Assembly: GCA_000614405.2 (NCBI GenBank)
Contig: GCA_000614405.2_3612.1
DNA length: 64,000 nt
Strand: one strand, 5' to 3'
From: Escherichia coli O157:H7 str. 2011EL-2287
GTDB taxonomy: Bacteria > Pseudomonadota > Gammaproteobacteria > Enterobacterales > Enterobacteriaceae
Program-made: the position numbers and the translations under genes
Notes under the pieces: model-generated
The model's database searches: none
The model's input: only the letters and a program-made list of their open reading frames with translations
What the model was told of the DNA's origin: nothing
Shown: positions 1 to 64,000 of the stretch, piece by piece
How positions within the stretch are numbered: position 1 is the first letter of the stretch
Layout: each line of letters opens with the position of its first letter

Positions 1-2
1 TG

Positions 3-1373
3 GACCAGAACAACAATATGATGGGTGTTGATCCTCGACAGGTGAGAAGGATTTTAATACCGCTTATGCCTAAAGATTGGGTAAGCAATAGCACAAACCC
101 AAGAACGGAAAATGTAGAGTGTGAGTTGCGCCTAGATCTGCTTCAGCCAGACACAGGCTGGAAAATGATGCAACTTAACAATATTCAGGTGAAAGAACAC
201 GACGTTGGGATCTGCACAGCATATGACGATATGTGGAACGTGTCTCCTTTAAGGGTGTTGAACAATATCAAGCGTCTGGGCTATACCGGAACCATAAACC
301 ACTATGTTGGTATGAGTCATTATTATGACTACACATGGTCAGGAACCCAATGGTCTATAAACAGAACAGGGGCGCTAAACGCTGCAGCTTATAAATGGCA
401 TGATGATTTTATGTACAATGCCAAACGACATAACTTCGACGTTATGCAGTCTGTAAGTTTTGAGCTTTACAGCGATGCCTGCCCGTTGGAATGGACCCAA
501 AGAGACTGGAATGATAACTACGCTAAAACAGGATATACACCTTGTAGCTACCTCCTGTCTCCAACCATTGAAGAGGGTATGAATTTCCTTACGGCAGTAT
601 TTAAGAATTTTGCATCAGCCGCTATGAGAAACAACCTGCCAGTGATTATGCAGGTTGGTGAACCGTGGTGGTGGTTCAATACCGATACTCGTAGACCTTG
701 TATTTATGATTACCCTACAAAACAGGCGTTTTATGATGAGACAGGTGAGTATGCATTAGATATTGGGACTATTGACGATCCTAAAACTGGCGGTGTTTAC
801 GACAAGTATGTAGCATTTTGTCGTGGTAAGCTTGGCGCTCGTATTGCGGCTATTTCAAAGGCAATAAAGGCACACGCTGCATCAGCTCAGATGACAGCTC
901 TGCTGTTTTTCCCAACCATTATGGAAACCGAGCTTACGCAAAAGCTGAACCTTGCTGACCAATATAAAAAAGAAGCAGGTGCTCTTGATTTCTTCTGCAC
1001 CGAGTGCTACGATTGGGTGATGCAGGGAGGTATTGAAAAGGCAAAAGAGTCTGTAAACATACCTATCGTTAAGCTAGGTTGGCAACCGTCTGAAATACAA
1101 TACCTTGCAGGGTTCGTTCCTAGTAAAGAGCTTGCTCCGGTATATGGATACGACCCAACTAGGAATTACCAAGAATTTTTATGGAGATGTATTTGCGGAA
1201 ACATGGCAACTATAGAGTATAGATACCCTGAGGTAAAACAGTATGTGTGGGCATACCCGCAAGTAATGTCTGACAGCATCACTGTTACCGCTAGAGATTC
1301 TACCGTGCTTCATATGGGGCAGGTTGCTCTGAAAGGGTATGTAGAAGATGTTGTCCCGCCAGACTTCTCATAA
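3..1373 (+). CDS. virion structural protein (tail/baseplate-associated), 5'-partial
   Basis: Reading frame is open to the window start; lies directly upstream of the tail-fibre genes; no catalytic motif recognised. Confidence 0.4.
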   Translation, partial: DQNNNMMGVDPRQVRRILIPLMPKDWVSNSTNPRTENVECELRLDLLQPDTGWKMMQLNNIQVKEHDVGICTAYDDMWNVSPLRVLNNIKRLGYTGTINHYVGMSHYYDYTWSGTQWSINRTGALNAAAYKWHDDFMYNAKRHNFDVMQSVSFELYSDACPLEWTQRDWNDNYAKTGYTPCSYLLSPTIEEGMNFLTAVFKNFASAAMRNNLPVIMQVGEPWWWFNTDTRRPCIYDYPTKQAFYDETGEYALDIGTIDDPKTGGVYDKYVAFCRGKLGARIAAISKAIKAHAASAQMTALLFFPTIMETELTQKLNLADQYKKEAGALDFFCTECYDWVMQGGIEKAKESVNIPIVKLGWQPSEIQYLAGFVPSKELAPVYGYDPTRNYQEFLWRCICGNMATIEYRYPEVKQYVWAYPQVMSDSITVTARDSTVLHMGQVALKGYVEDVVPPDFS

Positions 1374-1385
1374 TCAGGAGATAAA

Positions 1386-2426
1386 ATGTCAAAACCTAGT
1401 TTTCCATTAGAGATTTGGGCAGAGGAGGATCAGGTTCTGCCTAACACCCACAGACAGAACAGGCTACGCCCGATTGATGATTTGTGGAGAAAAGGTTGGG
1501 ATCTTGGTCAAAAGCCCTCATGTGAAGAACTTAACTATATTTTCAATATGCTCGGAACTTGGGCAAAATACATTGCTGACGAGCAGATCCCCGCTCAAGA
1601 AGGCCGTTATCTGGTACGTGATAATAACTTGAGTGATCTTTTGAACATCCCTGTTGCCCGTAGAAACCTTGGGATTATTACTAAGGAAGAGGCAGACGCC
1701 AGGTATGTAAAAGTTACAGGTGATACAATGACAGGCCCATTGGGTTTGCAGCGTATCAACTTTAAAGCTGCCGAGACAGATAAGGCTTGGATAGAGACAA
1801 CTATTGGCCCAGATAAGACAACTCTCGACTTTGGGTTAAGTGATAATACTGGGTCGTTTGATGATGGTGGTACATCTACGGTAGATGCGTTTCGTTGGAG
1901 ATTCCAGCCAACTCAGCCGGATATTAATCCAGAGTTCACTTTGATGTACCTTAACGCGATCACGGCTAACCGTGCGCTGTTGAAAGTGGTAGGCAATGTT
2001 GAAGTTGTCGATAACATGAGGTGCAATAACCTTACTATCAGCAATACAGCAACATTCACCAACTGTAATGTGGCTAGTCAGTTGACGACTGGGTCAGTGT
2101 ATGTTAATGGTGGTGCAAGTTGTGACAGTATGGTTGTAAGAAGTCAGCACTGTGTTGTCGGTAACAGAAATGTGGTGCGCTCTGTGAATGGAGTGACGGC
2201 TAACGGTAACGGTGATGTAACAATCACTATCCCGCAGACAGGTGTGCAAGACATCAGAATCGGTGCAAGACTTGTTGACGGCGTTTCTGAATCTCCAATT
2301 CGCAACGGCTACGTTGTCACAGGCTGGCATTTCGGTGACAAAAAAGAGATGCGTGGTTCAACCTACTGGGCAGGACCTTTACAAAAACTTGTAAATGGTC
2401 AATGGATCACTGTTAATTATGCATAG
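1386..2426 (+). CDS. tail fibre protein, paralog 1
   Basis: NLSDL..ARRNLG and GDTMTG tail-fibre motifs; C-terminus LQKLVNGQWITVNYA shared with ORF 3441-4484; AGGAGA RBS. Confidence 0.7.
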   Translation: MSKPSFPLEIWAEEDQVLPNTHRQNRLRPIDDLWRKGWDLGQKPSCEELNYIFNMLGTWAKYIADEQIPAQEGRYLVRDNNLSDLLNIPVARRNLGIITKEEADARYVKVTGDTMTGPLGLQRINFKAAETDKAWIETTIGPDKTTLDFGLSDNTGSFDDGGTSTVDAFRWRFQPTQPDINPEFTLMYLNAITANRALLKVVGNVEVVDNMRCNNLTISNTATFTNCNVASQLTTGSVYVNGGASCDSMVVRSQHCVVGNRNVVRSVNGVTANGNGDVTITIPQTGVQDIRIGARLVDGVSESPIRNGYVVTGWHFGDKKEMRGSTYWAGPLQKLVNGQWITVNYA

Positions 2427-2440
2427 ATCGGAGGACTAGC

Positions 2441-3025
2441 ATGAAAATACTTCAAGAGTTTAAACTTTACCAACCGGGATCTGGCGAATACCACTCCAAC
2501 AAGGAAACCAAGGAGCTGACCCCTCAAGAGGTTGAGGATTACACCGCATACACTGGGTATTTTTTACGTAATGATGATGGCGATTGGTATGTGCAGTCAC
2601 GAACATTACGACAAGAAAATCCGGGTTGTATCTTCCTACTTGTTGACGAGAAGGGAATTCTTAAGACATCTACAGAAGAACCTGATGCCTTATGGCCTGC
2701 TCCAGGTCTTCGTGTGGTTATCGCCAAAAAAGAAGAGGTACCAGAAAACATTATGCTTCACCACGACGCTTTGCGTTTAGTTGGTGATGAATTTGTCACA
2801 GATAATGAATTCTTTGTTCAACAGGCAGAGGGTGTCATAGAGACAGAACTTGCTTGGGCTACTGCTAGAATTGGTGCCTATCAAGACATGATTGACCTTG
2901 AATATGATCTTACTGATGACCAGAAACGTAACATCAGAGATTTGAAAATGTACAGGGTAAAACTTCTTGAAATAGATACATCTAAAGCCCCTGACATTTT
3001 CTTCCCGGAGCGACCTACCCTCTAA
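2441..3025 (+). CDS. tfa: tail fibre assembly chaperone (Tfa-like)
   Basis: C-terminal KMYRVKLLEIDTSKAPDIFFPERP matches the Tfa signature (YRVxLxxVDxSxAPDIxWPxxP); immediately downstream of a tail fibre gene. Confidence 0.75.
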   Translation: MKILQEFKLYQPGSGEYHSNKETKELTPQEVEDYTAYTGYFLRNDDGDWYVQSRTLRQENPGCIFLLVDEKGILKTSTEEPDALWPAPGLRVVIAKKEEVPENIMLHHDALRLVGDEFVTDNEFFVQQAEGVIETELAWATARIGAYQDMIDLEYDLTDDQKRNIRDLKMYRVKLLEIDTSKAPDIFFPERPTL

Positions 3026-3036
3026 GAGGAGGTGTT

Positions 3037-3351
3037 GTGGAGTTGGATTTGGCGGCATTGTACGGTATCTGCATGGGTACCGTTGTCCCGATCTGTGTAT
3101 GGGCTTTCAACCAGTGGCACACCAAATGGAAAGGCATTTCCAAGAGGTTGGATGAACTGGAGAAAGACCTCATCTTAGTGAAAAACAGTATGGTTACAAA
3201 AGATAAACTTGATTCCGTTATCGAGACCCGGTTAAGCAAGCTAGAGGCCGATATTAACGACCTTAAGCAGGATGTCAGGACAGATGTCTCCGGTATCCGA
3301 GCTGATGTACAAAAGATTTTGCACATGCTCGTAGAGCATAGTAAAAGGTAA
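3037..3351 (+). CDS. membrane-anchored coiled-coil protein
   Basis: N-terminal hydrophobic segment then charged heptad-like region; RBS GAGGAGG upstream. Confidence 0.4.
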   Translation: MELDLAALYGICMGTVVPICVWAFNQWHTKWKGISKRLDELEKDLILVKNSMVTKDKLDSVIETRLSKLEADINDLKQDVRTDVSGIRADVQKILHMLVEHSKR

Positions 3352-3440
3352 ACAAAGGTCAGAACGGAAAGGACTCCGTTCTTGCATTTTGTTCTCTAAA
3401 GTGTTAAAATAGTCCTAAGGAATTTTCTCAGGAGAACGCG

Positions 3441-4484
3441 ATGACTAAACCAGTTATCCCTCTTGATATTTGGGCCAATCAGGATGTTGTGCTTGAAAAT
3501 ACGGGAGAGTTGAATAAGTCTCAACCAAAAAAAGAAGAGAGATTGAAAGGTTGGGATATGACACAAAGAGTGGCATGTGAAGTTGTTAACTTTGAACTTC
3601 ACATGCTTTCTGCGTGGTTAAAGCATCTAACAGAAGATGTTGTCCCAGGATGGGATAATAGATTCTTAAGGGTCACTAATAATCTAGCAGACGTTCCAGA
3701 CAAAGCTGCTGCACGTCAAGTTCTCAATGTATACTCGCCTGAAGAAATGGACGATCTGTATGTTGACAAGTCTGGAGACATAATGACTCAGACTCAAACT
3801 TTAGGTCTTCAAAGAATCGAGTTTGCATCTGCGTCAACAGACAATGCGGCAATATATACCACCATAACTCCAGACAAGACGACGATGGATTTCTGGATTA
3901 TGGACAACATCGGTGGTGCTGACGGCACAGACCTTGATGATCCTTCTCACCAAATAGACGGGTTCCGTTGGAGATTTCAACCTTCTGGTGGGCAGCCTGT
4001 GTTTTCGGCTATGAAGCTCAATGCTATAACTGCCAACCGTGCAAGACTGGCCATCCAAGGAAATCTTGAATGCAACGATGCAAAAAGTTCCTCTGCAAAT
4101 GCCAATGCGGTCACGATACCAAGAGCCACTGTTAACGGACAACAATCCTGCGGAAGCGCTCAAATAGGTGGAAGAGTTGATTGTAACGATGAAACAGTCA
4201 GGGGTCAATATGCAACAGTTGGTGGAAGAAACGTGGTCCGCAGGGTAAATGGTAACGGCGCAGACAGTAGTGGTAACCTTACTATCCCTATGCCCAGCAG
4301 AGGGGTTGATGATGTAAGGATAGCAAACCGTTTCAAAACCACCTACAGAGAGTCAAGAGTCTACCCTGGACATGTGATGTGCTCTGGTAACTACGCTTAT
4401 AAACACCCTTATCAAGGTGATTACTGGACAGGTGCTATCCAAAAACTTGTAAATGGTCAATGGATCACTATATCTTATGCTTAA
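3441..4484 (+). CDS. tail fibre protein, paralog 2
   Basis: N-terminus and C-terminus (AIQKLVNGQWITISYA) parallel ORF 1386-2426; NNLADV..AARQVLN and GDIMTQ motifs; divergent central region. Confidence 0.7.
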   Translation: MTKPVIPLDIWANQDVVLENTGELNKSQPKKEERLKGWDMTQRVACEVVNFELHMLSAWLKHLTEDVVPGWDNRFLRVTNNLADVPDKAAARQVLNVYSPEEMDDLYVDKSGDIMTQTQTLGLQRIEFASASTDNAAIYTTITPDKTTMDFWIMDNIGGADGTDLDDPSHQIDGFRWRFQPSGGQPVFSAMKLNAITANRARLAIQGNLECNDAKSSSANANAVTIPRATVNGQQSCGSAQIGGRVDCNDETVRGQYATVGGRNVVRRVNGNGADSSGNLTIPMPSRGVDDVRIANRFKTTYRESRVYPGHVMCSGNYAYKHPYQGDYWTGAIQKLVNGQWITISYA

Positions 4485-4495
4485 AAAGAGGGTAA

Positions 4496-4762
4496 ATGAA
4501 ACTAACTCAGTTTTTATGGGGACTGGTTGCGGCATCTGATGACCCTACGAAAGTGTCCCAAACTAAGCTATGGTCGAACATAGGCATGGCGGTGATGACT
4601 GGGGTGTTTATTCATATGGGGTATAATGATACGCTTCCTGAATGGTATGCGTGGATATACGCGCCTTCAGTAGCTTGCCCCCAGCTTATTAGCAAATTCA
4701 TCTCGCTCCGGTGGGGTTGCCAGCACCCTGACCACGTTAAAAACGAAGAGCAAAAAGCTTAA
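4496..4762 (+). CDS. hypothetical small hydrophobic protein
   Basis: ORF with hydrophobic core, between tail fibre genes. Confidence 0.35.
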   Translation: MKLTQFLWGLVAASDDPTKVSQTKLWSNIGMAVMTGVFIHMGYNDTLPEWYAWIYAPSVACPQLISKFISLRWGCQHPDHVKNEEQKA

Positions 4763-4771
4763 GGAGAAATC

Positions 4772-6517
4772 ATGGCGCAAGACATGACAAGCTTTGAGCA
4801 GGCGGTAGATCAAGTAATTGTTGATTCTGAACGTTTGCACTTGGTTGTCAACGGTAACGCTGTGGATGAAGTTGTCGTAGAGGATGGGACCACCATCCCT
4901 ACGGTACGAAAAGCCATGCTTGACAACCTTTATTTTAAAACGCCACCGATCCCTTGGGCGTATGGTGCATCCACAACAGTTTTTAACCAGCTGTACGAGT
5001 TTAAAGGGGACACAGGCCCTCAGTGGTGGTACGCTCCCGCAGCATCAAAATCTAACCCGGTTAGAATGCCAGCAGATCCTTCACAATCTCCAAACTGGAG
5101 ATTATATACCGACTCTGCAGTAATGGCAAAATACTACGCAAAACTTAACAGCCCGAGGTTCGAAGGTGACCCACGAGTACCTACACCTCCAATGGACGAT
5201 AAGTCAGAGTCCATAGCAAACACAGAGTTTGTTGTTGACTATGTTGATAGCATATTTAAAGCCATGGAGGGGATGAAAGTTACTGTAGGGTCTTTGGTGG
5301 TAAAAGGTCTTACAGAACTCGCTAACACTATAGTTGGTGGCACCCTTACCTTACATGGACCTGTTAATGGGGCAGATTCTACTGCACGCTTTAGGAATCT
5401 AATCCTCACGGCAAATACTTCTACACTTACTTTTGCGTGGAGCGATCCTAAGCATGCAGACTGGAGAAGTACAGAGCTGCAACCTCATGAAGTGTCCACC
5501 CACAGGGTTATAGCTGACACTATAACTTCTGGGAAACCAGTGGCTAATAATAACGATGTGCATTTTGATGGTCTGGGTAATAACTTTTTTGACTACGTGT
5601 ACATTCGTGGTAATGCCATGAAGGCAGCAACCGAACCGACATTGCAGGTCGATGGGACCACCAGGGTTAAGAACCTTGAGGTGACAGGTACCGTTACAGG
5701 GATAACATACTCTGTCGATGGCACCATGATCTACCCTAGCTATATTGAAAGCACGGGTGATGCATTGATAAATGGCGATTTGGAGGTTGGCGGGTCTGTA
5801 GTTATTCGAGGTACAGCCTCTATCCAAAATATAGCTCTGAATACTCTAAGAGTCAATGAGCGTGCAACTTTTGAAGGAGAAGGGCTTACAGCCAATAAAG
5901 GTACAATTACCGAGCTAACCACCACCACTTTAACTGCAACAACTGCAAACTCTGAAAACTGCAACATTACCAGAAACTTGCAGGTAAATGGAGATGTTAG
6001 TTTAAACGCCGCAGGGACTGGCACCACCCACCTTCACAACCTTGAAATATCCGGCACAGTGACCGGGTGGCTGCCAGACTTCTCTAATGTCAACTTTGTC
6101 TGTAATGGCATTAACTCCAGTGGTAAGATAACCACCTCTCAAGAAATTGAGGCGGGTAAAACCATTACTGCCCCTACTTTCCACGCAGGAAAGGTAGATT
6201 TTGACTTAGAGGAGGTTGACGCGTCCAGTGGGACATGGACACCTAACGGGCAGGCCAGCATGTATGTTGTCCACTCGAAAGGGGATTTTACAATAGGACA
6301 GTGGCCTGGGACATCAGCGGAAGATAAACCTTATCCATTCACTGCAGTTATCTATGTCATTCAGGATGCTGTAGGTCACAACGTGACTTTGCACGATAAG
6401 TATGCTATCCTGTCGGCAACACCTGTTATTAACAACAAGGCTAACAGTGTTACCTTGCTGCAATTAACGTATTGTGGTGTTGGTGATATTGTAGACGTAG
6501 TAATTGCACAACGTTAA
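4772..6517 (+). CDS. beta-rich tail fibre / tail spike-like protein
   Basis: Repetitive Thr/Gly/Val-rich segments (VTGTVTG, TTTTLTATTAN) typical of fibre shafts; located in tail module. Confidence 0.5.
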   Translation: MAQDMTSFEQAVDQVIVDSERLHLVVNGNAVDEVVVEDGTTIPTVRKAMLDNLYFKTPPIPWAYGASTTVFNQLYEFKGDTGPQWWYAPAASKSNPVRMPADPSQSPNWRLYTDSAVMAKYYAKLNSPRFEGDPRVPTPPMDDKSESIANTEFVVDYVDSIFKAMEGMKVTVGSLVVKGLTELANTIVGGTLTLHGPVNGADSTARFRNLILTANTSTLTFAWSDPKHADWRSTELQPHEVSTHRVIADTITSGKPVANNNDVHFDGLGNNFFDYVYIRGNAMKAATEPTLQVDGTTRVKNLEVTGTVTGITYSVDGTMIYPSYIESTGDALINGDLEVGGSVVIRGTASIQNIALNTLRVNERATFEGEGLTANKGTITELTTTTLTATTANSENCNITRNLQVNGDVSLNAAGTGTTHLHNLEISGTVTGWLPDFSNVNFVCNGINSSGKITTSQEIEAGKTITAPTFHAGKVDFDLEEVDASSGTWTPNGQASMYVVHSKGDFTIGQWPGTSAEDKPYPFTAVIYVIQDAVGHNVTLHDKYAILSATPVINNKANSVTLLQLTYCGVGDIVDVVIAQR

Positions 6518-6565
6518 TATATCTAACCGCTCCTGACGGGGCGGTTTTCTTATCTGGAGAACACA

Positions 6566-9500
6566 ATGCTTCCAATCCCTTTGCTAAAACTTGGTCGTCA
6601 TTTCCTCGATAAGAGGGGTGGAATTAAGGAACTTGCTGTTCTGTCATACCCAATAGACAACAGTGATGGTACAAGCAACACAGTATCCTATGTAAATAGC
6701 TTAGCTATACTTTTTGATGATGGTCAGCTTAATATTACTGGCTATAATAGGTTCGGAGAGTGTCGGACTGGAGATCTTGATACAATAAACTATCCTAATG
6801 AGGCAGCTTGGAACGTAGACCATGTTTGGAGAGCTGACCGTGCATTTGTAATCCGCACATTCGATAATAAATTTTTCTATATTGGTTGCACAGCTGGTCT
6901 TATCGGATCGGAGGCAGCAGGTGGAAACGATGTTTGTGTCAGAGAGTGGACACCTTTGCCGGAACAGATCGTAACAGGGTTGCATTTGGACACCCATCCT
7001 GAGAGACTTGTTGAAGTAATGGGTGGCGTAAACAATACAGTGTGGGTAATTGCTGCACCAGAGGCTGATGGTATGCTTCACCTGTACGGCTCTGGCAATA
7101 ATACTTACGGCTCTCTTCATGTTGACAAAAGTCAACACGCTACTCCAGTTAAGATAGGTGAAACATCTGAAAGTCCAGAGACAGGTCCTTGGAAAAATCC
7201 AAGAATTAATTGTGAAGTTCATGACAACTCGGTTATTTTTGGTGGTCCTAACGGATTCTGGATTGCAGGTTATGATTTCTTAAGAAATAACAGCAAAAAC
7301 ACACTAGTTTATCCAGCCGAGCATGTGACTCTTGACCAGTTTAAAGGCATCCCGGTGGGCGAGACATGGAAAGGGTTCATGTGTGGACCTAATGGTGCAA
7401 TTATAGCCACAGAAAGGATGCACAAACCTGATGACCAACAGCTTGTTAATGTGTTTTATGGTCAGGATGTTTGGGGTGACGACACGTGGAGAAGCCTTAA
7501 CATCACCTATACCCATGAAGTAATTATGGCTCGCGGGTACGGGACTAGTGGAATTTTCTTCAATAATGGTACAAAACAGTACCGTGGTTTCTCCAGAAAC
7601 CTGTGTAACGATATTGGTGCTCAATCTGCTAATAATAGTCCTAGGGCCAATTTTATTCATTACAGAGCGCTGGCAACAGCTAAGTTTGTTGAACAGACAG
7701 AGCCAGTAAGCTGGACAGAAAGCGTTTATTTTCAAGGGATCCACAGGGAAGGTTTCTTAGGCACATTCTGTGTGGTAAATGGAAAGCTTTGGTGGTCAGG
7801 AATACCACGTGGTAGTTTTTCAGGATCTAATAACCTCTTTGGCGGCAGACTTAACAGCCAAGGGTTCACAGAGATTCCGGAGAATTGGTATAAAAATGTC
7901 CCGGTAGATAGCTGGGGTATCGAAGACATCTTTGATGTCAATGGTGTGAGCAATGTTAGCAACATTTACATCGGAGATACTGTCAAGATGAAATTGAAAC
8001 CTCAGCCGGAGGGTGCTACGTTCATTATTGACAAGATTGAGTTGGTAAATGCTGCAGGCACTGTTGTTACAGATGCAAACTATCAGTTCTCCACTAACTG
8101 GAACCATGGTGGTGCTAACGAAGTTGTGGTCACCCAGTATAACCGTAACATCAACAGACGTGGTTTGTATTCTATCAAGATCACCTACCATGACAAGCAT
8201 GGCACTGGAAGAACCTATACGACAAGGACTTTGAACTGGAACACTATAGTTCCTGCGTATCCGTCCAACGGCAAGTGGCATACCGTTGGTAGAAACAAGC
8301 AGTTCCATGTTAACGATACTGTATACTTTGGGCTGAATGGGACCCAGCCTGCAGTAGAAGGGGATACATCGTATATGGTCAGACTCCACAGAATGGATGC
8401 TGGATCAGTCACTTATGATGTGACCCAAGAGATCTACGATCAAAGACGCGCCACGTATGACAATATTGTGAAAACACAAGCCTTGTGGGAGTTCAATCCT
8501 AATGGCAAGGGTGGTAAAATGTTGCAGGTTAATGAGCAGAACGGAACGTCGTTGACTGTTCACGAACACCCAGACCCTTGGCCTGATCCTGGAAAACCTC
8601 ACCCGGGAGCTCGTACACTGAAAATTGTCAGCCATGATGCAGGATATTTCGGAATACGCTGGGAAGCTACAGTAAGATATGTCGACGGGACAACAAACAA
8701 CATAGGGATTACACTTGGCGGCACTAGTGAAGATAACTCGCTGAAAATTGCCTACACGCCCAGAGGTATCTCTATTGATAATATGGATGTTGTTCGCAAT
8801 GGCTACGGCGATGTGAATGTCAAAGTTACTCTTGGCGAACATCTTGGTGGGGAAAGGATCATCATGTATGCCTTTGATCATGATCCACGCACCAATGGAA
8901 CTTATGCAAATCAGGCATGGAGTTACCTGATAAATGCACCTGAGCCGAATACTAAAGAGTTCTACTATGGTATGAAGCGAGATGTGTGCAAGAAAACAGG
9001 AACACATGACTGGATTGCTATCTGCGTTAAAGATGAGCGCACAGCTTGGGATGAGCCTGTTAACAGATGGTTCATAGGTATTCCTACCAGAAGTGATAAG
9101 TATGTCGCAGAATATATTGTATGCATGGGCGGTACCAACCTAAACATGTGTTGGAACGAAGATGTAAACAAATACTCTGATTATGACTATATGAGGGATT
9201 ACTCTTGTAATTTGTGGTTTAACCAAACTACAGGTTACCCTCCAAGACAGGCAAGGGTAAATCCTGCAATCTTTACAGATACTCAGGTTTTCTTGACAAA
9301 ACAGGCAAACGAGGTTCAGACCTTCAAGAATAACTATGACCCTAACAAGTGGTTCTATAATTGTTACGGGGCATACTTTTGGGGGCCTGCTGAACTGCCT
9401 GACAGCGGTTCTTGCTTCGAGGCTGCAACCTACGGCAGCGACTATATCATGGGACAGGTCAAGAAGTACAAGATGATCCCAGGGCCTGAAACTTTAGGTA

Positions 9501-12202
9501 ACGCTGTTGACCCATACATAAATTTCGCAGCTTTGCATGCGAATATGGATGGTGCAAGGTATCCGTTCGACGTTCCAGTTGCCAATGGGTACAAACGTGT
9601 TGTGATGATCATTAAGTGCGACCTGATAGGTAAACAAGTTCTTGCAGAAAACGGGACATCCACACATCCTTTTGAGATCGCTCTGCACTATCAGTTTGCT
9701 GACTCACCTTTTGCAGGGGATAAGAGAATATCTGATACAGACGCACAGCGTTGTAAGAAAGTATTGTTGGGTGCAGGTTGGTGGTGGTATGAGTTTGATT
9801 TAACAGATAAGTTCACAGATGATACCAAGACTCTCACAGGTATCCGTCTGGATCTTGGTGAGAACATGCACAAAGCTGTTTGTGATGGCACCTACGGTGA
9901 TCCTACAGTATACTTGAAGTATGTCTCTCTTGAGCATCCAGAGGATGCCGTAATCGGTCCTAAACTGAAATTATTCGGCGCATGGATTGCCAAGGATAGA
10001 GTAGGTATGGGTAAGAAAGTGAGAGGATTCCTGATAGATGCAGGAACAGAGGACATGCTGGTTAATGCAGTGTGGCCTACGCTAGAAGGAACTGCCTACA
10101 ACAATGCAGCCAGGTCTATAAATTGGTTCAACATTCACAGAGCTATGTGGACTACCAACTGCTACTTGTGGAGAGAGCTCAACGATCAGGCCTTTGGCTT
10201 TAGTAACGGCAGAAGGATGGCGATCATCTGCTGGACAACACTGCAAAGATGTTATGACCATGACTACGAGATTGGCGGTAGAGCATGGAAAGATATCCGA
10301 GATAGAATCATATACAATTTTGCAGATGATAATGGTGGCGGGGCATATAACTTTGGCACAAGCCGACTTATCCACTTGAACGGATCTTCAGCCTACAAGA
10401 AAGAAGGTTACTCTGGATCCATGATCGAGTGGGGTCTGGTGAAAGATGCTCGCGTATTGATGGGCCAGCAACTTGCTGCCGCAATAGGTCCCAGCGCAGT
10501 GCAGTCGGTTAAACCAGCGTGGTTTGATATTCCATTGTGGTCACCCGGAACACCGGGAACTGCTGCAATCAACCCTACCACTGGGGATCTAGAAATCTCC
10601 TGGGAGGACTTGAAGCAGGTCGGCGGTTGGGACAAAACAGGGTATCAGGTTCAGTGGTGGAGAGCTGATGGATCTTTAGCTGCTGATGAGTTTGTTAAGG
10701 ACAATTTCTACACTATGTCCTCTGCAAAAGCACAGCAATTATTTGGTCAGGCCACTCCGTCAACAATCACCATGTCTATGTGCTGTAAAGACAACAGGAC
10801 TGGAGCTTTGGGGCCAAGGGTTGCTAAGGTTTTCTCAGGTATTAAATGGAATCTTCCTGTTCAAAGTGTTTCATGGAAGCAAATAGGTGATAACAAGCTG
10901 CTGGTTACCCCTGCCTGTCAGTTCAACGCAACTCTTAACGTTAATCCTGCTGTTGCGGCAAACTCAGCTAAAGCTTCTGACTTCTCTGTGTCTAACACCG
11001 CTATGGCAGATGTGAGGAAGATTGACACACTGAACGCCAGAATTACCTGTAAAAACACTTATGGCACATTCCAGATCATCAACAACTTCACAGATGCTGA
11101 TTCTAAGGTAGTGAGGACAGCAAGCCAGACTTTGAGTTTAGGAACTCTGGCCTATGCGGCCCTGATCACTGAACAGTCGGCAACACTCCAAGGAGGTGGT
11201 GTAGGCAAGTCCATTACAACACCTGTGTGGAAGCCAAATGAGTGGGTTGTGTTTGATTTGACTGTGGACTTCTCCAGCGATAATAACTGGACATGGGTAA
11301 GGAATTGTTTGTCACAGTTGATGGGCGGTCCAAGCTCCGTTAGTGATAGTCACGACTCTACTGACCCGAGTGTGTTCCAGGTAGGTAAAACTCACCCAGA
11401 GACTGGAGAAACGTTGCCTGACAGGAAGTATGCTTTGGTTTGCATCTCTTACGGAAAAGCAGATGTCACCTTCTCAGGGACACACACTTATAACGGAACT
11501 TACAACTTCTCAAGGAAGTATAGTCTCAAAGCAGGGAACATTATAGACGAGGTTGGTGTGCTGTATAATCCGGGCAACGGCATAGGGATTGTTGGTGGTA
11601 AACTGCAGATGCAGGAACCTTCTATTACCCCTTCCAACGTAGCCGGGATTAGAAAGACTTGGGAAAGTAGTAATACCAACATTGCAACAGTGGATGCCAC
11701 CACAGGACTGGTAACATTTAAAGCTACTGGGAATGTCACCATAAAGTTTGTAGTTACTGATGATGCAGGGCGCAAAACGTCTTCAACATCTTTTACTGTC
11801 AAACAGATGGCACCACAGTGGAGAATGTGGATAGGTACAGCAACAAACGGGGCATACCCTAATCCGGCAGGTACTTCTGGTATGAAGACTTTCTCTACAA
11901 GCAAACCGATGGAGTACGGCAGCGGTCCTAAGGTAGGGCAGATGGTGTACTTTGGTGCGTATATTCCTGAAATTATAGGGCTTCCGAGAAGTCAGCTTCA
12001 GTTGCTGTTTGGGGCTGGTGTTGACGATCTTGCCACTTTCGGGTATAGCGACAACATCGAGGCTGCAAGGAGTTCAGGATGGGTAGGGTTCAGAATGGAG
12101 CCTGGAAAGGAAGGCAGGATTCTAGGGACAGCCTCTATAGGTGTTATGTTCCCTGGTGACCAGCAGTATCGTCTAGAAGCCTACGCAACCTTTTCTCGTT
12201 AA
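6566..12202 (+). CDS. giant virion/tail-associated protein with Ig-like (Big_2-type) domain
   Basis: 1878-aa ORF; Ig-like segment (TWESSNTNIATVDATTGLVTFKATGNVTIKFVVTDDAG); N-terminal Gly-rich repeats; last gene of late operon. Confidence 0.55.
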   Translation: MLPIPLLKLGRHFLDKRGGIKELAVLSYPIDNSDGTSNTVSYVNSLAILFDDGQLNITGYNRFGECRTGDLDTINYPNEAAWNVDHVWRADRAFVIRTFDNKFFYIGCTAGLIGSEAAGGNDVCVREWTPLPEQIVTGLHLDTHPERLVEVMGGVNNTVWVIAAPEADGMLHLYGSGNNTYGSLHVDKSQHATPVKIGETSESPETGPWKNPRINCEVHDNSVIFGGPNGFWIAGYDFLRNNSKNTLVYPAEHVTLDQFKGIPVGETWKGFMCGPNGAIIATERMHKPDDQQLVNVFYGQDVWGDDTWRSLNITYTHEVIMARGYGTSGIFFNNGTKQYRGFSRNLCNDIGAQSANNSPRANFIHYRALATAKFVEQTEPVSWTESVYFQGIHREGFLGTFCVVNGKLWWSGIPRGSFSGSNNLFGGRLNSQGFTEIPENWYKNVPVDSWGIEDIFDVNGVSNVSNIYIGDTVKMKLKPQPEGATFIIDKIELVNAAGTVVTDANYQFSTNWNHGGANEVVVTQYNRNINRRGLYSIKITYHDKHGTGRTYTTRTLNWNTIVPAYPSNGKWHTVGRNKQFHVNDTVYFGLNGTQPAVEGDTSYMVRLHRMDAGSVTYDVTQEIYDQRRATYDNIVKTQALWEFNPNGKGGKMLQVNEQNGTSLTVHEHPDPWPDPGKPHPGARTLKIVSHDAGYFGIRWEATVRYVDGTTNNIGITLGGTSEDNSLKIAYTPRGISIDNMDVVRNGYGDVNVKVTLGEHLGGERIIMYAFDHDPRTNGTYANQAWSYLINAPEPNTKEFYYGMKRDVCKKTGTHDWIAICVKDERTAWDEPVNRWFIGIPTRSDKYVAEYIVCMGGTNLNMCWNEDVNKYSDYDYMRDYSCNLWFNQTTGYPPRQARVNPAIFTDTQVFLTKQANEVQTFKNNYDPNKWFYNCYGAYFWGPAELPDSGSCFEAATYGSDYIMGQVKKYKMIPGPETLGNAVDPYINFAALHANMDGARYPFDVPVANGYKRVVMIIKCDLIGKQVLAENGTSTHPFEIALHYQFADSPFAGDKRISDTDAQRCKKVLLGAGWWWYEFDLTDKFTDDTKTLTGIRLDLGENMHKAVCDGTYGDPTVYLKYVSLEHPEDAVIGPKLKLFGAWIAKDRVGMGKKVRGFLIDAGTEDMLVNAVWPTLEGTAYNNAARSINWFNIHRAMWTTNCYLWRELNDQAFGFSNGRRMAIICWTTLQRCYDHDYEIGGRAWKDIRDRIIYNFADDNGGGAYNFGTSRLIHLNGSSAYKKEGYSGSMIEWGLVKDARVLMGQQLAAAIGPSAVQSVKPAWFDIPLWSPGTPGTAAINPTTGDLEISWEDLKQVGGWDKTGYQVQWWRADGSLAADEFVKDNFYTMSSAKAQQLFGQATPSTITMSMCCKDNRTGALGPRVAKVFSGIKWNLPVQSVSWKQIGDNKLLVTPACQFNATLNVNPAVAANSAKASDFSVSNTAMADVRKIDTLNARITCKNTYGTFQIINNFTDADSKVVRTASQTLSLGTLAYAALITEQSATLQGGGVGKSITTPVWKPNEWVVFDLTVDFSSDNNWTWVRNCLSQLMGGPSSVSDSHDSTDPSVFQVGKTHPETGETLPDRKYALVCISYGKADVTFSGTHTYNGTYNFSRKYSLKAGNIIDEVGVLYNPGNGIGIVGGKLQMQEPSITPSNVAGIRKTWESSNTNIATVDATTGLVTFKATGNVTIKFVVTDDAGRKTSSTSFTVKQMAPQWRMWIGTATNGAYPNPAGTSGMKTFSTSKPMEYGSGPKVGQMVYFGAYIPEIIGLPRSQLQLLFGAGVDDLATFGYSDNIEAARSSGWVGFRMEPGKEGRILGTASIGVMFPGDQQYRLEAYATFSR

Positions 12203-12218
12203 CAAGAGGGGGTAAATA

Positions 12219-12250
12219 AAAAGGGGCCAAACGGCCCCTTTCTTTTTATA
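12219..12250. terminator. bidirectional rho-independent terminator
   Basis: Hairpin AAGGGGCC-AAAC-GGCCCCTT flanked by T-run on + strand and A-run (T-run on - strand); sits between convergent clusters. Confidence 0.6.
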
Positions 12251-12251
12251 G

Positions 12252-12452
12252 TTAGTAATACTCCCAACATGCACCATCTTCAGACGGCTTGACGCGCTTA
12301 CCTTTATGGTCAACATAGGTATAGCCACAACCTTCACAAATAACAGGTGCTGCATAGCCTTCCTTCCACTGATCCTCAGTGATCAGACCTTCCAAATCTT
12401 TGCAGTCAAAGCCAAACAACTCTTCAGAGCAATCTTTACAAAAATCAGCCAT
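12252..12452 (-). CDS. zinc-ribbon protein
   Basis: CxxC ... CxxC cysteine pairs (CKDC, CEGC) in a 66-aa ORF. Confidence 0.45.
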   Translation of the reverse strand: MADFCKDCSEELFGFDCKDLEGLITEDQWKEGYAAPVICEGCGYTYVDHKGKRVKPSEDGACWEYY

Positions 12453-12455
12453 TTC

Positions 12456-12863
12456 TCAGTCCTCGCATTTAACAAATTTTTCTACAGATCCACCAAGCAC
12501 AGCTTGTTGTTTGATGGCACTTTCTTCATCATAGTGAATAGACTTATGTTCCGTACCTCCAAACTTACCTGTGTGGAAGGTGTGCACCCAAATCTCTTTA
12601 GGAAGGGATTTATTCTCTTCTTCCACCAACTCCCACATTCCCCATAAGTGATCTGTGATATCTCTGATGAAATATCCCTCGCCTAGGTTTGTATTCACAC
12701 TATAAGCTGATTCGTGATCTCCACAAATATAACGGAAGGCTGTGTACTCTTTACCTGGTGTGAAGTGGGTATCCATTAGTATAGCTGTTAAAGAATAAGG
12801 GTCTCGAAAGCCCAAGAACTTTAGTTTAACAATTTCGACATTCACACTTGCAAGATTCTCCAT
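12456..12863 (-). CDS. hypothetical protein
   Basis: ORF tightly packed with neighbours; no motif recognised. Confidence 0.4.
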   Translation of the reverse strand: MENLASVNVEIVKLKFLGFRDPYSLTAILMDTHFTPGKEYTAFRYICGDHESAYSVNTNLGEGYFIRDITDHLWGMWELVEEENKSLPKEIWVHTFHTGKFGGTEHKSIHYDEESAIKQQAVLGGSVEKFVKCED

Positions 12864-13026
12864 GGCAGTCTCCTCTGTTTGGTTGGTGAGATAATCCTAT
12901 ACAAATCTGTTGTTGGTGTCAAGATTAATTTTAAGAGATCTGAGAGGGTATTTTATTCAGGAAGGCAATCGCACAGGGTGGGGCAATTTATGAAGGCACA
13001 GGCCTCGTTTGAGGCCTTAAATTATA

Positions 13027-13407
13027 TTATGACACTTTGACATAGCGCTCTGACAAAGCTGGGAAGCCAAAAGTAGTGCCTATACTACCATAGGCTATCC
13101 ACCATTGAAGTTCATCGTGACACCATTTTCCGATCAGGAAGGTGCTGGGATAGCGGGTCAGTATTTTGGCATAAGCTTTAGGATCTGCATCTTCTGGGAT
13201 AATGATGCTTGGAACATCTTTGTTATGACCACAGCAGCAGTTTAGCGTTTTCAATCCTGCCGCCCATAGACTCATGATAGGCTTAGCCATGCACTTATCA
13301 AGGCACACACGTTTTTTGCCGTCACGGAGCTTTTTAGGCACATCAACGATAACATTTTGATGCTTGGCACCTTTCACTTTCCAATTATAGGATTTACACT
13401 TGCACAT
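13027..13407 (-). CDS. cysteine-rich hypothetical protein
   Basis: Multiple Cys clusters (CKCK, CLDKC, NCCCGHN). Confidence 0.4.
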   Translation of the reverse strand: MCKCKSYNWKVKGAKHQNVIVDVPKKLRDGKKRVCLDKCMAKPIMSLWAAGLKTLNCCCGHNKDVPSIIIPEDADPKAYAKILTRYPSTFLIGKWCHDELQWWIAYGSIGTTFGFPALSERYVKVS

Positions 13408-13434
13408 TTAATCAGTCTCCATCTAGAAAGCAAT

Positions 13435-13608
13435 ACTTTACTTAAAATCTTTGTCACCTATTACGATTGCACGAATCCACTCATTGTGATGTTCAATGGC
13501 GGTAAGGTGTAACATAATGCAGTGATTGTCATTACCAAACACGGTGCGGTAAGCTTTAGCAGCACCATGATATAACTTCCACATCAGGTAATGATATCTT
13601 AGCCTCAT
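13435..13608 (-). CDS. small hypothetical protein (57 aa)
   Basis: Below ORF-track threshold; start codon overlaps stop of upstream gene (ATGA) suggesting translational coupling. Confidence 0.3.
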
Positions 13609-14084
13609 GGCTCTTTCTCCGGTTCAGGATCTGGGTAATCTTCAATAATAAAAGGCCATCCATTACGCTTTGCTTCAGACTTATACTTAATCTCCTTCAT
13701 TGCAAACTCTAATTGATTCTTAGCCGGAATACATGCCGGAGAATCATCAATCCAGATATCTGGGTAGATATCAAACTGAGCCAGATAGGCTGCCTTCTGA
13801 ACACCTCCAGTATAAAACACACCAACATCAAGCTCCTTGCGCCAATACTCAATGTCTACATTGTCTTGAGTAATGAATCGGAAAGTCACAAGGTAGACTG
13901 CCCACCCCTCCTTCTTCAGATCCCTGATCAGGCGGGAGAAGATGAAAGGGCTCGCATTAAACGTTCCATCAAAGTCAATGGCAATGATGTGCGTGCCGTG
14001 GCGAGTCTCATATGGATTGCTTGTGGTAAGATTGCTGTAGTTAAAAGGAACTTCTTCCCCGCAGTAGCTGTAGTCCATATTCAC
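13605..14084 (-). CDS. HAD-superfamily phosphatase
   Basis: HAD motif I IAIDFDGT and distal IWIDD motif. Confidence 0.6.
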   Translation of the reverse strand: MNMDYSYCGEEVPFNYSNLTTSNPYETRHGTHIIAIDFDGTFNASPFIFSRLIRDLKKEGWAVYLVTFRFITQDNVDIEYWRKELDVGVFYTGGVQKAAYLAQFDIYPDIWIDDSPACIPAKNQLEFAMKEIKYKSEAKRNGWPFIIEDYPDPEPEKEP

Positions 14085-14356
14085 ACCTTCTCGTTGATAA
14101 ATTTACGGGCGGTTTGGTGAGTTGTTTCTGCTGTCTTCAGAATGATATTAATCTTATTGTCAAGATCATTCATCTCTGCAGTTAATTCAGGAATCTCTCC
14201 GGCATGCATAGTGAAATCATACATAGACATGCCCAGAATCTCATTGATTCGGCGGTTGCATTCTGCAGCACGCTGGTTCATTTTCCAAGCTAACACCAGA
14301 GCCTCTTGCGTAGCCTCCAGTGCAAAGTCTAATACGTCAGCTTCTTCTTTCGTCAT
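14081..14356 (-). CDS. hypothetical protein
   Basis: Overlapping stop/start with neighbours in leftward operon. Confidence 0.4.
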   Translation of the reverse strand: MTKEEADVLDFALEATQEALVLAWKMNQRAAECNRRINEILGMSMYDFTMHAGEIPELTAEMNDLDNKINIILKTAETTHQTARKFINEKV

Positions 14357-14411
14357 CTCAGTCTCTCTTGTTGTATTGTTGGTAGGTGCATGAACACCTT
14401 ATATCTCACTT

Positions 14412-14978
14412 TTATTCAAACTGCAATAGCAAGTCCACCACCGCACTAGGCCTGTCAACAAATTCCCCAGGCCCACATGCCCATAGAGGGTATCCATCAA
14501 CATACCGCCATATCCAACCTGCAGTGTGAAGCTCAAGCAGGGCAGTGCCGTCCTTACTGTCAACCACCCTTTCCCACAGTGTTGGGCAGCGAAGCTTGAG
14601 AATCGGGTCCCCGCCCTTATACCCGTCCATGTAGATACCCATTGCAAAGTTCAGCATCATCTTTTTGTGCACTGATCTCTTACTGAGAGTGCTCATCACT
14701 TCCTCTTTGTGAATGTTTGTAAGCTTCTCCTTGGCTACCCGCAGATTGTTGCAACCATTGTTCAGCAGATCTTCCAGACACTTGATCCGAAGGTCGTGAA
14801 TGTCTTTGTCGTGTACCGTTGGCACAGGGTCGTAGCGGTATAGCACTGTTGATACAAGGTTGCTCGGGTGTGGGTCTGACAGCAACCCATAACCCCAATA
14901 CTCTTCTGTATCTGAAAGGACAAGACACCCAATGTCTCTGTCAAGCTTTCCTGTGTTGTAAGCCACATTGACCGCCAT
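14412..14978 (-). CDS. hypothetical protein
   Basis: 188-aa ORF in operon context. Confidence 0.4.
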   Translation of the reverse strand: MAVNVAYNTGKLDRDIGCLVLSDTEEYWGYGLLSDPHPSNLVSTVLYRYDPVPTVHDKDIHDLRIKCLEDLLNNGCNNLRVAKEKLTNIHKEEVMSTLSKRSVHKKMMLNFAMGIYMDGYKGGDPILKLRCPTLWERVVDSKDGTALLELHTAGWIWRYVDGYPLWACGPGEFVDRPSAVVDLLLQFE

Positions 14979-14980
14979 GA

Positions 14981-15226
14981 CTATAGCTCCACTAGCAAAG
15001 TGCTTTCAAAGTGCCGTTCATGCAAACCGTTGTAAGGGACCACTTCTACAACGCCATCACGGACATATGGGGCCATCATGGTGGTATAATCTCCAAACGG
15101 GTTGGTATTGTCACTAACCACAACCACCTTCTGCCCTTCCTTGGCAGAGTGCCAAATAGATCTGCACTTCATCAGGTGTTCGAGAGCTCCAGGTAAAATT
15201 TTGTTACGTTCTTTACGGGTCTTCAT
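14981..15226 (-). CDS. hypothetical protein
   Basis: ORF in operon context. Confidence 0.35.
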   Translation of the reverse strand: MKTRKERNKILPGALEHLMKCRSIWHSAKEGQKVVVVSDNTNPFGDYTTMMAPYVRDGVVEVVPYNGLHERHFESTLLVEL

Positions 15227-15672
15227 AACAGATATAGCTCCTTATGAAAGTGGTCTTTTAATTTCTCACTGAGAAACTTCTTGATACCTTCCTCTAAAGT
15301 GTTTTCGATGTAGTCCAGCTTAACTGCTTCGATGGACATATCATAGATCGCCAGCTCTAAGCTGTCAAGTCCCATCATAGCATGAACCATAAGATTTTCA
15401 TCTTCAGATACATTCAGGGGACTTCCTATAACATCTGTAGGTAGGATAGTTTCCCAATTATTCTGGGGGGTAGTTCTCCCACCATCCACTTTACGGCGCA
15501 GTTCGAAGGTGTTCTTAGTGTAGAACACTTCATAAGAAACGATACGACTATCGCTCTCATAATAAACGAAGTTCAGGTAGGAGCCTAGCCGCAGTCGGCA
15601 AACTTCTACCCCAAACCATTGTTTCTTATAAGAATTCAGGCTAATGCTGTCGCATTCACGCTTGCTCAACAC
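15223..15672 (-). CDS. hypothetical protein
   Basis: ORF with overlapping stop/start. Confidence 0.4.
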   Translation of the reverse strand: MLSKRECDSISLNSYKKQWFGVEVCRLRLGSYLNFVYYESDSRIVSYEVFYTKNTFELRRKVDGGRTTPQNNWETILPTDVIGSPLNVSEDENLMVHAMMGLDSLELAIYDMSIEAVKLDYIENTLEEGIKKFLSEKLKDHFHKELYLL

Positions 15673-15688
15673 GGCTATCTCCTTTTTG

Positions 15689-15922
15689 TTAATCTTCGTA
15701 AATCAGGATTTCTGCTTTAGGTTTTCGTGCTTTCAAGTTCAGCTCTATCCAGTGCACCATAGCTGTTTCAAGAAAAACAGCTTGGATGCATCCGTCCTCA
15801 GCGTGCCCCACCAACATAACAAGATCTTCACCTTCGTCATCTGCATCACGAACATACAGAATCTCTCCAGATTCAAAGTCTTTCACAACCTGATTGCTGG
15901 ATAATTTACGAATTTTTGCCAT
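15689..15922 (-). CDS. hypothetical protein
   Basis: ORF in operon context. Confidence 0.35.
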   Translation of the reverse strand: MAKIRKLSSNQVVKDFESGEILYVRDADDEGEDLVMLVGHAEDGCIQAVFLETAMVHWIELNLKARKPKAEILIYED

Positions 15923-15923
15923 A

Positions 15924-16187
15924 TCAGAAACCCTCTAAAAAGCTCTTGTAGAAAATAATTTCAGTATCAACACCAGTCACGATCTTGTCGTTCCTGATTT
16001 CATCGGTAAGATAGGTGTCAAAACGCAGAACCTGTGTGGTATTGTCGCACATCCACTCAGCTGTGACCATGGCGAAAATCTTAGCATCTTCATTATCTGG
16101 TGTAAATGTTACCACCTCACCACATTTAAATTTTTCGATAGGTTGCGTGTTAGCTTTCGGTTCTGCAATAGTGATTTTCGTGGTCAT
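15924..16187 (-). CDS. hypothetical protein
   Basis: ORF in operon context. Confidence 0.35.
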   Translation of the reverse strand: MTTKITIAEPKANTQPIEKFKCGEVVTFTPDNEDAKIFAMVTAEWMCDNTTQVLRFDTYLTDEIRNDKIVTGVDTEIIFYKSFLEGF

Positions 16188-16453
16188 TACTCTTCCTCCA
16201 TAGTTTCACCAAATACTTCGATACGAGCATCGAGCTCGGTTGCTTTCAGCTCCCCAACAAAATATTTTAGTTCTTTCTTGTCCAGATCGTAAGCCCACAC
16301 ACAAGAAGAACATGCAGATTTCACAATCAGCAGCGTAGATACACGACCTGACTCTGTGATCATGCTCACAATGGTTCCCACAGGGAACGTGTTGATAGCT
16401 TTTTTAACTGGGCGTTCAGCTTTAATTACTACCTCTGTTGCCATAAATAACAT
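16187..16453 (-). CDS. hypothetical protein
   Basis: ORF in operon context. Confidence 0.35.
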   Translation of the reverse strand: MLFMATEVVIKAERPVKKAINTFPVGTIVSMITESGRVSTLLIVKSACSSCVWAYDLDKKELKYFVGELKATELDARIEVFGETMEEE

Positions 16454-16459
16454 CCTCTC

Positions 16460-17941
16460 TTACTTAGCGTACTCGATTAATTCCACAGTTTTCCCAAAGC
16501 TAGGGATATAATTTTTATTATACCCTTCGGTGAGAACCCATAAAGTATCGTACTTTTTCCACTTGTTGTCAACAGCCTTTTGTTCAAAGTTATGCTCAAA
16601 GTATAGGTCGGTCAGGACGATGACATCTTTTGCATTCGGTATGTTGGCATCCAGATACTCGAACACGCAAGCAGCTGTTGTGCCCCATGTTGAGTGTACC
16701 TCATAGTTGATCATCTCGTCTATGTTGCCGCGAGTGTATACTTTAACCTCTCCGACTTCAGTTGACCAACAGAACATTGTAACCTTAAACTCTTTATACA
16801 GATTGCACAATCCGGTGATTTCATTGAACATTTTCTTTAAAGTTCTTTGAGAGATCGAGCCAGAAACGTCTAAAGCTACCACAATATCTATGGTGTTTTC
16901 CGGATTACGACCAGGAACAATAACGTGCTGGTTCTTGTTTATAGCCCCAACTTTTCGCATTGTGCTGGTCAAAGACCCAGATCGGCGACCAGGTTTTCTG
17001 TAGGTCAGTTCAGCCTTTCGTTTAGACAACATGCGTTGCTTGATGATGTCTATATAATTAATTACAGGCTTACCTCTATTCTTGACAAACTCACGAACCG
17101 CCTCAGGGCAACGGCCTCCGGAAGCTTGCATTGCTGCCTCCAGCATGTCACCAGAGTCCTGCATGGCCTGATCTTTATCAGATTGACTGATTACAGGTTG
17201 TGGCTGATCATACCCCATAGCCTTTCCAAGATCATCACTGGTGCCACCGTTACCACTCATGTGATCATCGGTTTGTCGCTTATCTTCTTGAGAGTTCTCA
17301 CCTTTACCGCTCTTACTTTTACCGTTATTCTGATCTCTTTGCTTATCAAGAACTGCATAAACGTTCTCAGCAATCCATCCATGAAACTTCATGTCGCAGT
17401 AGCAGCTGGCTAAGAAGCCAAAAGGCTTACCTTTCACGAACGTAGTGCTTTTCCCCTTCGAGAAGAAAACACAAGGAGGTTTGCTAAAGTCAACCACAAG
17501 GCCTGTGTTGATAACGTGATCACAAGCAATATTGAACAGTTCCGGCTCAAAGCTTTTACCACGGACCAGGTGATCACAGATAATATGCCCCACCTCATGC
17601 GACAGAAGAAAGGCCACCTCTTTCACAGATTTGGGGGAATAGAAAACCTCAGCCATCTCAAACTGCTTGTCAGTTAGAGAGGCCTTAAGAATAGCCTTGC
17701 GTTCATCAGCCAATCCCATAATGAACTCAGGGCTGTAATAGATGCGTTTATGGTCGGTTGCCATGGTGGAGCACCATGTGTGGTTTTCTACGAACTGCAA
17801 CCCTGACAGCAGTGTGCCATAAAACGGCAGCTTTTCAAGGAGATACATACGTGCAGCCTGCAACATTCTCAGGGCATCATCTTTCTGTGAGGCAACGATT
17901 TCTGAACTTCTGCTATCCATTAAAACTCCAGAAGGGGCCAT
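16460..17941 (-). CDS. vWA-domain protein with N-terminal HExxH metallopeptidase-like domain (DUF2201-type)
   Basis: HEVGHIICDH zinc-binding motif in N-terminal half; MIDAS motif IVVALDVSGSI in C-terminal half. Confidence 0.75.
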   Translation of the reverse strand: MAPSGVLMDSRSSEIVASQKDDALRMLQAARMYLLEKLPFYGTLLSGLQFVENHTWCSTMATDHKRIYYSPEFIMGLADERKAILKASLTDKQFEMAEVFYSPKSVKEVAFLLSHEVGHIICDHLVRGKSFEPELFNIACDHVINTGLVVDFSKPPCVFFSKGKSTTFVKGKPFGFLASCYCDMKFHGWIAENVYAVLDKQRDQNNGKSKSGKGENSQEDKRQTDDHMSGNGGTSDDLGKAMGYDQPQPVISQSDKDQAMQDSGDMLEAAMQASGGRCPEAVREFVKNRGKPVINYIDIIKQRMLSKRKAELTYRKPGRRSGSLTSTMRKVGAINKNQHVIVPGRNPENTIDIVVALDVSGSISQRTLKKMFNEITGLCNLYKEFKVTMFCWSTEVGEVKVYTRGNIDEMINYEVHSTWGTTAACVFEYLDANIPNAKDVIVLTDLYFEHNFEQKAVDNKWKKYDTLWVLTEGYNKNYIPSFGKTVELIEYAK

Positions 17942-17953
17942 TGGCCCCTGTCA

Positions 17954-18997
17954 TTATTTAACGTGTTTGAAAATACCTGCCAACTCGGTCATTGTCATGC
18001 GGGTGGTCTTCATAAGATCTGTCATAGCTTTCTCCATAATTGGAGATACTACCATAAAGTTTCCTTTAGTGAAACCTTTATTCCAGTCAGTCACCAACAG
18101 CGGTTTAAGTCCAGCTCCGAGACGTTCACCAGTTAAAGCACAGCATTTGCGAATATACGAACCCTTAAATTGGCTGAACGACAGATCAACTTTCATACCT
18201 GCATCGTAGAACGTTTGACAATAGAAAGTGTAAGCCTTAGCAATCTCAACATCATCAGGCAGTGCAGGAACCTCTTCTGCAATCTCCTCTTCGACCTCCT
18301 GAGGCTCTTTTTCTTCTTCAGAGGTCTGTTCTTCAATTTCTTCTGTCACAGTCTCGTTTACGATGTCTGAAATGTGTTTGTTGGCTGCACGATCAGCCAT
18401 GAAATTTTTAAAATCCTGCATCGGTGACATATCTTCTTCCTCTTCGTCAAATAGTGCTAGTTTATCTTCTTCTGTCCCGTATTGCAAGATGAAATCTTCA
18501 AAAGTATAATCACCTTTCAATTTCTCCATACGCTCTTCGCTCAGGTGGAGCATCATCTGCTGGACAATTTTTCGATCAGTTTTGTCTTTAATCAGGATTG
18601 CAGTCTTTTTATCTACCAGACAGTCTTTCAGAGCATTGCACCTCAACCCTACCACACAACAATTGTCAATTGCGTAAGGACCTTCATCATCTATACGCTC
18701 CAGAGATGGGTAGAAAGGATTTCCCAGCCCGTTTTCATCTGTGTGCATGTCAAAAGGTATAAGGGTATAGTCGCATACTCCATCTCCTAAAAGTTTTTTA
18801 CCAAATAGGAGGTATTCTTCCCATGACAGGTCGAACTCTATATCTCGTTTCCGTGCGTTATTCTGTTTGCGTCTATATTTTTTGAGCAAGCGCTCTAACT
18901 CTTCTGGTGTATAATATTTTTCAAGATTCATGAGTCGTCTCTCGTGCTCTGTAAGTGAAGAAATCGTATCAATTGTCTCAACAGATGTCAACATCAA
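17954..18997 (-). CDS. HNH-like nuclease-fold protein with acidic linker
   Basis: SLERIDDEGPYAIDNCCVVGLRCNALK resembles HNH/His-Me finger core; long Glu-rich linker; second related C-terminal segment. Confidence 0.45.
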   Translation of the reverse strand: MMLTSVETIDTISSLTEHERRLMNLEKYYTPEELERLLKKYRRKQNNARKRDIEFDLSWEEYLLFGKKLLGDGVCDYTLIPFDMHTDENGLGNPFYPSLERIDDEGPYAIDNCCVVGLRCNALKDCLVDKKTAILIKDKTDRKIVQQMMLHLSEERMEKLKGDYTFEDFILQYGTEEDKLALFDEEEEDMSPMQDFKNFMADRAANKHISDIVNETVTEEIEEQTSEEEKEPQEVEEEIAEEVPALPDDVEIAKAYTFYCQTFYDAGMKVDLSFSQFKGSYIRKCCALTGERLGAGLKPLLVTDWNKGFTKGNFMVVSPIMEKAMTDLMKTTRMTMTELAGIFKHVK

Positions 18998-19004
18998 AAA
19001 CGTG

Positions 19005-19033
19005 TTGACTTTACTCTAACTCCACAATATAGT
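19005..19033 (+). promoter_or_regulatory. sigma70-like promoter for 19074 operon
   Basis: TTGACT-N17-TATAGT followed by TAGGAG RBS and ATG at 19074. Confidence 0.5.
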
Positions 19034-19073
19034 GCACCCATTCGAAAGAAAACTAACATAGGAGCACTTACTT

Positions 19074-19973
19074 ATGGCAAATCTTAACAGTTTTAGTACG
19101 CGGTGGAAACAGGACATAACAACCAATCTTTCAGCTGGGGACATCCTTTCTGCAATTTACGAGGCTTTAGATGATAAAGCTACTTCAAAAGCGGTTTGTA
19201 CCAACCCACTAATTCCTGTAGTGATGAAGGTTATTGAGCGTAGATTGGTATCTGGGTCTGATAAGTGGACATATTTAGATAATGAAGGACACACCTATTC
19301 CAATGGGTACGTCGATATAAAAGTAGAATACGCGGTATCATACCGCCGGAGCGGTTCTGTAACTTTCAACTTCTCTGGAGGTTTTCGATCTCTGGCTACC
19401 TCACCTTTTGTTTCCTCAGAGGAGAAGTATGAGCTGCCATTTCTTTGGATGATGGCTAACGCGACAGGAAAAACCCCCGTTAGCATCCGAGTAAAATACA
19501 ACTACAACGGATCTAGTAAGATCTGTGCCGAAAGTGTCTCAGCAAGTTTTTATTTTGTGATGGGGGATGGAATCCTCAAACATATAAAGATGTGCGATAT
19601 GCATGATGTTATAAATGAAGTGACTGATAAGAATGTTCTAGTGAAAGACCTCAACAATTTTTATACACCCGGAGACTATTACGTCAGCCGTCCACTGTGC
19701 ATCTTTAATGCCGCACACCCTCTAGGTGAGTATTTGATCGCCAATAGCGATATTGCCAATAACCGCTTCGAGGTAGCAAGAGTTCAGAATGAGGTATTGA
19801 CATCTTGCAAGAGCGGTGATAAGTTTACCGAAGAAGAGATGGGTGTTTTAGAAATGATGGGATATAAGTGTAGCCTTTGGGTAGATGAGGTGTTTAATGA
19901 TTGCATCTATGGACAGGATATTTACCCATTAAAGAAGTATACTGATACAAGTTTAATTTATGCGAGGGTTTGA
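19074..19973 (+). CDS. hypothetical protein
   Basis: 299-aa ORF with RBS, first gene of rightward block. Confidence 0.45.
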   Translation: MANLNSFSTRWKQDITTNLSAGDILSAIYEALDDKATSKAVCTNPLIPVVMKVIERRLVSGSDKWTYLDNEGHTYSNGYVDIKVEYAVSYRRSGSVTFNFSGGFRSLATSPFVSSEEKYELPFLWMMANATGKTPVSIRVKYNYNGSSKICAESVSASFYFVMGDGILKHIKMCDMHDVINEVTDKNVLVKDLNNFYTPGDYYVSRPLCIFNAAHPLGEYLIANSDIANNRFEVARVQNEVLTSCKSGDKFTEEEMGVLEMMGYKCSLWVDEVFNDCIYGQDIYPLKKYTDTSLIYARV

Positions 19974-20248
19974 CTATGATGAAGGCATGTGGTAATGTAT
20001 ATTACGTCGGTGAACATGTTCAGGCAGACAGTGTGTGGAAATCTATTAAGTCCACCACTGACGATGCCTTTCTGAGTGGACTATGTTTCCCCAATCCGGG
20101 AGACATCCTCCCTCATCCTGGAGATTTTGTTGTCAACAAGATGGACGGTTATACCGTGTGCCTGATGGTTGAAAAAATCTTTTTAGACACTAGACACAAT
20201 CACCGTCTTGTGTTAAAATTTCAAGAATGTAAAATGACAATTGCCTAA
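19970..20248 (+). CDS. hypothetical protein
   Basis: ORF overlapping upstream stop. Confidence 0.35.
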   Translation: MTMMKACGNVYYVGEHVQADSVWKSIKSTTDDAFLSGLCFPNPGDILPHPGDFVVNKMDGYTVCLMVEKIFLDTRHNHRLVLKFQECKMTIA

Positions 20249-20618
20249 GGAGACCTTACCGATGTCTAAAGTTACTTATCGTGCAGCTATTTACTGCAAT
20301 GAACACCCAATCAATAATGATGGTCACTGCCTTTTTAAAGAAAATCAATTGGGCTGTATTGTCCTCCCTGATGAAGGGAAAGGTTATCTGATTGCATTGA
20401 CAGGGTTTGAACCTGAAGCTCTGGAAGCCAATCTGGACTACCTGGTAGAAGAGGGTGCTGCAGACCTGGTTGCCAATGGCTTCTCCATAAGCCTTGACGA
20501 AGTGGAGCGCTTCATGGGCAATTACCGTGTAGTGCGTGAGTTTACTATCGAGGTGGAAACTCCAGAGTGGGGTAGCCATGAAACTAATGCCGAAGAAAAA
20601 GAAGAGGAGGTAGAATAA
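20241..20618 (+). CDS. hypothetical acidic protein
   Basis: ORF with RBS AAGGAGA. Confidence 0.4.
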   Translation: MPKETLPMSKVTYRAAIYCNEHPINNDGHCLFKENQLGCIVLPDEGKGYLIALTGFEPEALEANLDYLVEEGAADLVANGFSISLDEVERFMGNYRVVREFTIEVETPEWGSHETNAEEKEEEVE

Positions 20619-20875
20619 TGAAAGTGCAGATCTTGACTAATGCCGAGAAGATGTTTATTGAAGATACACCTTTTGAAGCTGGTGAGCTACAGTTCATTTA
20701 TTTTGTTGACTTAGATAAGGTGTTCCCTGCACTGAATCTTGGTCTGGATGAAGTTCCTCATAAGGTTTTGTGCCAAGTTGTTCGTGCATTAGCGGCAGAT
20801 GGGGAGTTCCACACCCTTGAAGATGTCCAGACCTACGGGTATCTTGAACTACAACGAGAAGAAGAGGTGGACTGA
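20618..20875 (+). CDS. hypothetical protein
   Basis: ORF, start overlaps upstream stop. Confidence 0.4.
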   Translation: MKVQILTNAEKMFIEDTPFEAGELQFIYFVDLDKVFPALNLGLDEVPHKVLCQVVRALAADGEFHTLEDVQTYGYLELQREEEVD

Positions 20876-20877
20876 TA

Positions 20878-21258
20878 ATGGCCCTGTGGAAGACAACAGT
20901 TGACCTTCATGATCAGTGGTTAGGACGCATCACTGAAGACGGGAAGCTAGTGGAGTGGGACAATAAGCATGTTAGCGAGTTGGCAAGTATTGTGGCTGGC
21001 AAGTTACGCTCCAAGTTCCCTGAACAACTGGATCCTGATAGTTCAAAGTTCGATCCTGAGTTGGAGGATGTTGTATACTACTTCGACACCGTTGATGACT
21101 ACGACGCGTGGTTTGCAGCACGGGAACTTTACCCACAAGGCTCTGCTATGCGTCAGATGGAAGAAGATTATCCTCCGTGTGAGCAATTCAATAGTGCAAT
21201 GACTTGCCTCTATGATTGGGCAGATAAGAACCTTGTCTGGATTCGGACTGCATTTTAG
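20878..21258 (+). CDS. hypothetical protein
   Basis: ORF in operon. Confidence 0.4.
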   Translation: MALWKTTVDLHDQWLGRITEDGKLVEWDNKHVSELASIVAGKLRSKFPEQLDPDSSKFDPELEDVVYYFDTVDDYDAWFAARELYPQGSAMRQMEEDYPPCEQFNSAMTCLYDWADKNLVWIRTAF

Positions 21259-21302
21259 TGGGCAGGAATGGCGGCAAGGATGCTGCTTAAGGAGTAGTAG
21301 AG

Positions 21303-21572
21303 ATGTTATACCAGCAATATGAACTTCGTGCAGAAAAAGAGTTAAATTTTGACAAAGATATTCACAGATATTATTATGGGAAAGTTAGAGGGCAAGCAAG
21401 AAAGTGTACTCCAACACTCTTTTATGCCAGCAGACGACTAGCGCCAGAAGAGGCAACAGCAGAAAGGGTTGCGTACAACTGGAGAGTCACGTATGATATT
21501 GACAGATTCGATGTGATATCTGTTTTGGAAAACTTTGAAAACACTTACACACAAGTAGAGGACTTTTACTAA
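21303..21572 (+). CDS. hypothetical protein
   Basis: ORF in operon. Confidence 0.4.
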   Translation: MLYQQYELRAEKELNFDKDIHRYYYGKVRGQARKCTPTLFYASRRLAPEEATAERVAYNWRVTYDIDRFDVISVLENFENTYTQVEDFY

Positions 21573-22756
21573 TGTCAAGAAACGTATTCGAAAGTGGTCA
21601 AATCACTGTCCGTGAGTTGCCAGCTATTATTCAGTTTGCCCAACGTCATAGCCGATCTGTCCTAATTTTGGGACCAATGGGTGTGGGTAAAAGCCAGGTG
21701 ATGAAGCAGATCGCTGATAATATGTTCGGTGAGCGAGATGACAACCTTGTTGACGTGCGACTGTCAGATAAAGATCCTGCCGACTTATCTGGGCTACCTA
21801 TCCCTGTAGAAGCGGATGGAACTACACGTACAGTGTTTGCAATTCCAGAATTTTGGCCTGCGGATCCTGACTGGAGCGGAATTATCTTTCTGGATGAGCT
21901 CACTCATGCAGATAACTACCTGCAAAAGGTTGCAATGCAAATTATGCTTGACCACAAGTGCGGCACCTATGCATTCCCTAAGGGTTCTGTTTTTGTGGCT
22001 GCGGGTAACCGTTCTACAGATGGTGCGGTTCTTTCGGCGCTCGAAGCCCCTCTGGCTAACCGTTTTATCATTGTAGAGGTTACAAGCAATGCAGAGGTGT
22101 TTATTGAGGACTACGCATTCCTCAACGGGGTTCACTCCTCTGTGATTGGGTATCTGAAAAGAGTTCCATCAGCTATTGATAATTATGAGGCTATGGCTGA
22201 GATTAATTGTCCATCTTTTGCCACACCACGATCTTGGGTTGCTGCATCTGACATCTTGCACGATTTTGACAGCGGTATTATTTCTGACGCTATGGCCCGT
22301 GTTCTTCTGCAAGGTGCTATTGGTCACACTGCAGCGGTAGAGATCTGGACATACCACACCAAGAAACGCAATTTACCGGAAATCGGTCGGATTATGGCAG
22401 GTGGCTGCAAAGAATACATGGGTCCTAAGCAGCCAGACATTTTGTGGATTCTTGGATCTGAAGGTTGTATCGCTATTCGTAACATGATGGAAAATGCAAG
22501 TATCTCAGACGAAGATCTTGTCAGCTGCGTGGCAAACTTCCTAGATTTCCTTTGGGAAAACTTCAAGGACGAGAACCGAGATTTTGTATTCTCAGTCTTT
22601 ATGGCGATGATGAAACCTAATGCCTTAGGAAATGCCTTGCTTATCGGTAAAGGGCGTGACAAGATTGTTGCTCAGCTGATCAAAGCATACCCAAACCTGA
22701 TGAAGATTGTAAAAGAGTTTGGTGAAGAGTTTAGCGCCATTTTGGCTAAAGCTTAA
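21572..22756 (+). CDS. MoxR-type AAA+ ATPase
   Basis: Walker A GPMGVGKS, Walker B IIFLDELTHA, AAA_5-like organisation. Confidence 0.75.
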   Translation: MSRNVFESGQITVRELPAIIQFAQRHSRSVLILGPMGVGKSQVMKQIADNMFGERDDNLVDVRLSDKDPADLSGLPIPVEADGTTRTVFAIPEFWPADPDWSGIIFLDELTHADNYLQKVAMQIMLDHKCGTYAFPKGSVFVAAGNRSTDGAVLSALEAPLANRFIIVEVTSNAEVFIEDYAFLNGVHSSVIGYLKRVPSAIDNYEAMAEINCPSFATPRSWVAASDILHDFDSGIISDAMARVLLQGAIGHTAAVEIWTYHTKKRNLPEIGRIMAGGCKEYMGPKQPDILWILGSEGCIAIRNMMENASISDEDLVSCVANFLDFLWENFKDENRDFVFSVFMAMMKPNALGNALLIGKGRDKIVAQLIKAYPNLMKIVKEFGEEFSAILAKA

Positions 22757-22765
22757 GGGGGTTGT

Positions 22766-23146
22766 ATGGCTAAAGTAGGTAAGCGGGGAAACTACCTGGT
22801 GGTATTGACCGAGGAGCCGGAGAAGGAGTACGAATGCAGCTCCACTTGCGTGATCGATATCCGAGAAAAAGATGTAGATGAAATCTGGTTTAAAATATTG
22901 GACGCTTGCGATAGCAGTGATTATTTCTTCATCTATGTCAACGATAAGGCTGGGTTCTTCCATGACGACGGAGAGTTGCCGTATGAAATCTATGAACTTG
23001 TAGAGGCTTGCCATCGTGGAGATGCGGAGTTGTTTGGCTTACGGCTGAAAAGCGGTAAATTCTTCTATCAAGATGAGTGCATGAATCTTCATAACTTTGT
23101 AGAGGGAACTTGCAACGATGGAGAGATTTTGGCACACTACGATTAA
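22766..23146 (+). CDS. hypothetical protein
   Basis: ORF with RBS, ends before terminator. Confidence 0.4.
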   Translation: MAKVGKRGNYLVVLTEEPEKEYECSSTCVIDIREKDVDEIWFKILDACDSSDYFFIYVNDKAGFFHDDGELPYEIYELVEACHRGDAELFGLRLKSGKFFYQDECMNLHNFVEGTCNDGEILAHYD

Positions 23147-23156
23147 TTTCTAAGAC

Positions 23157-23187
23157 CTCCCCCGCTTCGGCGGGGATTTTCTATTTG
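23157..23187 (+). terminator. rho-independent terminator
   Basis: Hairpin CCCCCGC-TTCG-GCGGGG followed by ATTTTCTATTT. Confidence 0.55.
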
Positions 23188-23195
23188 GAGTTATT

Positions 23196-23696
23196 GTGAA
23201 AATTAAGATCTTTGCTATTATTTTGAGCGCATTTTTATCGCTGCCTGTTGTTGCAGCACCAAAACAAAAAGTATATCATACTTGCAAGCCCTCAGATACT
23301 AAGGAAAACATTCTGGCATGCAATATCTACAGGGAGGCTAGAGGGGATGGCACGATGGGTATGCTGGCATCCGGGTTTGCCACACTAAACAGGAAATCTC
23401 ACCCCAAATACCCAGACACTATAAGAAAGATTGTCTACCAACCTAACCAGTTTTCGTGGACAAACCACGGCAAAACTTTTAAGGTGACAGAAAAAGATTC
23501 ATGGGATCACGCTAAAAGTCTTGCAAAGATGCTTCTAAAGGTCTATAATAACAACCATGTTGCATACATGGCTATGGACATAACAGGTGGAGCAACACAC
23601 TACCATACAACCAAAGTACGACCGAAATGGGCAAAAAAGATGCAGAGGACAGCTCAATTCGGGAGTCATATCTACTACAAGGAGCGCAATAAATGA
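23196..23696 (+). CDS. secreted SleB-like cell wall hydrolase (Hydrolase_2 family)
   Basis: GTG start with RBS; N-terminal signal peptide (MKIKIFAIILSAFLSLPVVAAP); motifs NIYREARGD, ATLNRKSHPKYPDTI, QPNQFSW. Confidence 0.7.
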   Translation: MKIKIFAIILSAFLSLPVVAAPKQKVYHTCKPSDTKENILACNIYREARGDGTMGMLASGFATLNRKSHPKYPDTIRKIVYQPNQFSWTNHGKTFKVTEKDSWDHAKSLAKMLLKVYNNNHVAYMAMDITGGATHYHTTKVRPKWAKKMQRTAQFGSHIYYKERNK

Positions 23697-25675
23697 TTGT
23701 AAACAGTAATGAAACTAAAGCAGTACTAACCGGAAATATGGAGGTCACCAGGGGCTCAATTTCTCTGAACAAAGAGACTTTTGGGCTAATCATTAAAGGG
23801 ATTTACGAAGATAAGGTGCTGGCAAGCTGCCGTGAACCAATCTTCAATGCTGTGGACTCCCATGTTGAGTCTGGACGGGGTGATGTACCGATCATCATTC
23901 ACTCCCCTACAGACCTTGAACCATACTTCTTTGTGCAGGACGTTGGATTGGGCATGTCAGAAGAGATGGTCCGCAACACTTTCATGAACCTCGGGGAGTC
24001 AACCAAGCGCAACAGCAACGCTCTGGTAGGTAATAAAGGTGTTGGTTCAAAGGCTCCGTTCAGCATGGTGGACACTTTCGATGTTATCAGTGTGCACAAT
24101 GGTGTTGAAAGCACATATCTATTGTTCTTGGATCAGGGTATCCCAAACGTTACCAAGATCCGCGAGCGGAAGACTGAAGAGCACAACGGGGTAAAAGTTC
24201 AGTTTCATGTTAAGAAAGAGCATGTCCTGAAATATCGCACTGCTATTGCATCGTGCTTACGCTATGCGAAGTTTCCGTTCACCGTCACCGATCCCATGAC
24301 TAGTAAGATGTTAGAAGGTGACAAGGTTGAGGCGCAGTATCGCTACGAGAAAGATGGTTGGAAAATGACTATCCTGAAAGGTTATACCAGCTCTGATGAG
24401 AGCCGTGTGGTGATGGGACACCAACCTTACCGCTCTAAGTTTCTGGAAACATTGACCGATTACCCTGCAATCTGCGTGGAAATTCCTATTGGGGATTGCA
24501 ATATTAACCCTGGGCGTGAATGGACCATAGAGGGCCATGACGACGGTGGATTCCAGGATCGCCTGGAGGCCTTTGTCAAAGAAGGTATACGTCTTCGCGG
24601 GGCAGAAGTTGTTGCAGAACTGGAGACGGCAAAAACCTCCGCAGAAGCACGTGAAATGATGAAGAATAGTGGAGTGTTCGGACACATCTTCGGCAAAAAC
24701 TTTATGTGGAACCGTTGGGAAGAAACAGGGCTTGGCGACTTAGGCGATTGTGAAATTTTCGCTGGCGGCTTAAATAAAGGCCGCATAGGCTATGCCAGTT
24801 ACGGGAAGTCGGAGTTCTTACGAGGCGTATACCTTGTATTTAACGACGGAGACGGCAAATATAACCGAAATAAGTGTAACTACTTAAGCGAGATCACCGG
24901 ACGCAACGTTTTCTATTGCCGTAACACGGATCTGGTGGAAGAGTTTAAAGAAGCGGCACACCACCCGTTCTTTGCAGATACGGTCAAATTGTTATCAGAA
25001 CTCCCTCGCCGACCTGTCAAGAAAGGTGAAACAAAAACTCGTTATGAGCCAGGCTATTGGGTTAAAAAACTTGAGAAGGATGGTTACTTCCGCCGTGAGC
25101 GTATTACTAAGGCAGAGTTCCGGAAGATTAAACACTGCATCCCTTATGAGGGTGATATCCAACGTGGAAGTTGTTGGCTGGGGCAGATGAGTAACATCTA
25201 CCAGCAAGATTATGACCGTGTACGTGCGGCACTTCAGATTCCTGAAGGTGAAGATCTGTATCTGGTATCTGAATCTCGTCTGCTTTGGACTGATCCTGAT
25301 TGCCAGTATGTTACAGAGAAGAATGTGGAGCACCTGTTGAAAGAGGATGCTTGGAAATTCTTACTGACCCGTGCAGCAAATGAGACTTCTTATGACAGCC
25401 TGTATAGACAATTAGGGAAAATTATTCCCATGCAAGATTTTGGAAATTATCGGCCACATTTCCACAAGTGGGAAGGTAACACCACGTGGAAGCACAGTGA
25501 GCTAAATCATCGTGCCAAAATCTTAATCGCCAACCGAGTTAAATGCGGGAAGGCCTATATTGCAAGATTGGAAAAGAAATACCCGCTTTTGAAGCATGTA
25601 GGCTTGAAATATTGGGACACTCCTGCTATGATTGAATACCGTGAACTGATCGATACAAAGAATAACATCAAATAA
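23693..25675 (+). CDS. rIIA-like protein with N-terminal GHKL ATPase domain
   Basis: GHKL boxes: N-box REPIFNAVDS, G1 VQDVGLGMS, G2 GNKGVGSKA; ~660 aa followed by a ~400-aa partner, as in rIIA-rIIB. Confidence 0.55.
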   Translation: MIVNSNETKAVLTGNMEVTRGSISLNKETFGLIIKGIYEDKVLASCREPIFNAVDSHVESGRGDVPIIIHSPTDLEPYFFVQDVGLGMSEEMVRNTFMNLGESTKRNSNALVGNKGVGSKAPFSMVDTFDVISVHNGVESTYLLFLDQGIPNVTKIRERKTEEHNGVKVQFHVKKEHVLKYRTAIASCLRYAKFPFTVTDPMTSKMLEGDKVEAQYRYEKDGWKMTILKGYTSSDESRVVMGHQPYRSKFLETLTDYPAICVEIPIGDCNINPGREWTIEGHDDGGFQDRLEAFVKEGIRLRGAEVVAELETAKTSAEAREMMKNSGVFGHIFGKNFMWNRWEETGLGDLGDCEIFAGGLNKGRIGYASYGKSEFLRGVYLVFNDGDGKYNRNKCNYLSEITGRNVFYCRNTDLVEEFKEAAHHPFFADTVKLLSELPRRPVKKGETKTRYEPGYWVKKLEKDGYFRRERITKAEFRKIKHCIPYEGDIQRGSCWLGQMSNIYQQDYDRVRAALQIPEGEDLYLVSESRLLWTDPDCQYVTEKNVEHLLKEDAWKFLLTRAANETSYDSLYRQLGKIIPMQDFGNYRPHFHKWEGNTTWKHSELNHRAKILIANRVKCGKAYIARLEKKYPLLKHVGLKYWDTPAMIEYRELIDTKNNIK

Positions 25676-25685
25676 GGAGACCAAG

Positions 25686-26891
25686 ATGATTTTCATCTAC
25701 GAACATTTCAAAACTCGTAAAGAAGCACGCGACCGCCGTGCAGAACTTGAGAAGAAGGGTTTCACATGTGCCATTGAGAAAGGTGACACAACCTGGACAC
25801 TGGCAGTGGGTGCCCCAGAATTGTTCGATCCTGACCGTGACAGCGTCTGCTACACCCGTGAGGATTTTGAAACCCGTGAAGAGGCCCGTCTATTTCGATA
25901 TGGGCTGGAAGATAACGGTAAGTACGCCATGATCTTAGACTTAGGCGAAGGTTCCGTTAAACGTTGGGGCGTGATATACCCACTGTGTGTTGTTCACGGT
26001 GTGGGGTTCACCGGGGTGGCAATCAAGTCAGAAGAACCTTTAGTAGAAGTCAAAGACCCGGTGCTGGAGGTGGTGAGCAGTGTGTCTCAGCAACAGACTC
26101 GAAGCATCGAGCCTTTAGTAGTTATTTGTGGGGAACTCCTCCAGATCACCTGCAACGAAGGCATTTTTGAAATTCGCCGCAGCGAAAGTGAGGAAGTTTA
26201 CCAGAAAGTCTTCGACCATATCTCTGTTCAGGAATATGATGAGGCAATTGGTGAAATCCTTGTCTGGCTGGAACGCAAGAATGAGTTCACCACACTTGCA
26301 GACAACCTGATCATGAAAGATGGTAAGCTCTACTACTACGGTGTAGAGATGCGATCCACCATTGCAAAGAAAATTGAGAAAGACTATGCAGACGGAACAC
26401 TGGATGACCGCTATGTGAAATTCCTCGTTCGCCTGCTACGCAATCCTTCTGCAAAATCTGTAAACATGCTCTACGATTTTATGCAGGCCAACGATATCCA
26501 GATTGCAGAAGATGGTCGAATCATTTGCTACAAAGGGGTTCAGTTTAACGGCAGCAAGTGGGTGGATTGGCACAGTGGTAAAGTTCCACAATACCAGGGT
26601 GCTTTTGTATCCATGCCTCGTAACTTTGTAGAGGATGATCCTGAAGCTGCGTGCTCCTATGGCTTACACTGCGCCAGCAAGGAGTATGCAAAGAGCTACG
26701 GCACTGTAATGACTGTCATGGTTGACCCTGCAGATGTGGTTAGTGTGCCATACCAACACAATAGCGCTAAGTGCCGTGCATGCCGCTATGAGATTGTGGT
26801 AGCTCCGGAAGCACGCAAGGACGGAGACCCGATTGAATACGTGGTTGACCGAGACGGTAACACTATCGACATTCTTTACGAGGAGGCGTAA
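25686..26891 (+). CDS. putative rIIB-like protein
   Basis: Assigned by synteny only (immediately downstream of rIIA-like gene, size ~400 aa); no motif verified. Confidence 0.35.
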   Translation: MIFIYEHFKTRKEARDRRAELEKKGFTCAIEKGDTTWTLAVGAPELFDPDRDSVCYTREDFETREEARLFRYGLEDNGKYAMILDLGEGSVKRWGVIYPLCVVHGVGFTGVAIKSEEPLVEVKDPVLEVVSSVSQQQTRSIEPLVVICGELLQITCNEGIFEIRRSESEEVYQKVFDHISVQEYDEAIGEILVWLERKNEFTTLADNLIMKDGKLYYYGVEMRSTIAKKIEKDYADGTLDDRYVKFLVRLLRNPSAKSVNMLYDFMQANDIQIAEDGRIICYKGVQFNGSKWVDWHSGKVPQYQGAFVSMPRNFVEDDPEAACSYGLHCASKEYAKSYGTVMTVMVDPADVVSVPYQHNSAKCRACRYEIVVAPEARKDGDPIEYVVDRDGNTIDILYEEA

Positions 26892-28261
26892 TGGAAAAAG
26901 GGCAGTATGATGTAGGCACAGATGCTGCCCTCGTTGCAATCATGAGCGGTGAGAATGTCTTCGTTTCAGGACCCGCAGGTTGTGGGAAGACGTACCTCAT
27001 CAACATGATCCAGTCAATGTATGGAGACTCTTGCATAACGGTTGCCCCGACAGGGGTAGCCGCTTTAAACGTTAATGGAGCAACAGCACACCGAACCTTC
27101 GATCTTGCAGCAGGTGTGAGCATGGAGTCAGACTGGACCGCAATAAGGGCAAAAACAGCAAAGCCTTTGAAAAGCAAGGCATTTACCATCCTAATTATCG
27201 ATGAAATCTCTATGATCCGTGCTGATAAGTTTATAGAGATGGATAGGAAACTCCGCTTCCTTCGAAAAAATGACAAACCTTTCGGAGGCATACAGGTCAT
27301 ATTGTTTGGCGATTTTTACCAGGCACCTCCTGTTGTCTCTTCTATGGAGAAGGAAGCCTACTTCAACTTCTACCATACGGACCTGTGTTGCTACACCGAA
27401 TCTTGGAAAGAACTTGACCTCCACAACATAGCTCTAATAGATCAGTTCCGACAGGAGTCTATTCGATTTGCCACAATGCTCAACTGTGTTCGTGAGGGTC
27501 GTCGCATAAAAGAGGTTGTAGCAGAACTTAATGCTCGCTGTTACAAAGGCGGTGTACCAACAGACGCTCTCACAATTTGCGCCACCAACAAACAAGCAGA
27601 GGAAGTGAACAGAAGGTTCTATGATGCCATCAACGCCCCAGAGAAGGTATACACTGGTGAAATGAAGGGTAAGTTTCCCTCCACCCTGCCAGTTGAGCAG
27701 GAGATGAAGTTGAAAATTGGCATGAAAGTTATGATAACCGCCAACGATGTTGACCCGACGCACAAAGTACCTTATTATGTTAACGGAACACGTGCCACAA
27801 TTGTTAAATTTAAGAACAAGGCAGTGGTGGTAGAGCTTGAAGATGGAACACAGGTTGACATAGAGCAGAGGTTGTGGGAGAATAACGAGTATAAGCCCTC
27901 TCAGAGATACAACATTGCAGAAAGGAAGATGGAGAAGTTTATAGAGAGGGTAGTGATTGGGTCATACAAGCAACTTCCTCTGAAATCTGGGTACGCCGTA
28001 ACATCTCATAAAAGTCAAGGACTTACTCTAGATTGTTACAACCTAGACCTTGGAAAGAACGGAGCTTTCTCTCCTGGGATGACGTATGTCGCTTTGAGTA
28101 GAGTTAAGACAATACAGGGAATAAACTTGTTGCGTCCACTAAGAGAAGTTGACATTATTGTTGACCCGCGAGTCGTAGAGTTTTACAATACAACATTCCC
28201 TGACTTAGACAAAATTGTCAGGAAAGATTTTGAAACCAGAGCAGAAGAGGGGGACGTATGA
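26891..28261 (+). CDS. dda: Dda-like SF1 DNA helicase
   Basis: Walker A GPAGCGKT, Walker B IIDEISM, GDFYQAPPV, motif VI VTSHKSQGLT; ~456 aa. Confidence 0.8.
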   Translation: MEKGQYDVGTDAALVAIMSGENVFVSGPAGCGKTYLINMIQSMYGDSCITVAPTGVAALNVNGATAHRTFDLAAGVSMESDWTAIRAKTAKPLKSKAFTILIIDEISMIRADKFIEMDRKLRFLRKNDKPFGGIQVILFGDFYQAPPVVSSMEKEAYFNFYHTDLCCYTESWKELDLHNIALIDQFRQESIRFATMLNCVREGRRIKEVVAELNARCYKGGVPTDALTICATNKQAEEVNRRFYDAINAPEKVYTGEMKGKFPSTLPVEQEMKLKIGMKVMITANDVDPTHKVPYYVNGTRATIVKFKNKAVVVELEDGTQVDIEQRLWENNEYKPSQRYNIAERKMEKFIERVVIGSYKQLPLKSGYAVTSHKSQGLTLDCYNLDLGKNGAFSPGMTYVALSRVKTIQGINLLRPLREVDIIVDPRVVEFYNTTFPDLDKIVRKDFETRAEEGDV

Positions 28262-28599
28262 GTTTGTGGAGAAATATCGTTAACTACGTGTGTGGCAATC
28301 CAACTCCTGAAGAGAAGGATGTTGTGATTCACGATTTTACTAAAAGATCTCGTGAAAAAGATCTACTGCTAACAAAGGTGACTGATAAAGATCCTGCAGT
28401 AGGGGACTGGGCAGGTTTTGCGTTTACATCGGACGAATACACCTTTAACAAAGGTGACTACCTTGTTGTGGATTTTAACGAAGACATTGAGGGTGCTGAA
28501 CCTTACTATCAAACCCTTATTGTTGCAGGGTGTGTTAATCTCTCTGCAGGTATGCACAGTTTGATTCTTTTTGAGCTTGACTCTGAAGACCTTCAGTAG
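28258..28599 (+). CDS. hypothetical protein
   Basis: ORF overlapping dda stop (ATGA). Confidence 0.4.
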   Translation: MSLWRNIVNYVCGNPTPEEKDVVIHDFTKRSREKDLLLTKVTDKDPAVGDWAGFAFTSDEYTFNKGDYLVVDFNEDIEGAEPYYQTLIVAGCVNLSAGMHSLILFELDSEDLQ

Positions 28600-28659
28600 T
28601 AAGATGTAAGTCTAAAGGGGAGGCACTCCTCCCCACAAAAACTAAGGAAGCACTAAACG

Positions 28660-29868
28660 ATGAGTAAAACCAAATTAGAACTTACCTGGATAGGTAAAAA
28701 CGAGCGCAAAAAGTTAGAGCCGCACATTTTGTTAGAAGATTCTAGCAAATCTTACCACAGCCAGAAAGTGACCGAAAACGATATTTTTGATAATAAACTG
28801 ATTTTTGGAGATAACTTATTAGCATTGAAGGCGCTAGAGCAAGAGTATGCAGGTAAAGTGAAGTGTGTTTACATAGACCCGCCATTCAATACCGGGAGGG
28901 CTTTTGAGCACTACGATGATAGCCTGGAGCATTCCATTTGGCTGGGCTTAATGAGGGATAGGTTAGAAATAATTCGTAATCTTCTAAGTGATGATGGGGT
29001 AATATTCGTTCACTTAGATGATTGCGAAATGGCGTATTTAAAAGTTTTGATGGACGAGATTTTTGGTCGTGCAAATCAGTTAAATACCATATCGATGACC
29101 ACAAATTCCCCTTCGGGATTTAAGGCAACAGGAGCCACAGTTTTCTCCACAGCAAACTTTTTGCTTGTATATGCAAAAGATCGCACCCAGAAACCGCTTA
29201 ACAAAATCTATATACCTAAAGGGTATGATACAGGGTATAACAAATACTTATTAAACCCGGACGACCATTATAAAAATTGGACGTGGTGCGGTATTGCCGA
29301 TGCGTTTGCAAAGGCCAATGGCTATAAAGATGCAAAAGAAGCCAAGAAAAAACTGCCTGATACATTCGATGATGAATTAGCACAATTCGCAATTGATAAT
29401 GCAGAACGTGTATTTCAATCTGTTGCAATTGGTGGTGGAGCTAAAATAAAGAGAAAAGAAACTATCGAGAAGTCAAAGAGAGATAGGAATAAGGTTTATG
29501 TACATCCAAATGAGGATGTTGAAGGATTTTATATCGCAAATGGTAGGCAAATGGTCTTTTACTCCAATAGACTTTTGGAAATTGACGGTGAGATGCAACC
29601 TGCAGAACTAATAACTGATGTTTGGACAGACATTAGTTGGAATGGAATAGCAAATGAAGGCGGCGTTAGTTTCAAAAATGGGAAAAAACCAGAAGCTCTT
29701 TTGAAGCGGATTTTCGAAATGTGTACGCTAGAAGGCGATTTGGTATTGGATTCATTCGGTGGTTCGGGAACTACTGCTGCTGTAGCTCACAAGATGAAAA
29801 GACGTTGGATCTCAATCGAGCTAGGTGATCATTGTCATACCCATATTATTCCGCGCTTGGAAAAGTGA
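28660..29868 (+). CDS. Mod-like (beta-class) N6-adenine/N4-cytosine DNA methyltransferase
   Basis: N-terminus LTWIGKN...DNKLIFGDNLLALKAL; motif IV IDPPFNTG precedes motif I DSFGGSGTT (beta-class order). Confidence 0.8.
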   Translation: MSKTKLELTWIGKNERKKLEPHILLEDSSKSYHSQKVTENDIFDNKLIFGDNLLALKALEQEYAGKVKCVYIDPPFNTGRAFEHYDDSLEHSIWLGLMRDRLEIIRNLLSDDGVIFVHLDDCEMAYLKVLMDEIFGRANQLNTISMTTNSPSGFKATGATVFSTANFLLVYAKDRTQKPLNKIYIPKGYDTGYNKYLLNPDDHYKNWTWCGIADAFAKANGYKDAKEAKKKLPDTFDDELAQFAIDNAERVFQSVAIGGGAKIKRKETIEKSKRDRNKVYVHPNEDVEGFYIANGRQMVFYSNRLLEIDGEMQPAELITDVWTDISWNGIANEGGVSFKNGKKPEALLKRIFEMCTLEGDLVLDSFGGSGTTAAVAHKMKRRWISIELGDHCHTHIIPRLEK

Positions 29869-29997
29869 TCGATGGTGAAGATCAAGGGGGTATTTCTAAG
29901 TCTGTAAACTGGCAAGGTGGTGGTGGCTTCCGCTATTACAAACTTACTCCGACCTTAATTACGAAAGATAAGTCTGATCAATAAAGAGTACAATCAA

Positions 29998-30303
29998 ATG
30001 ATGAAACGTTATAAACCATACACTTTTGAAATCGATTTCGAACTTGACGATATGTTCACTGTGGAAGCTCAGGCAGTTGTCCAGTTGCCAGACCCAGAGT
30101 GCCGTGATTCTGATGTTGACTATTATGGATTTAGACAAATCACTGATGTGCATGTTTACCACAACGGTGAAGAGGTGGACTTCCACCAACTGCCAAACGA
30201 TATGCGCCACTCAATTTACAAACGTGCAGCCCGTGAACTAGAGTCATATCTGGATGCAGCGACGACAGCAGCTGCATTTGCTGAAGAAGTGGGAGGTTTC
30301 TGA
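29998..30303 (+). CDS. hypothetical protein
   Basis: ORF with RBS. Confidence 0.4.
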   Translation: MMKRYKPYTFEIDFELDDMFTVEAQAVVQLPDPECRDSDVDYYGFRQITDVHVYHNGEEVDFHQLPNDMRHSIYKRAARELESYLDAATTAAAFAEEVGGF

Positions 30304-30698
30304 TGATTACAGGTGTGAAGATTATCCAATACCACTTAACCAAATTGGAAGATGCTGAAAAAGAGCTTGCAGAAGTTCTGAATAGTGGATATACTTTACT
30401 ATCATGCGCCTGCTCAGACACCTACGCTGTGTGGACACTTATCCGGAAGGAAGAGCCTGCGGGGATCTTGGTGCCAAACCCTAAGATCATTAGTGAGGTG
30501 GATGACTACGCTCAGGACGGCCTGCCAGAAGGCTGGGAAGTATGGGAAGGTGGTGAAAACCCTGCACCAGGTAAGTGGGTAAAATACAAACTGCGTAGTG
30601 GCGCACAGTACGCTGACTATTCTGATGACCTGGACTGGAGTCATTCTTCACCAGAATCATCTGCAAGTTCCTATGATATCATAGCTTTTAAGGAATAA
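30303..30698 (+). CDS. hypothetical protein
   Basis: ORF, start overlaps upstream stop. Confidence 0.4.
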   Translation: MITGVKIIQYHLTKLEDAEKELAEVLNSGYTLLSCACSDTYAVWTLIRKEEPAGILVPNPKIISEVDDYAQDGLPEGWEVWEGGENPAPGKWVKYKLRSGAQYADYSDDLDWSHSSPESSASSYDIIAFKE

Positions 30699-30710
30699 GG
30701 AGAAGGCGGT

Positions 30711-31193
30711 ATGTCAGATTTTATGTGGAAAGTAGGTTACGCAGCCCCTGAAATGTGCGAAGCCTGCTTTGTGAAAATAGGCCGCGAGGATATCGACAAG
30801 GTGATCCTTAAGTTTCGTGATGTGGCTGTAATCGGCAACCGAGTGCTTAAGCACTTGAAGAATCTGAAGCTCACCAAAAAGAAGTTCTTCGGGCTTTTCG
30901 AAGAGAAGGTTGATGCTTGGACGCATTGCATTCAGGAAGCTAAATCTCACTACAGTGCTATCGTTACCCCAGAACGGGTAGCCAAGATGGAAGGGTTCAT
31001 CAACAGCACAGAGTTTGAGTGCCTGAAAGCTGCACTTGATAGTTATCCGAAATGCCTCAAGCACTTGGACAAATATGTAGAAAAGGATGGGGAAATGTAT
31101 CTCACCCTGGACGCATACTATGAGATGCAAGAAATTTTAAATTTAGATTTGACATTGGTATCCACCGAGTATACAATAGGTATCCGGGTTTAA
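30711..31193 (+). CDS. hypothetical protein
   Basis: ORF with RBS AGGAGAAGG. Confidence 0.4.
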   Translation: MSDFMWKVGYAAPEMCEACFVKIGREDIDKVILKFRDVAVIGNRVLKHLKNLKLTKKKFFGLFEEKVDAWTHCIQEAKSHYSAIVTPERVAKMEGFINSTEFECLKAALDSYPKCLKHLDKYVEKDGEMYLTLDAYYEMQEILNLDLTLVSTEYTIGIRV

Positions 31194-31198
31194 CATTA

Positions 31199-31228
31199 GG
31201 CCCTGCCCGAAAGGGTGGGGCTTTTTGC
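31199..31228 (+). terminator. rho-independent terminator
   Basis: Hairpin GCCCTGCCC-GAAA-GGGTGGGGC followed by TTTTT; same sequence recurs at 41622. Confidence 0.6.
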
Positions 31229-31242
31229 ATTAGGAGACAGCA

Positions 31243-32009
31243 AATTGAAATTCATCTACAAAGAACACTACCACAAAGGTGTTGTGTGGAGCCTATTTGA
31301 CGGGTCTGGTGGTGCAGTTATTGACTGGGCAAAAGCTGGGTACCTGTGCCTGTGCTTTAATGCAGAAGGTGCTGACCACGGCAGTTATGCAGAGGTGATC
31401 ACCGATCATCCAAATATTCACTATGTAGATTATTGGATTGATCCATGGTTCCCTCAGGAAACTTTCTGCATGTACCCAGCTCCGGACTTTGTTCTTGCAT
31501 TTCCTCCGTGCACCCACTTAGCGGTGTCAGGTGCTGCACACTTTAAGAAGAAGCTGGCTAAGGACCCGCTGATCCAGATTAATGCTGTAAAGGATGCTCG
31601 GGTTGCAGAAGAGTTGGGAGAGATTTACGATTGCCCGTGGCATGTAGAGAATCCTGTGGGTGTTATGTCCACACTGTGGCGCAAACCTGATTACCGTTTT
31701 CACCCTTCTGACTATGGCGGGTATTTACCGGAGGATGATGTAAACCCCTGGTTTCCTGAATTTATAGCTCCACGTGATGCCTATCCAAAAATAACTTGCG
31801 GCTGGATAGGTAATGGATTTATAATCCCGGCCACAAAACCTGTCCCGCAAATAGTTGACGCGGTTAGCGGGTATTCCATGCAACACGCCAAGCTGGGTGG
31901 AAAGAGTGCAAGAACGAAGATGATCCGAAGCCTCACACCACGTGGCTGGGCAAAAGCCGTATTCTTAGCAAACGAGCCTGTAGTAAGGAGCAGAATTAAT
32001 GGGAAGTAA
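31243..32009 (+). CDS. DNA (cytosine-5) methyltransferase
   Basis: Motif I SLFDGSGG, motif IV FPPCTHLAVSG, motif VI HVENPVG; probable TTG start after AGGAGA RBS (ORF track starts at 31215). Confidence 0.65.
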
Positions 32010-34077
32010 ATTTATGGCATCTGCATACAACCGTTTCGGTGAGCCAAACCCGAAAGCAACTAAGTATAAAAGTGGGGGAAGTGTGAAACGAGACTATCGT
32101 GATGAAAAAGAAGTTGAAACTGTAGAGACTGTTTTAGAAAATACTAAAATTGTCCCTGTCCCACAACAAAATATCGGTCTGATGGCTGCACAATATTTTG
32201 GTGTGCGATCAGCATTGTCCCAAGAAGACGGTGTGACAGTCACTGCAACATATTTCCCATATTACGACCGCTACGGAAATCTGTCTGGTTTCAAAAAGCG
32301 TGACTGGACTATTCCTAAAGAGCAAAGGGGCCATTTCTCCGTTGTTGGCATCGTAAAGGCCAACTCCCAGATGTTTGGTCAAAAGCTGTGTGCATCTTCC
32401 AACAACCGTAAGCAGATTAACGTTTGTGAGGGAGAAGGTGATGTTATTGCAGCATGGCAGGCTGCATATCAGATACAAGTAAAAGGGATTCTCACCAACG
32501 CTAAAGCCCCGGCAAAGGTGAAGCAGTGGGCTAAAGAGGTCCAGGACGGGATCGACGCAGTTATCAACGGTGGTGATCTGGCAGGAAAACCCTGCCTGCC
32601 TTTTGTTGGAATTAACTGTGGATGTGCAAACGCAGTAGATACTTTTGCAAACAATGAGAAGTTTATCCGTAGCTATGGAACAGTTGTGCTGGCAATGGAT
32701 AACGATGCAGCTAACGAGGTAGAGAAGCAAAAACACGTCATTAAAGGTGTTGAGGCCACGCACAATATCGCAGCATTTTTGATGGCTGATAACGTTTACC
32801 ACGTAGAATACCCTGGTGAAGTAAATGACCCTGACGGTGTAAAAGATATCCGAGACATGCTGAAGGCTAAAAAGCTGGAAGATATTGTCAACATGTTCCG
32901 GCACCCTGTTAAATATGTGCCTGATGCTGTGTCGGATTTAGAAGACTTCTCTATCGAGTCTTTGCGGAAAAAGACTTCCAACGGGGTAGATATCAGTGCA
33001 GAGTTCCCAAAACTGCAAAAAATGCTAAAAGGCTTGCACAAAGGGACACTCGTAATGCTTACAGGTCCATCAGGCGGCGGTAAAACAACCGTGGCTAAAA
33101 AACTGGAACACTGTATTGCAAGATACCTAATGGACCCGACATGCCCGAAGGCCGATGACTATGAAGAGGATGATCGTCTATGCATGATCCATCTTGAGGA
33201 GGATCCAGAGGAAGCAATTAACTCCTTGTATGCAAACCAGTTAGGGTTTGATGTTAAAGAGTTTGTTGAAGATCCTAGCCAGTTTTTAACTGATCAAGAA
33301 CATGCAGAGATTCACCAATCATGGGCAAAAGCTGGAAAAATCAAAGTGTTCAAACATTTCGGGTCTATTCCAGTGGACGAGTTGATTACCAAGCTTAAGC
33401 AAATGGTCTGCCTATACCATTGTCGCTATATTGTGCTGGATCACCTGTCTATGGTAATTTCAGGGCTTAATGTTAAAGATGAGCGAAAAGAACTGGACAT
33501 GGCTATGACTCAGCTGGCTGCGTTTTGTAAGCAGTTTAACGTGTTTATCTTGGTGATCGCTCACCTCAAACGTACAGAGATTGTGCCTCCTAAGGACAAG
33601 GATGGTAACCCATTACCTTTCTGGTATCCTGTGCGAAAAGAGAATTTGCGAGGATCGGCTGGGCTTGAACAGTTGAGTTGGGTAGTCATAGGTGTCGAGG
33701 CCGAAGAAATGGTGGATCGTTCTCGTGGGCGTGTCCGTCTGGTAGGTCTTAAAAACCGTCCAGCAAAAACTTTAGGTATTGCTGACACTTTAGTTATGGA
33801 CCCACATACAGGTAAGTTCCATGATGCCAGTAATTGGTACTGGGACAAAGAAATGCAGATGTTTACAGACGGAGAAGGTGGGGAGATTGTTTGGAGACCT
33901 CAGGCCATGTTTGAGGACCAAGAGCATGCAGTTGTAGAAACACCTATGGGCAAGGTTGTAGCCGATAAGGTTGTAACTCCTACTATTAAGCCTGTTGACA
34001 CGCAGGAAGACCTCCAGTACGATGATCCATCCTCTGATCCGGTCCCCGGTTTTGAGGATGATGAAACACCTTTTTAA
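31999..34077 (+). CDS. bifunctional DNA primase-helicase (TOPRIM + SF4, T7 gp4-like)
   Basis: TOPRIM Glu (VCEGEGD) and DxD (LAMDNDAANE); helicase Walker A LTGPSGGGKTT, Walker B RYIVLDHL; acidic C-terminus FEDDETPF. Confidence 0.8.
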   Translation: MGSKFMASAYNRFGEPNPKATKYKSGGSVKRDYRDEKEVETVETVLENTKIVPVPQQNIGLMAAQYFGVRSALSQEDGVTVTATYFPYYDRYGNLSGFKKRDWTIPKEQRGHFSVVGIVKANSQMFGQKLCASSNNRKQINVCEGEGDVIAAWQAAYQIQVKGILTNAKAPAKVKQWAKEVQDGIDAVINGGDLAGKPCLPFVGINCGCANAVDTFANNEKFIRSYGTVVLAMDNDAANEVEKQKHVIKGVEATHNIAAFLMADNVYHVEYPGEVNDPDGVKDIRDMLKAKKLEDIVNMFRHPVKYVPDAVSDLEDFSIESLRKKTSNGVDISAEFPKLQKMLKGLHKGTLVMLTGPSGGGKTTVAKKLEHCIARYLMDPTCPKADDYEEDDRLCMIHLEEDPEEAINSLYANQLGFDVKEFVEDPSQFLTDQEHAEIHQSWAKAGKIKVFKHFGSIPVDELITKLKQMVCLYHCRYIVLDHLSMVISGLNVKDERKELDMAMTQLAAFCKQFNVFILVIAHLKRTEIVPPKDKDGNPLPFWYPVRKENLRGSAGLEQLSWVVIGVEAEEMVDRSRGRVRLVGLKNRPAKTLGIADTLVMDPHTGKFHDASNWYWDKEMQMFTDGEGGEIVWRPQAMFEDQEHAVVETPMGKVVADKVVTPTIKPVDTQEDLQYDDPSSDPVPGFEDDETPF

Positions 34078-34135
34078 TGTTTAACAAAGAGTGGGAGGGG
34101 TAGTACAACCGCCTCCCCTTTAAGGAGAACTGTAT

Positions 34136-36559
34136 ATGAGCATGTGGTCGTTCGACTTTGAGTCATCCGGTTTGCTGGAAGACCCAGATCTTTATTATCA
34201 CTGCGGCCTGTTTAAAGAGCTGAATAAGAACCGTTTTATGCTGTTCCTTCCTCTAAATGACCGCACACACTACTCCGAGGAGGATATAGAAAAGGCTAAG
34301 AACTTCATTCTGGCAAAGAAAACTCTTTATAAAGATTTTGAAGTTCGCATAGCAGATTTTTCAGAGTTGGAAGGTTGGCTTACAGGAAATTCTGACTGGT
34401 CACCAACAGCTTTGAACTGCCATAACTGCTACAGTTATGACTTTATGCTGATGGAAAGATTATCTGGTATTCATTTTGATATGTTCCGTGATCCTAAATG
34501 TATGGGGACTATCAACGATCACCAGGTTAACCTGTTTGATACGTTGGCGATGAGCCGAATCTTGTGGCCTGATCGCCCTTTACCAAAAGGTTGTCCGGAC
34601 TCTGTATTCAACCCGGTTACTAAGAAAATGCAGCCTGTTGGTCCTCACGGCCTTATGGCATGGGGCTACGCCCTTGGTAACCAGAAAGTTCAAATTGATG
34701 ACTGGCGCGATCTTCCGTTATGGAAGTATGTGGATCGTGTATTTGAGGACGTTATCATCCAGGAGCTGCTCTGGAAAGAGCTGGTAGCGGAATCAAAAGG
34801 TGTATTCTACGGCAAATCTGACATGCAGAACTTTATGTACGATCCTGCCAAAGAGAAGCCGAAAGGGTTCAAGAAGATCACCTGGAAGAACGCATTACGT
34901 CGAGGCATGTTGCAGCACTTCCTGATGGAGCTGCAGGCCCGTCAGGGTGTATACTTCGACATAGATGGAGCTATTGCTTTACGTGACCGTTGCGATGCGT
35001 GGATGAAAGAAATCGCTGATCGTGTTGAACCACAACTGCCTTTAAAAGAGCTGTTAATGTCTCAGCGGCCCAAGTTCCCTGAAAAGCCGTTTAACCAAGA
35101 TGGGACAATCTCTAATAATGGTTGGAAATGGTTAAAAGATAAGCTTGGCTATCCTGTGGACATGAGTGCTTTAGAGTTCAAAGCCCCACCTAAGCGAGCA
35201 TTTACCTCTACAGGAGATGTCAGTAAGATGGGGATAAAATGGTGTGAAGAGATGGGCTGCAAAGACCACGATAAGATGGCTGATTTCTTGAGAGGCTATA
35301 TTAAGGGCACCTCCACACCACAACCTTTACCTAAAGAGCTGATGGATCAGGCAATAAGCGATCTGCAGCAGAAGCGAATGCCTGACTGCAAGATACCTAT
35401 GAAAATCAGCAATCAGGACGATATTAAGCGATACCTGATCAGTGCTGGTTGGCTTCCGACAATGTGGAGAACTAAGGATGTAACTAAAGACAGCAAGAAG
35501 AAAGCTTTACCTGATGCAGATGTTGATGCACGAGTATATGCATATATGGACGAGCTTTTGGAGTCAGAGTATTGTGACCTAATTATCAACTTCTGGAACA
35601 AAACTGATGCTAAGTTCCAGACAACCGTGCACAAGTTCCGAAGCTTTCCTAACTCCGAAAGGATTAAAAAGGAAGTATTCGGGAAAATACGTAGAAAAGC
35701 TAGGGCACTTATTACTTCTCCGCAACTGAAAGATACGTTTGGACACCTGTGTCCGAATCTTGAAAAATTGAACGGAGAGATGGCTAAAGATATCGTCTTA
35801 TGGTTATCATTGCGAAACCGCAGATCGGTCCTTGATCCACTCAAGGAGGATAAGGTTGACACTGGTCTTCTTAATCACCCACGCTTGAAGATTGACCATA
35901 AGCTTCCTGCTAAAAGTTCTGGGCTAACAAACACTTCCAGACAGAAACACAGTATTTGTGCAAACATGCCTAAACCATCTCCTAAAGTGGTTATGGGTAA
36001 AGAGATGCGTAGTCTATGGGGTGTTCCTCCGGGATACTTTGAGATCGGTATTGACGGGTCCAACTTAGAGCAGCTTATCGGAGCTTGGGGTGCCTTTGAG
36101 TTCGACAACGGCTTGTATTATGATGTTGTAAGTAACGGGGACGCACACCAAAACAATGCTGAGGCATATACAAAAGTAGCAGGTAGAGAGGTGTCTCGTA
36201 ACGACGGTAAACCTATCACGTATGGGGTTATGTACGGGGCACAAAAAGATAAAGTTGCAGACATGCTGGATATCTCTCCAGAGTTGGGACAAAGGGTAAT
36301 CGATGCACTCTGGGATGCCAACCCTGGTCTTAAGGGGCGCAAAGAGGATCTGGAGAAATTCTGGGAAGCAACAGGTAAGAAGTTTATCTACTCTTTTGAT
36401 GGTCATGCTATCTGGACCCGATCTAAACACTCTTTACTTAATGCATACCAACAGAATGGTGGTGCATCGCTGTGTGACTTAGTTGGGATACTCATGCACC
36501 ACCAAATGGTGAAGCGTGGGTGGTACGATGAAGGTGTTCGTCGTATTATTTATTACCAT
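34136..36559 (+). CDS. family A DNA polymerase, exon 1 (3'-5' exonuclease + polymerase motifs A and B)
   Basis: Exo I FDFESSG, HCGLF and WGYALG align to T7 gp5 as I recall it; motif A GIDGSNLEQLIGAWGAFEFDNG; motif B RNDGKPITYGVMYGA; ORF stops right at the His of motif C. Confidence 0.85.
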
Positions 36560-36835
36560 AAATAACATTGTGGCTTCATAGAGTAATCTATGTCGAATAA
36601 CCTCTTTAACTGCGGGAAGCCTAAACCTTATGGCAAGGTAATCCGCAACGAAGCGCTCAAAAGAGCGAACGCTCAGAGGCCATTCCGAAAGGAAGTAGAC
36701 CAGCAAGTGCGGTCGAAATGGGAGGATTCCTGTGGTTGCTTATCATAGGAATATGAGATGGTCCGATCCTACGTGAAAACGTATGGCTATGCACGTAATG
36801 GTGCGGGGTAGCTTAACGACCTACCTGAACTATTG
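36560..36835 (+). ncRNA. group I self-splicing intron (no ORF) in DNA polymerase gene
   Basis: Inserted between His and Asp-Glu of motif C; follows exon U, ends with G; GUGG guide near 5' end pairs with exon CCAU; core elements AACUGCGGGAAG, AAUCCGCAAC, GUAGACCAGC, GAGAUGGUCC. Confidence 0.7.
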
Positions 36836-37189
36836 GATGAGTACCAACTTCAGGTCCCTGACACACCTAAGTATAAGACTGTGTACACCTTCGACACAAT
36901 TGAAGAACTGGAAGCATTTAAGGCAGAGCAGGAAGCCAAACTTCATGTGTTCGACGGTCATAAGTACAAAAAGGCACGCAAGGATGAAAACGGAAACGAG
37001 GTGGTTGACAGAGACGGAAACACGGTGTACGATCCTATCCTGAACGATGACGGAAAGCTTGAACTTATCTGGAGCCCTGTGGGCGAGATGGTGGTACATT
37101 GCTTCTGGCAAGCTTCTAAAATGATGGGAGTCCCGTTCCAGATCACAGGTGAATACTTGTGTGGTCGTAACTGGGGTGATTGTCACTAA
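36836..37189 (+). CDS. family A DNA polymerase, exon 2 (motif C Asp-Glu to C-terminus)
   Basis: Begins DEYQLQV (cf. HDEIQV of T7 gp5); ends GRNWGDCH, matching the conserved Pol A C-terminal NW..H. Confidence 0.65.
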   Translation, partial: DEYQLQVPDTPKYKTVYTFDTIEELEAFKAEQEAKLHVFDGHKYKKARKDENGNEVVDRDGNTVYDPILNDDGKLELIWSPVGEMVVHCFWQASKMMGVPFQITGEYLCGRNWGDCH

Positions 37190-37238
37190 TGTAAACTATC
37201 AGCACAGGGAGGTGCTGTTGAGCAAAGAGGAGACTTTT

Positions 37239-37523
37239 ATGGTAGTAGAGCCAACAAAAACATTTACATCCATGACCATTCCTGTTATTATGCAGGTGGA
37301 GTGTGTTCAGGTATCTCAAGTGTGGCCTGGCACCAAAATCCCAACAGGGCCTGATTTCTTTCAGGTTGGGAAAGTGTACAATGTCTGGAAGGCACCAGAT
37401 TGTTACCCTTTCATTAAAGATGACCGTGGGATGCTGTGGTATCTTGGAAATGACTTGACACTGCACCTTGGGAATGCTATTATTGCAGTATTCAGACTTA
37501 ACAAGAAGGAGACCGATCAATGA
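37239..37523 (+). CDS. small paralog-family protein
   Basis: RBS AGAGGAG; shares GKxYxV...IKDDxGxxW pattern with neighbours. Confidence 0.4.
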   Translation: MVVEPTKTFTSMTIPVIMQVECVQVSQVWPGTKIPTGPDFFQVGKVYNVWKAPDCYPFIKDDRGMLWYLGNDLTLHLGNAIIAVFRLNKKETDQ

Positions 37524-37747
37524 CAACTTTGGTTAAAGCTACTTTTGTAGAAGAAAAGATGACAGACCTGTCCTTCTTTAAAGAAGGAAAGACCTACGAG
37601 GTTTATTACGATAAAAATCGTGCAAACAAGATGATTAAAGACGAGGAAGGGATTGCCTGGTTTATCTCCCATCTGGCAAACGGTGAGTATCATATCTACG
37701 GAACCGCCCTGCTTGCCAAGTTTGTAGCTGTTGAAGAGGGCCTATGA
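37520..37747 (+). CDS. small paralog-family protein
   Basis: ATGA start-stop overlap; KEGKTYEVYYD...IKDEEGIAWF pattern. Confidence 0.4.
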   Translation: MTTLVKATFVEEKMTDLSFFKEGKTYEVYYDKNRANKMIKDEEGIAWFISHLANGEYHIYGTALLAKFVAVEEGL

Positions 37748-37938
37748 AAGTAAAGTATCTGGCTGAGGGTATGAGTAGGTATTTCACCCTTGGTGAAGAA
37801 TATTGGCCCTTTACAAGCAACGGCGATGTCTACGTGAAAGATAATTTCGGCACGCCGTGGTTTCTGCACTCTAATGGGTTGGGATATTCCATTTACTGCG
37901 GTGCAGTGAACAACACAACTCTTGCAGAGTTCGTTTAG
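37744..37938 (+). CDS. small paralog-family protein
   Basis: ATGA overlap; GEEYWPF...VKDNFGTPWF pattern. Confidence 0.4.
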   Translation: MKVKYLAEGMSRYFTLGEEYWPFTSNGDVYVKDNFGTPWFLHSNGLGYSIYCGAVNNTTLAEFV

Positions 37939-37948
37939 AGGAGGTAGG

Positions 37949-38320
37949 ATGTTAGTAAAAGGTACCCACACAGTCAAACAACGTATCGAAGTTGAGATCG
38001 ATGACTGCGAGCTGAAGCATATTTTACGGTCATGTTCTAACGTTTTGCTACTCAGTATTCTCCAGGAGCGAGCGGAGAACGAGTTCTTAAATGCATTGGC
38101 AGGCCGTCCTGGTGACTTCTGCGTGCGTAAACGTGAAGGTCATAAGTCATGGTTGTGGGAAATCGATGCCGACTGGGATTACCACAAAAATGAGGGTATA
38201 GATGAGCCTATTCGTGAACTGACGGACAAAGAGATTCAGATGTACAATGAAGTTTGTCATTGGGCAACACGCCAACAAATTTACCTCGACCCTGTGTGGC
38301 TGATTGAAAATAGCCATTGA
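37949..38320 (+). CDS. hypothetical protein
   Basis: ATG after RBS AGAGGAGG (ORF track start 37922 lies upstream of it). Confidence 0.4.
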   Translation: MLVKGTHTVKQRIEVEIDDCELKHILRSCSNVLLLSILQERAENEFLNALAGRPGDFCVRKREGHKSWLWEIDADWDYHKNEGIDEPIRELTDKEIQMYNEVCHWATRQQIYLDPVWLIENSH

Positions 38321-38396
38321 CAAGAAGTAAGATTAGATATAAGATGCTTCACACAAACAGAGCGTTGATTTTTAAATAACTAAGGAGACTGCCAAG

Positions 38397-38651
38397 ATGA
38401 AAATTACTTTGAAGCCAGAATGCGTTGCAAATGACCGAGCTTTTAAAGATTGCACAGTCGGTGCAATTTATGAAGCAGAGTTTTGTGAGAACCCTCTGGT
38501 AAAAGCCCTTCTGGAAGAAGGGGCCCCTTTATCACAAGAAGAGATCGATGAGCTGGAAAACTCAGCACAGTGCCTTACCTTTAAAGATGATGAAGGAGAC
38601 TCTGTCTGGTGCACTGTTAATGAAGTCGTTTTTGTAAAACCTGAACATTAA
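38397..38651 (+). CDS. small paralog-family protein
   Basis: RBS AAGGAG; NDRAFKDCTVGAIYEA...FKDDEGDSVWCTVNEV pattern. Confidence 0.4.
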   Translation: MKITLKPECVANDRAFKDCTVGAIYEAEFCENPLVKALLEEGAPLSQEEIDELENSAQCLTFKDDEGDSVWCTVNEVVFVKPEH

Positions 38652-38714
38652 TACTTGACAACAGCGATAGGACCTAATACAATGGTCCTATCAAAACGAA
38701 AGGGGACCACAACA

Positions 38715-38987
38715 ATGACCAAACAATACCAACGAATTAAAGCCAAGGTTAAGCCAGACTATCTGGAGAAGGACTCTGCTTTTCGGGACTGCACAGCTGA
38801 CAAAGTTTACACAGGGGCCGTCCTGTTGAACGATGAACTTGAAGTAGATATTCTTGGTAAAGAGGCCACTATTAAGGACGACCAAGGCGATTATGTTTGC
38901 TGCACCACACGGGAGCTAGAAATCTTAGAATACTTCGGTGAAATCTTCACCTCTCTTGATGATTACTTAGATGACGAGGAAGCGTAA
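38715..38987 (+). CDS. small paralog-family protein
   Basis: DSAFRDCTADKVYTGA...IKDDQGDYVCCTTREL, paralog of 38397 ORF; promoter-like TTGACA upstream. Confidence 0.4.
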   Translation: MTKQYQRIKAKVKPDYLEKDSAFRDCTADKVYTGAVLLNDELEVDILGKEATIKDDQGDYVCCTTRELEILEYFGEIFTSLDDYLDDEEA

Positions 38988-39376
38988 TGAAAAATATTTG
39001 GGATATTGATATCTTTGAAGCCTCTAAGCTTGACGGTGCTGATGGAGTGATTATGGTGTCTGATGGCAAGGCAACACTAACTTCCGGAGATATCATCTAT
39101 GCCTTGGACGAGCTGGCGCTTCTGAAGTCTACCGGTAACACTCTAGAGGAGCGTCTTCAAGGCTTCGCCTTCAAAGAAGGCACAAATACCGCCATGATGT
39201 GCACCACACGGACAGTTCAGGTGGGTAACGGTGTCTATATGATCATTGCTGTGTGTCCTAAATTCAGCAACGTCAACAAAGATGATACTGACGCTGTCAA
39301 CGATGTGGTTGTTCTCTTCGTTGGTGACGCTATGGCAGATCTGATGAATGCAGGAGAGGCAGCAAATGAAGACTGA
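38987..39376 (+). CDS. hypothetical protein
   Basis: ATGA start-stop overlap. Confidence 0.4.
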   Translation: MKNIWDIDIFEASKLDGADGVIMVSDGKATLTSGDIIYALDELALLKSTGNTLEERLQGFAFKEGTNTAMMCTTRTVQVGNGVYMIIAVCPKFSNVNKDDTDAVNDVVVLFVGDAMADLMNAGEAANED

Positions 39377-39668
39377 AAACATCACCCCCGCAGGGTTCTT
39401 AAAAGTATACCGTGAACTGCTATACACTACAGAGGACAGTATTCTAGAGTATCCAGAGTATCTTTTGCTGTATAAGTATCTGCAGGAGGCTGGTGAAAAT
39501 CTGCCAGTTAGTGCAGAAGGTGGTCCGAACTGGATATACAGCGCATGGAGAAAGGTTGACATTCTCCCAGACCCAGGTAAAGATATGGTAGTTTGGCAGC
39601 TTATCAACAACATCGGGATTCCAATCTTTGATGAAGCTGTTAAAATCTATTTTGAACTTGACGATTAA
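39366..39668 (+). CDS. hypothetical protein
   Basis: ATG after GGAGAGG RBS (ORF track start 39348). Confidence 0.4.
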   Translation: MKTENITPAGFLKVYRELLYTTEDSILEYPEYLLLYKYLQEAGENLPVSAEGGPNWIYSAWRKVDILPDPGKDMVVWQLINNIGIPIFDEAVKIYFELDD

Positions 39669-39685
39669 TATCAGGAGACCTTAAG

Positions 39686-39931
39686 ATGGCTGAAGTAGTT
39701 GCTCGCGCAGGACAGAAAGTACGTTGTGTGGAAGTAGGTTTTGGTGGCAAAGGGTGTCAAAACTTGACTCAAGGTAAGGAATACGCTGTTATTTCTGGTG
39801 GTGGCGACGAGAGTATTGTGTTCGAGGGCCACATCCTGGATGCTGAAAACTTTGAAATCTTTGACGACGATGGAGATCCGATCACCTGCCTGCTGGACGG
39901 GAATTGGGGAACTTTCGAAGTGATTGGCTAA
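39686..39931 (+). CDS. small paralog-family protein
   Basis: GKEYAVIS...FDDDGDPITC pattern; RBS AGGAGA. Confidence 0.4.
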   Translation: MAEVVARAGQKVRCVEVGFGGKGCQNLTQGKEYAVISGGGDESIVFEGHILDAENFEIFDDDGDPITCLLDGNWGTFEVIG

Positions 39932-40014
39932 CAAATACCTATTGTAATTTACAGAAGGGGATGCTAAAATAGTGTCTCCTTCTATGTTGTTCAAATAAAA
40001 TCGGAGATTCCATA

Positions 40015-40380
40015 ATGGAACAAATGAACGATCAAGCGTCGGTTGCGATGAACGAGCAAGAACAACCTCAAGAATTTTTCTTAGGGTTAAGTAAAGATCA
40101 AGTGTCTCTTCTGCTAGTGCTTTCTTCTTTCATGGGAAGACTTCAGGAGCTCACACAACAGCCAGAGGCTGAACAATTATTCCAAGCTTTGCGTGAAGAA
40201 GAAAAATATCGTCGTTTGGACTATGCCTTAGGTTGGGTAGCTCAACAACGGGATATGCTGATGGCCCTCTCTGGGACCACAAGTTTTGCAATGGGCCTGT
40301 TGGCTCAAGTTCAGGACAAATTAATTCAAGCAGGGTTCGCACACACGGCAAGCACTAACGAAGAACAAGGAGACAAATAA
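40015..40380 (+). CDS. hypothetical protein
   Basis: ORF with RBS GGAGA. Confidence 0.4.
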   Translation: MEQMNDQASVAMNEQEQPQEFFLGLSKDQVSLLLVLSSFMGRLQELTQQPEAEQLFQALREEEKYRRLDYALGWVAQQRDMLMALSGTTSFAMGLLAQVQDKLIQAGFAHTASTNEEQGDK

Positions 40381-41606
40381 TGAGCGTTATTCAACAATTC
40401 GCTAACCCAATGAATCCGCGTGAAACTGTTTTACTAGCTCACGGCATGATTAAACGTGTTAGCATCAAGCCTATTAAAGGTGCTGATCCTACAACAGGTA
40501 TTAAAACCACTGTGTGGCAAGGTAAGAAAATTGAATCCAGCCACACCATCTCTTTACTGATTTCTGAACTGGATTCCTCTGATAACCTGCTTCAAGGTGG
40601 TGAAGAAGTCTGGATCAGCATGGGTGATAAGCTGCTTAAACCCGGTCATCAAGACTCTGTCTCTGTTAAGATTGATGACAAGTGGGAAACCGTAACGCCA
40701 GGATGGATCGTAAATATCCCTTTGAAGGCAAACGAGCATAACGGTAAGACCTATTACAAGGGCTCACTGGCTAAGATGGTTAAGCTGGGTGCAGGAGAGG
40801 CTCCAGCAGCGACTCAGCAGCAAAAACAGCAACAAGGTGCACAATCACAAGGCCAGAAGCAGAAACCTCAGCAGAATGCCAATCAGGACGTTTTACGCAT
40901 CTATGGTGATGTGACTCAGATTGTTGGCAACGTGGTTACTGTTAATGACCACAAGATTGGCGAAGGTGCTATGGTTGTAACTGATGAGCAGCTTAAAGAC
41001 CTGGTGGTAGGTGGTCGTGTTGCAGCCATTGTTGACAAAGACACCGGAAACATTATCAGTGGTTTCAAGGCCTATCCTCCTAAGGCAGAGAACGGCACTC
41101 AAGGATCTGGTGGCAAGCGTAAATCCTCTTACGACCCTATCGGTGTGGAAACGGGGCATAGCATCAATGCGTTGCAGATCATCCTGGATCGCGGGTTTAA
41201 GGTAGACGACCCACTGGGCGTGGCTAAAACACTGCACGTAGTCACCATTGAGCTTAAGAAAGAGTATGCTCAAGCCACCAACCGAACTGAAGATGAAGTA
41301 GGTGCCAGTGTCGGTAATGCGGTGTTGAACGCTTGTCGCCGTATTGACAAGAAAACGAAAGTTGATGATTTTGCAGCGGCAATTACTGCAGAAGCAAAAG
41401 ATGTCTTGACTAATCTGGCTGAACCGTTGTACGATTGGATCAAGAACGGTGCTGGGTCAACCGACCATCAAGAACCTCAGGCTGCCAAACAGGAAGCAGC
41501 TCCACAGCAAAACACTGTAGACGCTCCTCCTGTAAATGATGCGGAAGATGACCCAATGGATCAGAATCCAGCACAGTACGCCTTTGATGATGACATCCCT
41601 TTTTAA
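40380..41606 (+). CDS. ssb: single-stranded DNA-binding protein
   Basis: C-terminal acidic tail ...AFDDDIPF identical in form to bacterial SSB tail; Gln/Gly-rich linker; replication-module context. Confidence 0.6.
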   Translation: MSVIQQFANPMNPRETVLLAHGMIKRVSIKPIKGADPTTGIKTTVWQGKKIESSHTISLLISELDSSDNLLQGGEEVWISMGDKLLKPGHQDSVSVKIDDKWETVTPGWIVNIPLKANEHNGKTYYKGSLAKMVKLGAGEAPAATQQQKQQQGAQSQGQKQKPQQNANQDVLRIYGDVTQIVGNVVTVNDHKIGEGAMVVTDEQLKDLVVGGRVAAIVDKDTGNIISGFKAYPPKAENGTQGSGGKRKSSYDPIGVETGHSINALQIILDRGFKVDDPLGVAKTLHVVTIELKKEYAQATNRTEDEVGASVGNAVLNACRRIDKKTKVDDFAAAITAEAKDVLTNLAEPLYDWIKNGAGSTDHQEPQAAKQEAAPQQNTVDAPPVNDAEDDPMDQNPAQYAFDDDIPF

Positions 41607-41621
41607 CAATTAGTTAACATA

Positions 41622-41650
41622 GCCCTGCCCGAAAGGGTGGGGCATTTTTG
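41622..41650 (+). terminator. rho-independent terminator (copy of 31199 terminator)
   Basis: Hairpin GCCCTGCCC-GAAA-GGGTGGGGC + ATTTTTG. Confidence 0.6.
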
Positions 41651-41668
41651 TATAAGGAGATCTGAAAA

Positions 41669-42085
41669 ATGACATTAGAAGATATCATTGTTAAACCTGA
41701 GAACTATGACCAATACAACCTGTCAACTCAATCTGTAGACCTCGGATGCGCCACAGTCAGTGCATGGCTGGTTAACGGAAAAGAGCTTGACGAGTGCCTG
41801 GAAGCACACATGTCGGTGAATAAATTTCTTGATGAAAATACCCACTGGATAGAGGGTGCAGGAGTATATGCTTCATGGTTGGAGAGTATGGGATTCGACT
41901 ACCAATCTGAAGAGGGGTGGTGGAGCTATTTAGCTGTCTGCCCAGAGACGCTGCAATGCTTCATGAAATATTCTGAAGATTTGGAGTACCGGGCGGTGGT
42001 TGATAGTGCCATTGCCCGTTATAGCCGTAAACCTTTTTCCCACGACATTAAAACTGTGGAAGAATTTGTTGAAGTTTTCTGTTGA
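41669..42085 (+). CDS. hypothetical protein
   Basis: ORF with RBS AAGGAGA. Confidence 0.4.
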   Translation: MTLEDIIVKPENYDQYNLSTQSVDLGCATVSAWLVNGKELDECLEAHMSVNKFLDENTHWIEGAGVYASWLESMGFDYQSEEGWWSYLAVCPETLQCFMKYSEDLEYRAVVDSAIARYSRKPFSHDIKTVEEFVEVFC

Positions 42086-42181
42086 CACAGGTTGAAAGGT
42101 GTGCAATTATAACTTCATATAACGGGAGGACGCGATGAACGAAGAAAACTGGGATGTATAACTAACAGGAGGCCACTGCCC

Positions 42182-42379
42182 ATGATTTATCGAATCCGTG
42201 TAAGAGAAGACGCACCAGGCTGTTACTTTGACTGGCGTGGGTGGTGGTTTCTCCACCCAATGGATGGACTCACAGATAGAATGCTGGATGCTGCCCTTTA
42301 CACAGATACCGACATAGAATATAATCTCTATCTGAAGGACGGTATAGATAACGGCCTGTTTGAAGCAATTCCTGTGTAA
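42182..42379 (+). CDS. hypothetical protein
   Basis: ORF with RBS AGGAGG. Confidence 0.35.
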   Translation: MIYRIRVREDAPGCYFDWRGWWFLHPMDGLTDRMLDAALYTDTDIEYNLYLKDGIDNGLFEAIPV

Positions 42380-42447
42380 GAGACTGTGATAACTATGTTT
42401 TATGATCTTCCTGTAGCGCCACCACCTGTTGAACCCGGAGAACTAAG

Positions 42448-42873
42448 ATGATCTATGAAATGCCAAAACTGATTCGTGACGATGCCCAAAACGCTCACAC
42501 CATTATTATGGGCAAACGCATGGATATTATTTGTCATAAAGATTTCTGGGAAGGAAGTTACTTCACAGAGTATTTTGGTAAACTGGACAATGGTCTGCTG
42601 ATCCAGTTCTACACCGATGCGGAAAACAATATCTGCTGGGAGTTCGAAACTGAAGATATCCATAAACTTTTCACCTTCCTCGGTATTAAGGTTGAGGCCA
42701 AGTTTGAAGAAGGTGAGTGCGACGATTGTGGATTCTACGAGGTAACAGATTTCTACCTCCCGAGCGGTGAGAACCTTTACTATGAAAGCCACTTCGGTAA
42801 CTCCAATATGCCACAGTGCTGGACTGAGTTTTTTGAAATTGCGGAAGAGGAGCTGGCATACCGTGATTATTGA
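42448..42873 (+). CDS. hypothetical protein
   Basis: ORF immediately upstream of macro-domain gene. Confidence 0.4.
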   Translation: MIYEMPKLIRDDAQNAHTIIMGKRMDIICHKDFWEGSYFTEYFGKLDNGLLIQFYTDAENNICWEFETEDIHKLFTFLGIKVEAKFEEGECDDCGFYEVTDFYLPSGENLYYESHFGNSNMPQCWTEFFEIAEEELAYRDY

Positions 42874-42922
42874 TACTGTAGGGGGAGATCTAATCTCTCT
42901 TTTCAAGAAAGGGTCGGGCCAC

Positions 42923-43321
42923 ATGATCCACGGTTGTAACTGCTTTCACACAATGGGTGCAGGCATAGCGAAAGACATTGCCCGTGAGTTCCCTCAAGCA
43001 CTGGCAGCCGACAAAGAGACTGCTTATGGTAATCTAGACAAGCTGGGTATGTTTTCTTGTTGGGAGCATTTTGCCAAGAACAGGGCCGTATATGGAATCA
43101 ACCTGTATACCCAGTTCTACCCAGGGCCCAATGCTGAATACTTCTCAATCATGAAAGGTTTTGAGCGAGTCAACGAGGTATTCAAAGGTGTGTCATTGCC
43201 GTTCTACATTCCTAAAATCGGATGCGGTATTGGCGGTCTAAAGTGGGAACATGTAGAAGATGTAATTAATCTTGCAACCACAGATATTGATGTGGTTGTA
43301 GTAGAGTACAAAAAGTGTTGA
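42923..43321 (+). CDS. macro-domain (ADP-ribose binding/processing) protein
   Basis: HGCNCFHTMGAGIAKDI and IPKIGCGIGGLKW resemble macro-domain Gly-rich loops; start uncertain (ORF track frame opens at 42767). Confidence 0.55.
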   Translation: MIHGCNCFHTMGAGIAKDIAREFPQALAADKETAYGNLDKLGMFSCWEHFAKNRAVYGINLYTQFYPGPNAEYFSIMKGFERVNEVFKGVSLPFYIPKIGCGIGGLKWEHVEDVINLATTDIDVVVVEYKKC

Positions 43322-43375
43322 CGACCATCTTCTGAGGTGATATAGTCTCCACAACAACTAAGAGAGGAGAGCACT

Positions 43376-43546
43376 GTGGAGACTAAAATCTTAATTCTTG
43401 CTGTGGTAGATACAACCGAAGGAGCTATATTCGAATCTGCAGGAGGGTATTTCTACCTACCATACGGAAAAAGAACTTCCGAGCCAAGTAAAGATTCAAT
43501 CCGCAAAGTGTTCCCGTGTGCTTTCTGGCTGGAGATTTTGGTATAA
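43376..43546 (+). CDS. small hypothetical protein (56 aa, GTG start)
   Basis: Below ORF-track threshold; strong RBS AGAGGAGAG 7 nt upstream of GTG. Confidence 0.3.
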   Translation: METKILILAVVDTTEGAIFESAGGYFYLPYGKRTSEPSKDSIRKVFPCAFWLEILV

Positions 43547-43572
43547 GATTGCAGAGGATTTGGGAGAGAATT

Positions 43573-43767
43573 ATGAGAAACAAGAAAGAGCTTTACTCTG
43601 GTGAGTGGATCAACGATCAACAGGTGGGAGAGGTAACCTGCTTCCGATGTTTTACCAGGTACAATCTTAAAACTGCACCAAAAAGTGTTCCAAAGACTGA
43701 TGGTTATTACATAAAAGAACCTTATTGCCCAAAATGTAAATGCCGATTATACTGGAGTAACCTGTAA
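43573..43767 (+). CDS. zinc-ribbon protein
   Basis: CFRC ... CPKCKC cysteine pairs; ATG after GGGAGAG RBS. Confidence 0.4.
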   Translation: MRNKKELYSGEWINDQQVGEVTCFRCFTRYNLKTAPKSVPKTDGYYIKEPYCPKCKCRLYWSNL

Positions 43768-43830
43768 AAGATTGACATCTGAAAACTGCAGTGTATAATA
43801 TATGCATAAACTAACAGAGAGTGATGTATT

Positions 43831-44022
43831 ATGGTAATTTTTAACCGGGATGGTATCATAGTTAGACAGCACCCGTTCCTTGAATACTATCAAATTGAGC
43901 AATGGTGCTACGGGGATTGCAGTCACTCCTATGGGCAAAGTTGGGGATATCGTACAGTTTTTGAATCCACAGACCTTGACAAAGTAAGACAGAAAGTTTT
44001 AGAACTTATTAACAACAAGTGA
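43831..44022 (+). CDS. hypothetical protein
   Basis: ORF with RBS. Confidence 0.35.
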   Translation: MVIFNRDGIIVRQHPFLEYYQIEQWCYGDCSHSYGQSWGYRTVFESTDLDKVRQKVLELINNK

Positions 44023-44029
44023 GTATGAT

Positions 44030-44362
44030 ATGGTAACATTAGAAAGACGTAAAGCTATCGCCGCCACACTGGCAGACATCTTTTGGGAGTGCAATTTAAA
44101 AGATACTAGATATTGTGGCGCATCTGTAGATGCATTGTTCCCACGGCCTACTATTGTTGCAATGGGCAACCTGCTCGATGTGGTATATGGAGCATGGGAC
44201 AAGGAAGGTGGATTCTATATCTGGCAACCTGACTACGGGACTTGGAAAGAGGTTAGTGGTTCTTCGGACTTCACTCCTGCAGTGGCTAAAATGGATGGCT
44301 GGAAAATCTATGTCGGTAACGACATGGAACTGAAAGGCGAAATTGTTTACTGGTTACCTTAA
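44030..44362 (+). CDS. hypothetical protein
   Basis: ORF in operon. Confidence 0.4.
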   Translation: MVTLERRKAIAATLADIFWECNLKDTRYCGASVDALFPRPTIVAMGNLLDVVYGAWDKEGGFYIWQPDYGTWKEVSGSSDFTPAVAKMDGWKIYVGNDMELKGEIVYWLP

Positions 44363-44383
44363 GAAAGTCCAGGAGATAAAGTT

Positions 44384-44629
44384 ATGAACAAAGGGTGGAC
44401 ATTTGTAGACGGCGTTAAAAACATGCCTCTAGGAAAGTATATTGTAGCCATGGCAGATGAGAATGGCAATGTGGATTTCGGAGCTTGCGAGGTTGTTCTT
44501 GCAGGATCTGGTAACTATGTGGACAAAACCGGGATAATTAACGGTCAGTTCTACTTTGATCACAACCCTGTTGTAGCGTATATGGCTATGCCAGAGTTCA
44601 AGTTCCCAAAGGAGGGTGCAGATGTTTAA
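44384..44629 (+). CDS. small paralog-family protein
   Basis: RBS AGGAGA; beta-rich small protein. Confidence 0.4.
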   Translation: MNKGWTFVDGVKNMPLGKYIVAMADENGNVDFGACEVVLAGSGNYVDKTGIINGQFYFDHNPVVAYMAMPEFKFPKEGADV

Positions 44630-44819
44630 GCTTAAATCTGCATGGAACATCGCTGTGGGGGACGAGATCCGTATCCCAGGTGGAAAGACCATTATGAAGA
44701 TATCTCGTATCGAGTACGAAGGTGATCGTGTATTTCATATCTTTGCAGAGGATGGTCGAGAAATTTATATACAGGCAGGCTCTCACATCTATATTCGTAA
44801 GAAAGGGGACGACAAATGA
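44616..44819 (+). CDS. small paralog-family protein
   Basis: Overlaps upstream stop; AEDGREIYIQAGSHIYI pattern. Confidence 0.35.
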   Translation: MQMFKLKSAWNIAVGDEIRIPGGKTIMKISRIEYEGDRVFHIFAEDGREIYIQAGSHIYIRKKGDDK

Positions 44820-45145
44820 CAGAGATCATCATTTCAACTGCAGGGTATGTGTTCCTGACAATCATTGCACTGACCATTCTGGTGGTGGTATATGGAATTG
44901 TTATTCTCCCTATTCTTGAGACAATTAGTTTGTGTCGGTGTTGGAGAAAGGCTTACGGTCCACAGCCGTGGAAGGACTGGCCCCACCTGGTGCACATAGC
45001 GTTCTCTTATGCTTATGATCACGCCAGCAGTGCATGCATAACCGGGTATCACGCCCACAACTGGAGCTGGGAAGGGTTGAGGAAATGGAATGTTACAAAG
45101 ACCATACCTCTGCGCATGTACAAACCTAAAAACAAAGACAGCTGA
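44816..45145 (+). CDS. membrane protein
   Basis: N-terminal hydrophobic helix FLTIIALTILVVVYGIVILPIL; ATGA overlap. Confidence 0.4.
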   Translation: MTEIIISTAGYVFLTIIALTILVVVYGIVILPILETISLCRCWRKAYGPQPWKDWPHLVHIAFSYAYDHASSACITGYHAHNWSWEGLRKWNVTKTIPLRMYKPKNKDS

Positions 45146-45454
45146 TACTTGAAAATTCCTGGCATATCAAGTATAAGGGGGATTTCTAAAATGGATTTCC
45201 TCCTTTTGATATTTCACCGGGCCGGATATTTTAAAATTCTTAGAAAATCAGAAAATGGATCGAAAACTAAAATGGATTTTTCAGAGTAGGCGCGACAAGC
45301 TGAATAACTCATCCTATCGTTTGCACCATATTCCAGACCACCATTATAGATTTCCCGCACATGCTTACATCTCGCTACTAGAACTTCCTCCACTTACCCT
45401 TGACCTTTTATAGCAATAATCCAACCACTATCTTGAAGTTGCGGTGCAGCTTTC

Positions 45455-45620
45455 CAGGTACTCGATCTGTTTTTCGTTTCAAAGATTGAATTTTCTGAAA
45501 ATTTTTCTCGATAAATTTCTCAGTACTCGATCTGTTTTTCGTTTTCTGAATCGGATTTTCTGGAAATCGCTCCGGCTCTTGGCCTAAACTTTTTGGGGAC
45601 GAAATCGATTTTTCGTTTTC
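45455..45620. repeat. direct repeats (CAGGTACTCGATCTGTTTTTCGTTT x2 plus related CGAAATCGATTTTTCGTTTTC)
   Basis: Near-identical 25-bp copies at 45455 and 45521; related copy at 45600; AT-rich non-coding context. Confidence 0.5.
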
Positions 45621-45747
45621 AGAAATGGATTTTTAAAATTTCTATATGGGAATATTTTAGTGGATACTATTTTATAGGAAATTGTTACGGAGGGTAATTA
45701 GCGTGCTAATTAAATTTATTAAATGCGAGGAGTTCTCATTTAGAATT

Positions 45748-45766
45748 TTGAATGATAATCATTCTC
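45748..45766. promoter_or_regulatory. Fur-box-like operator (copy 1)
   Basis: TTGAATGATAATCATTCTC matches the Fur consensus GATAATGATAATCATTATC at 15/19. Confidence 0.45.
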
Positions 45767-45780
45767 GTTTGCAGAATAAC

Positions 45781-45821
45781 GGGCAGGCCCGGTGATTGTC
45801 TCCCGGCCCCTACTGCCCCGG
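45781..45821 (+). repeat. GC-rich structured element (copy 1)
   Basis: GGCAGGCCCGGTGATTGTCTCCC core shared with 45921 and, inverted, 54594. Confidence 0.5.
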
Positions 45822-45883
45822 CTTGTTATTATAGTAACACACAGGACAAAGAAAGCAAGAAGTTTTTGCATAAATTTTTAGAC

Positions 45884-45902
45884 GATAATGATAATCGTTC
45901 TC
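45884..45902. promoter_or_regulatory. Fur-box-like operator (copy 2)
   Basis: GATAATGATAATCGTTCTC matches Fur consensus at 17/19; overlaps a GATAAT -10-like hexamer with TTGCAT 18 nt upstream. Confidence 0.5.
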
Positions 45903-45920
45903 ATTTCATGCAGCGCCCAT

Positions 45921-45957
45921 CCCCGGTGGTTGTCTCCCCCGTCACCGGTGCCTGCCG
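45921..45957 (+). repeat. GC-rich structured element (copy 2)
   Basis: CCGGTGGTTGTCTCCCCCGTCACCGGTGCCTGCCG; internal inverted repeat CCGGTG/CACCGG. Confidence 0.5.
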
Positions 45958-46164
45958 TCCTTTCGATAGGTATATTTTGCCACCTGGCGGGGCCGCTGTC
46001 AACACTTTTCAAAAAAAAAAATTTCTAACCTGATGCGCTGACCGCTGCAACCTGGCGGGGCCAGCCTGGCAGGGCCTAACTGACCAGGTAGGAGAGAATG
46101 AAGGCTTGCAAACCTGGTGGGCCTATGCTATAGGATAGGTAACAATTGAAGAGGAGGTACAAAA

Positions 46165-46341
46165 ATGGAAGGTAATATGATCCCCCTGGAAAATGTAGCT
46201 ATTAATGACGCTGAGGCTATCGCCCTGGTTGAAAAGGCTATGGCGGGAGCGTTGGAACATAAAGAAGAGTACGAAAAAATGATGGTTAACCTGGCAGGGG
46301 CGGCGGCTGGAGAATTCTACCCAAAAAATAATTTTAACTAA
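46165..46341 (+). CDS. small hypothetical protein (58 aa)
   Basis: Below ORF-track threshold; strong RBS GAGGAGG before ATG. Confidence 0.45.
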   Translation: MEGNMIPLENVAINDAEAIALVEKAMAGALEHKEEYEKMMVNLAGAAAGEFYPKNNFN

Positions 46342-46344
46342 TGG

Positions 46345-46373
46345 TTGACAGCTCGGACAGTTCTTGTTATTCT
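46345..46373 (+). promoter_or_regulatory. sigma70-like promoter
   Basis: TTGACA-N17-TATTCT upstream of 46429 gene. Confidence 0.5.
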
Positions 46374-46428
46374 TATCCTCGCAAGGTGAACAACACCACA
46401 CCAATTAACAGAGAGGATAAAAAAAATC

Positions 46429-46626
46429 ATGAACGCCTACGGAATTAAAGTACGTCGCAACACTCGCCAGGTGGTCACCAATCAAGTGATTTGCCGGGTG
46501 GATGTAACCATCAACAACGGGCAAGGCCTTTATAAATTTCGTCGCGGTCATAGCTATACCCTGCAACAGCTTAACCGTTGCGCCCTGACAAAAGGTCAGA
46601 TCAACCACTGGTTTAATAAAAAATAA
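46429..46626 (+). CDS. hypothetical small basic protein
   Basis: RBS AGAGGA; own promoter. Confidence 0.45.
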   Translation: MNAYGIKVRRNTRQVVTNQVICRVDVTINNGQGLYKFRRGHSYTLQQLNRCALTKGQINHWFNKK

Positions 46627-46628
46627 TG

Positions 46629-46657
46629 TTGACATATGGTCTGACACAAAATACACT
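46629..46657 (+). promoter_or_regulatory. sigma70-like promoter
   Basis: TTGACA-N17-TACACT upstream of 46690 gene. Confidence 0.5.
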
Positions 46658-46689
46658 GAAATCGCAAAAGACACTAAGAGGATAAAATC

Positions 46690-47088
46690 ATGAAAACCAC
46701 TACCTTTAATTTTGATAATGCGGACTTTTCTTTTTCTGATGTCAAGAACTGCCGCCGTGATCGTGGATTTTACAAGGCTTATAATCTGGTGGGCCTGGAC
46801 GATGACAATAATTTGCACGAAGTAGCTGAGATCCGGTATTATGCCGCCGCCAGTGGTAACACTCACTACTGCGTGTTTTGGATTCACGACAACAAGAACA
46901 ATAAGTACGGTTATACTGGCGGCAAGGCGAGCGGTCACGGTTACGATAAAGCTAACGCAGCACTTGAGAGTGCATTAAATGCTATGGGGATCACTGCCGA
47001 CGGCTGGATCTACGAAGAAGAGTTTTTGTCGGCACTTGCTGACCACCTGGGCTATAAAAAGCACATTGTGACATGCGCCCACGAATAA
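46690..47088 (+). CDS. hypothetical protein
   Basis: RBS AAGAGGA; own promoter. Confidence 0.5.
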   Translation: MKTTTFNFDNADFSFSDVKNCRRDRGFYKAYNLVGLDDDNNLHEVAEIRYYAAASGNTHYCVFWIHDNKNNKYGYTGGKASGHGYDKANAALESALNAMGITADGWIYEEEFLSALADHLGYKKHIVTCAHE

Positions 47089-47102
47089 AAATCATTGACA
47101 CG

Positions 47103-47130
47103 CTGCAAAATTTAAGTAAACTAGACACAA
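47103..47130 (+). promoter_or_regulatory. sigma70-like promoter
   Basis: TTGACA-N16-TAAACT then leader hairpin GGCGGGAA-TGT-TTCCCGCC. Confidence 0.5.
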
Positions 47131-47170
47131 AAGGCGGGAATGTTTCCCGCCAGCACAAAGGAAAAAGATC

Positions 47171-47575
47171 ATGAATAAGAACGTACGCCGCATCATGAAC
47201 GAACTGGCAAACGATGAAAAAATTATTGACATGCACTTAGTGAACATTTGCCGCCGTTGTGTAACCTATAACAACCGCGCCGCAAAAGCGCGTGAGATGA
47301 ACGCAAAAGGCACCTTAAAGCCCTTCCAGGTGGTGGTAAAGGCCATTAAAGATGTAGCTAATACGGCAAACCAGGTACAGGGGAACACCAACGAGAGTAC
47401 CAATATTGATCCGGCTTACATCATGAAACGGATCCGGACCTGCAAGAACAAAGAGCAAGTGTATAACGTCATAGACTGGTTGGATTCCATGGGCGACGTG
47501 GTTTATAATAGGTTTTCTGCAGCCATTGAGATCCAGCTAGACAGGTTGGACGGGAAAGTACTAAAAACTTATTGA
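47171..47575 (+). CDS. hypothetical protein
   Basis: RBS AAAGGAAAAAG; own promoter and leader hairpin. Confidence 0.5.
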   Translation: MNKNVRRIMNELANDEKIIDMHLVNICRRCVTYNNRAAKAREMNAKGTLKPFQVVVKAIKDVANTANQVQGNTNESTNIDPAYIMKRIRTCKNKEQVYNVIDWLDSMGDVVYNRFSAAIEIQLDRLDGKVLKTY

Positions 47576-47576
47576 G

Positions 47577-47623
47577 TTTATTTTTAGATGGCCTTGACTC
47601 CAGGGCCATCGATAAAGTAAACT
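47577..47623 (+). repeat. promoter-stem-loop repeat (PeSL-like) copy 1
   Basis: TTTATTTTTAGATGGCCTTGACTCCAGGGCCATCGATAAAGTAAACT; hairpin GATGGCC/GGCCATC with TTGACT in loop. Confidence 0.55.
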
Positions 47624-47655
47624 AATCTCAGTTAAGCGAAAAAGGGGGCTTTAAG

Positions 47656-47775
47656 ATGGGCACTACACGCCAATACACAAAGGTAACTATTATCGTCTGC
47701 GTTGTCGGTTACATCCTGGCGCAAATGTTAATGAGTAGCGCTAACAGTTTTGCAAAATTTTTCTTAAATTTTTAA
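47656..47775 (+). CDS. hydrophobic micro-protein (39 aa)
   Basis: Below ORF-track threshold; RBS AAAGGGGG; central hydrophobic stretch VTIIVCVVGYILAQML. Confidence 0.35.
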   Translation: MGTTRQYTKVTIIVCVVGYILAQMLMSSANSFAKFFLNF

Positions 47776-47803
47776 TTGACAAGCTAACTTAGATCGGTAT
47801 ACT
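47776..47803 (+). promoter_or_regulatory. sigma70-like promoter
   Basis: TTGACA-N16-TATACT; leader hairpin GGGAA-AAC-TTCCC. Confidence 0.5.
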
Positions 47804-47854
47804 TAAACCCGTAAACGGGAAAACTTCCCAGAACACACAAAAGGAGAAAACACC

Positions 47855-48196
47855 ATGACCACTATGACCGCCGCAGAAAAAGCTATTCAGGTTGCCGCAC
47901 TGAAAAAACAGATCGCAGACCTTGAGAACAAGATCGATACCTTTGAAATCGACGAGGACAAGTACGACGAAAACTATGATGAATGGTTAGACGAGATCTA
48001 CGGAGAAATCATGATCGGAAACATTTCTTTTCTTCCGTCGCGTATCCTCAAGGAGCTAGATCCTATCGCTTACCGCTGCGGATTTAGCGACTACATCGAC
48101 AGCCTGGATATTGAGGACGATGAAGAATACCAGGAATTACAGACAGAGTTAGAAGAAGCAAAAGAAGAGCTTGCGGAGCTGGAAGAAAACGAGTAA
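47855..48196 (+). CDS. hypothetical acidic protein
   Basis: RBS AAGGAGAAAA; Glu/Asp-rich C-terminal half. Confidence 0.5.
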   Translation: MTTMTAAEKAIQVAALKKQIADLENKIDTFEIDEDKYDENYDEWLDEIYGEIMIGNISFLPSRILKELDPIAYRCGFSDYIDSLDIEDDEEYQELQTELEEAKEELAELEENE

Positions 48197-48198
48197 GA

Positions 48199-48244
48199 TT
48201 ATTTTTAGATGGCCTTGACTCCAGGGCCATCAATAAAGTAAACT
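48199..48244 (+). repeat. promoter-stem-loop repeat (PeSL-like) copy 2
   Basis: Near-identical to 47577 element (single G/A difference). Confidence 0.55.
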
Positions 48245-48285
48245 TTATACTGTTAACACTGAACTAATGCATAGGAGTTAAAACC

Positions 48286-48531
48286 ATGGCAGCACTAATC
48301 ACCAAATATTATGCCCCTACCAACACCAAAAGCGCCCGTATCATGGTAAAAGGCTTCGGACGTAAAAAGGTTTACACCTGGGATTATGCCTTAGACACGG
48401 AAGACAACTACACCAACGCGATGACAGATTTTATTAATGAGCTGAACACGCGGATCTTGACAAATTATAAAATTACCGATATTGCCTATATAGGGGAAGG
48501 CGGGATCTGTTTTGTCGGTATCGTCAAATAA
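48286..48531 (+). CDS. hypothetical protein
   Basis: RBS TAGGAG. Confidence 0.45.
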   Translation: MAALITKYYAPTNTKSARIMVKGFGRKKVYTWDYALDTEDNYTNAMTDFINELNTRILTNYKITDIAYIGEGGICFVGIVK

Positions 48532-48532
48532 G

Positions 48533-48580
48533 CTGTTTTTTCGGTGGTCCTGGTAGCAGGGCCATCTATAAAGATAGTTT
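48533..48580 (+). repeat. degenerate promoter-stem-loop-like element
   Basis: GGTCCTGGTAGCAGGGCCATCTATAAAG shares GGGCCATC-ATAAAG core with PeSL-like repeats. Confidence 0.3.
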
Positions 48581-48606
48581 ATCAACACAATGAAAGGAGA
48601 AAGTAC

Positions 48607-48960
48607 ATGATCAGCGGGGCAAGTTTTATTATTGGCGCTATTGCTACGGCTTTAATTGTAAACAAGATCCAATCTAAAAACGAAAAAGAGAGCAACGCGC
48701 TCACAGAATACCCATTTTGGGTATTCAACGACAATGAAGACTACATTATCAAGTACAAGAATGAGAAGGGCGACCAGGTAACACCGCGACCGATCCCGGC
48801 TTACAAGATGCAAGAAACACTATACCGCCTAAAGGCTGGAGGCGCAAAAATCGTAGACTTTTGGGGATATGATTGCAAGGATCAGGAGGTTATAAAGCGC
48901 CGTATCCGGGCTATTCAGGCCAATATTGAAGTTAGCAAGGGGGGAATATATGAAGATTAA
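48607..48960 (+). CDS. membrane protein
   Basis: ATG after AAAGGAGAAAG RBS; N-terminal helix ISGASFIIGAIATALIV (ORF track start 48544). Confidence 0.45.
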   Translation: MISGASFIIGAIATALIVNKIQSKNEKESNALTEYPFWVFNDNEDYIIKYKNEKGDQVTPRPIPAYKMQETLYRLKAGGAKIVDFWGYDCKDQEVIKRRIRAIQANIEVSKGGIYED

Positions 48961-49147
48961 TTTTGAGAAGATTGTAAAGCGATCTCATGATTCCGAAGAG
49001 CTGCCGGAACGACGCCAGCGTAACAATAAACTGAATAAGCCGAAAAGATTTGGGAAGATCTGGCGAAATCACTATGATCGCAAATTACCCAGCCTGCTTT
49101 TGGAACGTGAACGACAAGCGGAACGATACCGCCACAAAGACAAATAG
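48950..49147 (+). CDS. small basic protein
   Basis: ATG after AGGGGGGAATAT; Arg/Lys-rich; overlaps upstream gene end. Confidence 0.35.
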   Translation: MKINFEKIVKRSHDSEELPERRQRNNKLNKPKRFGKIWRNHYDRKLPSLLLERERQAERYRHKDK

Positions 49148-49154
49148 CAACCAA

Positions 49155-49184
49155 CGCCCCGCCATTGTGCGGGGTTTTTTATTT
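49155..49184 (+). terminator. rho-independent terminator
   Basis: Hairpin CCCCGC-CATTGT-GCGGGG + TTTTTT. Confidence 0.6.
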
Positions 49185-49328
49185 CTATCCTACGAATAGC
49201 GCCCCTGGTTGGCCCCACAAACGCCACAAAAGCCCCTACCTATGCAATCCCCTTTATTAACCTGAAAACATCACCCAGGGCCGTTTTATGGTGTTAAAAA
49301 ATATCATTGACAGTGATTTTATTTAAAG

Positions 49329-49357
49329 CTTGACACCTTGGAATAGTCCGGATATAC
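49329..49357 (+). promoter_or_regulatory. sigma70-like promoter
   Basis: TTGACA-N17-TATACT upstream of 49394 gene. Confidence 0.5.
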
Positions 49358-49393
49358 TAACCACATCAAAGCAAGAAGGAAGGAGTAAACGCC

Positions 49394-49654
49394 ATGCGTA
49401 AATTAAAAAATTTTGATAAAGTTGATGTTGTCCTGAATAATTTTTACTACTGCAATAACAAGGCCATTTGGTGGCGTGATAGTTCCACCGATAAAGTCAA
49501 GGCGCGCTTTCTCCAGGGGCACTGGCAAGGCCGTCCAGTGATTAAAATCATGGGGCAATTGGTAGCGTTTAAAAATTGCCGCCGTGTTGATGACGTTGAA
49601 GAGATTTTAAGCATTTTGCGCCACAATAATTTAAAAAATAGTGTTGACAAGTAA
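49394..49654 (+). CDS. hypothetical protein
   Basis: RBS AAGGAAGGAG. Confidence 0.45.
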   Translation: MRKLKNFDKVDVVLNNFYYCNNKAIWWRDSSTDKVKARFLQGHWQGRPVIKIMGQLVAFKNCRRVDDVEEILSILRHNNLKNSVDK

Positions 49655-49671
49655 ATCTCGATAAGTATACT
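49644..49671 (+). promoter_or_regulatory. sigma70-like promoter
   Basis: TTGACA-N16-TATACT; leader hairpin GGCGGGAA-AAC-TTCCCGCC. Confidence 0.5.
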
Positions 49672-49728
49672 TAAACACACAGGCGGGAAAACTTCCCGCC
49701 ACTAACAAAGAAAATAGGAGAAAATATC

Positions 49729-50352
49729 ATGACCACCGTTAACATTACCACAGGTTACAATTTATCTTTCGACGTGCTGACCGATGAACAAAAAGAAAAA
49801 GCTATTGAAATGGTCCGCGAAAGAGAAGAACACAGCGGGGATAACTTTTTTGCAGAAAGTGTAATTGAAGACTATAAAGAACATATCTTTCCAGAGTATG
49901 GCCTTGAAGATACCAAGGTACATTGGTCCGGCTTTTGGTGCCAGGGCGACGGCGCGTCAATCAGTGCGGAAAACGTGGATTTAGAAAAATTCTTGCGTAA
50001 AGTCAAGTCTCTGACTAAATTCCGCTCAATTCGTCACTTGTTCGGCACAATGCACGATGGCGAGCTATCCGCAAGTGTTGAGCGTGATCCATATAGCCGC
50101 TATAGTCACGAAAATACTGTGAGCGGGTACATCGATACTACATGGCTAGACCTGACAGCCAAGCAAGAAAGTAAGGTTGAAGAGCTGGAAGAGTTGATCA
50201 CCGAGAACGTACGGGAACTATCCCGCAAGGTTTACGTAGACCTGGAGCAAGCTTATCTTGAACAATTTACTACCGAAAACCTGATCGGCCTTATCGAGGC
50301 CAATGATTGGCGGTTTGATGTGGATGAATATGGAGAGATGAGTTTTTCATAA
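49729..50352 (+). CDS. hypothetical protein
   Basis: 207-aa ORF, RBS TAGGAGAAAA. Confidence 0.5.
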   Translation: MTTVNITTGYNLSFDVLTDEQKEKAIEMVREREEHSGDNFFAESVIEDYKEHIFPEYGLEDTKVHWSGFWCQGDGASISAENVDLEKFLRKVKSLTKFRSIRHLFGTMHDGELSASVERDPYSRYSHENTVSGYIDTTWLDLTAKQESKVEELEELITENVRELSRKVYVDLEQAYLEQFTTENLIGLIEANDWRFDVDEYGEMSFS

Positions 50353-50360
50353 ATAAAGTG

Positions 50361-50388
50361 TTGCAATAATCTAAAAACCTGCTATATT
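50361..50388 (+). promoter_or_regulatory. sigma70-like promoter
   Basis: TTGCAA-N16-TATATT; leader hairpin GGGGCAA-GACG-TTTGCCCC. Confidence 0.45.
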
Positions 50389-50442
50389 AAAACTCAAGGG
50401 GCAAGACGTTTGCCCCCCACACAAAACAAAGAGGAAAACATC

Positions 50443-50823
50443 ATGAAAAACACTACTAAAGCTATTGACACCGTCATGTTTAACCTGGTTACCTTTCGCG
50501 AGGATATGAAAGATCTTCCACGTGAAACAGTGTGCGATCACATTGAAAACTATCGCAAACTAATCAAAGAGTTGCCTTTAAAACGTGATCAGTATGCGGC
50601 TAACGCCATGCTTAATGCCATGATCAAAAAGATGATCCAGTGTGATTTAACTCTGGCCTATGACTATGCGGGTGGTCGTTTTGCAGTATACAATCAGCCC
50701 GTGCCCGGTATGGGCACCACCGAAGAATTGCACGCGTTAAATCTGAAGCAAGATGTATGGGATAACATGCCCCGCGTGGTGGTGTGGGCAGAAAGCGGAA
50801 AGATTTACGGCGATAATTTTTAA
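50443..50823 (+). CDS. hypothetical protein
   Basis: ATG after AAAGAGGAAAACATC leader (ORF track start 50410 lies within the leader hairpin). Confidence 0.45.
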   Translation: MKNTTKAIDTVMFNLVTFREDMKDLPRETVCDHIENYRKLIKELPLKRDQYAANAMLNAMIKKMIQCDLTLAYDYAGGRFAVYNQPVPGMGTTEELHALNLKQDVWDNMPRVVVWAESGKIYGDNF

Positions 50824-50832
50824 TCAGGTAAC

Positions 50833-50860
50833 AGGCGGCATATTTGCCGCCTTATTGTTA
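50833..50860 (+). terminator. putative terminator hairpin
   Basis: AGGCGGCA-TATT-TGCCGCCT followed by TATTGTT. Confidence 0.45.
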
Positions 50861-50887
50861 AACAGAGTTGCAAAAGAGGTACATAGA

Positions 50888-51259
50888 ATGGAATTTATTA
50901 TTTTGGCTGTAGTAGTTGCCTTGTTCAACGCCTGGATAGCTGGCAAAATAGGTAGATCCGCTTTTCTATGGTTTGTTATATCTATTTTCCTGGGAGTGGT
51001 TGCAACCATTGTACTAGTTATCCTTGCAATTGTTGACAAGGATAATAATAAGAAGGGTAAAGTATTTTCCGACCTGTATGACGCCCAAACTTTTGTTAAC
51101 GCCTATTATAGTGATCTTCCGGTCTCCTTGCGCTGCAGCCTGGCGCAACAAGTTTTTGATGAGGCTAAAACCAGAGATCAAGCCCATGAGATATGTTTAA
51201 CTGAGGCGGATCGCCTATTTGAGAGGAATAGAAAATATGTGGGCCAGCCGTTTAAATAA
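50888..51259 (+). CDS. membrane protein
   Basis: ATG after AAAAGAGG; two predicted TM helices (ORF track start 50753). Confidence 0.45.
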   Translation: MEFIILAVVVALFNAWIAGKIGRSAFLWFVISIFLGVVATIVLVILAIVDKDNNKKGKVFSDLYDAQTFVNAYYSDLPVSLRCSLAQQVFDEAKTRDQAHEICLTEADRLFERNRKYVGQPFK

Positions 51260-51482
51260 TACCACGTTAATTAATCCCTTTAATGAAGATTTGAAGCCAG
51301 CCGCCTGGCGTGATGGATTCAATAACGAACGCTTTATTTTCAGGCCTGATCTTGAGGAATTTTATAACAATGGATCGAACAACGACAGAGATAATTTTTC
51401 TTGTGATGTGCGTGGTGATGGTACTCCTGGGGGACATTGTAAACCACGTCACTACTACCAGGAGGAAAGGGGGAGACGATGA
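51237..51482 (+). CDS. hypothetical protein
   Basis: ATG after AGAGGAATAG; overlaps 3' end of upstream gene; start uncertain. Confidence 0.3.
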   Translation: MWASRLNNTTLINPFNEDLKPAAWRDGFNNERFIFRPDLEEFYNNGSNNDRDNFSCDVRGDGTPGGHCKPRHYYQEERGRR

Positions 51483-51598
51483 CAACCAAGGATAAGCCCC
51501 GCACCGATAAGGTGCGCCAGGTTATGGTATGGCTTGAGATCATCGCCCTTGAAATATTGTTAGGGGTAGGAATGTACTTTATTGCTATAAGTAACTGA
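51479..51598 (+). CDS. hydrophobic micro-protein (39 aa)
   Basis: Below ORF-track threshold; ATGA overlap; RBS GAAAGGGGGAG; TM segment WLEIIALEILLGVGMYFIAI. Confidence 0.35.
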   Translation: MTTKDKPRTDKVRQVMVWLEIIALEILLGVGMYFIAISN

Positions 51599-51602
51599 TA
51601 AC

Positions 51603-51631
51603 GCCCCCGATCATGGGGGCTTAACTTTTTC
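51603..51631 (+). terminator. rho-independent terminator
   Basis: Hairpin GCCCCC-GATCAT-GGGGGC + TTAACTTTTT. Confidence 0.5.
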
Positions 51632-51653
51632 AAAAAATTTTTCTTCCAGGGTG

Positions 51654-51681
51654 TTGCAATCTGGTCCGCAATATGGATAAT
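51654..51681 (+). promoter_or_regulatory. sigma70-like promoter
   Basis: TTGCAA-N17-GATAAT; leader hairpin GGGGA-AACA-TCCCC. Confidence 0.4.
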
Positions 51682-51737
51682 AACAATCAACGGGGAAACA
51701 TCCCCACCAACACAAAAACCAGAAAGGAGAAACAAAA

Positions 51738-51938
51738 ATGAGCAACAATATCCGCGTTATTAACTTCAAAAAAGAAGAAAAAATTGCCGTGCTGATTGAC
51801 GGTCAAGAAATCTTCAAGGGCGACTATGAAGATCATCAAACGGCGATTAGTATCACTCGCGTGATTGGTTACCATAATTTTTACCCCCAAGGCGCTGAGG
51901 CGGCGGTTAAACGAATCAAAGAGATTGTAGGCCTGTAA
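51738..51938 (+). CDS. hypothetical protein
   Basis: RBS AAAGGAGAAA. Confidence 0.45.
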   Translation: MSNNIRVINFKKEEKIAVLIDGQEIFKGDYEDHQTAISITRVIGYHNFYPQGAEAAVKRIKEIVGL

Positions 51939-51939
51939 A

Positions 51940-51985
51940 ATTTATTTTTAGATGGCCTTGACTCTAGGGCCATCAATAAAGTAAA
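51940..51985 (+). repeat. promoter-stem-loop repeat (PeSL-like) copy 3
   Basis: TTTATTTTTAGATGGCCTTGACTCTAGGGCCATCAATAAAGTAAAT; near-identical to copies at 47577 and 48199. Confidence 0.55.
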
Positions 51986-52031
51986 TTTAAACCCTGTTAA
52001 AATACCACGCAGTTAACAAGGAGTGATAGAC

Positions 52032-52331
52032 ATGTTTATCCAGGCTAATAATCTTTATTTCTTTGATGGTCAGATCGTAGATGGTGTGGAAGTGGAGATC
52101 ACTGGGTGCCCTGGTGGTCAGGCTATGACTTTTCGGAATAATGCCTTTGATGATTCTCATATCGTTATGAGAATGGAAGTTACAAAGCTGGACGACAAGA
52201 AAACGCTCATTGACTATTCCGTGAAAGATCATCCAGACTACCACATGATCTATGGTGATTTGTGCATTGTTGACCGTGACAAGGTGGGCGGCATTGTGAT
52301 CGCTATTGTGAACGATGTTTTCTCTGTATAG
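52032..52331 (+). CDS. hypothetical protein
   Basis: ATG after AAGGAG (ORF track start 52023). Confidence 0.45.
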   Translation: MFIQANNLYFFDGQIVDGVEVEITGCPGGQAMTFRNNAFDDSHIVMRMEVTKLDDKKTLIDYSVKDHPDYHMIYGDLCIVDRDKVGGIVIAIVNDVFSV

Positions 52332-52389
52332 TTCCGGCAAATGATGCAAAATAAGGCCCCTAGCAGGGCCTGCAGCGATATAATCACAT

Positions 52390-52425
52390 AAAGGCCATGC
52401 GGTTGCATGGCCTTTATTATTTTGG
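52390..52425 (+). terminator. rho-independent terminator
   Basis: 10-bp stem AAGGCCATGC-GGTT-GCATGGCCTT + TATTATTTT. Confidence 0.65.
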
Positions 52426-52471
52426 CGTTACAACGGCCTCCAAGGCGCTTAAAAATTTTTTAAAGAAGTAC

Positions 52472-52500
52472 TTGCATCAAGCCCTACAATATGGATAATA
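52472..52500 (+). promoter_or_regulatory. sigma70-like promoter
   Basis: TTGCAT-N17-GATAAT; leader hairpin GGGGGC/GCCCCC. Confidence 0.4.
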
Positions 52501-52552
52501 GTACGTGTCAGGGGGCGGCCCCCAATCATTAACAGAAACAGGAGTTAAAACT

Positions 52553-52837
52553 ATGGCTATTGTTACCGCTGGCGATGTAGTAGAAATGGAAGCAAAATAC
52601 TTAAAAGCGGGTATGCATATCCTGCGCAACGATCTTGAACTGGTCTTGACAATGGTTGACTATAACCCAGGGCAAGATTATCCAAGTGTTGACTACTTTT
52701 TTGAGTATGTTGATGAAGAGTTGAAAGAGGATGAGGCCTATTGCGGTGAGTTCTGCAACTTCTTTTGTCCTGATGAGGTTGTAAAGGTTATCTATCAACC
52801 TGGCGTAGCTTTCCCGCTGCACGCTATCAATAAATAA
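52553..52837 (+). CDS. hypothetical protein
   Basis: ATG after ACAGGAG (ORF track start 52505). Confidence 0.45.
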   Translation: MAIVTAGDVVEMEAKYLKAGMHILRNDLELVLTMVDYNPGQDYPSVDYFFEYVDEELKEDEAYCGEFCNFFCPDEVVKVIYQPGVAFPLHAINK

Positions 52838-52899
52838 ACCTGGCGGGGCCGAAAAGGCCTCCGCCTGAAATTATGAAAAATAAAAAGAGGCAAACTATC

Positions 52900-53130
52900 A
52901 TGATGGAACAAATTAAACGCGCTGAGGCTATTAATGGCAATGTGATCTATTTTGTCAGCAATAACGAAAAAGGCGTACCATATGCGGCGGTAATAGTACA
53001 GCCTGACGGCGATTATTGGTTTACTGTGTACGGCGCTTACTCTTTTGGGCGTCCAGTGCATGATAAAATTTTGAAAGTAGCGAACCCTACCGGGAAGAAT
53101 ATCACAGCAGAAAAATTTTTTGAAAAATAG
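52900..53130 (+). CDS. hypothetical protein
   Basis: ATG after AAAAGAGG (ORF track start 52873). Confidence 0.45.
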   Translation: MMEQIKRAEAINGNVIYFVSNNEKGVPYAAVIVQPDGDYWFTVYGAYSFGRPVHDKILKVANPTGKNITAEKFFEK

Positions 53131-53158
53131 TTGACATGGCCTTATAAGACTGTAGAAT
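53131..53158 (+). promoter_or_regulatory. sigma70-like promoter
   Basis: TTGACA-N16-TAGAAT; leader hairpin GGGGGC-AACAA-GCCCC. Confidence 0.5.
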
Positions 53159-53210
53159 ATAAATCAAAGGGGGCAACAAGCCCCACCAACCACAAAGAGG
53201 ATAAAAAATC

Positions 53211-53390
53211 ATGGCTATTATTGCAAAGACTGAGATCGTAGGCTTAGATTCTATTCTCCTCGCATATGAGGAAGCTATAGAAATGTATGTGGTTTCCTAT
53301 GGTGAATATATCCGTGAATATAAATCTATTGATCTGGCTTTTGAATGTTATATTCGCCAGGTTAATAAAGCGTACGATGATTATCGTTAA
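53211..53390 (+). CDS. small hypothetical protein (59 aa)
   Basis: Below ORF-track threshold; RBS AAAGAGGATAAAAAATC. Confidence 0.35.
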   Translation: MAIIAKTEIVGLDSILLAYEEAIEMYVVSYGEYIREYKSIDLAFECYIRQVNKAYDDYR

Positions 53391-53480
53391 AATAGCTTGA
53401 CAACAAACAACCATCTAACAAAGCATAATACATAAGGCGGTGGAATGGTCCGCCACCTGGAACAAGAAGAGGAAAACAAG

Positions 53481-53585
53481 ATGAAACAGAAATTAATTGA
53501 TGCGGTGATCCTGGTTATTGCCCTGGGTATTGGCCTGATTGCAACCATGTCTAATATGATCTTGTCTTCCAACGGTATCGGGTGA
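53481..53585 (+). CDS. hydrophobic micro-protein (34 aa)
   Basis: RBS AAGAGGAAAA; single TM-like segment AVILVIALGIGLIATM. Confidence 0.35.
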   Translation: MKQKLIDAVILVIALGIGLIATMSNMILSSNGIG

Positions 53586-53594
53586 GGTTGGCAA

Positions 53595-53810
53595 ATGATC
53601 ACTAACAAAACAGGCAAAACAGAATTTTTACGCAACTTACAGATCGGCAAGCCTGAGATCTGGTATTGCACTAAAACACCACGTGACGAAATGAAAGACT
53701 TCACCGCCACGCTGCAACGGGTAAAGATATCCATCACGCAGAAAAAGGCCTTATTAGTGGTGGAAGGTGAGATCCCCCAAACCGTTGTTATAGTTGAGCG
53801 TACAGCATAG
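53595..53810 (+). CDS. hypothetical protein
   Basis: ORF with RBS GGTGAGG. Confidence 0.4.
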   Translation: MITNKTGKTEFLRNLQIGKPEIWYCTKTPRDEMKDFTATLQRVKISITQKKALLVVEGEIPQTVVIVERTA

Positions 53811-53901
53811 TTTAATTTATACCGATACCCGAAAATTAACCAACAAAGCATAAACAGGCGGTTACCGCCGCCTTAAACGTAGCAGAAAGAGGATAGACAC
53901 A

Positions 53902-54186
53902 ATGAAAAAGATGATCGCAGCGGTTGCCCTGGTTGTTGGACTTAATGCGCCTGTAATGGCTAAAGAGCTGGCAAAAGAGGTTAATCTAACGGATATTCAT
54001 GCCGTCAATCAAATCGGGGTTACTTATCGCTTATGCCTTGCCGCTAAAACTTTCCAGGACGGCACGACAGAGTACTACGGATTCGAGGGTATCCGGTGCG
54101 GTGAGCTTGCTCGCGACCTTAAGGAAGATCCAGACCTGGAAGATCTGCCCATCACCGTAAACGGTAAAGCTTACGTAAACCGTTAA
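53902..54186 (+). CDS. secreted small protein
   Basis: Signal-peptide-like N-terminus MKKMIAAVALVVGLNAPVMA; RBS AAAGAGGA. Confidence 0.45.
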   Translation: MKKMIAAVALVVGLNAPVMAKELAKEVNLTDIHAVNQIGVTYRLCLAAKTFQDGTTEYYGFEGIRCGELARDLKEDPDLEDLPITVNGKAYVNR

Positions 54187-54188
54187 CC

Positions 54189-54323
54189 ATGAGAAAGATA
54201 ATCATCACCTTGGGGATTGTGGCGGGATCGCTGGCGCTCTTTCCCATTATGGTTAGGTATGTGCTGATCAGTATTGTCCTGGTAGTCAGTGATCTATTGG
54301 AAACGGTTGGCACCTTGTTTTAA
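54189..54323 (+). CDS. hydrophobic micro-protein (44 aa)
   Basis: Start overlaps upstream stop region; two hydrophobic stretches; weak RBS. Confidence 0.3.
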   Translation: MRKIIITLGIVAGSLALFPIMVRYVLISIVLVVSDLLETVGTLF

Positions 54324-54342
54324 AGAGCGATAAAAAAAAAAA

Positions 54343-54534
54343 ATGAATGTCGAACAAGTTAGAAAGGTATTGGCGGTACTGCGTTATCATAATCATAGAA
54401 AGGTCATAGACGATCCTGATTATGTCGATTCAAACCTGGAAGAGGATACACTACAAGCCATAAGTAACATGCAAGAATTGCTAAAGCGCATGACAGAGAA
54501 AAACCGACCGGACTACATAGGCGAAAAAATATAA
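54343..54534 (+). CDS. hypothetical protein
   Basis: ORF; weak RBS. Confidence 0.35.
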   Translation: MNVEQVRKVLAVLRYHNHRKVIDDPDYVDSNLEEDTLQAISNMQELLKRMTEKNRPDYIGEKI

Positions 54535-54550
54535 TATTTATAAACTACAA

Positions 54551-54580
54551 AACAGGGCTTGCAATGGTCCTGTTTTTTGT
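54551..54580 (+). terminator. rho-independent terminator
   Basis: Hairpin ACAGGGC-TTGCAATG-GTCCTGT + TTTTTT. Confidence 0.55.
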
Positions 54581-54593
54581 TATACTTATTCCA

Positions 54594-54640
54594 CGGCAGG
54601 CACCTGGCGACGGGGGAGACAATCACCGGGCCTGCCTGTC
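54594..54640 (-). repeat. GC-rich structured element (copy 3, inverted)
   Basis: Reverse complement GGCAGGCCCGGTGATTGTCTCCCCCGTCGCCAGGTGCCTGCCGT matches copy 1 (23 nt exact) and copy 2. Confidence 0.5.
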
Positions 54641-54661
54641 ATATAAGAACTATAAAAACCG

Positions 54662-54690
54662 TTGACATCTGCCATGGGGTGGGGTAACAT
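54662..54690 (+). promoter_or_regulatory. sigma70-like promoter
   Basis: TTGACA-N17-TAACAT; leader hairpin GGGCA-AAAG-TGCCC. Confidence 0.5.
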
Positions 54691-54744
54691 TTATCTTGAA
54701 GGGGCAAAAGTGCCCACACAACACCCAGGAGAGAGGAAAACATT

Positions 54745-55017
54745 ATGTCAAGCTGGATTAATCAAGAAGTCGAATCACGTTTTAATGCTATATGGGATCT
54801 CATCGAAAAAGAGGACGGAACATCAAGCCCCTACCTCAACAATTTGGAATTCCATTTTGTGGAAGCGATGAACGCAGAACATGATCACGAAGGTGGCGCA
54901 GATGAGTTCGCTAAAGGTTATGGCTTTAACAATGCCAACGAAATGATCGAGGCGGTAGTACTCCAGGCTGAGGAAGATTATCAATTAAAAACGCTTGAAT
55001 TCTGCCGCCGTAAGTAA
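54745..55017 (+). CDS. hypothetical protein
   Basis: RBS AGGAGAGAGG. Confidence 0.45.
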   Translation: MSSWINQEVESRFNAIWDLIEKEDGTSSPYLNNLEFHFVEAMNAEHDHEGGADEFAKGYGFNNANEMIEAVVLQAEEDYQLKTLEFCRRK

Positions 55018-55077
55018 TAAGATAATGACACGGGCCAAAAGGCCCACTAATCAGAACCACACAAAGAGAGAAAGAAA

Positions 55078-55296
55078 ATGACAACCCGTAAAATTAAAGT
55101 TGTTTGCATTGAATCGACTGGGGGCGCTTTTGTAGTTGGTCAGGAATATAATGCGGTTTTAATGGGTACGGATTGGAAGGTTAAAGGCCTTAATGGTTAC
55201 GAGTACGGCACTACTTGCGGCTTGCGTGGTCGAATCGGATACGTGAGTTTAGACAATAAAGAAAAATTTGTTTTCGACACCCTTGTGAGTAAATAG
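55078..55296 (+). CDS. small paralog-family protein
   Basis: RBS AAAGAGAGAAAG; beta-rich small protein similar to the 37-39 kb family. Confidence 0.45.
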   Translation: MTTRKIKVVCIESTGGAFVVGQEYNAVLMGTDWKVKGLNGYEYGTTCGLRGRIGYVSLDNKEKFVFDTLVSK

Positions 55297-55373
55297 CATG
55301 AATTGCTAAAAACTGATCTGCGAACTGCTGTATTATCAACTAATCAAAACGAACCACATAAAGAGGAAACATC

Positions 55374-55637
55374 ATGAAACGTCTGGATCAGCTTAAACTA
55401 GTTCAGTACATGGCCTACAAAGTTCTTGAAGTCCAAAAAGGTAGCAAAAAAGAGGTTTGCGAGAAAGCTTATAAGATCTTTACCCGCAAAAAAGATGACT
55501 GGATGCTACGCCAGACCAAAAAGGCTGACATCTTGGGGTACCTGGAAGAAGAGATCCGCCTTGAAGAGCAAGAAGAGATCCGCCGCAGTGAAGCAGATTA
55601 TCAGGCAGCCTGGGAAAACTGGATGAATAACAAATAA
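55374..55637 (+). CDS. hypothetical protein
   Basis: RBS AAAGAGGAAA. Confidence 0.45.
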   Translation: MKRLDQLKLVQYMAYKVLEVQKGSKKEVCEKAYKIFTRKKDDWMLRQTKKADILGYLEEEIRLEEQEEIRRSEADYQAAWENWMNNK

Positions 55638-55704
55638 TACAACAAGTTACATGGTCAGGGGGGCAATAAAGCCCCTTGATCACATAAAAATTATGCTATC
55701 CTTA

Positions 55705-55733
55705 TTGACAAGGATCGGCAGTTTTGCTATATT
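55705..55733 (+). promoter_or_regulatory. sigma70-like promoter
   Basis: TTGACA-N17-TATATT upstream of 55783 gene. Confidence 0.5.
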
Positions 55734-55782
55734 CTTTTTTAAAGGGAAGTTGTAAGAAAATTAACTAAGAGGTAAAAACACC

Positions 55783-56202
55783 ATGAACATTAAATCTAAT
55801 AATCCGGCATATAGCTTTGATAACGCTTTTTGTCACGGTCCGGCGGCGAAAGGATTCGAAATCGATGGTAAACTAATTATTGTCAATGTTGACGGGGAAG
55901 AGGTTGCAGTATATCCGGTGGCAGACGTAAAAAGCCGTTTACAATGCCGCATTGATGTTACCGCCTATCAGCTTGATCCGGTCCGCATAGTTGCCCTGGT
56001 CCTGGAAGAAGAAATTAAAGCCATGCACCATAGCAACAGGTTTATTGGTGACGCTCAGGATAATATGAAGGTGTGCCGCCATAAAGTTAATGAAGTGCTT
56101 AAAGAGTACGGCTATAAAGATCTTATGATCAAACGTGATGAAAAATTCCGGTACCGTAACGACCTGGCAAATCGGATTTTTGAAATATACGAATCATTAT
56201 AA
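55783..56202 (+). CDS. hypothetical protein
   Basis: RBS AAGAGG; last gene before non-coding region. Confidence 0.5.
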   Translation: MNIKSNNPAYSFDNAFCHGPAAKGFEIDGKLIIVNVDGEEVAVYPVADVKSRLQCRIDVTAYQLDPVRIVALVLEEEIKAMHHSNRFIGDAQDNMKVCRHKVNEVLKEYGYKDLMIKRDEKFRYRNDLANRIFEIYESL

Positions 56203-56220
56203 TTTTTTAACTGAATTATC

Positions 56221-56246
56221 AAGGGGCTTAGGCCCCTTTCTTTTTG
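56221..56246 (+). terminator. rho-independent terminator
   Basis: Hairpin AAGGGGC-TTAG-GCCCCTT + TCTTTTTG. Confidence 0.6.
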
Positions 56247-56854
56247 TCTGATCTTCCCCCTACCATAAACGGCCCTACCTGGCAAGTGGAATAATTGACG
56301 AGCCATCAACCCCACACACTGTACAAATATACATGGAAAATAACTATTGCATAATTTTTCATTGTGTGGTAGCAAGTCCATTTTTACCCGTTTTCTCTCC
56401 CAAAAGTGCACGTAATGCCGCTATTGCACAAATTTTAACCTGATGCACATCTCCAATATCTTGTCAACAACTAAAAATCTTTATAAGTCATACACTTACA
56501 CAGCATCGAAAGCGTGTTCTACGCGAAAAATCGAGTATAACTATAGCCGCCAGATCTCAGAATTCACGTACGCACGCCATTCTATAGCCTGCAAAGTATT
56601 TATTCCAACCACAGAATAACGGAATAGTCAATACCTGCATAAAATAATTATTCGTGTAAACTGCATAACATAAATCAGCTCAGGTGTCAACATTTTTCGT
56701 AAACAGTCCGAAATTATCACGATGAGTTATCATAAACAGAGAAATCTTTAGTCGTCTAATGTTTACTGTACATTACTATATTGACTGGAATCATTAGATG
56801 ACTAATAGAAAGATAAGAAATAATTAACAATACAATTATTTTATCTGTAACAAT

Positions 56855-57052
56855 AAGGCAACTATGCAAACGAATGGCATGGCGCGACGGAGTCGCGACA
56901 TAATATAAAAGCAGTAACCATCACCCCCGTGATAGTTTGTCTGCAATCTATTAATCAGATCATAGTTGCCTTGTATTTAGTTAATCATGACATAACAAGC
57001 AAGGCAACTATAGATCTGCTAATAGTTGCCCTGCTTTTATATTATGTCATAG
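56855..57052. repeat. nested palindromes / inverted iterons (AGGCAACTAT x4 alternating; 18-bp inverted repeat)
   Basis: AGGCAACTAT at 56856 and 57002, inverse at 56962 and 57023; GACATAATATAAAAGCAG (56893) inverted at 57031; GCAAACGAATGGCATGGC repeated at 56865 and 57127. Confidence 0.5.
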
Positions 57053-57157
57053 AAACACCCGAAGGGGTGACCAAAGGTCACCTGGCATAGCCAGTGAAAT
57101 ATTGTAAACAAGTTAATTATTGTCATGCAAACGAATGGCATGGCTTATCATCTCTGT

Positions 57158-57289
57158 GTAAACAGTTTGTTTGTAAACAGTTTATACGTGAACAGTTAAC
57201 TATGTAAACTATTGAGAATGTAAACAGTAAAGGAAGTGAATAGTAAGCGAGTGAATATTAATAGCGTGAATAGTGACAGCGTAAACAGT
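57158..57289 (+). repeat. iteron array: nine 9-bp direct repeats GT(A/G)AA(C/T)A(G/T)T at ~15-bp periodicity
   Basis: Copies start at 57158, 57173, 57188, 57205, 57220, 57236, 57251, 57266, 57281; non-coding context. Confidence 0.6.
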
Positions 57290-57873
57290 CAGGCATGTCA
57301 ATTAAGTCTAAAGTGTCAAAGGTGTCATATTATGTCACCATTATGTCAGACAAGTTTTTCTCCTCTTTGTCAAGTGCTGCATGAAAATTTACAATCTGGT
57401 ATGGTAGCATTTTTGCGGCCCTGTTTACATTCAGTTGTGTATGTATAAGCCTTGTTGTGTGGGCGTTTAGACGTCTAGACGGTTGGAAGTCTACAGGTCA
57501 ATATCTAATCTATTGGTTGCTAACTATATCCCACACAAATAGTAAGAAATATAATTGTTATGTGTGTAAACTGTAACTCATGTTATCAATCCCTGTATGG
57601 ATCGCCAGTGGTGCGCATAATGGGTATTATGTTAAATTGCCCGTAATGATAACAGTTCTCACAATGATAGGTATTCTCATTCACCCCACAAGATAGGTTG
57701 CAAATGTTGTGCCACTGTGTGAACGGCCTCACCTATTAATTTGCCTCACTGCCTCGATATTTGAGAATTATTATAAGAATGAGAAGTATTCCCATTCCGT
57801 CCGCCTGGCAGCACTCCTGTCGGTCAGGTCAAAATCGTGGTAGAATTGGGCCTATTCAGATATTTCTGGCTGA

Positions 57874-58068
57874 CTCTTCAGGTCTGTGTGGGAAAAGCCA
57901 ACCTCTCCGGCGGGGCAGGGGGAGGTCAATTAAAAAATTTACGTGGTGTATGAAGCGCTCTTCAGGTAAGGCAGGTATTATGGGATGAAACCCTCTTCAG
58001 GCAATGATATTTGTGGGTGTGATATTTGCTGGAAAGCCAGATATGACGGGACTCCCGGCGGGGCAGGG
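57874..58068 (+). repeat. direct repeats (CTCTTCAGG x3; CCGGCGGGGCAGGG x2)
   Basis: CTCTTCAGG at 57874, 57958, 57993; CCGGCGGGGCAGGG at 57907 and 58055. Confidence 0.4.
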
Positions 58069-58765
58069 GTAGTACAGACAGGGAAAATATGGGGATGTAG
58101 TTGGGTGAATTGATCGGGCAGGTAGAGTATGGAATATGTTACAAGTATGTTAAATATGGAGGTTGAATATCTGTAGGATTTGTGTGTAAAATCAAAGACT
58201 TAAGGGGTGTTGTGGTATTTTCTATAAATAATTCAAGTTTAATAGGCAATATTTGTCTCTATCCGCTTTGTGTGGTAAACAGATTCAGATTAGATTGGTT
58301 TACAAGTGTATACATAATATACAAATTAAAGATACAAGAAACCCCCCTCCCCCCTTCGGCTACCATTCACCTTTTCCTCTGACTGGTACTTAAACACTTA
58401 TTCAGACTCTTCAGGTTATCACCCATATATCATATGGCAGTGACTGGTGTCCTCCGGCCCCTCTTTCGTCACCCGTCCGCTTCGCCATGCTAATGCCATA
58501 GCTAATGGTTCGGTTGTTCACCCTGTTCACTCAGGTGTATCTCTATACCCCTTCAAACCGAAGAGAACAGAAAACCCGAATTACTCGGTAAAAGAAAAGA
58601 GAAGAACTTAATTTTATCAGGATAGGCAAGAATGTCAAGGCATGACTGCTCACTAAACAAGCAAACAGTCATGTGTGGGAGGTAAGTGATTGTGGTGGTA
58701 GGAAATTTAGTTGAAAGATGTGTTATAGGTGCTTCCAGCACTTTAGCCGGGCAGCTAATTGTGTG

Positions 58766-58981
58766 TCAGTCCAGCGGTTCATCCTCTACTTCACTGAAAT
58801 CAATGTTCATGGTCTCTTCCCAACCATCGATCTCAGCACAAGAGTGGAGTTCTTTAGGGTTTACTCCCAAAGCCTCAGCAACAGAGTCTATATTTAACAC
58901 CTCTGGCAGGTATGATTCATCGAATTCAAGGTAAATCAGGCCACGAGTGTTGTCAGCTCCACCAAATATTTCTATCTTCAT
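58766..58981 (-). CDS. small acidic protein
   Basis: ORF at 3' end of leftward cluster; Glu/Asp-rich. Confidence 0.4.
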   Translation of the reverse strand: MKIEIFGGADNTRGLIYLEFDESYLPEVLNIDSVAEALGVNPKELHSCAEIDGWEETMNIDFSEVEDEPLD

Positions 58982-59102
58982 AAAATCTCCTCTGGGAATG
59001 AAAGTGTGAACAGGGTTTTATACGTTCTAATGCACAGGAATTATACACGTTTGCCTCTTCAGGCCATGCTTTAGCATGAGGAACCTGTGTGGGCTCGGTG
59101 CT

Positions 59103-59516
59103 TCATAGTCTACCACCTCTGAACTCTTCGTGCTCAGGCATAATAGAGAACCAGATATCTACGATGTCCTCCCACGTCAGGTCATCAGCCTCAGGATCTG
59201 TCTGGGACGAAGATGAAGAGTCCTCAGAATCTAAGTTTTCCTCTTTAACTGGCTCATCCAAGGGACATATGGTCACTCCTTCGGATGTCTCTTCAGATGC
59301 ATGTGTGTTGATCATGTTCCACCCGTGAGTATTCCGGCAACAGCCGCTATGGAAGTAATGATCATCAGGATCACCACTAAAACTTCGGACAATGTTCTCA
59401 TTGTGTATTCCATATTCTCCAAATGATGTGTGGATATTATCACTGGAGCGGCAATGTGTCAACAGAAACGCCGCGAGGGTTTGGTTAAAATCCGAGCGTA
59501 TGGTGATTTGGGTCAA
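59103..59516 (-). CDS. hypothetical acidic protein (start uncertain)
   Basis: ORF with Ser/Asp/Glu-rich C-terminal half; alternative internal start near 59315. Confidence 0.3.
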   Translation of the reverse strand: MTQITIRSDFNQTLAAFLLTHCRSSDNIHTSFGEYGIHNENIVRSFSGDPDDHYFHSGCCRNTHGWNMINTHASEETSEGVTICPLDEPVKEENLDSEDSSSSSQTDPEADDLTWEDIVDIWFSIMPEHEEFRGGRL

Positions 59517-59617
59517 AACGGACGTGCGTTCTCGCTACGCTCGAAAAAGAGAGTTGTTTGTAGGAAGCTCTTAAACGCTCTGTAAGGAGATTATCTGTCC
59601 AAGGTATGCAATCGTGC

Positions 59618-59652
59618 ACCAGATAAAGAAAAGGACGCCACAGAGCGTCCTA
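59618..59652 (-). terminator. putative rho-independent terminator
   Basis: Hairpin AGGACGC/GCGTCCT with T-run TTTTCTTTATCT on - strand. Confidence 0.45.
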
Positions 59653-59675
59653 GGTGTCTTAAATTTGATATTTTG

Positions 59676-59987
59676 CTATACCCATGAGGGCTTATCAAGG
59701 TTGGAGTAGCTAAAAGGTGTCAAAAGGTGACTGTCAAAATCTCTCAAACTATCCAAATCTTTTTCCTCGTCCTGACACCATCTGTGCCTACATTTATTGT
59801 TGTAGTGCATAGAATGCATAGCGTTCTGCAACTTAACAGGCACAATTGATTCAGGAGTAGTTAGTATTGTTGGGTATGCCAGAACCACCTCAAACAGTGG
59901 AAACACATCGAAACTAAAATCTACCTCTGCAGAGGTTGATGGCATGTAGGAGTATTTAGCCGTCTTTGTAGACATAATCCACCTCAC
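59676..59987 (-). CDS. hypothetical protein
   Basis: ORF; overlapping start/stop with next gene. Confidence 0.4.
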   Translation of the reverse strand: MRWIMSTKTAKYSYMPSTSAEVDFSFDVFPLFEVVLAYPTILTTPESIVPVKLQNAMHSMHYNNKCRHRWCQDEEKDLDSLRDFDSHLLTPFSYSNLDKPSWV

Positions 59988-60310
59988 ACAGGTTTGATAA
60001 TACCTTCACCGAATAACTCTTCATATCTAATCTTATCCGGATCCCACTCCTGGATAATTTCGAAGACAATATCCAACCCTGGGATAATCACTTCTCCAGT
60101 GTCAAGTTTGGCAAGAACAAAACCAGAAGGCTGAATGGTTTCCCAGTTGCGACGATTGGAATAGAAGACCTCGAAAATATCACCGACCTTGATCTGTTGA
60201 TCAAGATGTTCAAGGTTCTCTTTCATGTAGACGCAGCGTATTTTTCGTGCAGGCCATAGACCACCTGCATCGCGTTCATTCAATTCTTTTACAGTGATCG
60301 GTATACTCAT
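59984..60310 (-). CDS. hypothetical protein
   Basis: ORF in leftward operon. Confidence 0.4.
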   Translation of the reverse strand: MSIPITVKELNERDAGGLWPARKIRCVYMKENLEHLDQQIKVGDIFEVFYSNRRNWETIQPSGFVLAKLDTGEVIIPGLDIVFEIIQEWDPDKIRYEELFGEGIIKPV

Positions 60311-60327
60311 CTCAAATCTCCTTCATA

Positions 60328-60358
60328 GATAGTAAAAAGAGGGGCCCAAGCCCCTCTC
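60328..60358 (-). terminator. putative intra-operon terminator/attenuator
   Basis: Hairpin AGAGGGGC-TTGG-GCCCCTCT followed by TTTTTACT on - strand. Confidence 0.45.
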
Positions 60359-60365
60359 TTTGTCA

Positions 60366-60671
60366 TTATTCTACAGAGCGTTTGAACAGAATGTCTGCCT
60401 CGGACATGTGCTCAACCTCTTCTTCGATTTTAGCTCGACGTTTTTCAGCCTCATATCGAATATCGAACTCGGTAGCCACCAGAGATTTGATGAATTTAGG
60501 AGAATACAGATGATCCTGCTTCTCAACAAGAATGATATCCTTGATGGCATCTTTCAGATCTTTAATCTGAAGTTGGAGTTCCACCAGTTCTTCGATTGTT
60601 TTGCGAAGGCGATCACGCTCTGCAGTGTCAGAAGGAAGAGAGGTGAACAGTTCAACTTTAGATTTAGCCAT
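60366..60671 (-). CDS. coiled-coil protein
   Basis: Charged heptad-like sequence (ELVELQLQIKDLKDAIKD). Confidence 0.45.
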   Translation of the reverse strand: MAKSKVELFTSLPSDTAERDRLRKTIEELVELQLQIKDLKDAIKDIILVEKQDHLYSPKFIKSLVATEFDIRYEAEKRRAKIEEEVEHMSEADILFKRSVE

Positions 60672-60699
60672 AGTAAGAGTCTCCTTATGTTGTTTTAAA

Positions 60700-60951
60700 T
60701 TAACGTTCTACAAAAATACCGTTCAGTTCAATAACCAGGAATTTCTGGTCTTCACTATCGTCTCGTGCCAGCACCTCACAGACGTATCGGTCATCCCCAT
60801 CATCATCGCAGTCAAATACAAGACTGAGGACTTTATCATGATAAACCTTCGCCACTACCGCCTCGTAAGTATTGCCGATTGTGAATCCAAGATAATCTCC
60901 GATGCATTTGACAACAACATGGTCGCCAGCATTCAAGTCAATCTTCGTCAT
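60700..60951 (-). CDS. small acidic protein
   Basis: ATG after AAGGAG RBS on - strand (ORF track extends to 61017); DCDDDGDD acidic patch. Confidence 0.4.
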   Translation of the reverse strand: MTKIDLNAGDHVVVKCIGDYLGFTIGNTYEAVVAKVYHDKVLSLVFDCDDDGDDRYVCEVLARDDSEDQKFLVIELNGIFVER

Positions 60952-61106
60952 TACTGCGCTCCTTGGGTAATAATACTGTATGTAAAACTTTAACCAGAGA
61001 TGTGAATAACGCCCCAAAACACACCGATAGCGCTAAAACAGACAAGGCCATCATTAAAGCTTCAGTAAAATCTGTCATTCCTCACCTCTTGTTAGTCACT
61101 ATACTA

Positions 61107-61370
61107 TCATTTATCCTTACCGTCAAGAACTTTTTTAAATCTTTCAGGGATATCTCCCGTTCTTAGATAGTTCATGACCTCACAAGGTTCCCACTTGAAT
61201 TTCTTACAAAGCAGGGCGGCTGATATTGTCTCATTGCGAAAAGAAAGGATATTAATATCCCATTCTGAGAACCCCAACTTCCGAAGGGTAGCTACAGAAA
61301 TCCTCACCGCAACCCAGCAGCAAAAACATGCAACAAACGCCACTGCTATAACCCACATCAGGATGTTCAT
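61107..61370 (-). CDS. membrane protein
   Basis: N-terminal TM helix ILMWVIAVAFVACFCCWVAV. Confidence 0.4.
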   Translation of the reverse strand: MNILMWVIAVAFVACFCCWVAVRISVATLRKLGFSEWDINILSFRNETISAALLCKKFKWEPCEVMNYLRTGDIPERFKKVLDGKDK

Positions 61371-61459
61371 ACAAGCACCTCACTGAAATACAAGACACAG
61401 TGTTAAGGTTACTGACCAGCAAATAATTAACAGTGCCGTTGCAACCTTGGCAAGATTTA

Positions 61460-61747
61460 TCATAGTGCCTCTAAGATTTCATATCCTTCGGGTCGGAATA
61501 CAAGCCACTCCGTGGCTCCGTTTGGTCGATACGCTTTATACAGAACAACCTGATCTCGGCACATGCACATAGCTACATAGTTTTCATCCACACCTGCAGC
61601 CTGCATTGCAGCTTCTTCTCCGGCAACTGCTTTGCTTACAACCTCCTTGGTAGGCAGGTGTGCGATCAGCTCGTCACCATCATTAATTCCAAAATGGCTG
61701 AGCTCTCCATTGGTATCTTTAATCTTAATCTTAACCAGATCTTTCAT
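61460..61747 (-). CDS. small paralog-family protein (leftward cluster)
   Basis: ORF; acidic, similar size and composition to neighbours. Confidence 0.4.
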   Translation of the reverse strand: MKDLVKIKIKDTNGELSHFGINDGDELIAHLPTKEVVSKAVAGEEAAMQAAGVDENYVAMCMCRDQVVLYKAYRPNGATEWLVFRPEGYEILEAL

Positions 61748-62076
61748 TAGTCTTCCTCCAGGTTCAAAGGCCCTAAGATTTCATATGCCAGATTAGAAGT
61801 TACCAGAGGGTCTTCTGCATCTTTAGTATTATACCACCCGTGAATAACCAGAGTCCCACTCTGTTTCATATCCAACTGGAACTGTTCTGCAGTTTCCTCA
61901 TCCATCTCTAAGATCTCCATGAGGTATTTGATGTTAGGAAGGTATGCAGCTGTTACAGTTCCCTCCACCAAACCTTCGGGCCAACCTACATCTGGATGAC
62001 AAGTAGGAACCAGGTTGGTCAGCTTAATGGTGTACGCTTTTTCTGCACGAGCCTTCAGTAACGGGTCAATCTTCAT
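61747..62076 (-). CDS. small paralog-family protein (leftward cluster)
   Basis: Overlapping start/stop. Confidence 0.4.
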   Translation of the reverse strand: MKIDPLLKARAEKAYTIKLTNLVPTCHPDVGWPEGLVEGTVTAAYLPNIKYLMEILEMDEETAEQFQLDMKQSGTLVIHGWYNTKDAEDPLVTSNLAYEILGPLNLEED

Positions 62077-62426
62077 TATTCGTCCTCCTCTTCGGTGCCT
62101 GCTTCCAGTAATAAGTTAAGAATATCTTCTGCACAAGGCTCATAGAACTCTTGGCCTTCATTATCGATGATTTTGTAGTCATCTCCACGAATAATCAGAG
62201 GATCACTCTCAAAATTATCGAGACCTTTAACAACGACAACACGATCGATTGCCATCATTGTAAGAACTTTATCAACATCTTCCTCTGCTACACCATACTG
62301 CAGCAGAATGTCTTTGGTAGGAGGAACAGCATCCACCACAACACCGTTACCAAAACCTTCCGGCAATTTAGATAAAATATCTTCCGGAACCGCATTCACA
62401 TCAAAACCGGTAATTTCTACTTTCAT
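62076..62426 (-). CDS. small paralog-family protein (leftward cluster)
   Basis: Overlapping start/stop; acidic. Confidence 0.4.
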   Translation of the reverse strand: MKVEITGFDVNAVPEDILSKLPEGFGNGVVVDAVPPTKDILLQYGVAEEDVDKVLTMMAIDRVVVVKGLDNFESDPLIIRGDDYKIIDNEGQEFYEPCAEDILNLLLEAGTEEEDE

Positions 62427-62687
62427 TTACAGCACCTCTTCGTCGACTACTTCATAAAAATGGCTTGGGATTGCAATAGCGTTCTCACCTTCACCTACAA
62501 ACACAGTTCCGTCAAGAATCAACATCATAAGAATTTCTGGAATATCCTCTTCCGGAACGTTGCCAAAACCTTTAATCAGCGTGTAGGTTGGAAGATTTAC
62601 CTCTAAGATGTCACCATCTTTAGAACGGAAATCTACACCGTCCTGAATCTCTGCCGTTTCAAGGTTTTTCAATTTAATCTTCATCAA
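62427..62687 (-). CDS. small paralog-family protein (leftward cluster)
   Basis: ORF; ...ILMMLILDGTVFVGEGE... resembles neighbours. Confidence 0.4.
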   Translation of the reverse strand: MMKIKLKNLETAEIQDGVDFRSKDGDILEVNLPTYTLIKGFGNVPEEDIPEILMMLILDGTVFVGEGENAIAIPSHFYEVVDEEVL

Positions 62688-62763
62688 TCGGTCTCCTGTC
62701 TTGTTAAGATGAAGGTATTATTTCACACAGGGTTGGCGTTGTCAACACCTGTGTGCAAGAAAA

Positions 62764-63159
62764 TTACTGAAACAGTGCGGATAAATTACCTTCTGGTGGA
62801 AACTTATCTGCCAAAAACGGTGTTAGCACAGTAGCCTTCTGAAGATCTGGGGTCCACTCGTTGTTCAGAACATCCCAGTAGTACGCAATGTTGCTGTGTG
62901 GGTGCCGCATTACGAACTTTTTCCCTTCGTAGTCATCTGAAACCTCTACAGAAGAAATAACAACAGAATCTTCAAGGGTTTCTTCATAGAAAGATCCACC
63001 TTCAAATTTCCAACGAGATGCAAGAGCCCCTGCCTTGAACGCTGCAGATAACGGACTGTCGGCAAGAACATACATTTCTTGCACTCTGTCGCTGCGATCT
63101 TTGCTTCTTACGTTGTATACAGTATCTGAGCTATACTCAACACGGTATAGTCTTACCAT
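62764..63159 (-). CDS. hypothetical protein
   Basis: ORF in leftward operon. Confidence 0.4.
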   Translation of the reverse strand: MVRLYRVEYSSDTVYNVRSKDRSDRVQEMYVLADSPLSAAFKAGALASRWKFEGGSFYEETLEDSVVISSVEVSDDYEGKKFVMRHPHSNIAYYWDVLNNEWTPDLQKATVLTPFLADKFPPEGNLSALFQ

Positions 63160-63491
63160 TACCGCACCTCCTCAATAACTTCCACATCTGAACCTACCAC
63201 AAATGCAAAAGGACAGGTTTCATGAAAGACATCCGGATCGCCGCCAAGCTTGCTAACAATTTCTCCACCACTAATAAACACAAGCTCACCGATATTCATC
63301 AGATTGCTGAAATAGTATCCATAATGATTAAAGAATGCAGCAGGGTCAGGTAAACTAGTAGCCTCAAGTTCTACATCGTTTGAGATTACTTTCTTATCAT
63401 AACCTCTCGCCTTCTGAGATGCAAGATCTGCAGAATCTTCAGGCGACCGGAGATGCACAGGAATTGTTTCACCAATAAATCGTACTTTCAT
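63159..63491 (-). CDS. hypothetical protein
   Basis: ATG at 63491 after GGGTGAG RBS (ORF track extends to 63518). Confidence 0.4.
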   Translation of the reverse strand: MKVRFIGETIPVHLRSPEDSADLASQKARGYDKKVISNDVELEATSLPDPAAFFNHYGYYFSNLMNIGELVFISGGEIVSKLGGDPDVFHETCPFAFVVGSDVEVIEEVR

Positions 63492-63495
63492 ATTC

Positions 63496-63759
63496 TCACC
63501 CAACAACCATAGCTTCAAAAGGAGTCATGAACGAATAAACGGCATCATCATCTGCTTCAGGGAATGCTCCCAAAGACTTCATGTCTGAGCCCTTGACAAA
63601 TACAAGGTTTTGATCAAAAGCTTCTTGGGGATCAATCCGATACATATCTCGTAGAATATCGCTTACCTCCTCATCAAGAGGTGAGTATGCTGTGCACGTT
63701 TTTCCGATCAAGCTTTGAGAATCAGGGTATCCACCTGAAGTTTTAAAATAAACAATCAT
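63496..63759 (-). CDS. small paralog-family protein (leftward cluster)
   Basis: ORF in operon. Confidence 0.4.
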   Translation of the reverse strand: MIVYFKTSGGYPDSQSLIGKTCTAYSPLDEEVSDILRDMYRIDPQEAFDQNLVFVKGSDMKSLGAFPEADDDAVYSFMTPFEAMVVG

Positions 63760-63854
63760 ATAGTATCACCTCTGGCAAGAGATGGGGATTCCTTTCCCAC
63801 AAATAATTACAAACTTTTCTTTTTATTGAGAGAAGTATGCTAATCCAAGCAGGA

Positions 63855-64000
63855 TTACTCTTCTACAATCTCATACACATCAGGAGTTACAATCAACTCT
63901 TCTCCGTTACCCGGTGCAACAAACACCACCAAGCCTTCAGGTGTGTGCTTTTTAGCCATCTCGATAACATCTTCCCGCAGAGCTGGCTCCATCAGATCAA
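63855..64000 (-). CDS. small paralog-family protein, 5'-partial (runs off window end)
   Basis: Open frame from window end to TAA at 63855; C-terminus ...LVVFVAPGNGEELIVTPDVYEIVEE resembles 62427 ORF. Confidence 0.35.
   Translation of the reverse strand, partial: DLMEPALREDVIEMAKKHTPEGLVVFVAPGNGEELIVTPDVYEIVEE

Follow-up and report, generated by a model that had tools for sequence, protein, structure and literature searches.

The window, a stretch of DNA of 64,000 nt, derives from a Vequintavirus, an rV5-like Escherichia coli myophage; over 5 kb it shows 99.3% identity to Escherichia phage FFH2, and about 100 Vequintavirus records are 95–99% identical to it. The two genes considered here, ORF1 and ORF2 (Table 1), are probably orphan genes for unrelated DNA methyltransferases of this genus, with separate histories. 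Both genes are real, but they are already annotated across a well-known E. coli phage family, and most of what they represent is known biology. The original prediction had described two methyltransferases of different classes, and this description holds, with ORF1 belonging to the beta class (PF01555, PADLOC MTase_III) and ORF2 having a C5-methylase fold. The rV5 genome paper, Korf et al. 2019 and the Danish wastewater paper contain nothing specific on either gene.

Table 1. Positions of the two methyltransferase genes, their motifs and signals, and the neighbouring genes in the window.
Feature	Position (nt)	Strand	Details
Phage-native expression signals in front of ORF1	28577..28650	+	Promoter-like site 28577-28605, hairpin 28617-28634, RBS TAAGGAAG 28643-28650 (promoter scan and sequence)
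Left junction AAACGATGA	28655..28663	+	Direct repeat of the right junction; identity to E. coli mod starts 5 nt before the ATG
ORF1, type III Mod-like beta-class N6-adenine DNA methyltransferase, frameshift-truncated	28660..29868	+	402 aa
ORF1 DPPF (motif IV)	28876-28887	+	Residues 73-76
ORF1 FGGSGTT (motif I)	29755-29775	+	Residues 366-372
A4 run, A5 in relatives	29861..29864	+	One-base deletion; premature TGA at 29866-29868
Out-of-frame remnant of the last 39 codons of ORF1 (VIDGEDQGGISKSVNWQGGGGFRYYKL...)	29869..29984	+	Ancestral stop TAA 29982-29984; alignment to 441-aa orthologs
Right junction AAATGATGA	29996..30004	+	Resident gene's own ATG at 30001
Three conserved small genes, function not assigned	29998..31193	+	29998-30303, 30303-30698, 30711-31193; PHROGs 4240, 11995, 12900
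Signals upstream of ORF2	31149..31236	+	Near-consensus sigma-70 promoter 31149-31177 (TTGACA, 17 nt, TACAAT)
Terminator-like hairpin and T run upstream of ORF2	31198-31223	+	
ORF2 RBS AGGAG	31232-31236	+	
ORF2, phage 'Dcm-like' C5-cytosine DNA methyltransferase	31245..32009	+	254 aa, TTG start
ORF2 FDGSGG	31296-31313	+	Residues 18-23
ORF2 PPC	31503-31511	+	Residues 87-89
ORF2 ENPV	31647-31658	+	Residues 135-138
Primase-helicase	31999-34077		Directly after ORF2
DNA polymerase	from 34136		After primase-helicase

The gap between the two genes measures 1.26–1.38 kb (given originally as 1.4 kb) and holds three ORFs, which had no Pfam, NCBIfam or PADLOC match and none of which is a nuclease. No restriction nuclease or Res subunit was found among these ORFs, the flanking ORFs or the matching region of annotated relatives (to about 50 kb, the annotation came from a relative of 97% identity, and for the remainder from a second relative), and the two enzymes are orphans within the phage, as had been proposed. 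Their location upstream of the replisome genes was also read correctly, ORF2 overlapping the start of the primase-helicase gene by 11 nt. The 809-aa DNA polymerase ORF was considered as a second frameshift or a sign of poor assembly and rejected, because FFH2, in which the polymerase gene is split by an HNH endonuclease gene, likewise has a first exon of 2430 nt. Outside the window, relatives have two more genes for adenine methylases, which gives four methylase genes in all, so that the word 'dual' in the original prediction understates the repertoire. The published mutations D69G, D79G and T83P fit bas51_0176, which encodes an NPPY enzyme of 177 aa and lies outside the window; their assignment to ORF1 or bas51_0070, where the residues are C69, G79 and E83, was rejected, as was that to bas51_0200, whose residues do not fit. 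Neither bas51_0176 nor bas51_0200 was found in the window by tblastn.

ORF1 and its relation to an E. coli type III mod gene

ORF1 matches Pfam PF01555 N6_N4_Mtase over residues 67–393 (E=1.2e-41, 143.5 bits against a cut-off of 26.7 bits) and PADLOC MTase_III PDLC03636 with E=1.3e-179, its residues 1–402 corresponding to profile positions 2–407 of 575. DPPF followed by FGGSGTT, as first noticed, places motif IV ahead of motif I, the arrangement of the beta class, and the Asp in DPPF favours N6-adenine over N4-cytosine as the target base. The closest solved relatives in a PDB sequence search are the type III Mod subunits 6k0w (H. pylori) and 4zcf (EcoP15I). With these and Mbo45V (7dsu), ORF1 shares the beta-class order, the N-terminal region, the catalytic core and the inserted target-recognition region, whereas no Res gene accompanies it in the phage.

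The likely source is found in the host species. ORF1 DNA is 94.5% identical to a chromosomal E. coli mod over 1314–1317 of 1326 nt, and the protein is 95% identical to residues 1–438 of the 568-aa E. coli Mod WP_213054361, the motif IV–I region included. Of 5426 complete E. coli genomes, 24 have this mod at ≥80% coverage and 29 have a match of any extent. The 568-aa mod gene is followed 21 nt on by a gene for a 912-aa protein in all three genomes checked (APEC O1:K1:H7, STEC O177 and EHEC O145:H25), and this neighbour matched PADLOC REase_III (8.8e-191) and Pfam ResIII in the one genome scanned, APEC E16002. A Thermomonas homologue is 66% identical and lies in the same SNF2-Mod-Res order, and bacterial homologues are mostly 570–600 aa long. 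The GC content of ORF1 is 39.4%, compared with 43.8% for the window. Because the 95% identity extends across the whole target-recognition region, ORF1 should share the recognition site of this identifiable E. coli type III mod-res system; a search under the names of the carrier strains returned no recognition motif or methylome.

Orphan phage methyltransferases of bacterial restriction-modification origin, such as T-even Dam and the multispecific C5 methylases of Bacillus phages, have no nuclease partner; their presumed role is to methylate phage DNA in advance and so shield it from restriction by the host. ORF1 and ORF2 resemble them in being phage-borne and without a nuclease partner. ORF1 differs from such orphans generally in that its donor is identifiable in the host species at the DNA identity given above, its insertion junctions are kept and the nuclease-binding domain has been removed.

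The junctions can be read against an empty site. In HeinrichReichert, a phage without ORF1, the same promoter, hairpin and RBS signals precede the downstream gene, and the empty site is AAACGATGAAACG. The inserted segment is 1341 nt, which is the size of the gap in relatives, and this clean gap is found in about 30 of 117 related records (~26%), with the resident ATG directly after the same RBS. Homology to mod ends at a short AAATG microhomology, and the phage stop codon of ORF1 was created by an 11-nt deletion. ORF1 lies exactly at the start codon of the resident phage gene, set there probably by microhomology-mediated recombination, and in this position it uses the promoter and RBS of that gene. 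A related phage contig carries an 85%-identical 444-aa copy at another locus, which is also without the C-terminal domain (CTD). A ~440-aa CTD-less homologue in P0320 sits in a bacterial-looking context and adjoins a TnsA-like nuclease; CTD-less homologues are therefore not all phage-borne, and we do not generalize from them.

Intact phage copies encode 441 aa versus 568 aa in E. coli, and the CTD of WP_213054361 (about 127 aa) is absent from every phage copy. In a motif-anchored alignment, the phage truncation falls at about EcoP15I residues 515–525, at the boundary of the MTase domain and the CTD. In EcoP15I, the Mod CTD (aa 539–644) makes extensive contacts with Res, while dimerization proceeds through the N-terminal and MTase domains (PMC4490356). 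An AF2 model of the E. coli Mod contains a separate alpha/beta unit at about residues 450–541, and Foldseek aligned this model with type III Mods over ~600 columns. Gene identity, homology, junctions, domain loss, presence or absence in relatives and purifying selection are demonstrated for the genes at this locus. For annotation, ORF1 is a captured E. coli type III mod without the Res-contact domain, and it is frameshifted in the window.

The premature stop of ORF1 was overlooked originally. In each of the 69 relatives with a match here, the extra A is present and the product has 441 aa, ending at window position 29984; the window copy, compared with WP_213054361, is additionally missing the final 39 residues of its catalytic domain, the remnant of which lies in a 50-aa ORF at 29832–29984. 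The deletion removes the end of the catalytic domain, so ORF1 as read in the window has probably lost its activity, provided that the missing base is not a sequencing error. The chance that it is a homopolymer sequencing or assembly error, and that the real phage has an intact ORF1 of 441 aa, is in our estimate only slightly short of even. The change affects a single base in an A run and is unique among the 69 records, no other coding indel relative to FFH2 occurs in the rest of the 8.5-kb conserved block, and the truncated product is without any gene call on record, an exact-product lookup having returned no record of the 402-aa protein. Many homopolymer-length differences from FFH2 also occur elsewhere in the window, although the indel census does not separate real from erroneous differences of this kind. 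However, comparable disruptions of ORF1 are found in other isolates, at least four of them independent (P0275, P0276, P0300 and Bas49) and two at another poly-A site, which makes a real mutation of this kind plausible. Exact-pattern scans of IMG/VR found neither the A4 nor the A5 allele.

ORF2 and the Dcm-like C5-methylases of phages

The TTG at 31245, previously suggested as the probable start of ORF2, is preceded by AGGAG and yields the 765-nt CDS annotated in FFH2 and BASEL phages. The GTG at 31215, which is the mechanical ORF start and sits inside the terminator hairpin, was rejected. From its position, ORF2 would share a transcript with the replisome genes. It belongs to the core of the genus, being present at ≥90% identity in 117 phage records, and is a member of a large phage family of minimal DNMT3-like C5 methylases. 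No near-identical host copy was found, the host matches being weak, partial and 68% identical in five genomes, so the account of capture from the host applies to ORF1 alone.

The identity of ORF2 was settled only by structure prediction and a characterized homologue, as sequence-only profile tests failed. ORF2 matched PHROG 757 (E=7.3e-87), but there was no Pfam match at E≤0.01 (the PF00145 threshold failed), no NCBIfam match at E≤0.1 and nothing significant against PADLOC or PDB by sequence, and a profile-to-PDB comparison was weak (E=0.15). Among the matches listed, a precomputed PF00145 match was present in three of 120 ORF2 homologues. For the AF2 model (pLDDT 90.9, pTM 0.90), all 50 of the Foldseek PDB matches listed belong either to the DNMT3 family of C5 methylases or to 3g7u, a putative DNA methyltransferase from a prophage, and the best of those listed are DNMT3A/B and 3g7u, with E ~6e-7 (best 5.8e-7) and a TM of about 0.5. 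P87, P88, C89, E135, N136 and P137 are invariant in 31 ORF2 homologues, and motif I is invariant or nearly so. Compared with canonical C5 methyltransferases (PF00145; M.HhaI, M.HaeIII and E. coli Dcm) and DNMT3A/B, ORF2 shares the Rossmann fold, the FxGxG of motif I, the Pro-Cys nucleophile of motif IV and the Glu of motif VI. However, motif VI is ENP and not the canonical ENV; the FDGSGG and PPC reported originally are present, whereas the reported 'ENV' is actually E-N-P-V. Neither a QxRxR motif VIII nor a large target-recognition domain is recognizable in the ORF2 alignment, in which motif VI and the conserved C-terminal block are only ~85 residues apart, and ORF2 is about 70–220 residues shorter than bacterial C5 enzymes.

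The characterized homologue comes from phages of another family. In a full-length match over 235 residues, the Dcm of KarlJaspers/Bas06 (Drexlerviridae) is 53% identical to ORF2 (E=4e-86), and K42 is ~95% identical by whole genome to Bas06, the source of this Dcm ortholog. In K42, the Dcm methylates cytosine at C5, as measured by LC-MS, with C82 and E128 as catalytic residues; it triggers retron Ec86 through a CCWGG site, the site being inferred, and C82, E128, K175 and K176 were mutated only together (bioRxiv 10.1101/2023.08.16.553469). The equivalents of C82, E128 and K175 are kept in ORF2 as C89, E135 and K182, at a constant offset of 7, whereas that of K176 is I183 (I or L across the Vequintavirus clade). 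Both proteins have a DNMT3A-like predicted fold and are similar in size (254 versus 236 aa); ORF2 has a 10-residue N-terminal extension and lies in a myovirus replisome operon. The most likely role of ORF2 is to place 5-methylcytosine on phage DNA as it replicates. By analogy, CCWGG is a possible site, 53% identity being unsafe for the transfer of specificity. The original view that target specificities are not predictable was too pessimistic, with ORF1 tied to the E. coli mod-res system and ORF2 to a 5mC family with an inferred CCWGG site. The annotation of ORF2 can accordingly be sharpened to a phage Dcm-like C5 family with an experimentally validated member, though it falls below Pfam detection.

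Possible roles in restriction and phage biology

From these comparisons, we infer the enzymatic activity, the target sites and the protective effect of the two enzymes. Taken together, a capture of ORF1 that confers narrow self-protection and an ORF2 that places 5mC on phage DNA are probable. ORF1 covers a type III mod of the E. coli chromosome from its start to about codon 440; the dimerization region at the N-terminus, the catalytic core and the domain for target recognition are retained, without the Res-docking CTD. It would methylate the phage's own DNA during infection at the recognition site of the donor host system, and the progeny would be pre-protected against strains carrying the donor mod-res system, a narrow form of counter-defence. 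If so, ORF1 is a clean, datable case in which a phage has adopted the 'self' mark belonging to one particular restriction system of its host. Its preserved junctions, its polymorphism among isolates and the co-occurrence of purifying selection and recurrent loss make the pairing of phage gene and host system testable.

The CTD-less Mod may also do more than protect by methylation. In the N-terminal and catalytic regions, which make up the Mod2 dimer, ORF1 and the host Mod are 95% identical and should therefore heterodimerize, which raises the idea, distinctly unlikely in our judgement, of a dominant-negative inhibitor of the host type III enzyme. Heterodimers could then occupy sites without recruiting Res, or deprive Res of a functional partner, and restriction would be disarmed within the same infection cycle, before methylation is complete. 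The independent CTD-less captures in related phages would in that case reflect selection for a decoy architecture.

The original prediction regarded dual self-methylation as a broad anti-restriction strategy, and of this, self-protection stands as the most reasonable function while the breadth does not. That the two enzymes together protect broadly by methylating many sites is very unlikely, even though two methylase classes occur in the window, four methylase genes in relatives, and virion DNA of Bas51 is fully 6mA-methylated at GATC and GTAC. This is because each methylase covers its own site only, many isolates lack ORF1 or have a disrupted copy, and broad protection is largely refuted for six tested restriction systems: the Vequintavirinae were 'exceptionally susceptible' to six type I, II and III systems and without effective protection (BASEL, PMC8594841). 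This plating susceptibility leaves broad anti-restriction unsupported and makes narrow, system-specific protection the better reading. The type III systems in that panel, EcoP1_I and EcoCFT_II, both differ from the donor system of ORF1 (PMC8594841). The findings help to explain why rV5-like phages, which are used in STEC/APEC typing and biocontrol, can look unprotected in laboratory restriction panels despite several methylases.

Whether ORF1 does anything for the phage at present is a separate matter. ORF1 is dispensable, given its absence from ~26% of relatives and its independent disruption in at least five lineages, the window included. These clean absences and the disruptions fit a decaying passenger, picked up by accident, of no current benefit and a pseudogene here, as do native nanopore data for Bas51, a phage whose ORF1 ortholog is intact: GATC and GTAC were the sole 6mA motifs reported, GATC methylation belongs to bas51_0176, and an asymmetric, Mod-type motif is absent from the report and could hide only among 349–576 unclassified sites. 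We nevertheless consider a passenger unlikely. Among six phage copies dN/dS is 0.04–0.12 with dS up to 0.15, which shows sustained purifying selection on intact copies after capture, and the related phage with its own CTD-less copy represents a second independent capture of the same family; dN/dS between phage and E. coli copies is 0.08–0.135. There is likewise only a small chance that, instead of evading defences, the methylases act in processes of the phage itself, for example replication, packaging, the timing of its genes or the avoidance of mismatch repair. The overlap of ORF2 with the primase-helicase start inside the replisome operon and its status as a core gene in 117 of 117 relatives would suit such a role, but ORF1 is accessory and clearly derived from a restriction system, and K42 phages that have lost the homologous Dcm still form plaques on retron Ec86-expressing hosts (bioRxiv 10.1101/2023.08.16.553469). 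Such methylases are known triggers of retrons, so carrying them comes at a cost to the phage.

Setting of the two methylase genes

The region around the two methylase genes is closely conserved among Vequintaviruses, the rV5-like myophages of E. coli, with Escherichia phage FFH2 being 99.3% identical to a 5-kb stretch of the window that spans both genes and about 100 other Vequintavirus records matching the same stretch at 95-99% identity. The window and its annotated relatives have a common gene order: rIIA/rIIB, Dda/PIF1-like helicase, a small ORF, a methyltransferase (ORF1), three small ORFs, a second methyltransferase (ORF2), primase-helicase and DNA polymerase. Both methylase genes are already annotated in GenBank, where labels include 'type III restriction-modification system methylation subunit', 'putative N6 adenine methyltransferase' and 'Dcm-like C5 cytosine methyltransferase'. 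What is new for ORF1 is its precise host origin, the preserved insertion junctions, the missing domain for docking the Res nuclease subunit, the polymorphism among isolates and a frameshift in this genome; ORF2 can now be placed in an experimentally validated family, although standard profiles fail. Overall, the pair is an ordinary case whose evolution makes a tidy story and which yields one prediction that can clearly be tested. The original prediction of two methyltransferase genes lacking a nuclease partner was borne out: the reported motifs are present (DPPF and FGGSGTT in ORF1, FDGSGG and PPC in ORF2), and no restriction nuclease or Res was found among the neighbouring ORFs or in the relatives' annotation of the corresponding region.

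Further downstream, the DNA polymerase gene is split, its 809-aa ORF in the window being FFH2 ORF206 (2430 nt), which in FFH2 precedes an HNH endonuclease gene and then a short second polymerase exon. FFH2 and the BASEL phage Bas51 (WalterGehring) have an extra HNH gene between primase-helicase and polymerase, which is missing from the window, where the gap is 59 nt (34077 to 34136). At least 16 records labelled 'Campylobacter phage' (C. jejuni; MG065635-MG065690) are 97-98% identical to E. coli rV5-like phages over the methylase region and are probably mislabelled or contaminating coliphages.

Coordinates of features in the window and in the genomes compared with it
Feature	Sequence	Position	Detail
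Promoter-like site upstream of ORF1, GC-rich hairpin directly after	window	28577-28659
Left bracket of insert	window	28655-28663	AAACGATGA
ORF1	window	28660-29868	402 aa; DPPF residues 73-76, FGGSGTT residues 366-372
A run with one-base deletion	window	29861-29864	A5 to A4
Premature stop of ORF1	window	29866-29868	TGA
Remnant ORF	window	end 29984	50 aa
Right bracket of insert	window	29996-30004	AAATGATGA
Near-consensus promoter, then terminator-like GC-rich hairpin with T run, then RBS, before ORF2	window	31149-31244	TTGACA, 17 nt, TACAAT
Terminator-like hairpin	window	31198-31223
ORF2	window	31245-32009	TTG start
DNA polymerase ORF	window	34136-36565	809 aa
Host mod-res locus L012	E. coli APEC E16002	906987-926304
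Mod lacking the C-terminal domain, locus L015	Logan SRR16894903 contig (38.7 kb)	6001-7335	444 aa
bas51_0176	Bas51 (MZ501111)	108091-108624	177 aa; NPPY
bas51_0200	Bas51 (MZ501111)	124069-124887	272 aa; NPPF

Host origin of ORF1

ORF1 matches Pfam N6_N4_Mtase (E=1.2e-41) and the PADLOC type III methylase profile (E=1.3e-179), and its nearest solved structures by sequence are the type III Mod (methylase) subunits 6k0w and EcoP15I 4zcf. In a protein search, ORF1 was 96% identical to a 567-568-aa protein that is encoded on the E. coli chromosome and labelled 'site-specific DNA-methyltransferase'; the search also recovered hundreds of bacterial homologs at 58-77% identity, mostly of 570-600 aa. 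In the relatives, the ORF1 counterpart has 1326 nt (441 aa); 24 of 5426 complete E. coli genomes carry a chromosomal gene that covers 1314-1317 nt of the phage gene at 94.5% DNA identity. Strains with the mod-res module include CFSAN004176, SMN152SH1 and APEC E16002. The gene for a 912-aa protein lies 21 nt downstream of the E. coli mod in all three genomes inspected (APEC O1:K1:H7, bovine STEC O177 and EHEC O145:H25), and in the one genome scanned (APEC) this protein matched the PADLOC type III restriction enzyme profile (E=8.8e-191) as well as Pfam ResIII. Because residues 1-438 of the phage protein are 95% identical to E. coli Mod, a span that takes in the entire motif IV-I region with its target-recognition domain, and because this Mod has an adjacent res, the 'orphan' ORF1 has an identifiable cognate nuclease, which resides in host genomes and is absent from the phage.

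The E. coli mod-res pair sits within a defence island, adjoining a DrmD-like SNF2 helicase, AbiD and an AIPR/AbiU protein, and in Thermomonas fusca the order SNF2-Mod-Res recurs around a 66%-identical Mod homolog, with the genes directly adjacent. The host module may represent a three-gene type III restriction variant rather than a plain two-gene system. The SNF2 helicase (~965 aa; DISARM DrmD profile, E=9e-209) was always upstream of host mod-res in the loci inspected (L012, L018, L019 and L020); in the E. coli loci, the AbiD and AIPR/AbiU genes lie between the helicase and mod-res, and a mad1-like HTH gene lies upstream.

The junctions of the transferred piece are preserved. DNA identity between the phage gene and E. 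coli mod begins 5 nt before the ATG and stops just beyond the phage stop codon, which arose when the phage gene lost 11 nt that the bacterial gene retains (KDKFGLEVINKEYN..., giving KDKSDQ-stop). In about 30 of 117 Vequintavirus records (e.g. HeinrichReichert/Bas58, MaxTheCat and LL12), the two flanks are conserved at up to 98.5% identity but exactly 1341 nt are missing, and in the empty site of HeinrichReichert the downstream gene has its ATG right behind the same RBS (...AAGGAAGCACTAAACG-ATGAAACGT...). In the E. coli donor, CAGAAATG occurs at either end of the piece that was transferred. Such insert junctions are what microhomology-mediated capture leaves behind, here at the start codon of a resident gene, and ORF1 therefore inherits the promoter-like site, hairpin and RBS of that gene. 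The direction of transfer was from host to phage, because the full-length form is bacterial, has its res partner there and is broadly distributed among bacteria. The GC content of ORF1 is 39.4%, compared with 43.8% for the window on average and 41.1% for the E. coli counterpart.

Truncation, lesions and selection of ORF1

The EcoP15I Mod subunit consists of N-terminal, MTase (aa 62-262 and 390-516), target-recognition and C-terminal (aa 539-644) domains; it dimerizes via its N-terminal and MTase domains, and the dimer works as a methylase by itself (PMC4490356). In an alignment anchored on motif I, the truncation of the phage protein falls at approximately EcoP15I residues 515-525. In the AlphaFold model of E. 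coli Mod, residues ~450-541 form an alpha/beta unit of their own, and Foldseek aligned this model with type III Mod structures over ~600 columns. From the truncation point and the EcoP15I domain layout, it follows that the phage copy keeps the dimerization, site-recognition and methylation parts and, unlike EcoP15I Mod, is without the Res-docking C-terminal domain.

The window copy carries an additional lesion, a one-base deletion that introduces a TGA and places the final 39 codons out of frame, so that the tail persists as a remnant ORF. The frameshift cuts away the equivalent of ~EcoP15I residues 485-516, namely the end of the catalytic domain including the family-wide GGGGFRYY strand, and the ORF1 product of the window is probably inactive if the frameshift is real. 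The A4 allele occurs in 0 of the 69 phage records that match the ORF1 deletion stretch, and, the captured gene being AT-rich, its poly-A runs resemble hot spots for mutation or for sequencing error. Related lesions have been found elsewhere: two ORF1-homolog protein entries, P0275 (21 member sequences) and P0276, show two different frameshifts at the GKK poly-A site, a third (P0300) has an in-frame deletion of Mod residues 72-171, and EmilHeitz/Bas49 (L004) has a 5' frameshift. The Mod gene has been broken independently several times, the window lesion included.

The dN/dS ratios are 0.04-0.12 among six intact phage copies (dS up to 0.15) and 0.08-0.135 between phage and E. coli copies (dS ~0.2), which indicates purifying selection on ORF1 since its capture; the capture predates the diversification of these phages. 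ORF1 is nevertheless accessory and missing in about a quarter of the relatives. A gene that is under purifying selection where it is kept, yet often lost, fits a benefit confined to those hosts, a minority, in which the cognate system occurs. On a related phage-like contig (L015), an 85%-identical Mod lies between PhoH and ClpP genes, a locus other than that of the window, which suggests that this host methylase family was captured a second time, independently.

ORF2 and the methylation repertoire

The mechanical start of ORF2 (GTG 31215) falls inside the terminator-like hairpin, whereas the TTG start proposed originally agrees with the annotated 765-nt CDS of the relatives and has AGGAG upstream. 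The 'ENV' motif reported with it is in fact ENPV. The hairpin region could mark where the upstream operon ends, or act as a leader/attenuator. ORF2 returned no matches in Pfam, NCBIfam or PADLOC and only insignificant PDB sequence hits, but it matches PHROG 757 (7e-87). ORF2 was found in 1502 phage records and has ~1000 distinct relatives at 50% identity, typically of 210-260 aa. Across 31 homologs, motif I hardly varies, and the C-terminal KLGGKSxRTKxIRSLTPRG block is largely invariant, as are PPC and ENP. The AlphaFold model of ORF2 is confident (pLDDT 90.9, pTM 0.90), and each of its 50 listed structural neighbours is a DNMT3-family C5 methyltransferase or the E. coli prophage putative DNA methyltransferase 3g7u (E ~6e-7, TM ~0.5).

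The most telling evidence is a full-length match at 53% identity (E=4e-86) to the 711-bp Dcm-like gene of the Drexlerviridae phage KarlJaspers/Bas06. Its ortholog in K42 (genomes ~95% identical) produces cytosine C5 methylation as determined by LC-MS, is DNMT3A-like, requires C82, E128, K175 and K176, and sets off retron Ec86 via a CCWGG site in msDNA (bioRxiv 10.1101/2023.08.16.553469). With a constant offset of 7, the corresponding ORF2 residues are C89, E135, K182 and I183. ORF2 is very probably an active 5mC methylase; its target is not confidently transferable from Dcm at 53% identity. ORF2 is a core, phage-lineage gene: 117 records, essentially every Vequintavirus, carry it at ≥90% identity, no close copy was found among E. 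coli host genomes, and its 3' end overlaps the primase-helicase start by 11 nt.

The relatives have four methylase genes, which in Bas51 are bas51_0070 (ORF1 ortholog), bas51_0074 (ORF2 ortholog) and the adenine methylases bas51_0176 and bas51_0200, neither of which has a Pfam match. Native nanopore reads of Bas51 gave 1405 GATC, 509 GTAC and 576 other 6mA positions, and those of a T83P mutant gave 35, 511 and 349, respectively; set against 128 kb of Bas51 sequence, the counts without the mutation correspond to virtually every GATC and GTAC site on the two strands. Only bas51_0176 fits the published mutations D69G, D79G and T83P, and GATC is therefore not the site of ORF1; judged from these three residues, the published retron-triggering GATC enzyme is the 177-aa bas51_0176. 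The GTAC enzyme is either bas51_0200 or the ORF1 ortholog. For a type III Mod, a palindromic four-base site would be unusual. An asymmetric five-base ORF1 site, expected at ~275 single-strand positions per 140 kb, could be hidden in the 'other' class.

Dual self-methylation had been proposed as a broad anti-restriction strategy. Self-methylation was right in kind, but the broad scope conflicts with the plating of BASEL Vequintavirinae on six type I/II/III systems (PMC8594841). Neither of the type III systems in that experiment, EcoP1_I and EcoCFT_II, appears to be the donor of ORF1. GTAC is depleted in the window and fully methylated in Bas51: the window holds 127 GTAC and 65 CTAG sites, compared with ~241 expected from base composition, while GATC is enriched (320) and CCWGG occurs 128 times against 82 expected.

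Follow-up and report, generated by a model that had tools for sequence, protein, structure and literature searches.

An endonuclease-free group I intron within motif C of the family A DNA polymerase gene of an rV5-like Vequintavirus

The locus described here lies in a 64,000-nt stretch of DNA, analysed as a whole and referred to below as the window, that is an rV5-like Vequintavirus; its polymerase locus is 94–98.5 % identical to those of rV5-like coliphages of the genus Vequintavirus. All features given in window coordinates are on the plus strand. The gene for a family A DNA polymerase is present as two exons, defined from the list of ORFs, their translations and an alignment with T7 DNA polymerase. 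Exon 1 (34136–36559; 808 codons) contains the motif A/B region and ends ...RRIIYYH, and exon 2 (36836–37189; 117 codons plus stop) runs from DEYQLQV to GRNWGDCH and provides the Asp-Glu of motif C; the final codons of the first are TAT TAC CAT and the first codons of the second are GAT GAG TAC CAA. When the intervening DNA is read through, the ORF opened by exon 1 (34136–36565) takes in six further nucleotides, AAA (Lys) and TAA, and ends ...RRIIYYHK*, while the second ORF (36833–37189) begins (TTG)DEYQLQV. The in-frame UAA stop (36563–36565) that ends unspliced exon 1 therefore occupies intron nt 4–6, one Lys codon downstream of where it had been put by the sequence-only reading, an earlier description made from the letters of the window, which had the stop directly after the His. 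Every homolog read likewise has an in-frame stop early on.

Excision of 36560–36835 and translation of what remains leaves both exons in frame and yields a protein of 925 aa, with the junction peptide IIYYHDEYQLQVPDTPK and the junction DNA CAT/GAT (the slash marks the exon junction here and below). An alignment of this joined protein to T7 DNA polymerase (E 1.6e-13, T7 residues 469–658; PDB 6n7w and others) crosses the exon junction and sets yyhdeyql opposite wvhdeiqv at T7 653–658; the splice site therefore separates the His of motif C from its catalytic Asp-Glu. Residues 620–822 also match Pfam DNA_pol_A across the junction (E 9e-8), at a score of 31.9 bits that is below the gathering score of 34.3. 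Exon joining thus restores motif C, with YYH/DEYQL aligned to WVHDEIQV of T7, and the regeneration of an H-D-E motif, which the sequence-only reading had noted, is borne out by the alignment of YYH/DEYQ with VHDEIQ.

The intervening 276 nt match a known RNA family. In an Rfam scan of the whole 64-kb window with 4227 families the sole match was to RF00028 (group I intron), the model against which the sequence-only reading had wanted the locus checked; the match lies at 36550–36785, scores 64.7 bits (gathering score 50; E 4e-14) and covers model positions 1–253 of 253. Using the joined protein as a tblastn query, we found uninterrupted polymerase genes in EduardKellenberger, nomine, rV5_ev156, bov10K2 and B9-1. 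In EduardKellenberger and nomine the intron-less alleles read ...TATTACCAT/GATGAGTAC..., with no base in between, the Rfam scan of the intron-less alleles gave no match, and in these near-identical sister phages the encoded protein is the joined protein of the window. The TATTACCAT/GATGAGTAC junction is lost if the boundaries are moved by a single base in either direction; they are therefore exact to the base, and the interval 36560–36835, first proposed from the letters alone, stands unaltered on the evidence of the in-frame exon join and the intron-less alleles. The exon U before the intron and the terminal G were likewise read correctly: U36559 lies just before the intron and forms, at the 5' splice site, a wobble with G36570 of the internal guide (U-G in 14/14 homologs), and the last base, G36835 (the terminal guanosine, or omega G; intron nt 276), which defines the 3' splice site, is G in 15/15 homologs. 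Six other ORF-less variants score 70–91 bits against RF00028. We conclude that 36560–36835 is a true group I intron, free of any endonuclease gene, precisely bounded and structurally conserved, and that its removal leaves a reading frame for the same protein as that of the intron-less alleles.

Every helix of the canonical group I fold, P9.0 included, can be written with standard pairs in the window (second numbers in brackets are intron numbering, with nt 1 at 36560). P1 (36556–36573) pairs exon CCAU and intron AA (36556–36561; exon CCAU plus A1–A2) with the guide UUGUGG (36568–36573; U9–G14). Within it GUGG (36570–36573) faces exon CCAU, the pairing that the sequence-only reading had singled out, and the wobble U36559.G36570 (U-1.G11) marks the 5' splice site; the six pairs are 100 % paired in 14/14 homologs, five of them being invariant. 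The P10 guide CAUU (36566–36569; C7–U10) can form four canonical or wobble pairs with the first four bases of exon 2, GAUG (36836–36839). P2 (36577–36592; nt 18–33) is a hairpin with a GUAA tetraloop, 100 % paired and with compensatory changes in 6/6 pairs. The 5' strand of P3, CCUCUU (36601–36606; nt 42–47), pairs with the 3' strand GGGAGG (36720–36725; nt 161–166), which is placed by covariation (3/6 pairs compensatory, 100 % paired). P4 (36611–36647) joins the P strand UGCGGG (36611–36616; nt 52–57) to the Q strand UCCGCA (36642–36647; nt 83–88), is 94 % paired and encloses the short P5/P5a hairpin (36620–36638), hard to align with the P5 of relatives, which is longer; P6 and P6a follow as the hairpin CGCUC-AAAA-GAGCG (36649–36671), whose loop houses an HNH endonuclease gene in relatives.

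The R element CUCAGAGGCCA (36672–36682), located through the Rfam alignment, comprises J6/7 and the 5' strand of P7. This strand consists of G36676, a bulged A36677 and GGCCA (36678–36682), and pairs with the S element core UGGUCC (36759–36764) as G117–C205, with A118 bulged, and 119–123 with 200–204; P7 is 100 % paired, with two compensatory pairs. Guanosine binding by a G-C pair of P7 is a general property of group I introns, and the presumed G-binding pair, G36678–C36763, lies beside the bulged A36677 and is G-C in 14/14 homologs. Between the 5' strand of P7 and the 3' strand of P3 stand the P7.1 hairpin UUCC-GAAA-GGAA (36683–36694; nt 124–135), supported by canonical pairs, covariation and the minimum free energy (MFE) fold, the linker G-U-A (36695–36697) and the P7.2 hairpin GACC A GC-AAGU-GC GGUC (36698–36714; nt 139–155), whose two parts are 100 % and 96 % paired, with four compensatory pairs. 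P8 (36727–36751; nt 168–192) is a 9-bp hairpin resting on the same three kinds of evidence as P7.1. P9 (36768–36786; nt 209–227) has a GAAA tetraloop, is 99 % paired and has five compensatory pairs, and the peripheral P9.1 (36790–36805) and P9.2 (36806–36826), together 36790–36826, are 100 % and 97.6 % paired, with three compensatory pairs in P9.2. The window copy thus has three tetraloops, GUAA in L2 and GAAA in both L7.1 and L9. An unconstrained MFE fold recovers 12 helices, with a modest z of -2.75. We also observed a possible long-range pairing between GUCG in J2/3 (36593–36596) and CGAC in the P9.2 loop (36817–36820); every homolog read retains its UCG/CGA core (as UUG/CGA in Aeromonas), which varies too little for covariation.

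Conservation of the fold was assessed in an alignment, A1, of introns at the same H/DE site in 14 phages (Vequintavirus, Certrevirus, Seunavirus, Mydovirus, and Vibrio and Aeromonas phages), from which ORF interiors were cut out. Standard pairs make up 95.1 % of its cells, as against 35–42 % when partners are slid by 1–3 columns, and 44/81 pairs have changed on both sides; the observed values were matched by 0/500 shuffles. P1, P9.0 and P10 are near-invariant across homologs and the covariation support comes from the other helices, with compensatory changes in each of P2, P3, P6, P7, P7.2, P8, P9 and P9.2. Within the core, P3, P4, P6, P7 and P8 are 93–100 % paired with compensatory changes, P7 itself differing in a compensatory way between the window (GGCCA/UGGUC) and most relatives (GACUA/UAGUC). 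P5 has only 3 + 2 bp in the window, and its alignment columns are 74–78 % paired, mainly because the P5 of relatives is much longer. The same alignment bears on the P, Q, R and S elements that the sequence-only reading had named: P AACUGCGGGAAG, Q AAUCCGCAAC and S GAGAUGGUCC agree with the structure, and the segment taken for R, GUAGACCAGC, turns out to be the 5' strand of P7.2. Tried as the 5' strand of P7, GUAGACCAGC is 78.6 % paired with no compensatory change in A1, and its fourth pair holds in 1/14 sequences, that of the window itself; this candidate was rejected. Subgroup IA2 is recognized by P7.1 and P7.2 joined by G-U-A (PMC3428280). In the window intron both hairpins are found between P7 and the 3' strand of P3, and the G-U-A linking them is invariant in 14/14 sequences (columns G142 T143 A144 of A1); the Vibrio forms are without P7.1. 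Judged from sequence and covariation, the architecture of 36560–36835 is that of subgroup IA2.

No homing endonuclease is encoded. Considered as possible degenerate endonucleases, the longest internal ORF (36590–36748; 52 aa) and an 86-aa ORF that overlaps exon 2 out of frame (36783–37043) gave no Pfam match. The homing endonuclease by which a mobile group I intron is defined is therefore absent from the window copy, which cannot home by itself. On this point, and in its central proposal of an ORF-less group I intron inside motif C of the polymerase, which the Rfam match, the boundaries, the T7 alignment and the covariation all uphold, the sequence-only reading was right. It went too far in calling the intron unusually compact: ORF-less introns at the same site measure 253 and 254 nt in Vibrio phages 10AMN and K470 and 317, 328, 329 and 343 nt in other phages, and given this range of 253–343 nt a length of 276 nt is unexceptional within the family.

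The intron family at this polymerase site spans the Vequintavirinae and some Vibrio and Aeromonas phages, and its endonuclease-bearing members (L003 3925–4766; L007 955–1726; L013 543–1229; L014 554–1472; L016 509–1351) differ in the gene they carry and in where they carry it. An HNH gene lies in P6a in isim, CR9, SSE121, GEC_vB_MG and Aeromonas phiA009; phiTE and CB7 have another, different HNH gene, which begins in a P5 extension and continues across Q and P6; and a LAGLIDADG gene lies in P7.1 of PVP-SE1 (with Pfam HNH_3, two of four matches to the relatives' ORFs fell just below the gathering score). A single intron lineage, at a single site in the polymerase gene, thus harbours three unrelated endonuclease genes in three different loops. 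In the forms with an ORF in P6a the ends of the insert are complementary, as in CR9, AGGACCACG...CGUGGUCUU (L007 1057–1575), so that a stem which leaves P6a preserved closes off the endonuclease gene. The long P5 arms of the 328–842-nt forms (L003, L004, L008; intron nt ~70–115) contain a sigma-70-like TTGACT...TATGCT, the P5 extensions of phiTE and CB7 (L013, L018) contain a sigma-70-like TTGACA...TATGAT, and the PVP-SE1 record annotates a promoter within the intron (L014 622–648); the motifs in the P5 arms may be the endonuclease genes' own promoters. This sigma-70-like feature is lost from the short P5 of the window copy. Vibrio phages K470 and K412 (OZ196312 / OZ196335), AlexBoehm (MZ501048) and others each have two places that match the intron, so that a second, related intron or a piece of one may be present at another place in these genomes.

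Among the Vequintavirinae forms the window copy has the shortest P5, P6a and P7.1, and a loss of activity is conceivable on that account; it is also a mosaic: its ends are 98–100 % like those of sister Vequintaviruses, its P7/P9 core is 93–94 % like the Seunavirus and Mydovirus forms, and its P5, P6a, P7.1 and P8 are unique to it. A simple deletion derivative of the 842-nt HNH form of sister phages was considered as its origin and rejected, since the nearest relatives of the segments differ.

Considering a potential mechanism, the polymerase gene would be transcribed into a single pre-mRNA in which the intron RNA would fold into the P1–P9.2 ribozyme. An external guanosine bound in P7 would then attack the phosphodiester after U36559, at the U.G wobble of P1; exon 2 would be held in position by P10 together with the terminal G36835, and the freed 3'-OH of exon 1 would attack after G36835. 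The ligated mRNA, reading ...YYH-DEYQ..., would be translated into the 925-aa polymerase with motif C intact. In the absence of splicing the product would be a truncated polypeptide of 809 aa (...YYHK*) lacking the catalytic Asp-Glu. Given the intact core and the experiments on the CB7 homolog discussed below, we consider it very probable that the 276-nt copy splices through this guanosine-initiated two-step pathway and so restores motif C.

Other explanations of the locus have to be weighed against this one. That the resemblance to a group I intron arose by chance, the 276 nt being an ordinary spacer between two genes, is a reading for which only the two-gene annotation of some records speaks; it is already refuted by the Rfam E-value of 4e-14, by the precise absence of the segment from intron-less alleles that encode one continuous protein and by the covariation that backs the structure, and its probability is close to nil. 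Alternatively, the element could be a dead relic that stays unspliced, the polymerase then consisting of two separately translated chains (809 aa and ~117 aa) that associate post-translationally, as is reportedly the case for the mobE-split NrdA of Aeromonas phage Aeh1. Several public records do carry two separate 'DNA polymerase' CDSs, but these annotations are automatic and accompanied by spurious intron ORFs. Peripheral P5, P6a and P7.1 are indeed minimal; however, all core elements are intact, with compensatory changes across genera, and the core is under purifying selection. Moreover, a split at this point would part the Asp-Glu of motif C from the rest of the palm, in mid-strand, and exon 2 is poorly provided for separate translation: an in-frame ATG and a Shine–Dalgarno sequence were sought for it and neither was found, its sole upstream start being a TTG built from the last three intron bases. 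In phage CB7 one HNH-associated intron in another gene was found unspliced, whereas the homolog at the same site as the window intron, CB7_50, splices in infected cells, as demonstrated by RT-PCR and cDNA sequencing (PMC7344957). We therefore regard a dead relic as very improbable.

Whether splicing would be autonomous is a separate matter. We infer that the 276-nt copy splices without protein help, and think it unlikely that it splices in vivo only with a host or phage protein or through coupling to translation. In favour of such dependence, peripheral stabilizing domains are trimmed in comparison with the sister forms, and the in-frame stop at intron nt 4–6 holds ribosomes near the 5' splice site; dependence on translation has been reported for T4 introns. 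As an argument for autonomous splicing, Bonocora and Shub (2004) reportedly observed that the IA2 introns from ΦI and W31 splice themselves in vitro when conditions are mild. Three tetraloops are present in the window copy, and smaller versions of 253–254 nt persist at the same site. The Pf-WMP3 intron likewise self-splices in vitro under mild conditions (PMC3428280).

The intron itself is already known, in that it has been deposited and annotated and a homolog has been shown to splice. By blastn it is 100 % identical in rV5 and in at least 18 further phage records among the matches listed, and at least 99 % identical in at least 23 phage records; in rV5 (NC_011041 / DQ832317), RudolfGeigy (MZ501102) and MaxTheCat (MZ501094) 276/276 nt are identical and the position in the gene is the same. 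In the BASEL record of RudolfGeigy (MZ501102) the polymerase CDS is entered as a join of two pieces across exactly this locus, intron boundaries having been set in the BASEL paper through comparative genomics (PMC8594841). The 2013 genome paper on rV5 reports introns in the terminase only and a polymerase of 775 aa, the polymerase intron going unnoticed (PMC3606486), and the rV5 RefSeq record divides the polymerase between two CDSs that flank small spurious ORFs, among which gp222 and gp221 lie wholly or partly within the intron. Compared with the window, rV5 NC_011041 (L002 1501–1604; 3956–4409) has one extra base at polymerase codon 5–6, a frameshift that accounts for the annotated 775-aa gp223 and the tiny gp224. 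For the 276-nt copy we found neither a published secondary structure nor a splicing assay in the literature; a paper on retrons that mentions Vequintavirinae and introns proved irrelevant, as it concerns a group II intron. We also observed that 14–16 'Campylobacter phage' records (MG0656xx, host C. jejuni) are 97–100 % identical at this locus to E. coli rV5-like phages and have the identical intron, and the C. jejuni host label of these records looks doubtful.

The main value of these findings is for annotation, since many rV5-like genomes, the RefSeq reference included, split an essential polymerase into two genes, and both the split and the spurious intron ORFs of rV5-like records can be corrected by a covariance-model scan. 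No new biological principle is added: group I introns at conserved catalytic sites of phage polymerase genes have been known since 1990 (SPO1), and Pol I site 881 has been known as such a site since 2004. Nonetheless, a single site in closely related culturable phages is found empty, with an ORF-less intron, with HNH-bearing introns of two lineages and with a LAGLIDADG-bearing intron, which makes it a convenient system, if one of modest added value, for studying intron and endonuclease turnover and competition between phages. We tentatively raise the idea, which we hold to be possible yet rather doubtful, that the 276-nt intron is kept and is not a decaying relic, because, once occupied, the site is no longer cleavable by the HNH or LAGLIDADG endonucleases that co-infecting relatives encode (site-occupancy immunity in phage–phage competition). 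If so, the polymerase site would display the whole homing cycle, from empty, through invaded by three unrelated endonuclease genes, to stripped down to a minimal ribozyme, and the mosaic make-up of the window copy would reflect repeated recombination at the site. Since all of these intron states exist in culturable BASEL phages, the idea is directly testable; among these phages EduardKellenberger is intron-less, HeinrichReichert, WalterGehring and EmilHeitz carry the HNH intron, and RudolfGeigy and MaxTheCat carry the 276-nt form.

Finally, the window intron may be compared with known systems. The introns of the Pectobacterium phages CB7 (CB7_50, between exons CB7_51 and CB7_49) and phiTE, members of Certrevirus in the same subfamily, interrupt the same site, ...IIYYH/DEYQLE..., and have a homologous core throughout A1; they are 687 nt long and carry an HNH gene, whereas the window copy is ORF-less with a short P5 and P6a. 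The polymerase introns of SPO1, SP82, Bastille and Pf-WMP3, at site 674, and of Xanthomonas phage phiL7, at site 676, lie in the fingers subdomain and bear ORFs, in contrast to the ORF-less window intron in motif C of the palm. Pol I site 881 is presumably the His of motif C, given the established equivalence of T7 D654 and Klenow D882; the window insertion follows the His that aligns with T7 H653, and the comparison with site 881 holds at the level of residues only. At site 881 the T7-like phages ΦI and W31 are reported to have an IA2 intron with an HNH gene in P6a (PMC3428280). They resemble the window in having a family A polymerase interrupted by an intron of IA2 type (P7.1-G-U-A-P7.2), and they share an HNH gene in P6a with the window's relatives isim, CR9 and SSE121; their hosts are podoviruses, whereas the window is an rV5-like myovirus without the endonuclease gene. 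A distant blastn search with the intron gave no T7-like match, and tblastn with the isim HNH protein gave no T7-like polymerase intron among the 60 matches listed of 1741 records. Common descent of the window intron with that of ΦI and W31 is plausible.

What the first reader, a model, noticed from the sequence alone, without database searches (positions are those of the whole stretch)
42448..43321. Macro-domain protein overlapping an unknown upstream partner
The ORF starting near 42923 has Gly-rich loops (GCNCFHTMGAGIAKDI, IGCGIGGLKW) resembling macro domains that bind or hydrolyse ADP-ribose derivatives. Its frame overlaps the 3' end of an uncharacterised 141-aa gene. Phage macro domains could reverse ADP-ribosylation-based defences or degrade nucleotide-derived signals. 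The start codon is ambiguous and no RBS is obvious.
Basis: partly seen in the sequence, partly recalled or inferred. Interest (0 to 1): 0.5.

Follow-up and report, generated by a model that had tools for sequence, protein, structure and literature searches.

The report
Phage macrodomain of the Tk.4/AdfM family
This is a small phage enzyme of a well-known family (macrodomain, the same family as phage T4 Tk.4/AdfM) that most likely strips ADP-ribose off phage DNA to defeat the bacterial DarTG2 defence; it is real but ordinary, and the upstream gene it overlaps is not a conserved partner.

Summary
The window is an rV5-like coliphage (Vequintavirus; 99.8% identical to phage PDX). The macro-domain gene is real. 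It starts at GTG 42863, with a GAGGAG ribosome-binding site 10 nt upstream, not at ATG 42923, and ends at 43321 (152 aa). It overlaps the upstream 141-aa ORF by 11 nt.

It passes Pfam Macro and hits phrog_335 at 8e-60. It folds confidently (pLDDT 94.7) into a TARG1/DarG/Poa1p/SCO6735-type macrodomain. It is 39% identical over its full length (E 8e-44) to T4 Tk.4. A 2025 preprint named Tk.4 AdfM because deleting it makes T4 sensitive to DarTG2.

Asn26 and Gln84 are invariant in 119 of 119 family members. Gln84 occupies the position of the catalytic Lys of DarG and TARG1, as Gln85 does in SCO6735, an enzyme shown to cleave thymidine-linked ADP-ribose from DNA.

Relatives in GenBank already annotate this gene as 'Tk.4', 'macro domain protein' or 'Poa1p-like'. 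The Bas54 orthologue is non-essential on E. coli K-12.

The upstream ORF is an acidic protein with no known fold relative. It lies far from any macro gene in every other lineage that has it, so it is not a conserved partner.

Verdict: a new member of a known kind, of low interest. The anti-DarTG2 role of this orthologue is inferred, not tested.

The parts
42863..43321 (+). Macrodomain gene, 152 aa, GTG start, TGA stop; orthologue of rV5 'Tk.4', bas54_0092 and JLBYU08_122
42847..42852 (+). Shine-Dalgarno GAGGAG, 10 nt upstream of GTG 42863
   Evidence: Invariant in 6 Vequintavirus genomes.
42863..42873 (+). 11-nt overlap (GTGATTATTGA) between the macro start and the stop of the upstream ORF
   Evidence: The same overlap is annotated in relatives.
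42923..42925 (+).
   Evidence: It reads CTG in JLBYU08, nomo and Alma.
42938..42940 (+). Codon of Asn26, equivalent to DarG Asn22, SCO6735 Asn27 and PhiKZ AdfM Asn23
   Evidence: Invariant in 119 of 119 sequences. Alignments. Roles of the equivalent residues.
42953..42970 (+). First Gly-rich loop, MGAGIA (residues 31-36); in macrodomains this loop lines the ADP-ribose-binding cleft
   Evidence: M31, G34 and A36 are invariant. General role of the GxG loop: PMC9503650.
43112..43114 (+). Codon of Gln84, at the position of the catalytic Lys80 of DarG and Lys84 of TARG1, and equivalent to Gln85 of SCO6735
   Evidence: Invariant in 119 of 119 sequences, with PhiKZ gp104 having Lys here. Profile-to-PDB alignments. 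The SCO6735 Q85A mutant is inactive.
43217..43237 (+). Second Gly-rich loop, IGCGIGG (residues 119-125), the diphosphate-binding loop
   Evidence: G120, G122 and G125 are invariant or nearly so. It aligns to the SCO6735 segment PRIGCGLAGG; mutating a conserved Gly of that protein (G128E) reduces its activity.
42448..42873 (+). Upstream 141-aa ORF (phrog_8157, pI 4.25), function unknown; orthologue of bas54_0091. A neighbour, not a demonstrated part of the macro system.
42297..42325 (+). Sigma-70-like promoter match (TTTACA, 17-nt spacer, TATAAT; 11 of 12 positions), 120 nt upstream of the 141-aa ORF; a possible promoter for the two-gene unit
   Evidence: This is a consensus match only; the total number of matches in the region is not above chance.

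Best explanation
The gene at 42863-43321 encodes a stand-alone macrodomain ADP-ribosyl hydrolase of the phage Tk.4/AdfM family, in the TARG1/DarG/SCO6735 ('ALC1-like') class. Its most likely role is counter-defence. When a host DarTG2 toxin-antitoxin system releases DarT2, that toxin ADP-ribosylates thymidines in single-stranded phage DNA and blocks replication. The phage enzyme would bind the ADP-ribose through its two Gly-rich loops and hydrolyse the ribose-thymine bond, restoring replicable DNA.

Catalysis would be of the Gln type described for SCO6735. Gln84, held in place by Asn26, positions the distal ribose, and water does the chemistry. There is no catalytic Lys as in DarG, TARG1 or PhiKZ AdfM.

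Shown here: macrodomain fold, family membership, invariant Asn26 and Gln84, homology to T4 Tk.4, and dispensability of the Bas54 orthologue on K-12.

Inferred: the substrate (thymidine-ADP-ribose on DNA) and the anti-DarTG2 phenotype for this orthologue.
For: - Family scores: Pfam Macro above the gathering score; phrog_335 at 8e-60, the same family as T4 Tk.4 (1e-65) and PhiKZ gp104 (8e-43). The only named hit in the NCBIfam and PADLOC searches is DarG, over the macrodomain region alone.
- Homology to T4 Tk.4: 39% identity over the full length, E 8e-44.
- Published genetics: the HIDEN-SEQ preprint reports tk.4 as the single T4 gene depleted on a DarTG2 host. A clean knockout became DarTG2-sensitive, and the gene was named adfM.
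- Published biochemistry on relatives: PhiKZ AdfM removes DarT2-made ADP-ribose from DNA in vitro. SCO6735 is among the closest solved structures by sequence. It cleaves thymidine-linked ADP-ribose DNA and rescues cells from DarT. Its Q85A mutant is inactive and its N27S mutant nearly so.
- Conservation: Asn26 and Gln84 are invariant in 119 of 119 sequences.
- Structure: AF2 model with pLDDT 94.7; top Foldseek hits are TARG1, Poa1p, DarG, BT1257 and SCO6735.
- Dispensability: the Bas54 orthologue bas54_0092 has insertions at 31 of 31 TA sites and is classed 'Non-essential' on K-12, as expected for an accessory counter-defence gene.
Against: - No Vequintavirus macro gene has been tested against DarTG2. 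The Bas54 transposon library was only passaged on K-12 and two clinical strains.
- The T4 evidence is genetic and comes from a preprint. No biochemistry exists for any Gln-type phage macrodomain.
- Identity to T4 Tk.4 is only 39% and to SCO6735 about 22%.
- The SCO6735 'mobile loop' lysine Lys89, which contributes to its DNA activity, has no equivalent here; the loop is shorter and carries a PGPN motif.
- Enzymes of this class are promiscuous. SCO6735 and TARG1 also act on Glu-linked protein ADP-ribose and on uracil-ADP-ribose in RNA, so DNA may not be the only or the main substrate.
Confidence: 0.7

Rival explanations
1. It reverses ADP-ribosylation of a different macromolecule. Candidates are Glu/Asp-linked protein ADP-ribose or uracil-linked RNA ADP-ribose. 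It could counter another ART-based defence or toxin, or tune ADP-ribosylation made by the phage itself.
For: SCO6735 and TARG1, of the same class, hydrolyse PARP-made protein ADP-ribose and uracil-ADP-ribose on ssRNA. The fold and active site alone do not discriminate between substrates.
Against: The only phenotype reported for a family member (T4 tk.4) is DarTG2 sensitivity. No ART gene was looked for or seen next to the gene. CmdT-type adenine RNA ADP-ribosylation is described as irreversible so far.
Confidence: 0.15
2. It processes a small ADP-ribose derivative. It could be a Poa1p-like ADP-ribose-1''-phosphate phosphatase or an O-acetyl-ADP-ribose deacetylase. It could also degrade an ADP-ribose-derived immune signal. 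This is what the 'phosphatase' and 'Poa1p-like' annotations imply.
For: GenBank and PHROG labels read 'phosphatase', 'Poa1p-like' and 'A1pp motif'. Poa1p is among the top structural hits. Iyer and colleagues (2022) argued that phage macrodomains mostly target low-molecular-weight ADP-ribose derivatives.
Against: The labels are transferred by homology, not tested. The T4 genetics point to DarTG2, a DNA-modifying system. The closest sequence relatives with known activity (SCO6735, DarG, TARG1) are macromolecular de-ADP-ribosylases.
Confidence: 0.1
3. The 141-aa upstream ORF and the macrodomain form a two-protein counter-defence unit. For example, they could act as a split DarG-like antitoxin, with the acidic upstream protein binding DarT as the DarG C-terminal domain does.
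For: - The two genes overlap by 11 nt and may share a promoter.
- The upstream protein is very acidic (pI 4.25).
- Of the four genes of this block that were checked, only these two are shared with Krischvirus. The macro is 67-68% identical and the upstream ORF 37% identical there, while the other two checked ORFs are Vequintavirus-only.
Against: - In RB49 the homologue (ORF064c) lies 9 kb from tk.4.
- Three other lineages carrying the upstream ORF have no macro gene within 3-4 kb.
- More than 2,600 phage records carry a Tk.4-type macro gene without this ORF.
- It has no similarity to the DarG HMMs.
- Overlapping junctions are common in this gene block.
Confidence: 0.05

Closest known systems
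Phage T4 Tk.4 = AdfM (anti-DarT factor Macrodomain), HIDEN-SEQ preprint 10.1101/2025.11.20.689424
   Same: - Same PHROG (phrog_335).
- 39% identity over the full length.
- Same size (152 vs 155 aa).
- Shared HGCNCFHTMG and NLYTQF-PGPN motifs, including Asn26 and Gln84.
- A stand-alone gene in a block of small same-strand genes.
- Non-essential on K-12.

   Different: - Different genome context: T4 has vs - tk.4 - tk.3, whereas here the gene lies downstream of the SSB gene.
- The anti-DarTG2 phenotype is shown only for T4.
Streptomyces coelicolor SCO6735 (PDB 5E3B), Gln-type ALC1-like macrodomain
   Same: Gln at the position of the catalytic Lys and Asn at the position that locks it. Both align in the profile comparison, alongside BT1257. 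SCO6735 hydrolyses thymidine-ADP-ribose DNA and neutralises DarT.
   Different: - Only about 22% identical.
- The window protein has Gly24 where SCO6735 has Val25.
- It has a shorter loop after Gln84, without the Lys89 of SCO6735.
- SCO6735 is a cellular gene, not a phage gene.
DarG2 antitoxin macrodomain (T. aquaticus and M. tuberculosis; PDB 5M31, 5M3E, 5M3I)
   Same: Same fold class and the same Asn. It is the best named hit in NCBIfam and PADLOC.
   Different: - It scores 44.9 bits against a family cut-off of 250.
- It has no C-terminal DarT-binding domain.
- It has no adjacent darT gene.
- The catalytic Lys80 is replaced by Gln84.
Chimallivirus AdfM (PhiKZ gp104), Cell Rep 2026, PMC13309987
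   Same: A phage-encoded stand-alone macrodomain in the same PHROG, with demonstrated removal of DarT2-made ADP-ribose from DNA.
   Different: - 21% identity, pairwise E 3e-4.
- Lys-type active site, with Lys78 aligning to Gln84.
- It is imported into the phage nucleus.
Human TARG1/OARD1 and yeast Poa1p
   Same: Top structural matches (Foldseek E about 2e-9).
   Different: The TARG1 Lys84/Asp125 dyad corresponds to Gln84/Gly124 here. Poa1p phosphatase activity was not tested and is not suggested by the T4 genetics.

Membership tests
Macro domain (Pfam PF01661) | Score above the Pfam gathering threshold | tested here: met
   25.9 bits against a cut-off of 22. Only profile positions 1-33 align.
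Macro domain (Pfam PF01661) | Macrodomain alpha/beta fold | tested here: met
   AF2 model with pLDDT 94.7 and pTM 0.90. There are 183 PDB matches at E <= 1e-3, and nearly all of the top 50 listed are macrodomains (TARG1, Poa1p, DarG, SCO6735, viral X-domains), the rest being engineered hydrolase designs.
Phage Tk.4/AdfM family (T4-type, Gln-type) | Full-length homology to T4 Tk.4 and the same PHROG | tested here: met
   39% identity, E 8e-44, covering 150 of 152 residues. Both proteins hit phrog_335.
Phage Tk.4/AdfM family (T4-type, Gln-type) | Conserved active-site Asn (HGCNC) and Gln (YTQ) | tested here: met
   Asn26 and Gln84 are invariant in 119 of 119 sequences, T4 Tk.4 included.
Phage Tk.4/AdfM family (T4-type, Gln-type) | Protects the phage from DarTG2 | not testable with these tools
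   Shown only for T4 tk.4. The Bas54 library was not challenged with DarTG2.
DarG antitoxin (NCBIfam NF048014) | Score above the equivalog cut-off | tested here: not met
   44.9 bits against a cut-off of 250. Only profile positions 8-144 of 338 align.
DarG antitoxin (NCBIfam NF048014) | C-terminal DarT-binding domain and an adjacent darT gene | tested here: not met
   The protein is 152 aa and is a macrodomain only. The upstream ORF has no hit to the PADLOC or NCBIfam models. The neighbouring genes are small phage ORFs.
DarG antitoxin (NCBIfam NF048014) | Catalytic Lys (Lys80) | tested here: not met
   Gln84 aligns to the Lys of 'PTKKHW'.
SCO6735-type (Gln-type ALC1-like) macrodomain | Gln at the Lys position together with the locking Asn | tested here: met
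   The family motif 'NlYTQ' aligns to the 'NMIGQ' of SCO6735 and BT1257, and 'hGcNC' aligns to 'HVCND'.
SCO6735-type (Gln-type ALC1-like) macrodomain | Val/Ile25 and a long Lys-bearing mobile loop | tested here: not met
   Gly24 is invariant instead of Val or Ile. The loop after Gln84 is shorter, reads PGPN and has no Lys.
Poa1p-like ADP-ribose-1''-phosphate phosphatase | Phosphatase activity on ADP-ribose-1''-phosphate | not testable with these tools
   Only structural similarity (Foldseek E 2.5e-9, 21% identity) and homology-transferred labels.

The most novel reading that the evidence does not exclude
The fold-orphan acidic 141-aa protein encoded just upstream may work together with the macrodomain as a two-part anti-DarTG device. 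One half would erase the DNA mark and the other would bind or mimic the target of DarT. This could also explain why Vequintavirus and Krischvirus share both genes. Alternatively, the 141-aa protein could be an unrelated, new kind of counter-defence protein with a new fold.
Probability: 0.07. Interest if true: 0.55.

Novelty: new member of a known kind. Interest (0 to 1): 0.2.

Why it matters
It matters little beyond annotation. It would extend the recently defined AdfM counter-defence to rV5-like phages, which are candidates for therapy against pathogenic E. coli. It predicts that these phages resist DarTG2 hosts.

One modest point for specialists: the whole T4/rV5-type Tk.4 family has an invariant Gln where DarG, TARG1 and PhiKZ AdfM have the catalytic Lys. 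Two mechanistic subtypes therefore hide under the single name 'AdfM' and within one PHROG. The existing 'phosphatase' and 'Poa1p-like' labels are probably misleading.

Tried and rejected
- **Start at ATG 42923:** rejected. It is not conserved, it has no better RBS, and it would remove the first beta-strand that aligns with T4 Tk.4.
- **Upstream ORF as a known family:**
  - It has no Pfam, NCBIfam, PADLOC or PDB sequence hit.
  - The word-index search found 4 homologues.
  - The exhaustive HMMER search of 1.84 billion representatives found about 10 real ones, plus three Cys-rich repeat proteins that I judged spurious.
  - The AFDB50 library was unavailable.
- **Upstream ORF as a conserved partner:** rejected from gene neighbourhoods in RB49 and three metagenomic lineages.
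- **Second macro gene or a NADAR (T4 AdfN) in the window:** none found. A weak Tk.4 tblastn hit at 20938-21132 (E 0.06) lies in an ORF that lacks the macro motifs.
- **Membership in DarG proper:** rejected (see the membership tests).
- **Promoter and terminator scan:** the total number of matches is no higher than in shuffled sequence, so individual sites are only suggestions.

Full report
**Source and setting.** The region 41600-44400 is 99.8% identical to Escherichia phage PDX and 96-99% identical to many other Vequintavirus (rV5-like) genomes. The finding lies in a run of small + strand genes downstream of a 408-aa SSB-like gene at 40380-41606.

The proposed start near 42923 is wrong, for four reasons:
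- GTG 42863 sits 10 nt downstream of GAGGAG (42847-42852).
- The GTG and the GAGGAG are invariant in six Vequintavirus genomes, whereas ATG 42923 reads CTG in three of them.
- Annotated relatives all use this start, giving a 459-nt CDS with an 11-nt overlap.
- The N-terminus from this start aligns residue for residue with that of T4 Tk.4.

The gene is therefore 42863-43321 (152 aa). The true overlap is the 11 nt GTGATTATTGA.

**What the protein is.**
- Pfam Macro is passed, with 25.9 bits against a cut-off of 22. phrog_335 hits at 8e-60.
- The only named family hit in the NCBIfam and PADLOC searches is DarG, but only over the macrodomain and far below the DarG cut-off (44.9 vs 250 bits).
- Among solved structures, the sequence matches SCO6735, M. 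tuberculosis DarG, Poa1p and TARG1. A 75-sequence family profile raises these matches to about 1e-14.
- An AlphaFold2 model built on that alignment is confident (pLDDT 94.7, pTM 0.90). Its best Foldseek matches in the PDB are TARG1, Poa1p, DarG, BT1257 and SCO6735.

It is thus a stand-alone macrodomain of the TARG1/DarG/SCO6735 ('ALC1-like') class.

**Relation to characterised phage proteins.**
- tblastn finds homologues in 2,835 of 50,697 phage records, including the T4-like phages, where the gene is called tk.4. The rV5 record itself labels its copy 'Tk.4 conserved hypothetical protein'.
- The window protein is 39% identical to T4 Tk.4 over the full length (E 8e-44).
- The HIDEN-SEQ preprint (10.1101/2025.11.20.689424) reports tk.4 as the single T4 gene whose transposon insertions are depleted on a DarTG2 host. 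A clean knockout became DarTG2-sensitive, and the authors named the gene adfM.
- Independently, a Cell Reports 2026 paper named PhiKZ gp104 AdfM. It showed that the protein removes DarT2-made ADP-ribose from DNA in vitro, with Asn23 and Lys78 as putative active-site residues.
- All three proteins fall in phrog_335. However, the window protein is only 21% identical to PhiKZ gp104.

**Active site.**
- In an alignment of the window protein, T4 Tk.4 and 117 database homologues, Asn26 and Gln84 are invariant in 119 of 119 sequences. PhiKZ gp104 has Lys at the column of Gln84.
- In the profile-to-PDB alignments, the family motif 'NlYTQ' pairs with the 'NMIGQ' of SCO6735 and BT1257. It also pairs with the 'PTKK' of DarG and the 'ITKK' of TARG1. 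Gln84 therefore occupies the position of the catalytic Lys80 of DarG and Lys84 of TARG1.
- This is the situation described for SCO6735 (PMC9411070). That enzyme lacks the Lys/Asp residues. Its Gln85 is essential (the Q85A mutant is inactive) and its Asn27 locks Gln85 in place (the N27S mutant is nearly inactive). It efficiently cleaves thymidine-linked ADP-ribose from DNA and rescues cells from DarT.
- The window protein differs from SCO6735 in two ways. It has an invariant Gly24 where SCO6735 has Val25. It also has a shorter loop after the Gln, reading PGPN and lacking the DNA-binding lysine Lys89.

**Most likely mechanism.** The enzyme is made during infection. It probably removes ADP-ribose that DarT2 has placed on thymidines of single-stranded phage DNA, using a Gln-type active site, and so keeps replication going.
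- Shown here: fold, family, invariant residues and homology to the T4 gene.
- Inferred: the substrate and the phenotype for this orthologue.

The Bas54 (MaxBurger) orthologue bas54_0092 tolerates insertions at 31 of 31 TA sites on K-12, as expected for an accessory gene. That library was never challenged with DarTG2. A literature search found no paper testing Vequintavirus macro genes against DarTG2.

**Rival explanations.** Enzymes of this class also act on Glu-linked protein ADP-ribose and on uracil-ADP-ribose in RNA. The 'phosphatase' and 'Poa1p-like' labels suggest small-molecule substrates. Neither alternative is excluded, but the only genetic phenotype reported in the family points to DarTG2.

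**The upstream 'partner'.**
- The 141-aa ORF belongs to phrog_8157 and is acidic (pI 4.25; 30 Asp+Glu against 10 Lys+Arg).
- It has no hit in Pfam, NCBIfam, PADLOC or PDB sequences.
- An exhaustive profile search of 1.84 billion representatives finds about ten real relatives. They share a C-terminal module, EGECDDCG-Y-V-D-LPSG-Y-E-HFGN-N-P-W-EFF.
- Among phage records it occurs only in Vequintavirus and, at 37% identity, in Krischvirus.
- In RB49 it is ORF064c, immediately upstream of dam and 9 kb from tk.4. In three metagenomic lineages there is no macro gene within 3-4 kb.
- Overlapping gene junctions are common in this block.
- The Bas54 orthologue bas54_0091 is also non-essential.

The adjacency therefore looks incidental. 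One observation keeps a small probability alive for a functional link. Krischvirus shares both this ORF and an unusually close macro allele (67-68% identity, against about 40% for T4). Two other ORFs of this block are Vequintavirus-only.

**Verdict.** This is a real, correctly recognised macrodomain. Public records already annotate it as such, and it belongs to a family whose counter-defence role was published in 2025-2026. It is a new member of a known kind and of low interest. The start codon and the 'partner' reading need correcting.

Noticed in passing
window 42603-42612 and 43111-43120; locus L020 1656-1665: A 135.5-kb Logan contig (ERR11560567) carries a 508-bp deletion of window 42613-43120 between two 10-bp direct repeats (CCAGTTCTAC). 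The deletion fuses residues 1-55 of the upstream ORF in frame to residues 87-152 of the macrodomain (P0015, 121 aa). This removes Asn26 and Gln84, and also the conserved C-terminal module of the upstream protein. It is either a natural loss variant or an assembly artefact.
   Followed up: yes
locus L010 (phage vB_Eco_Alma), about 1495-1500: The Alma genome has a 1-nt deletion in the N-terminal part of its macro gene. As a result its annotated CDS is truncated (369 nt, labelled Phi92_gp185). This is either a frameshifted pseudogene or a sequencing error.
   Followed up: partly
window 42448-42873: The 141-aa acidic protein gives a confident AF2 model but has no fold relative in the PDB or BFVD. 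It has only about 10 sequence relatives among 1.84 billion representatives. It may be a new fold with a conserved CxxC...HFGN C-terminal module. In one homologue (P0130) that module is fused to a different, Cys-rich N-terminus.
   Followed up: partly
GenBank records MG0656xx: Sixteen records named 'Campylobacter phage' with host C. jejuni match this E. coli Vequintavirus region at the DNA level; those listed are 98.0-99.5% identical. This suggests mislabelled or contaminant genomes in that deposit.
   Followed up: no
window 40380-41606: A 408-aa protein ends in DDDIPF, an SSB-type acidic tail. Relatives annotate it as a putative ssDNA-binding protein. bas54_0087, the gene at the corresponding position in Bas54, is classed as essential. 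It is followed by a strong terminator-like hairpin at 41622-41643.
   Followed up: partly
window 43772-43799, 43318-43346 and 42082-42110: There is a perfect sigma-70 consensus (TTGACA, 16-nt spacer, TATAAT) at 43772-43799. Other strong promoter-like sites lie between the small ORFs, and one overlaps the macro stop codon. This is consistent with a host-RNA-polymerase-transcribed early region.
   Followed up: no
window 43573-43767: A small protein matches Pfam Phage_zn_bind_2 (PF23903, 1.4e-21) two genes downstream of the macro gene. Relatives annotate a shorter, 64-aa CDS than the ORF that the ORF listing reports.
   Followed up: no
phrog_335: One PHROG, labelled 'phosphatase', holds both Gln-type (T4 Tk.4, rV5-like) and Lys-type (PhiKZ gp104) macrodomains. 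Two papers gave the name AdfM independently to these two subtypes.
   Followed up: yes
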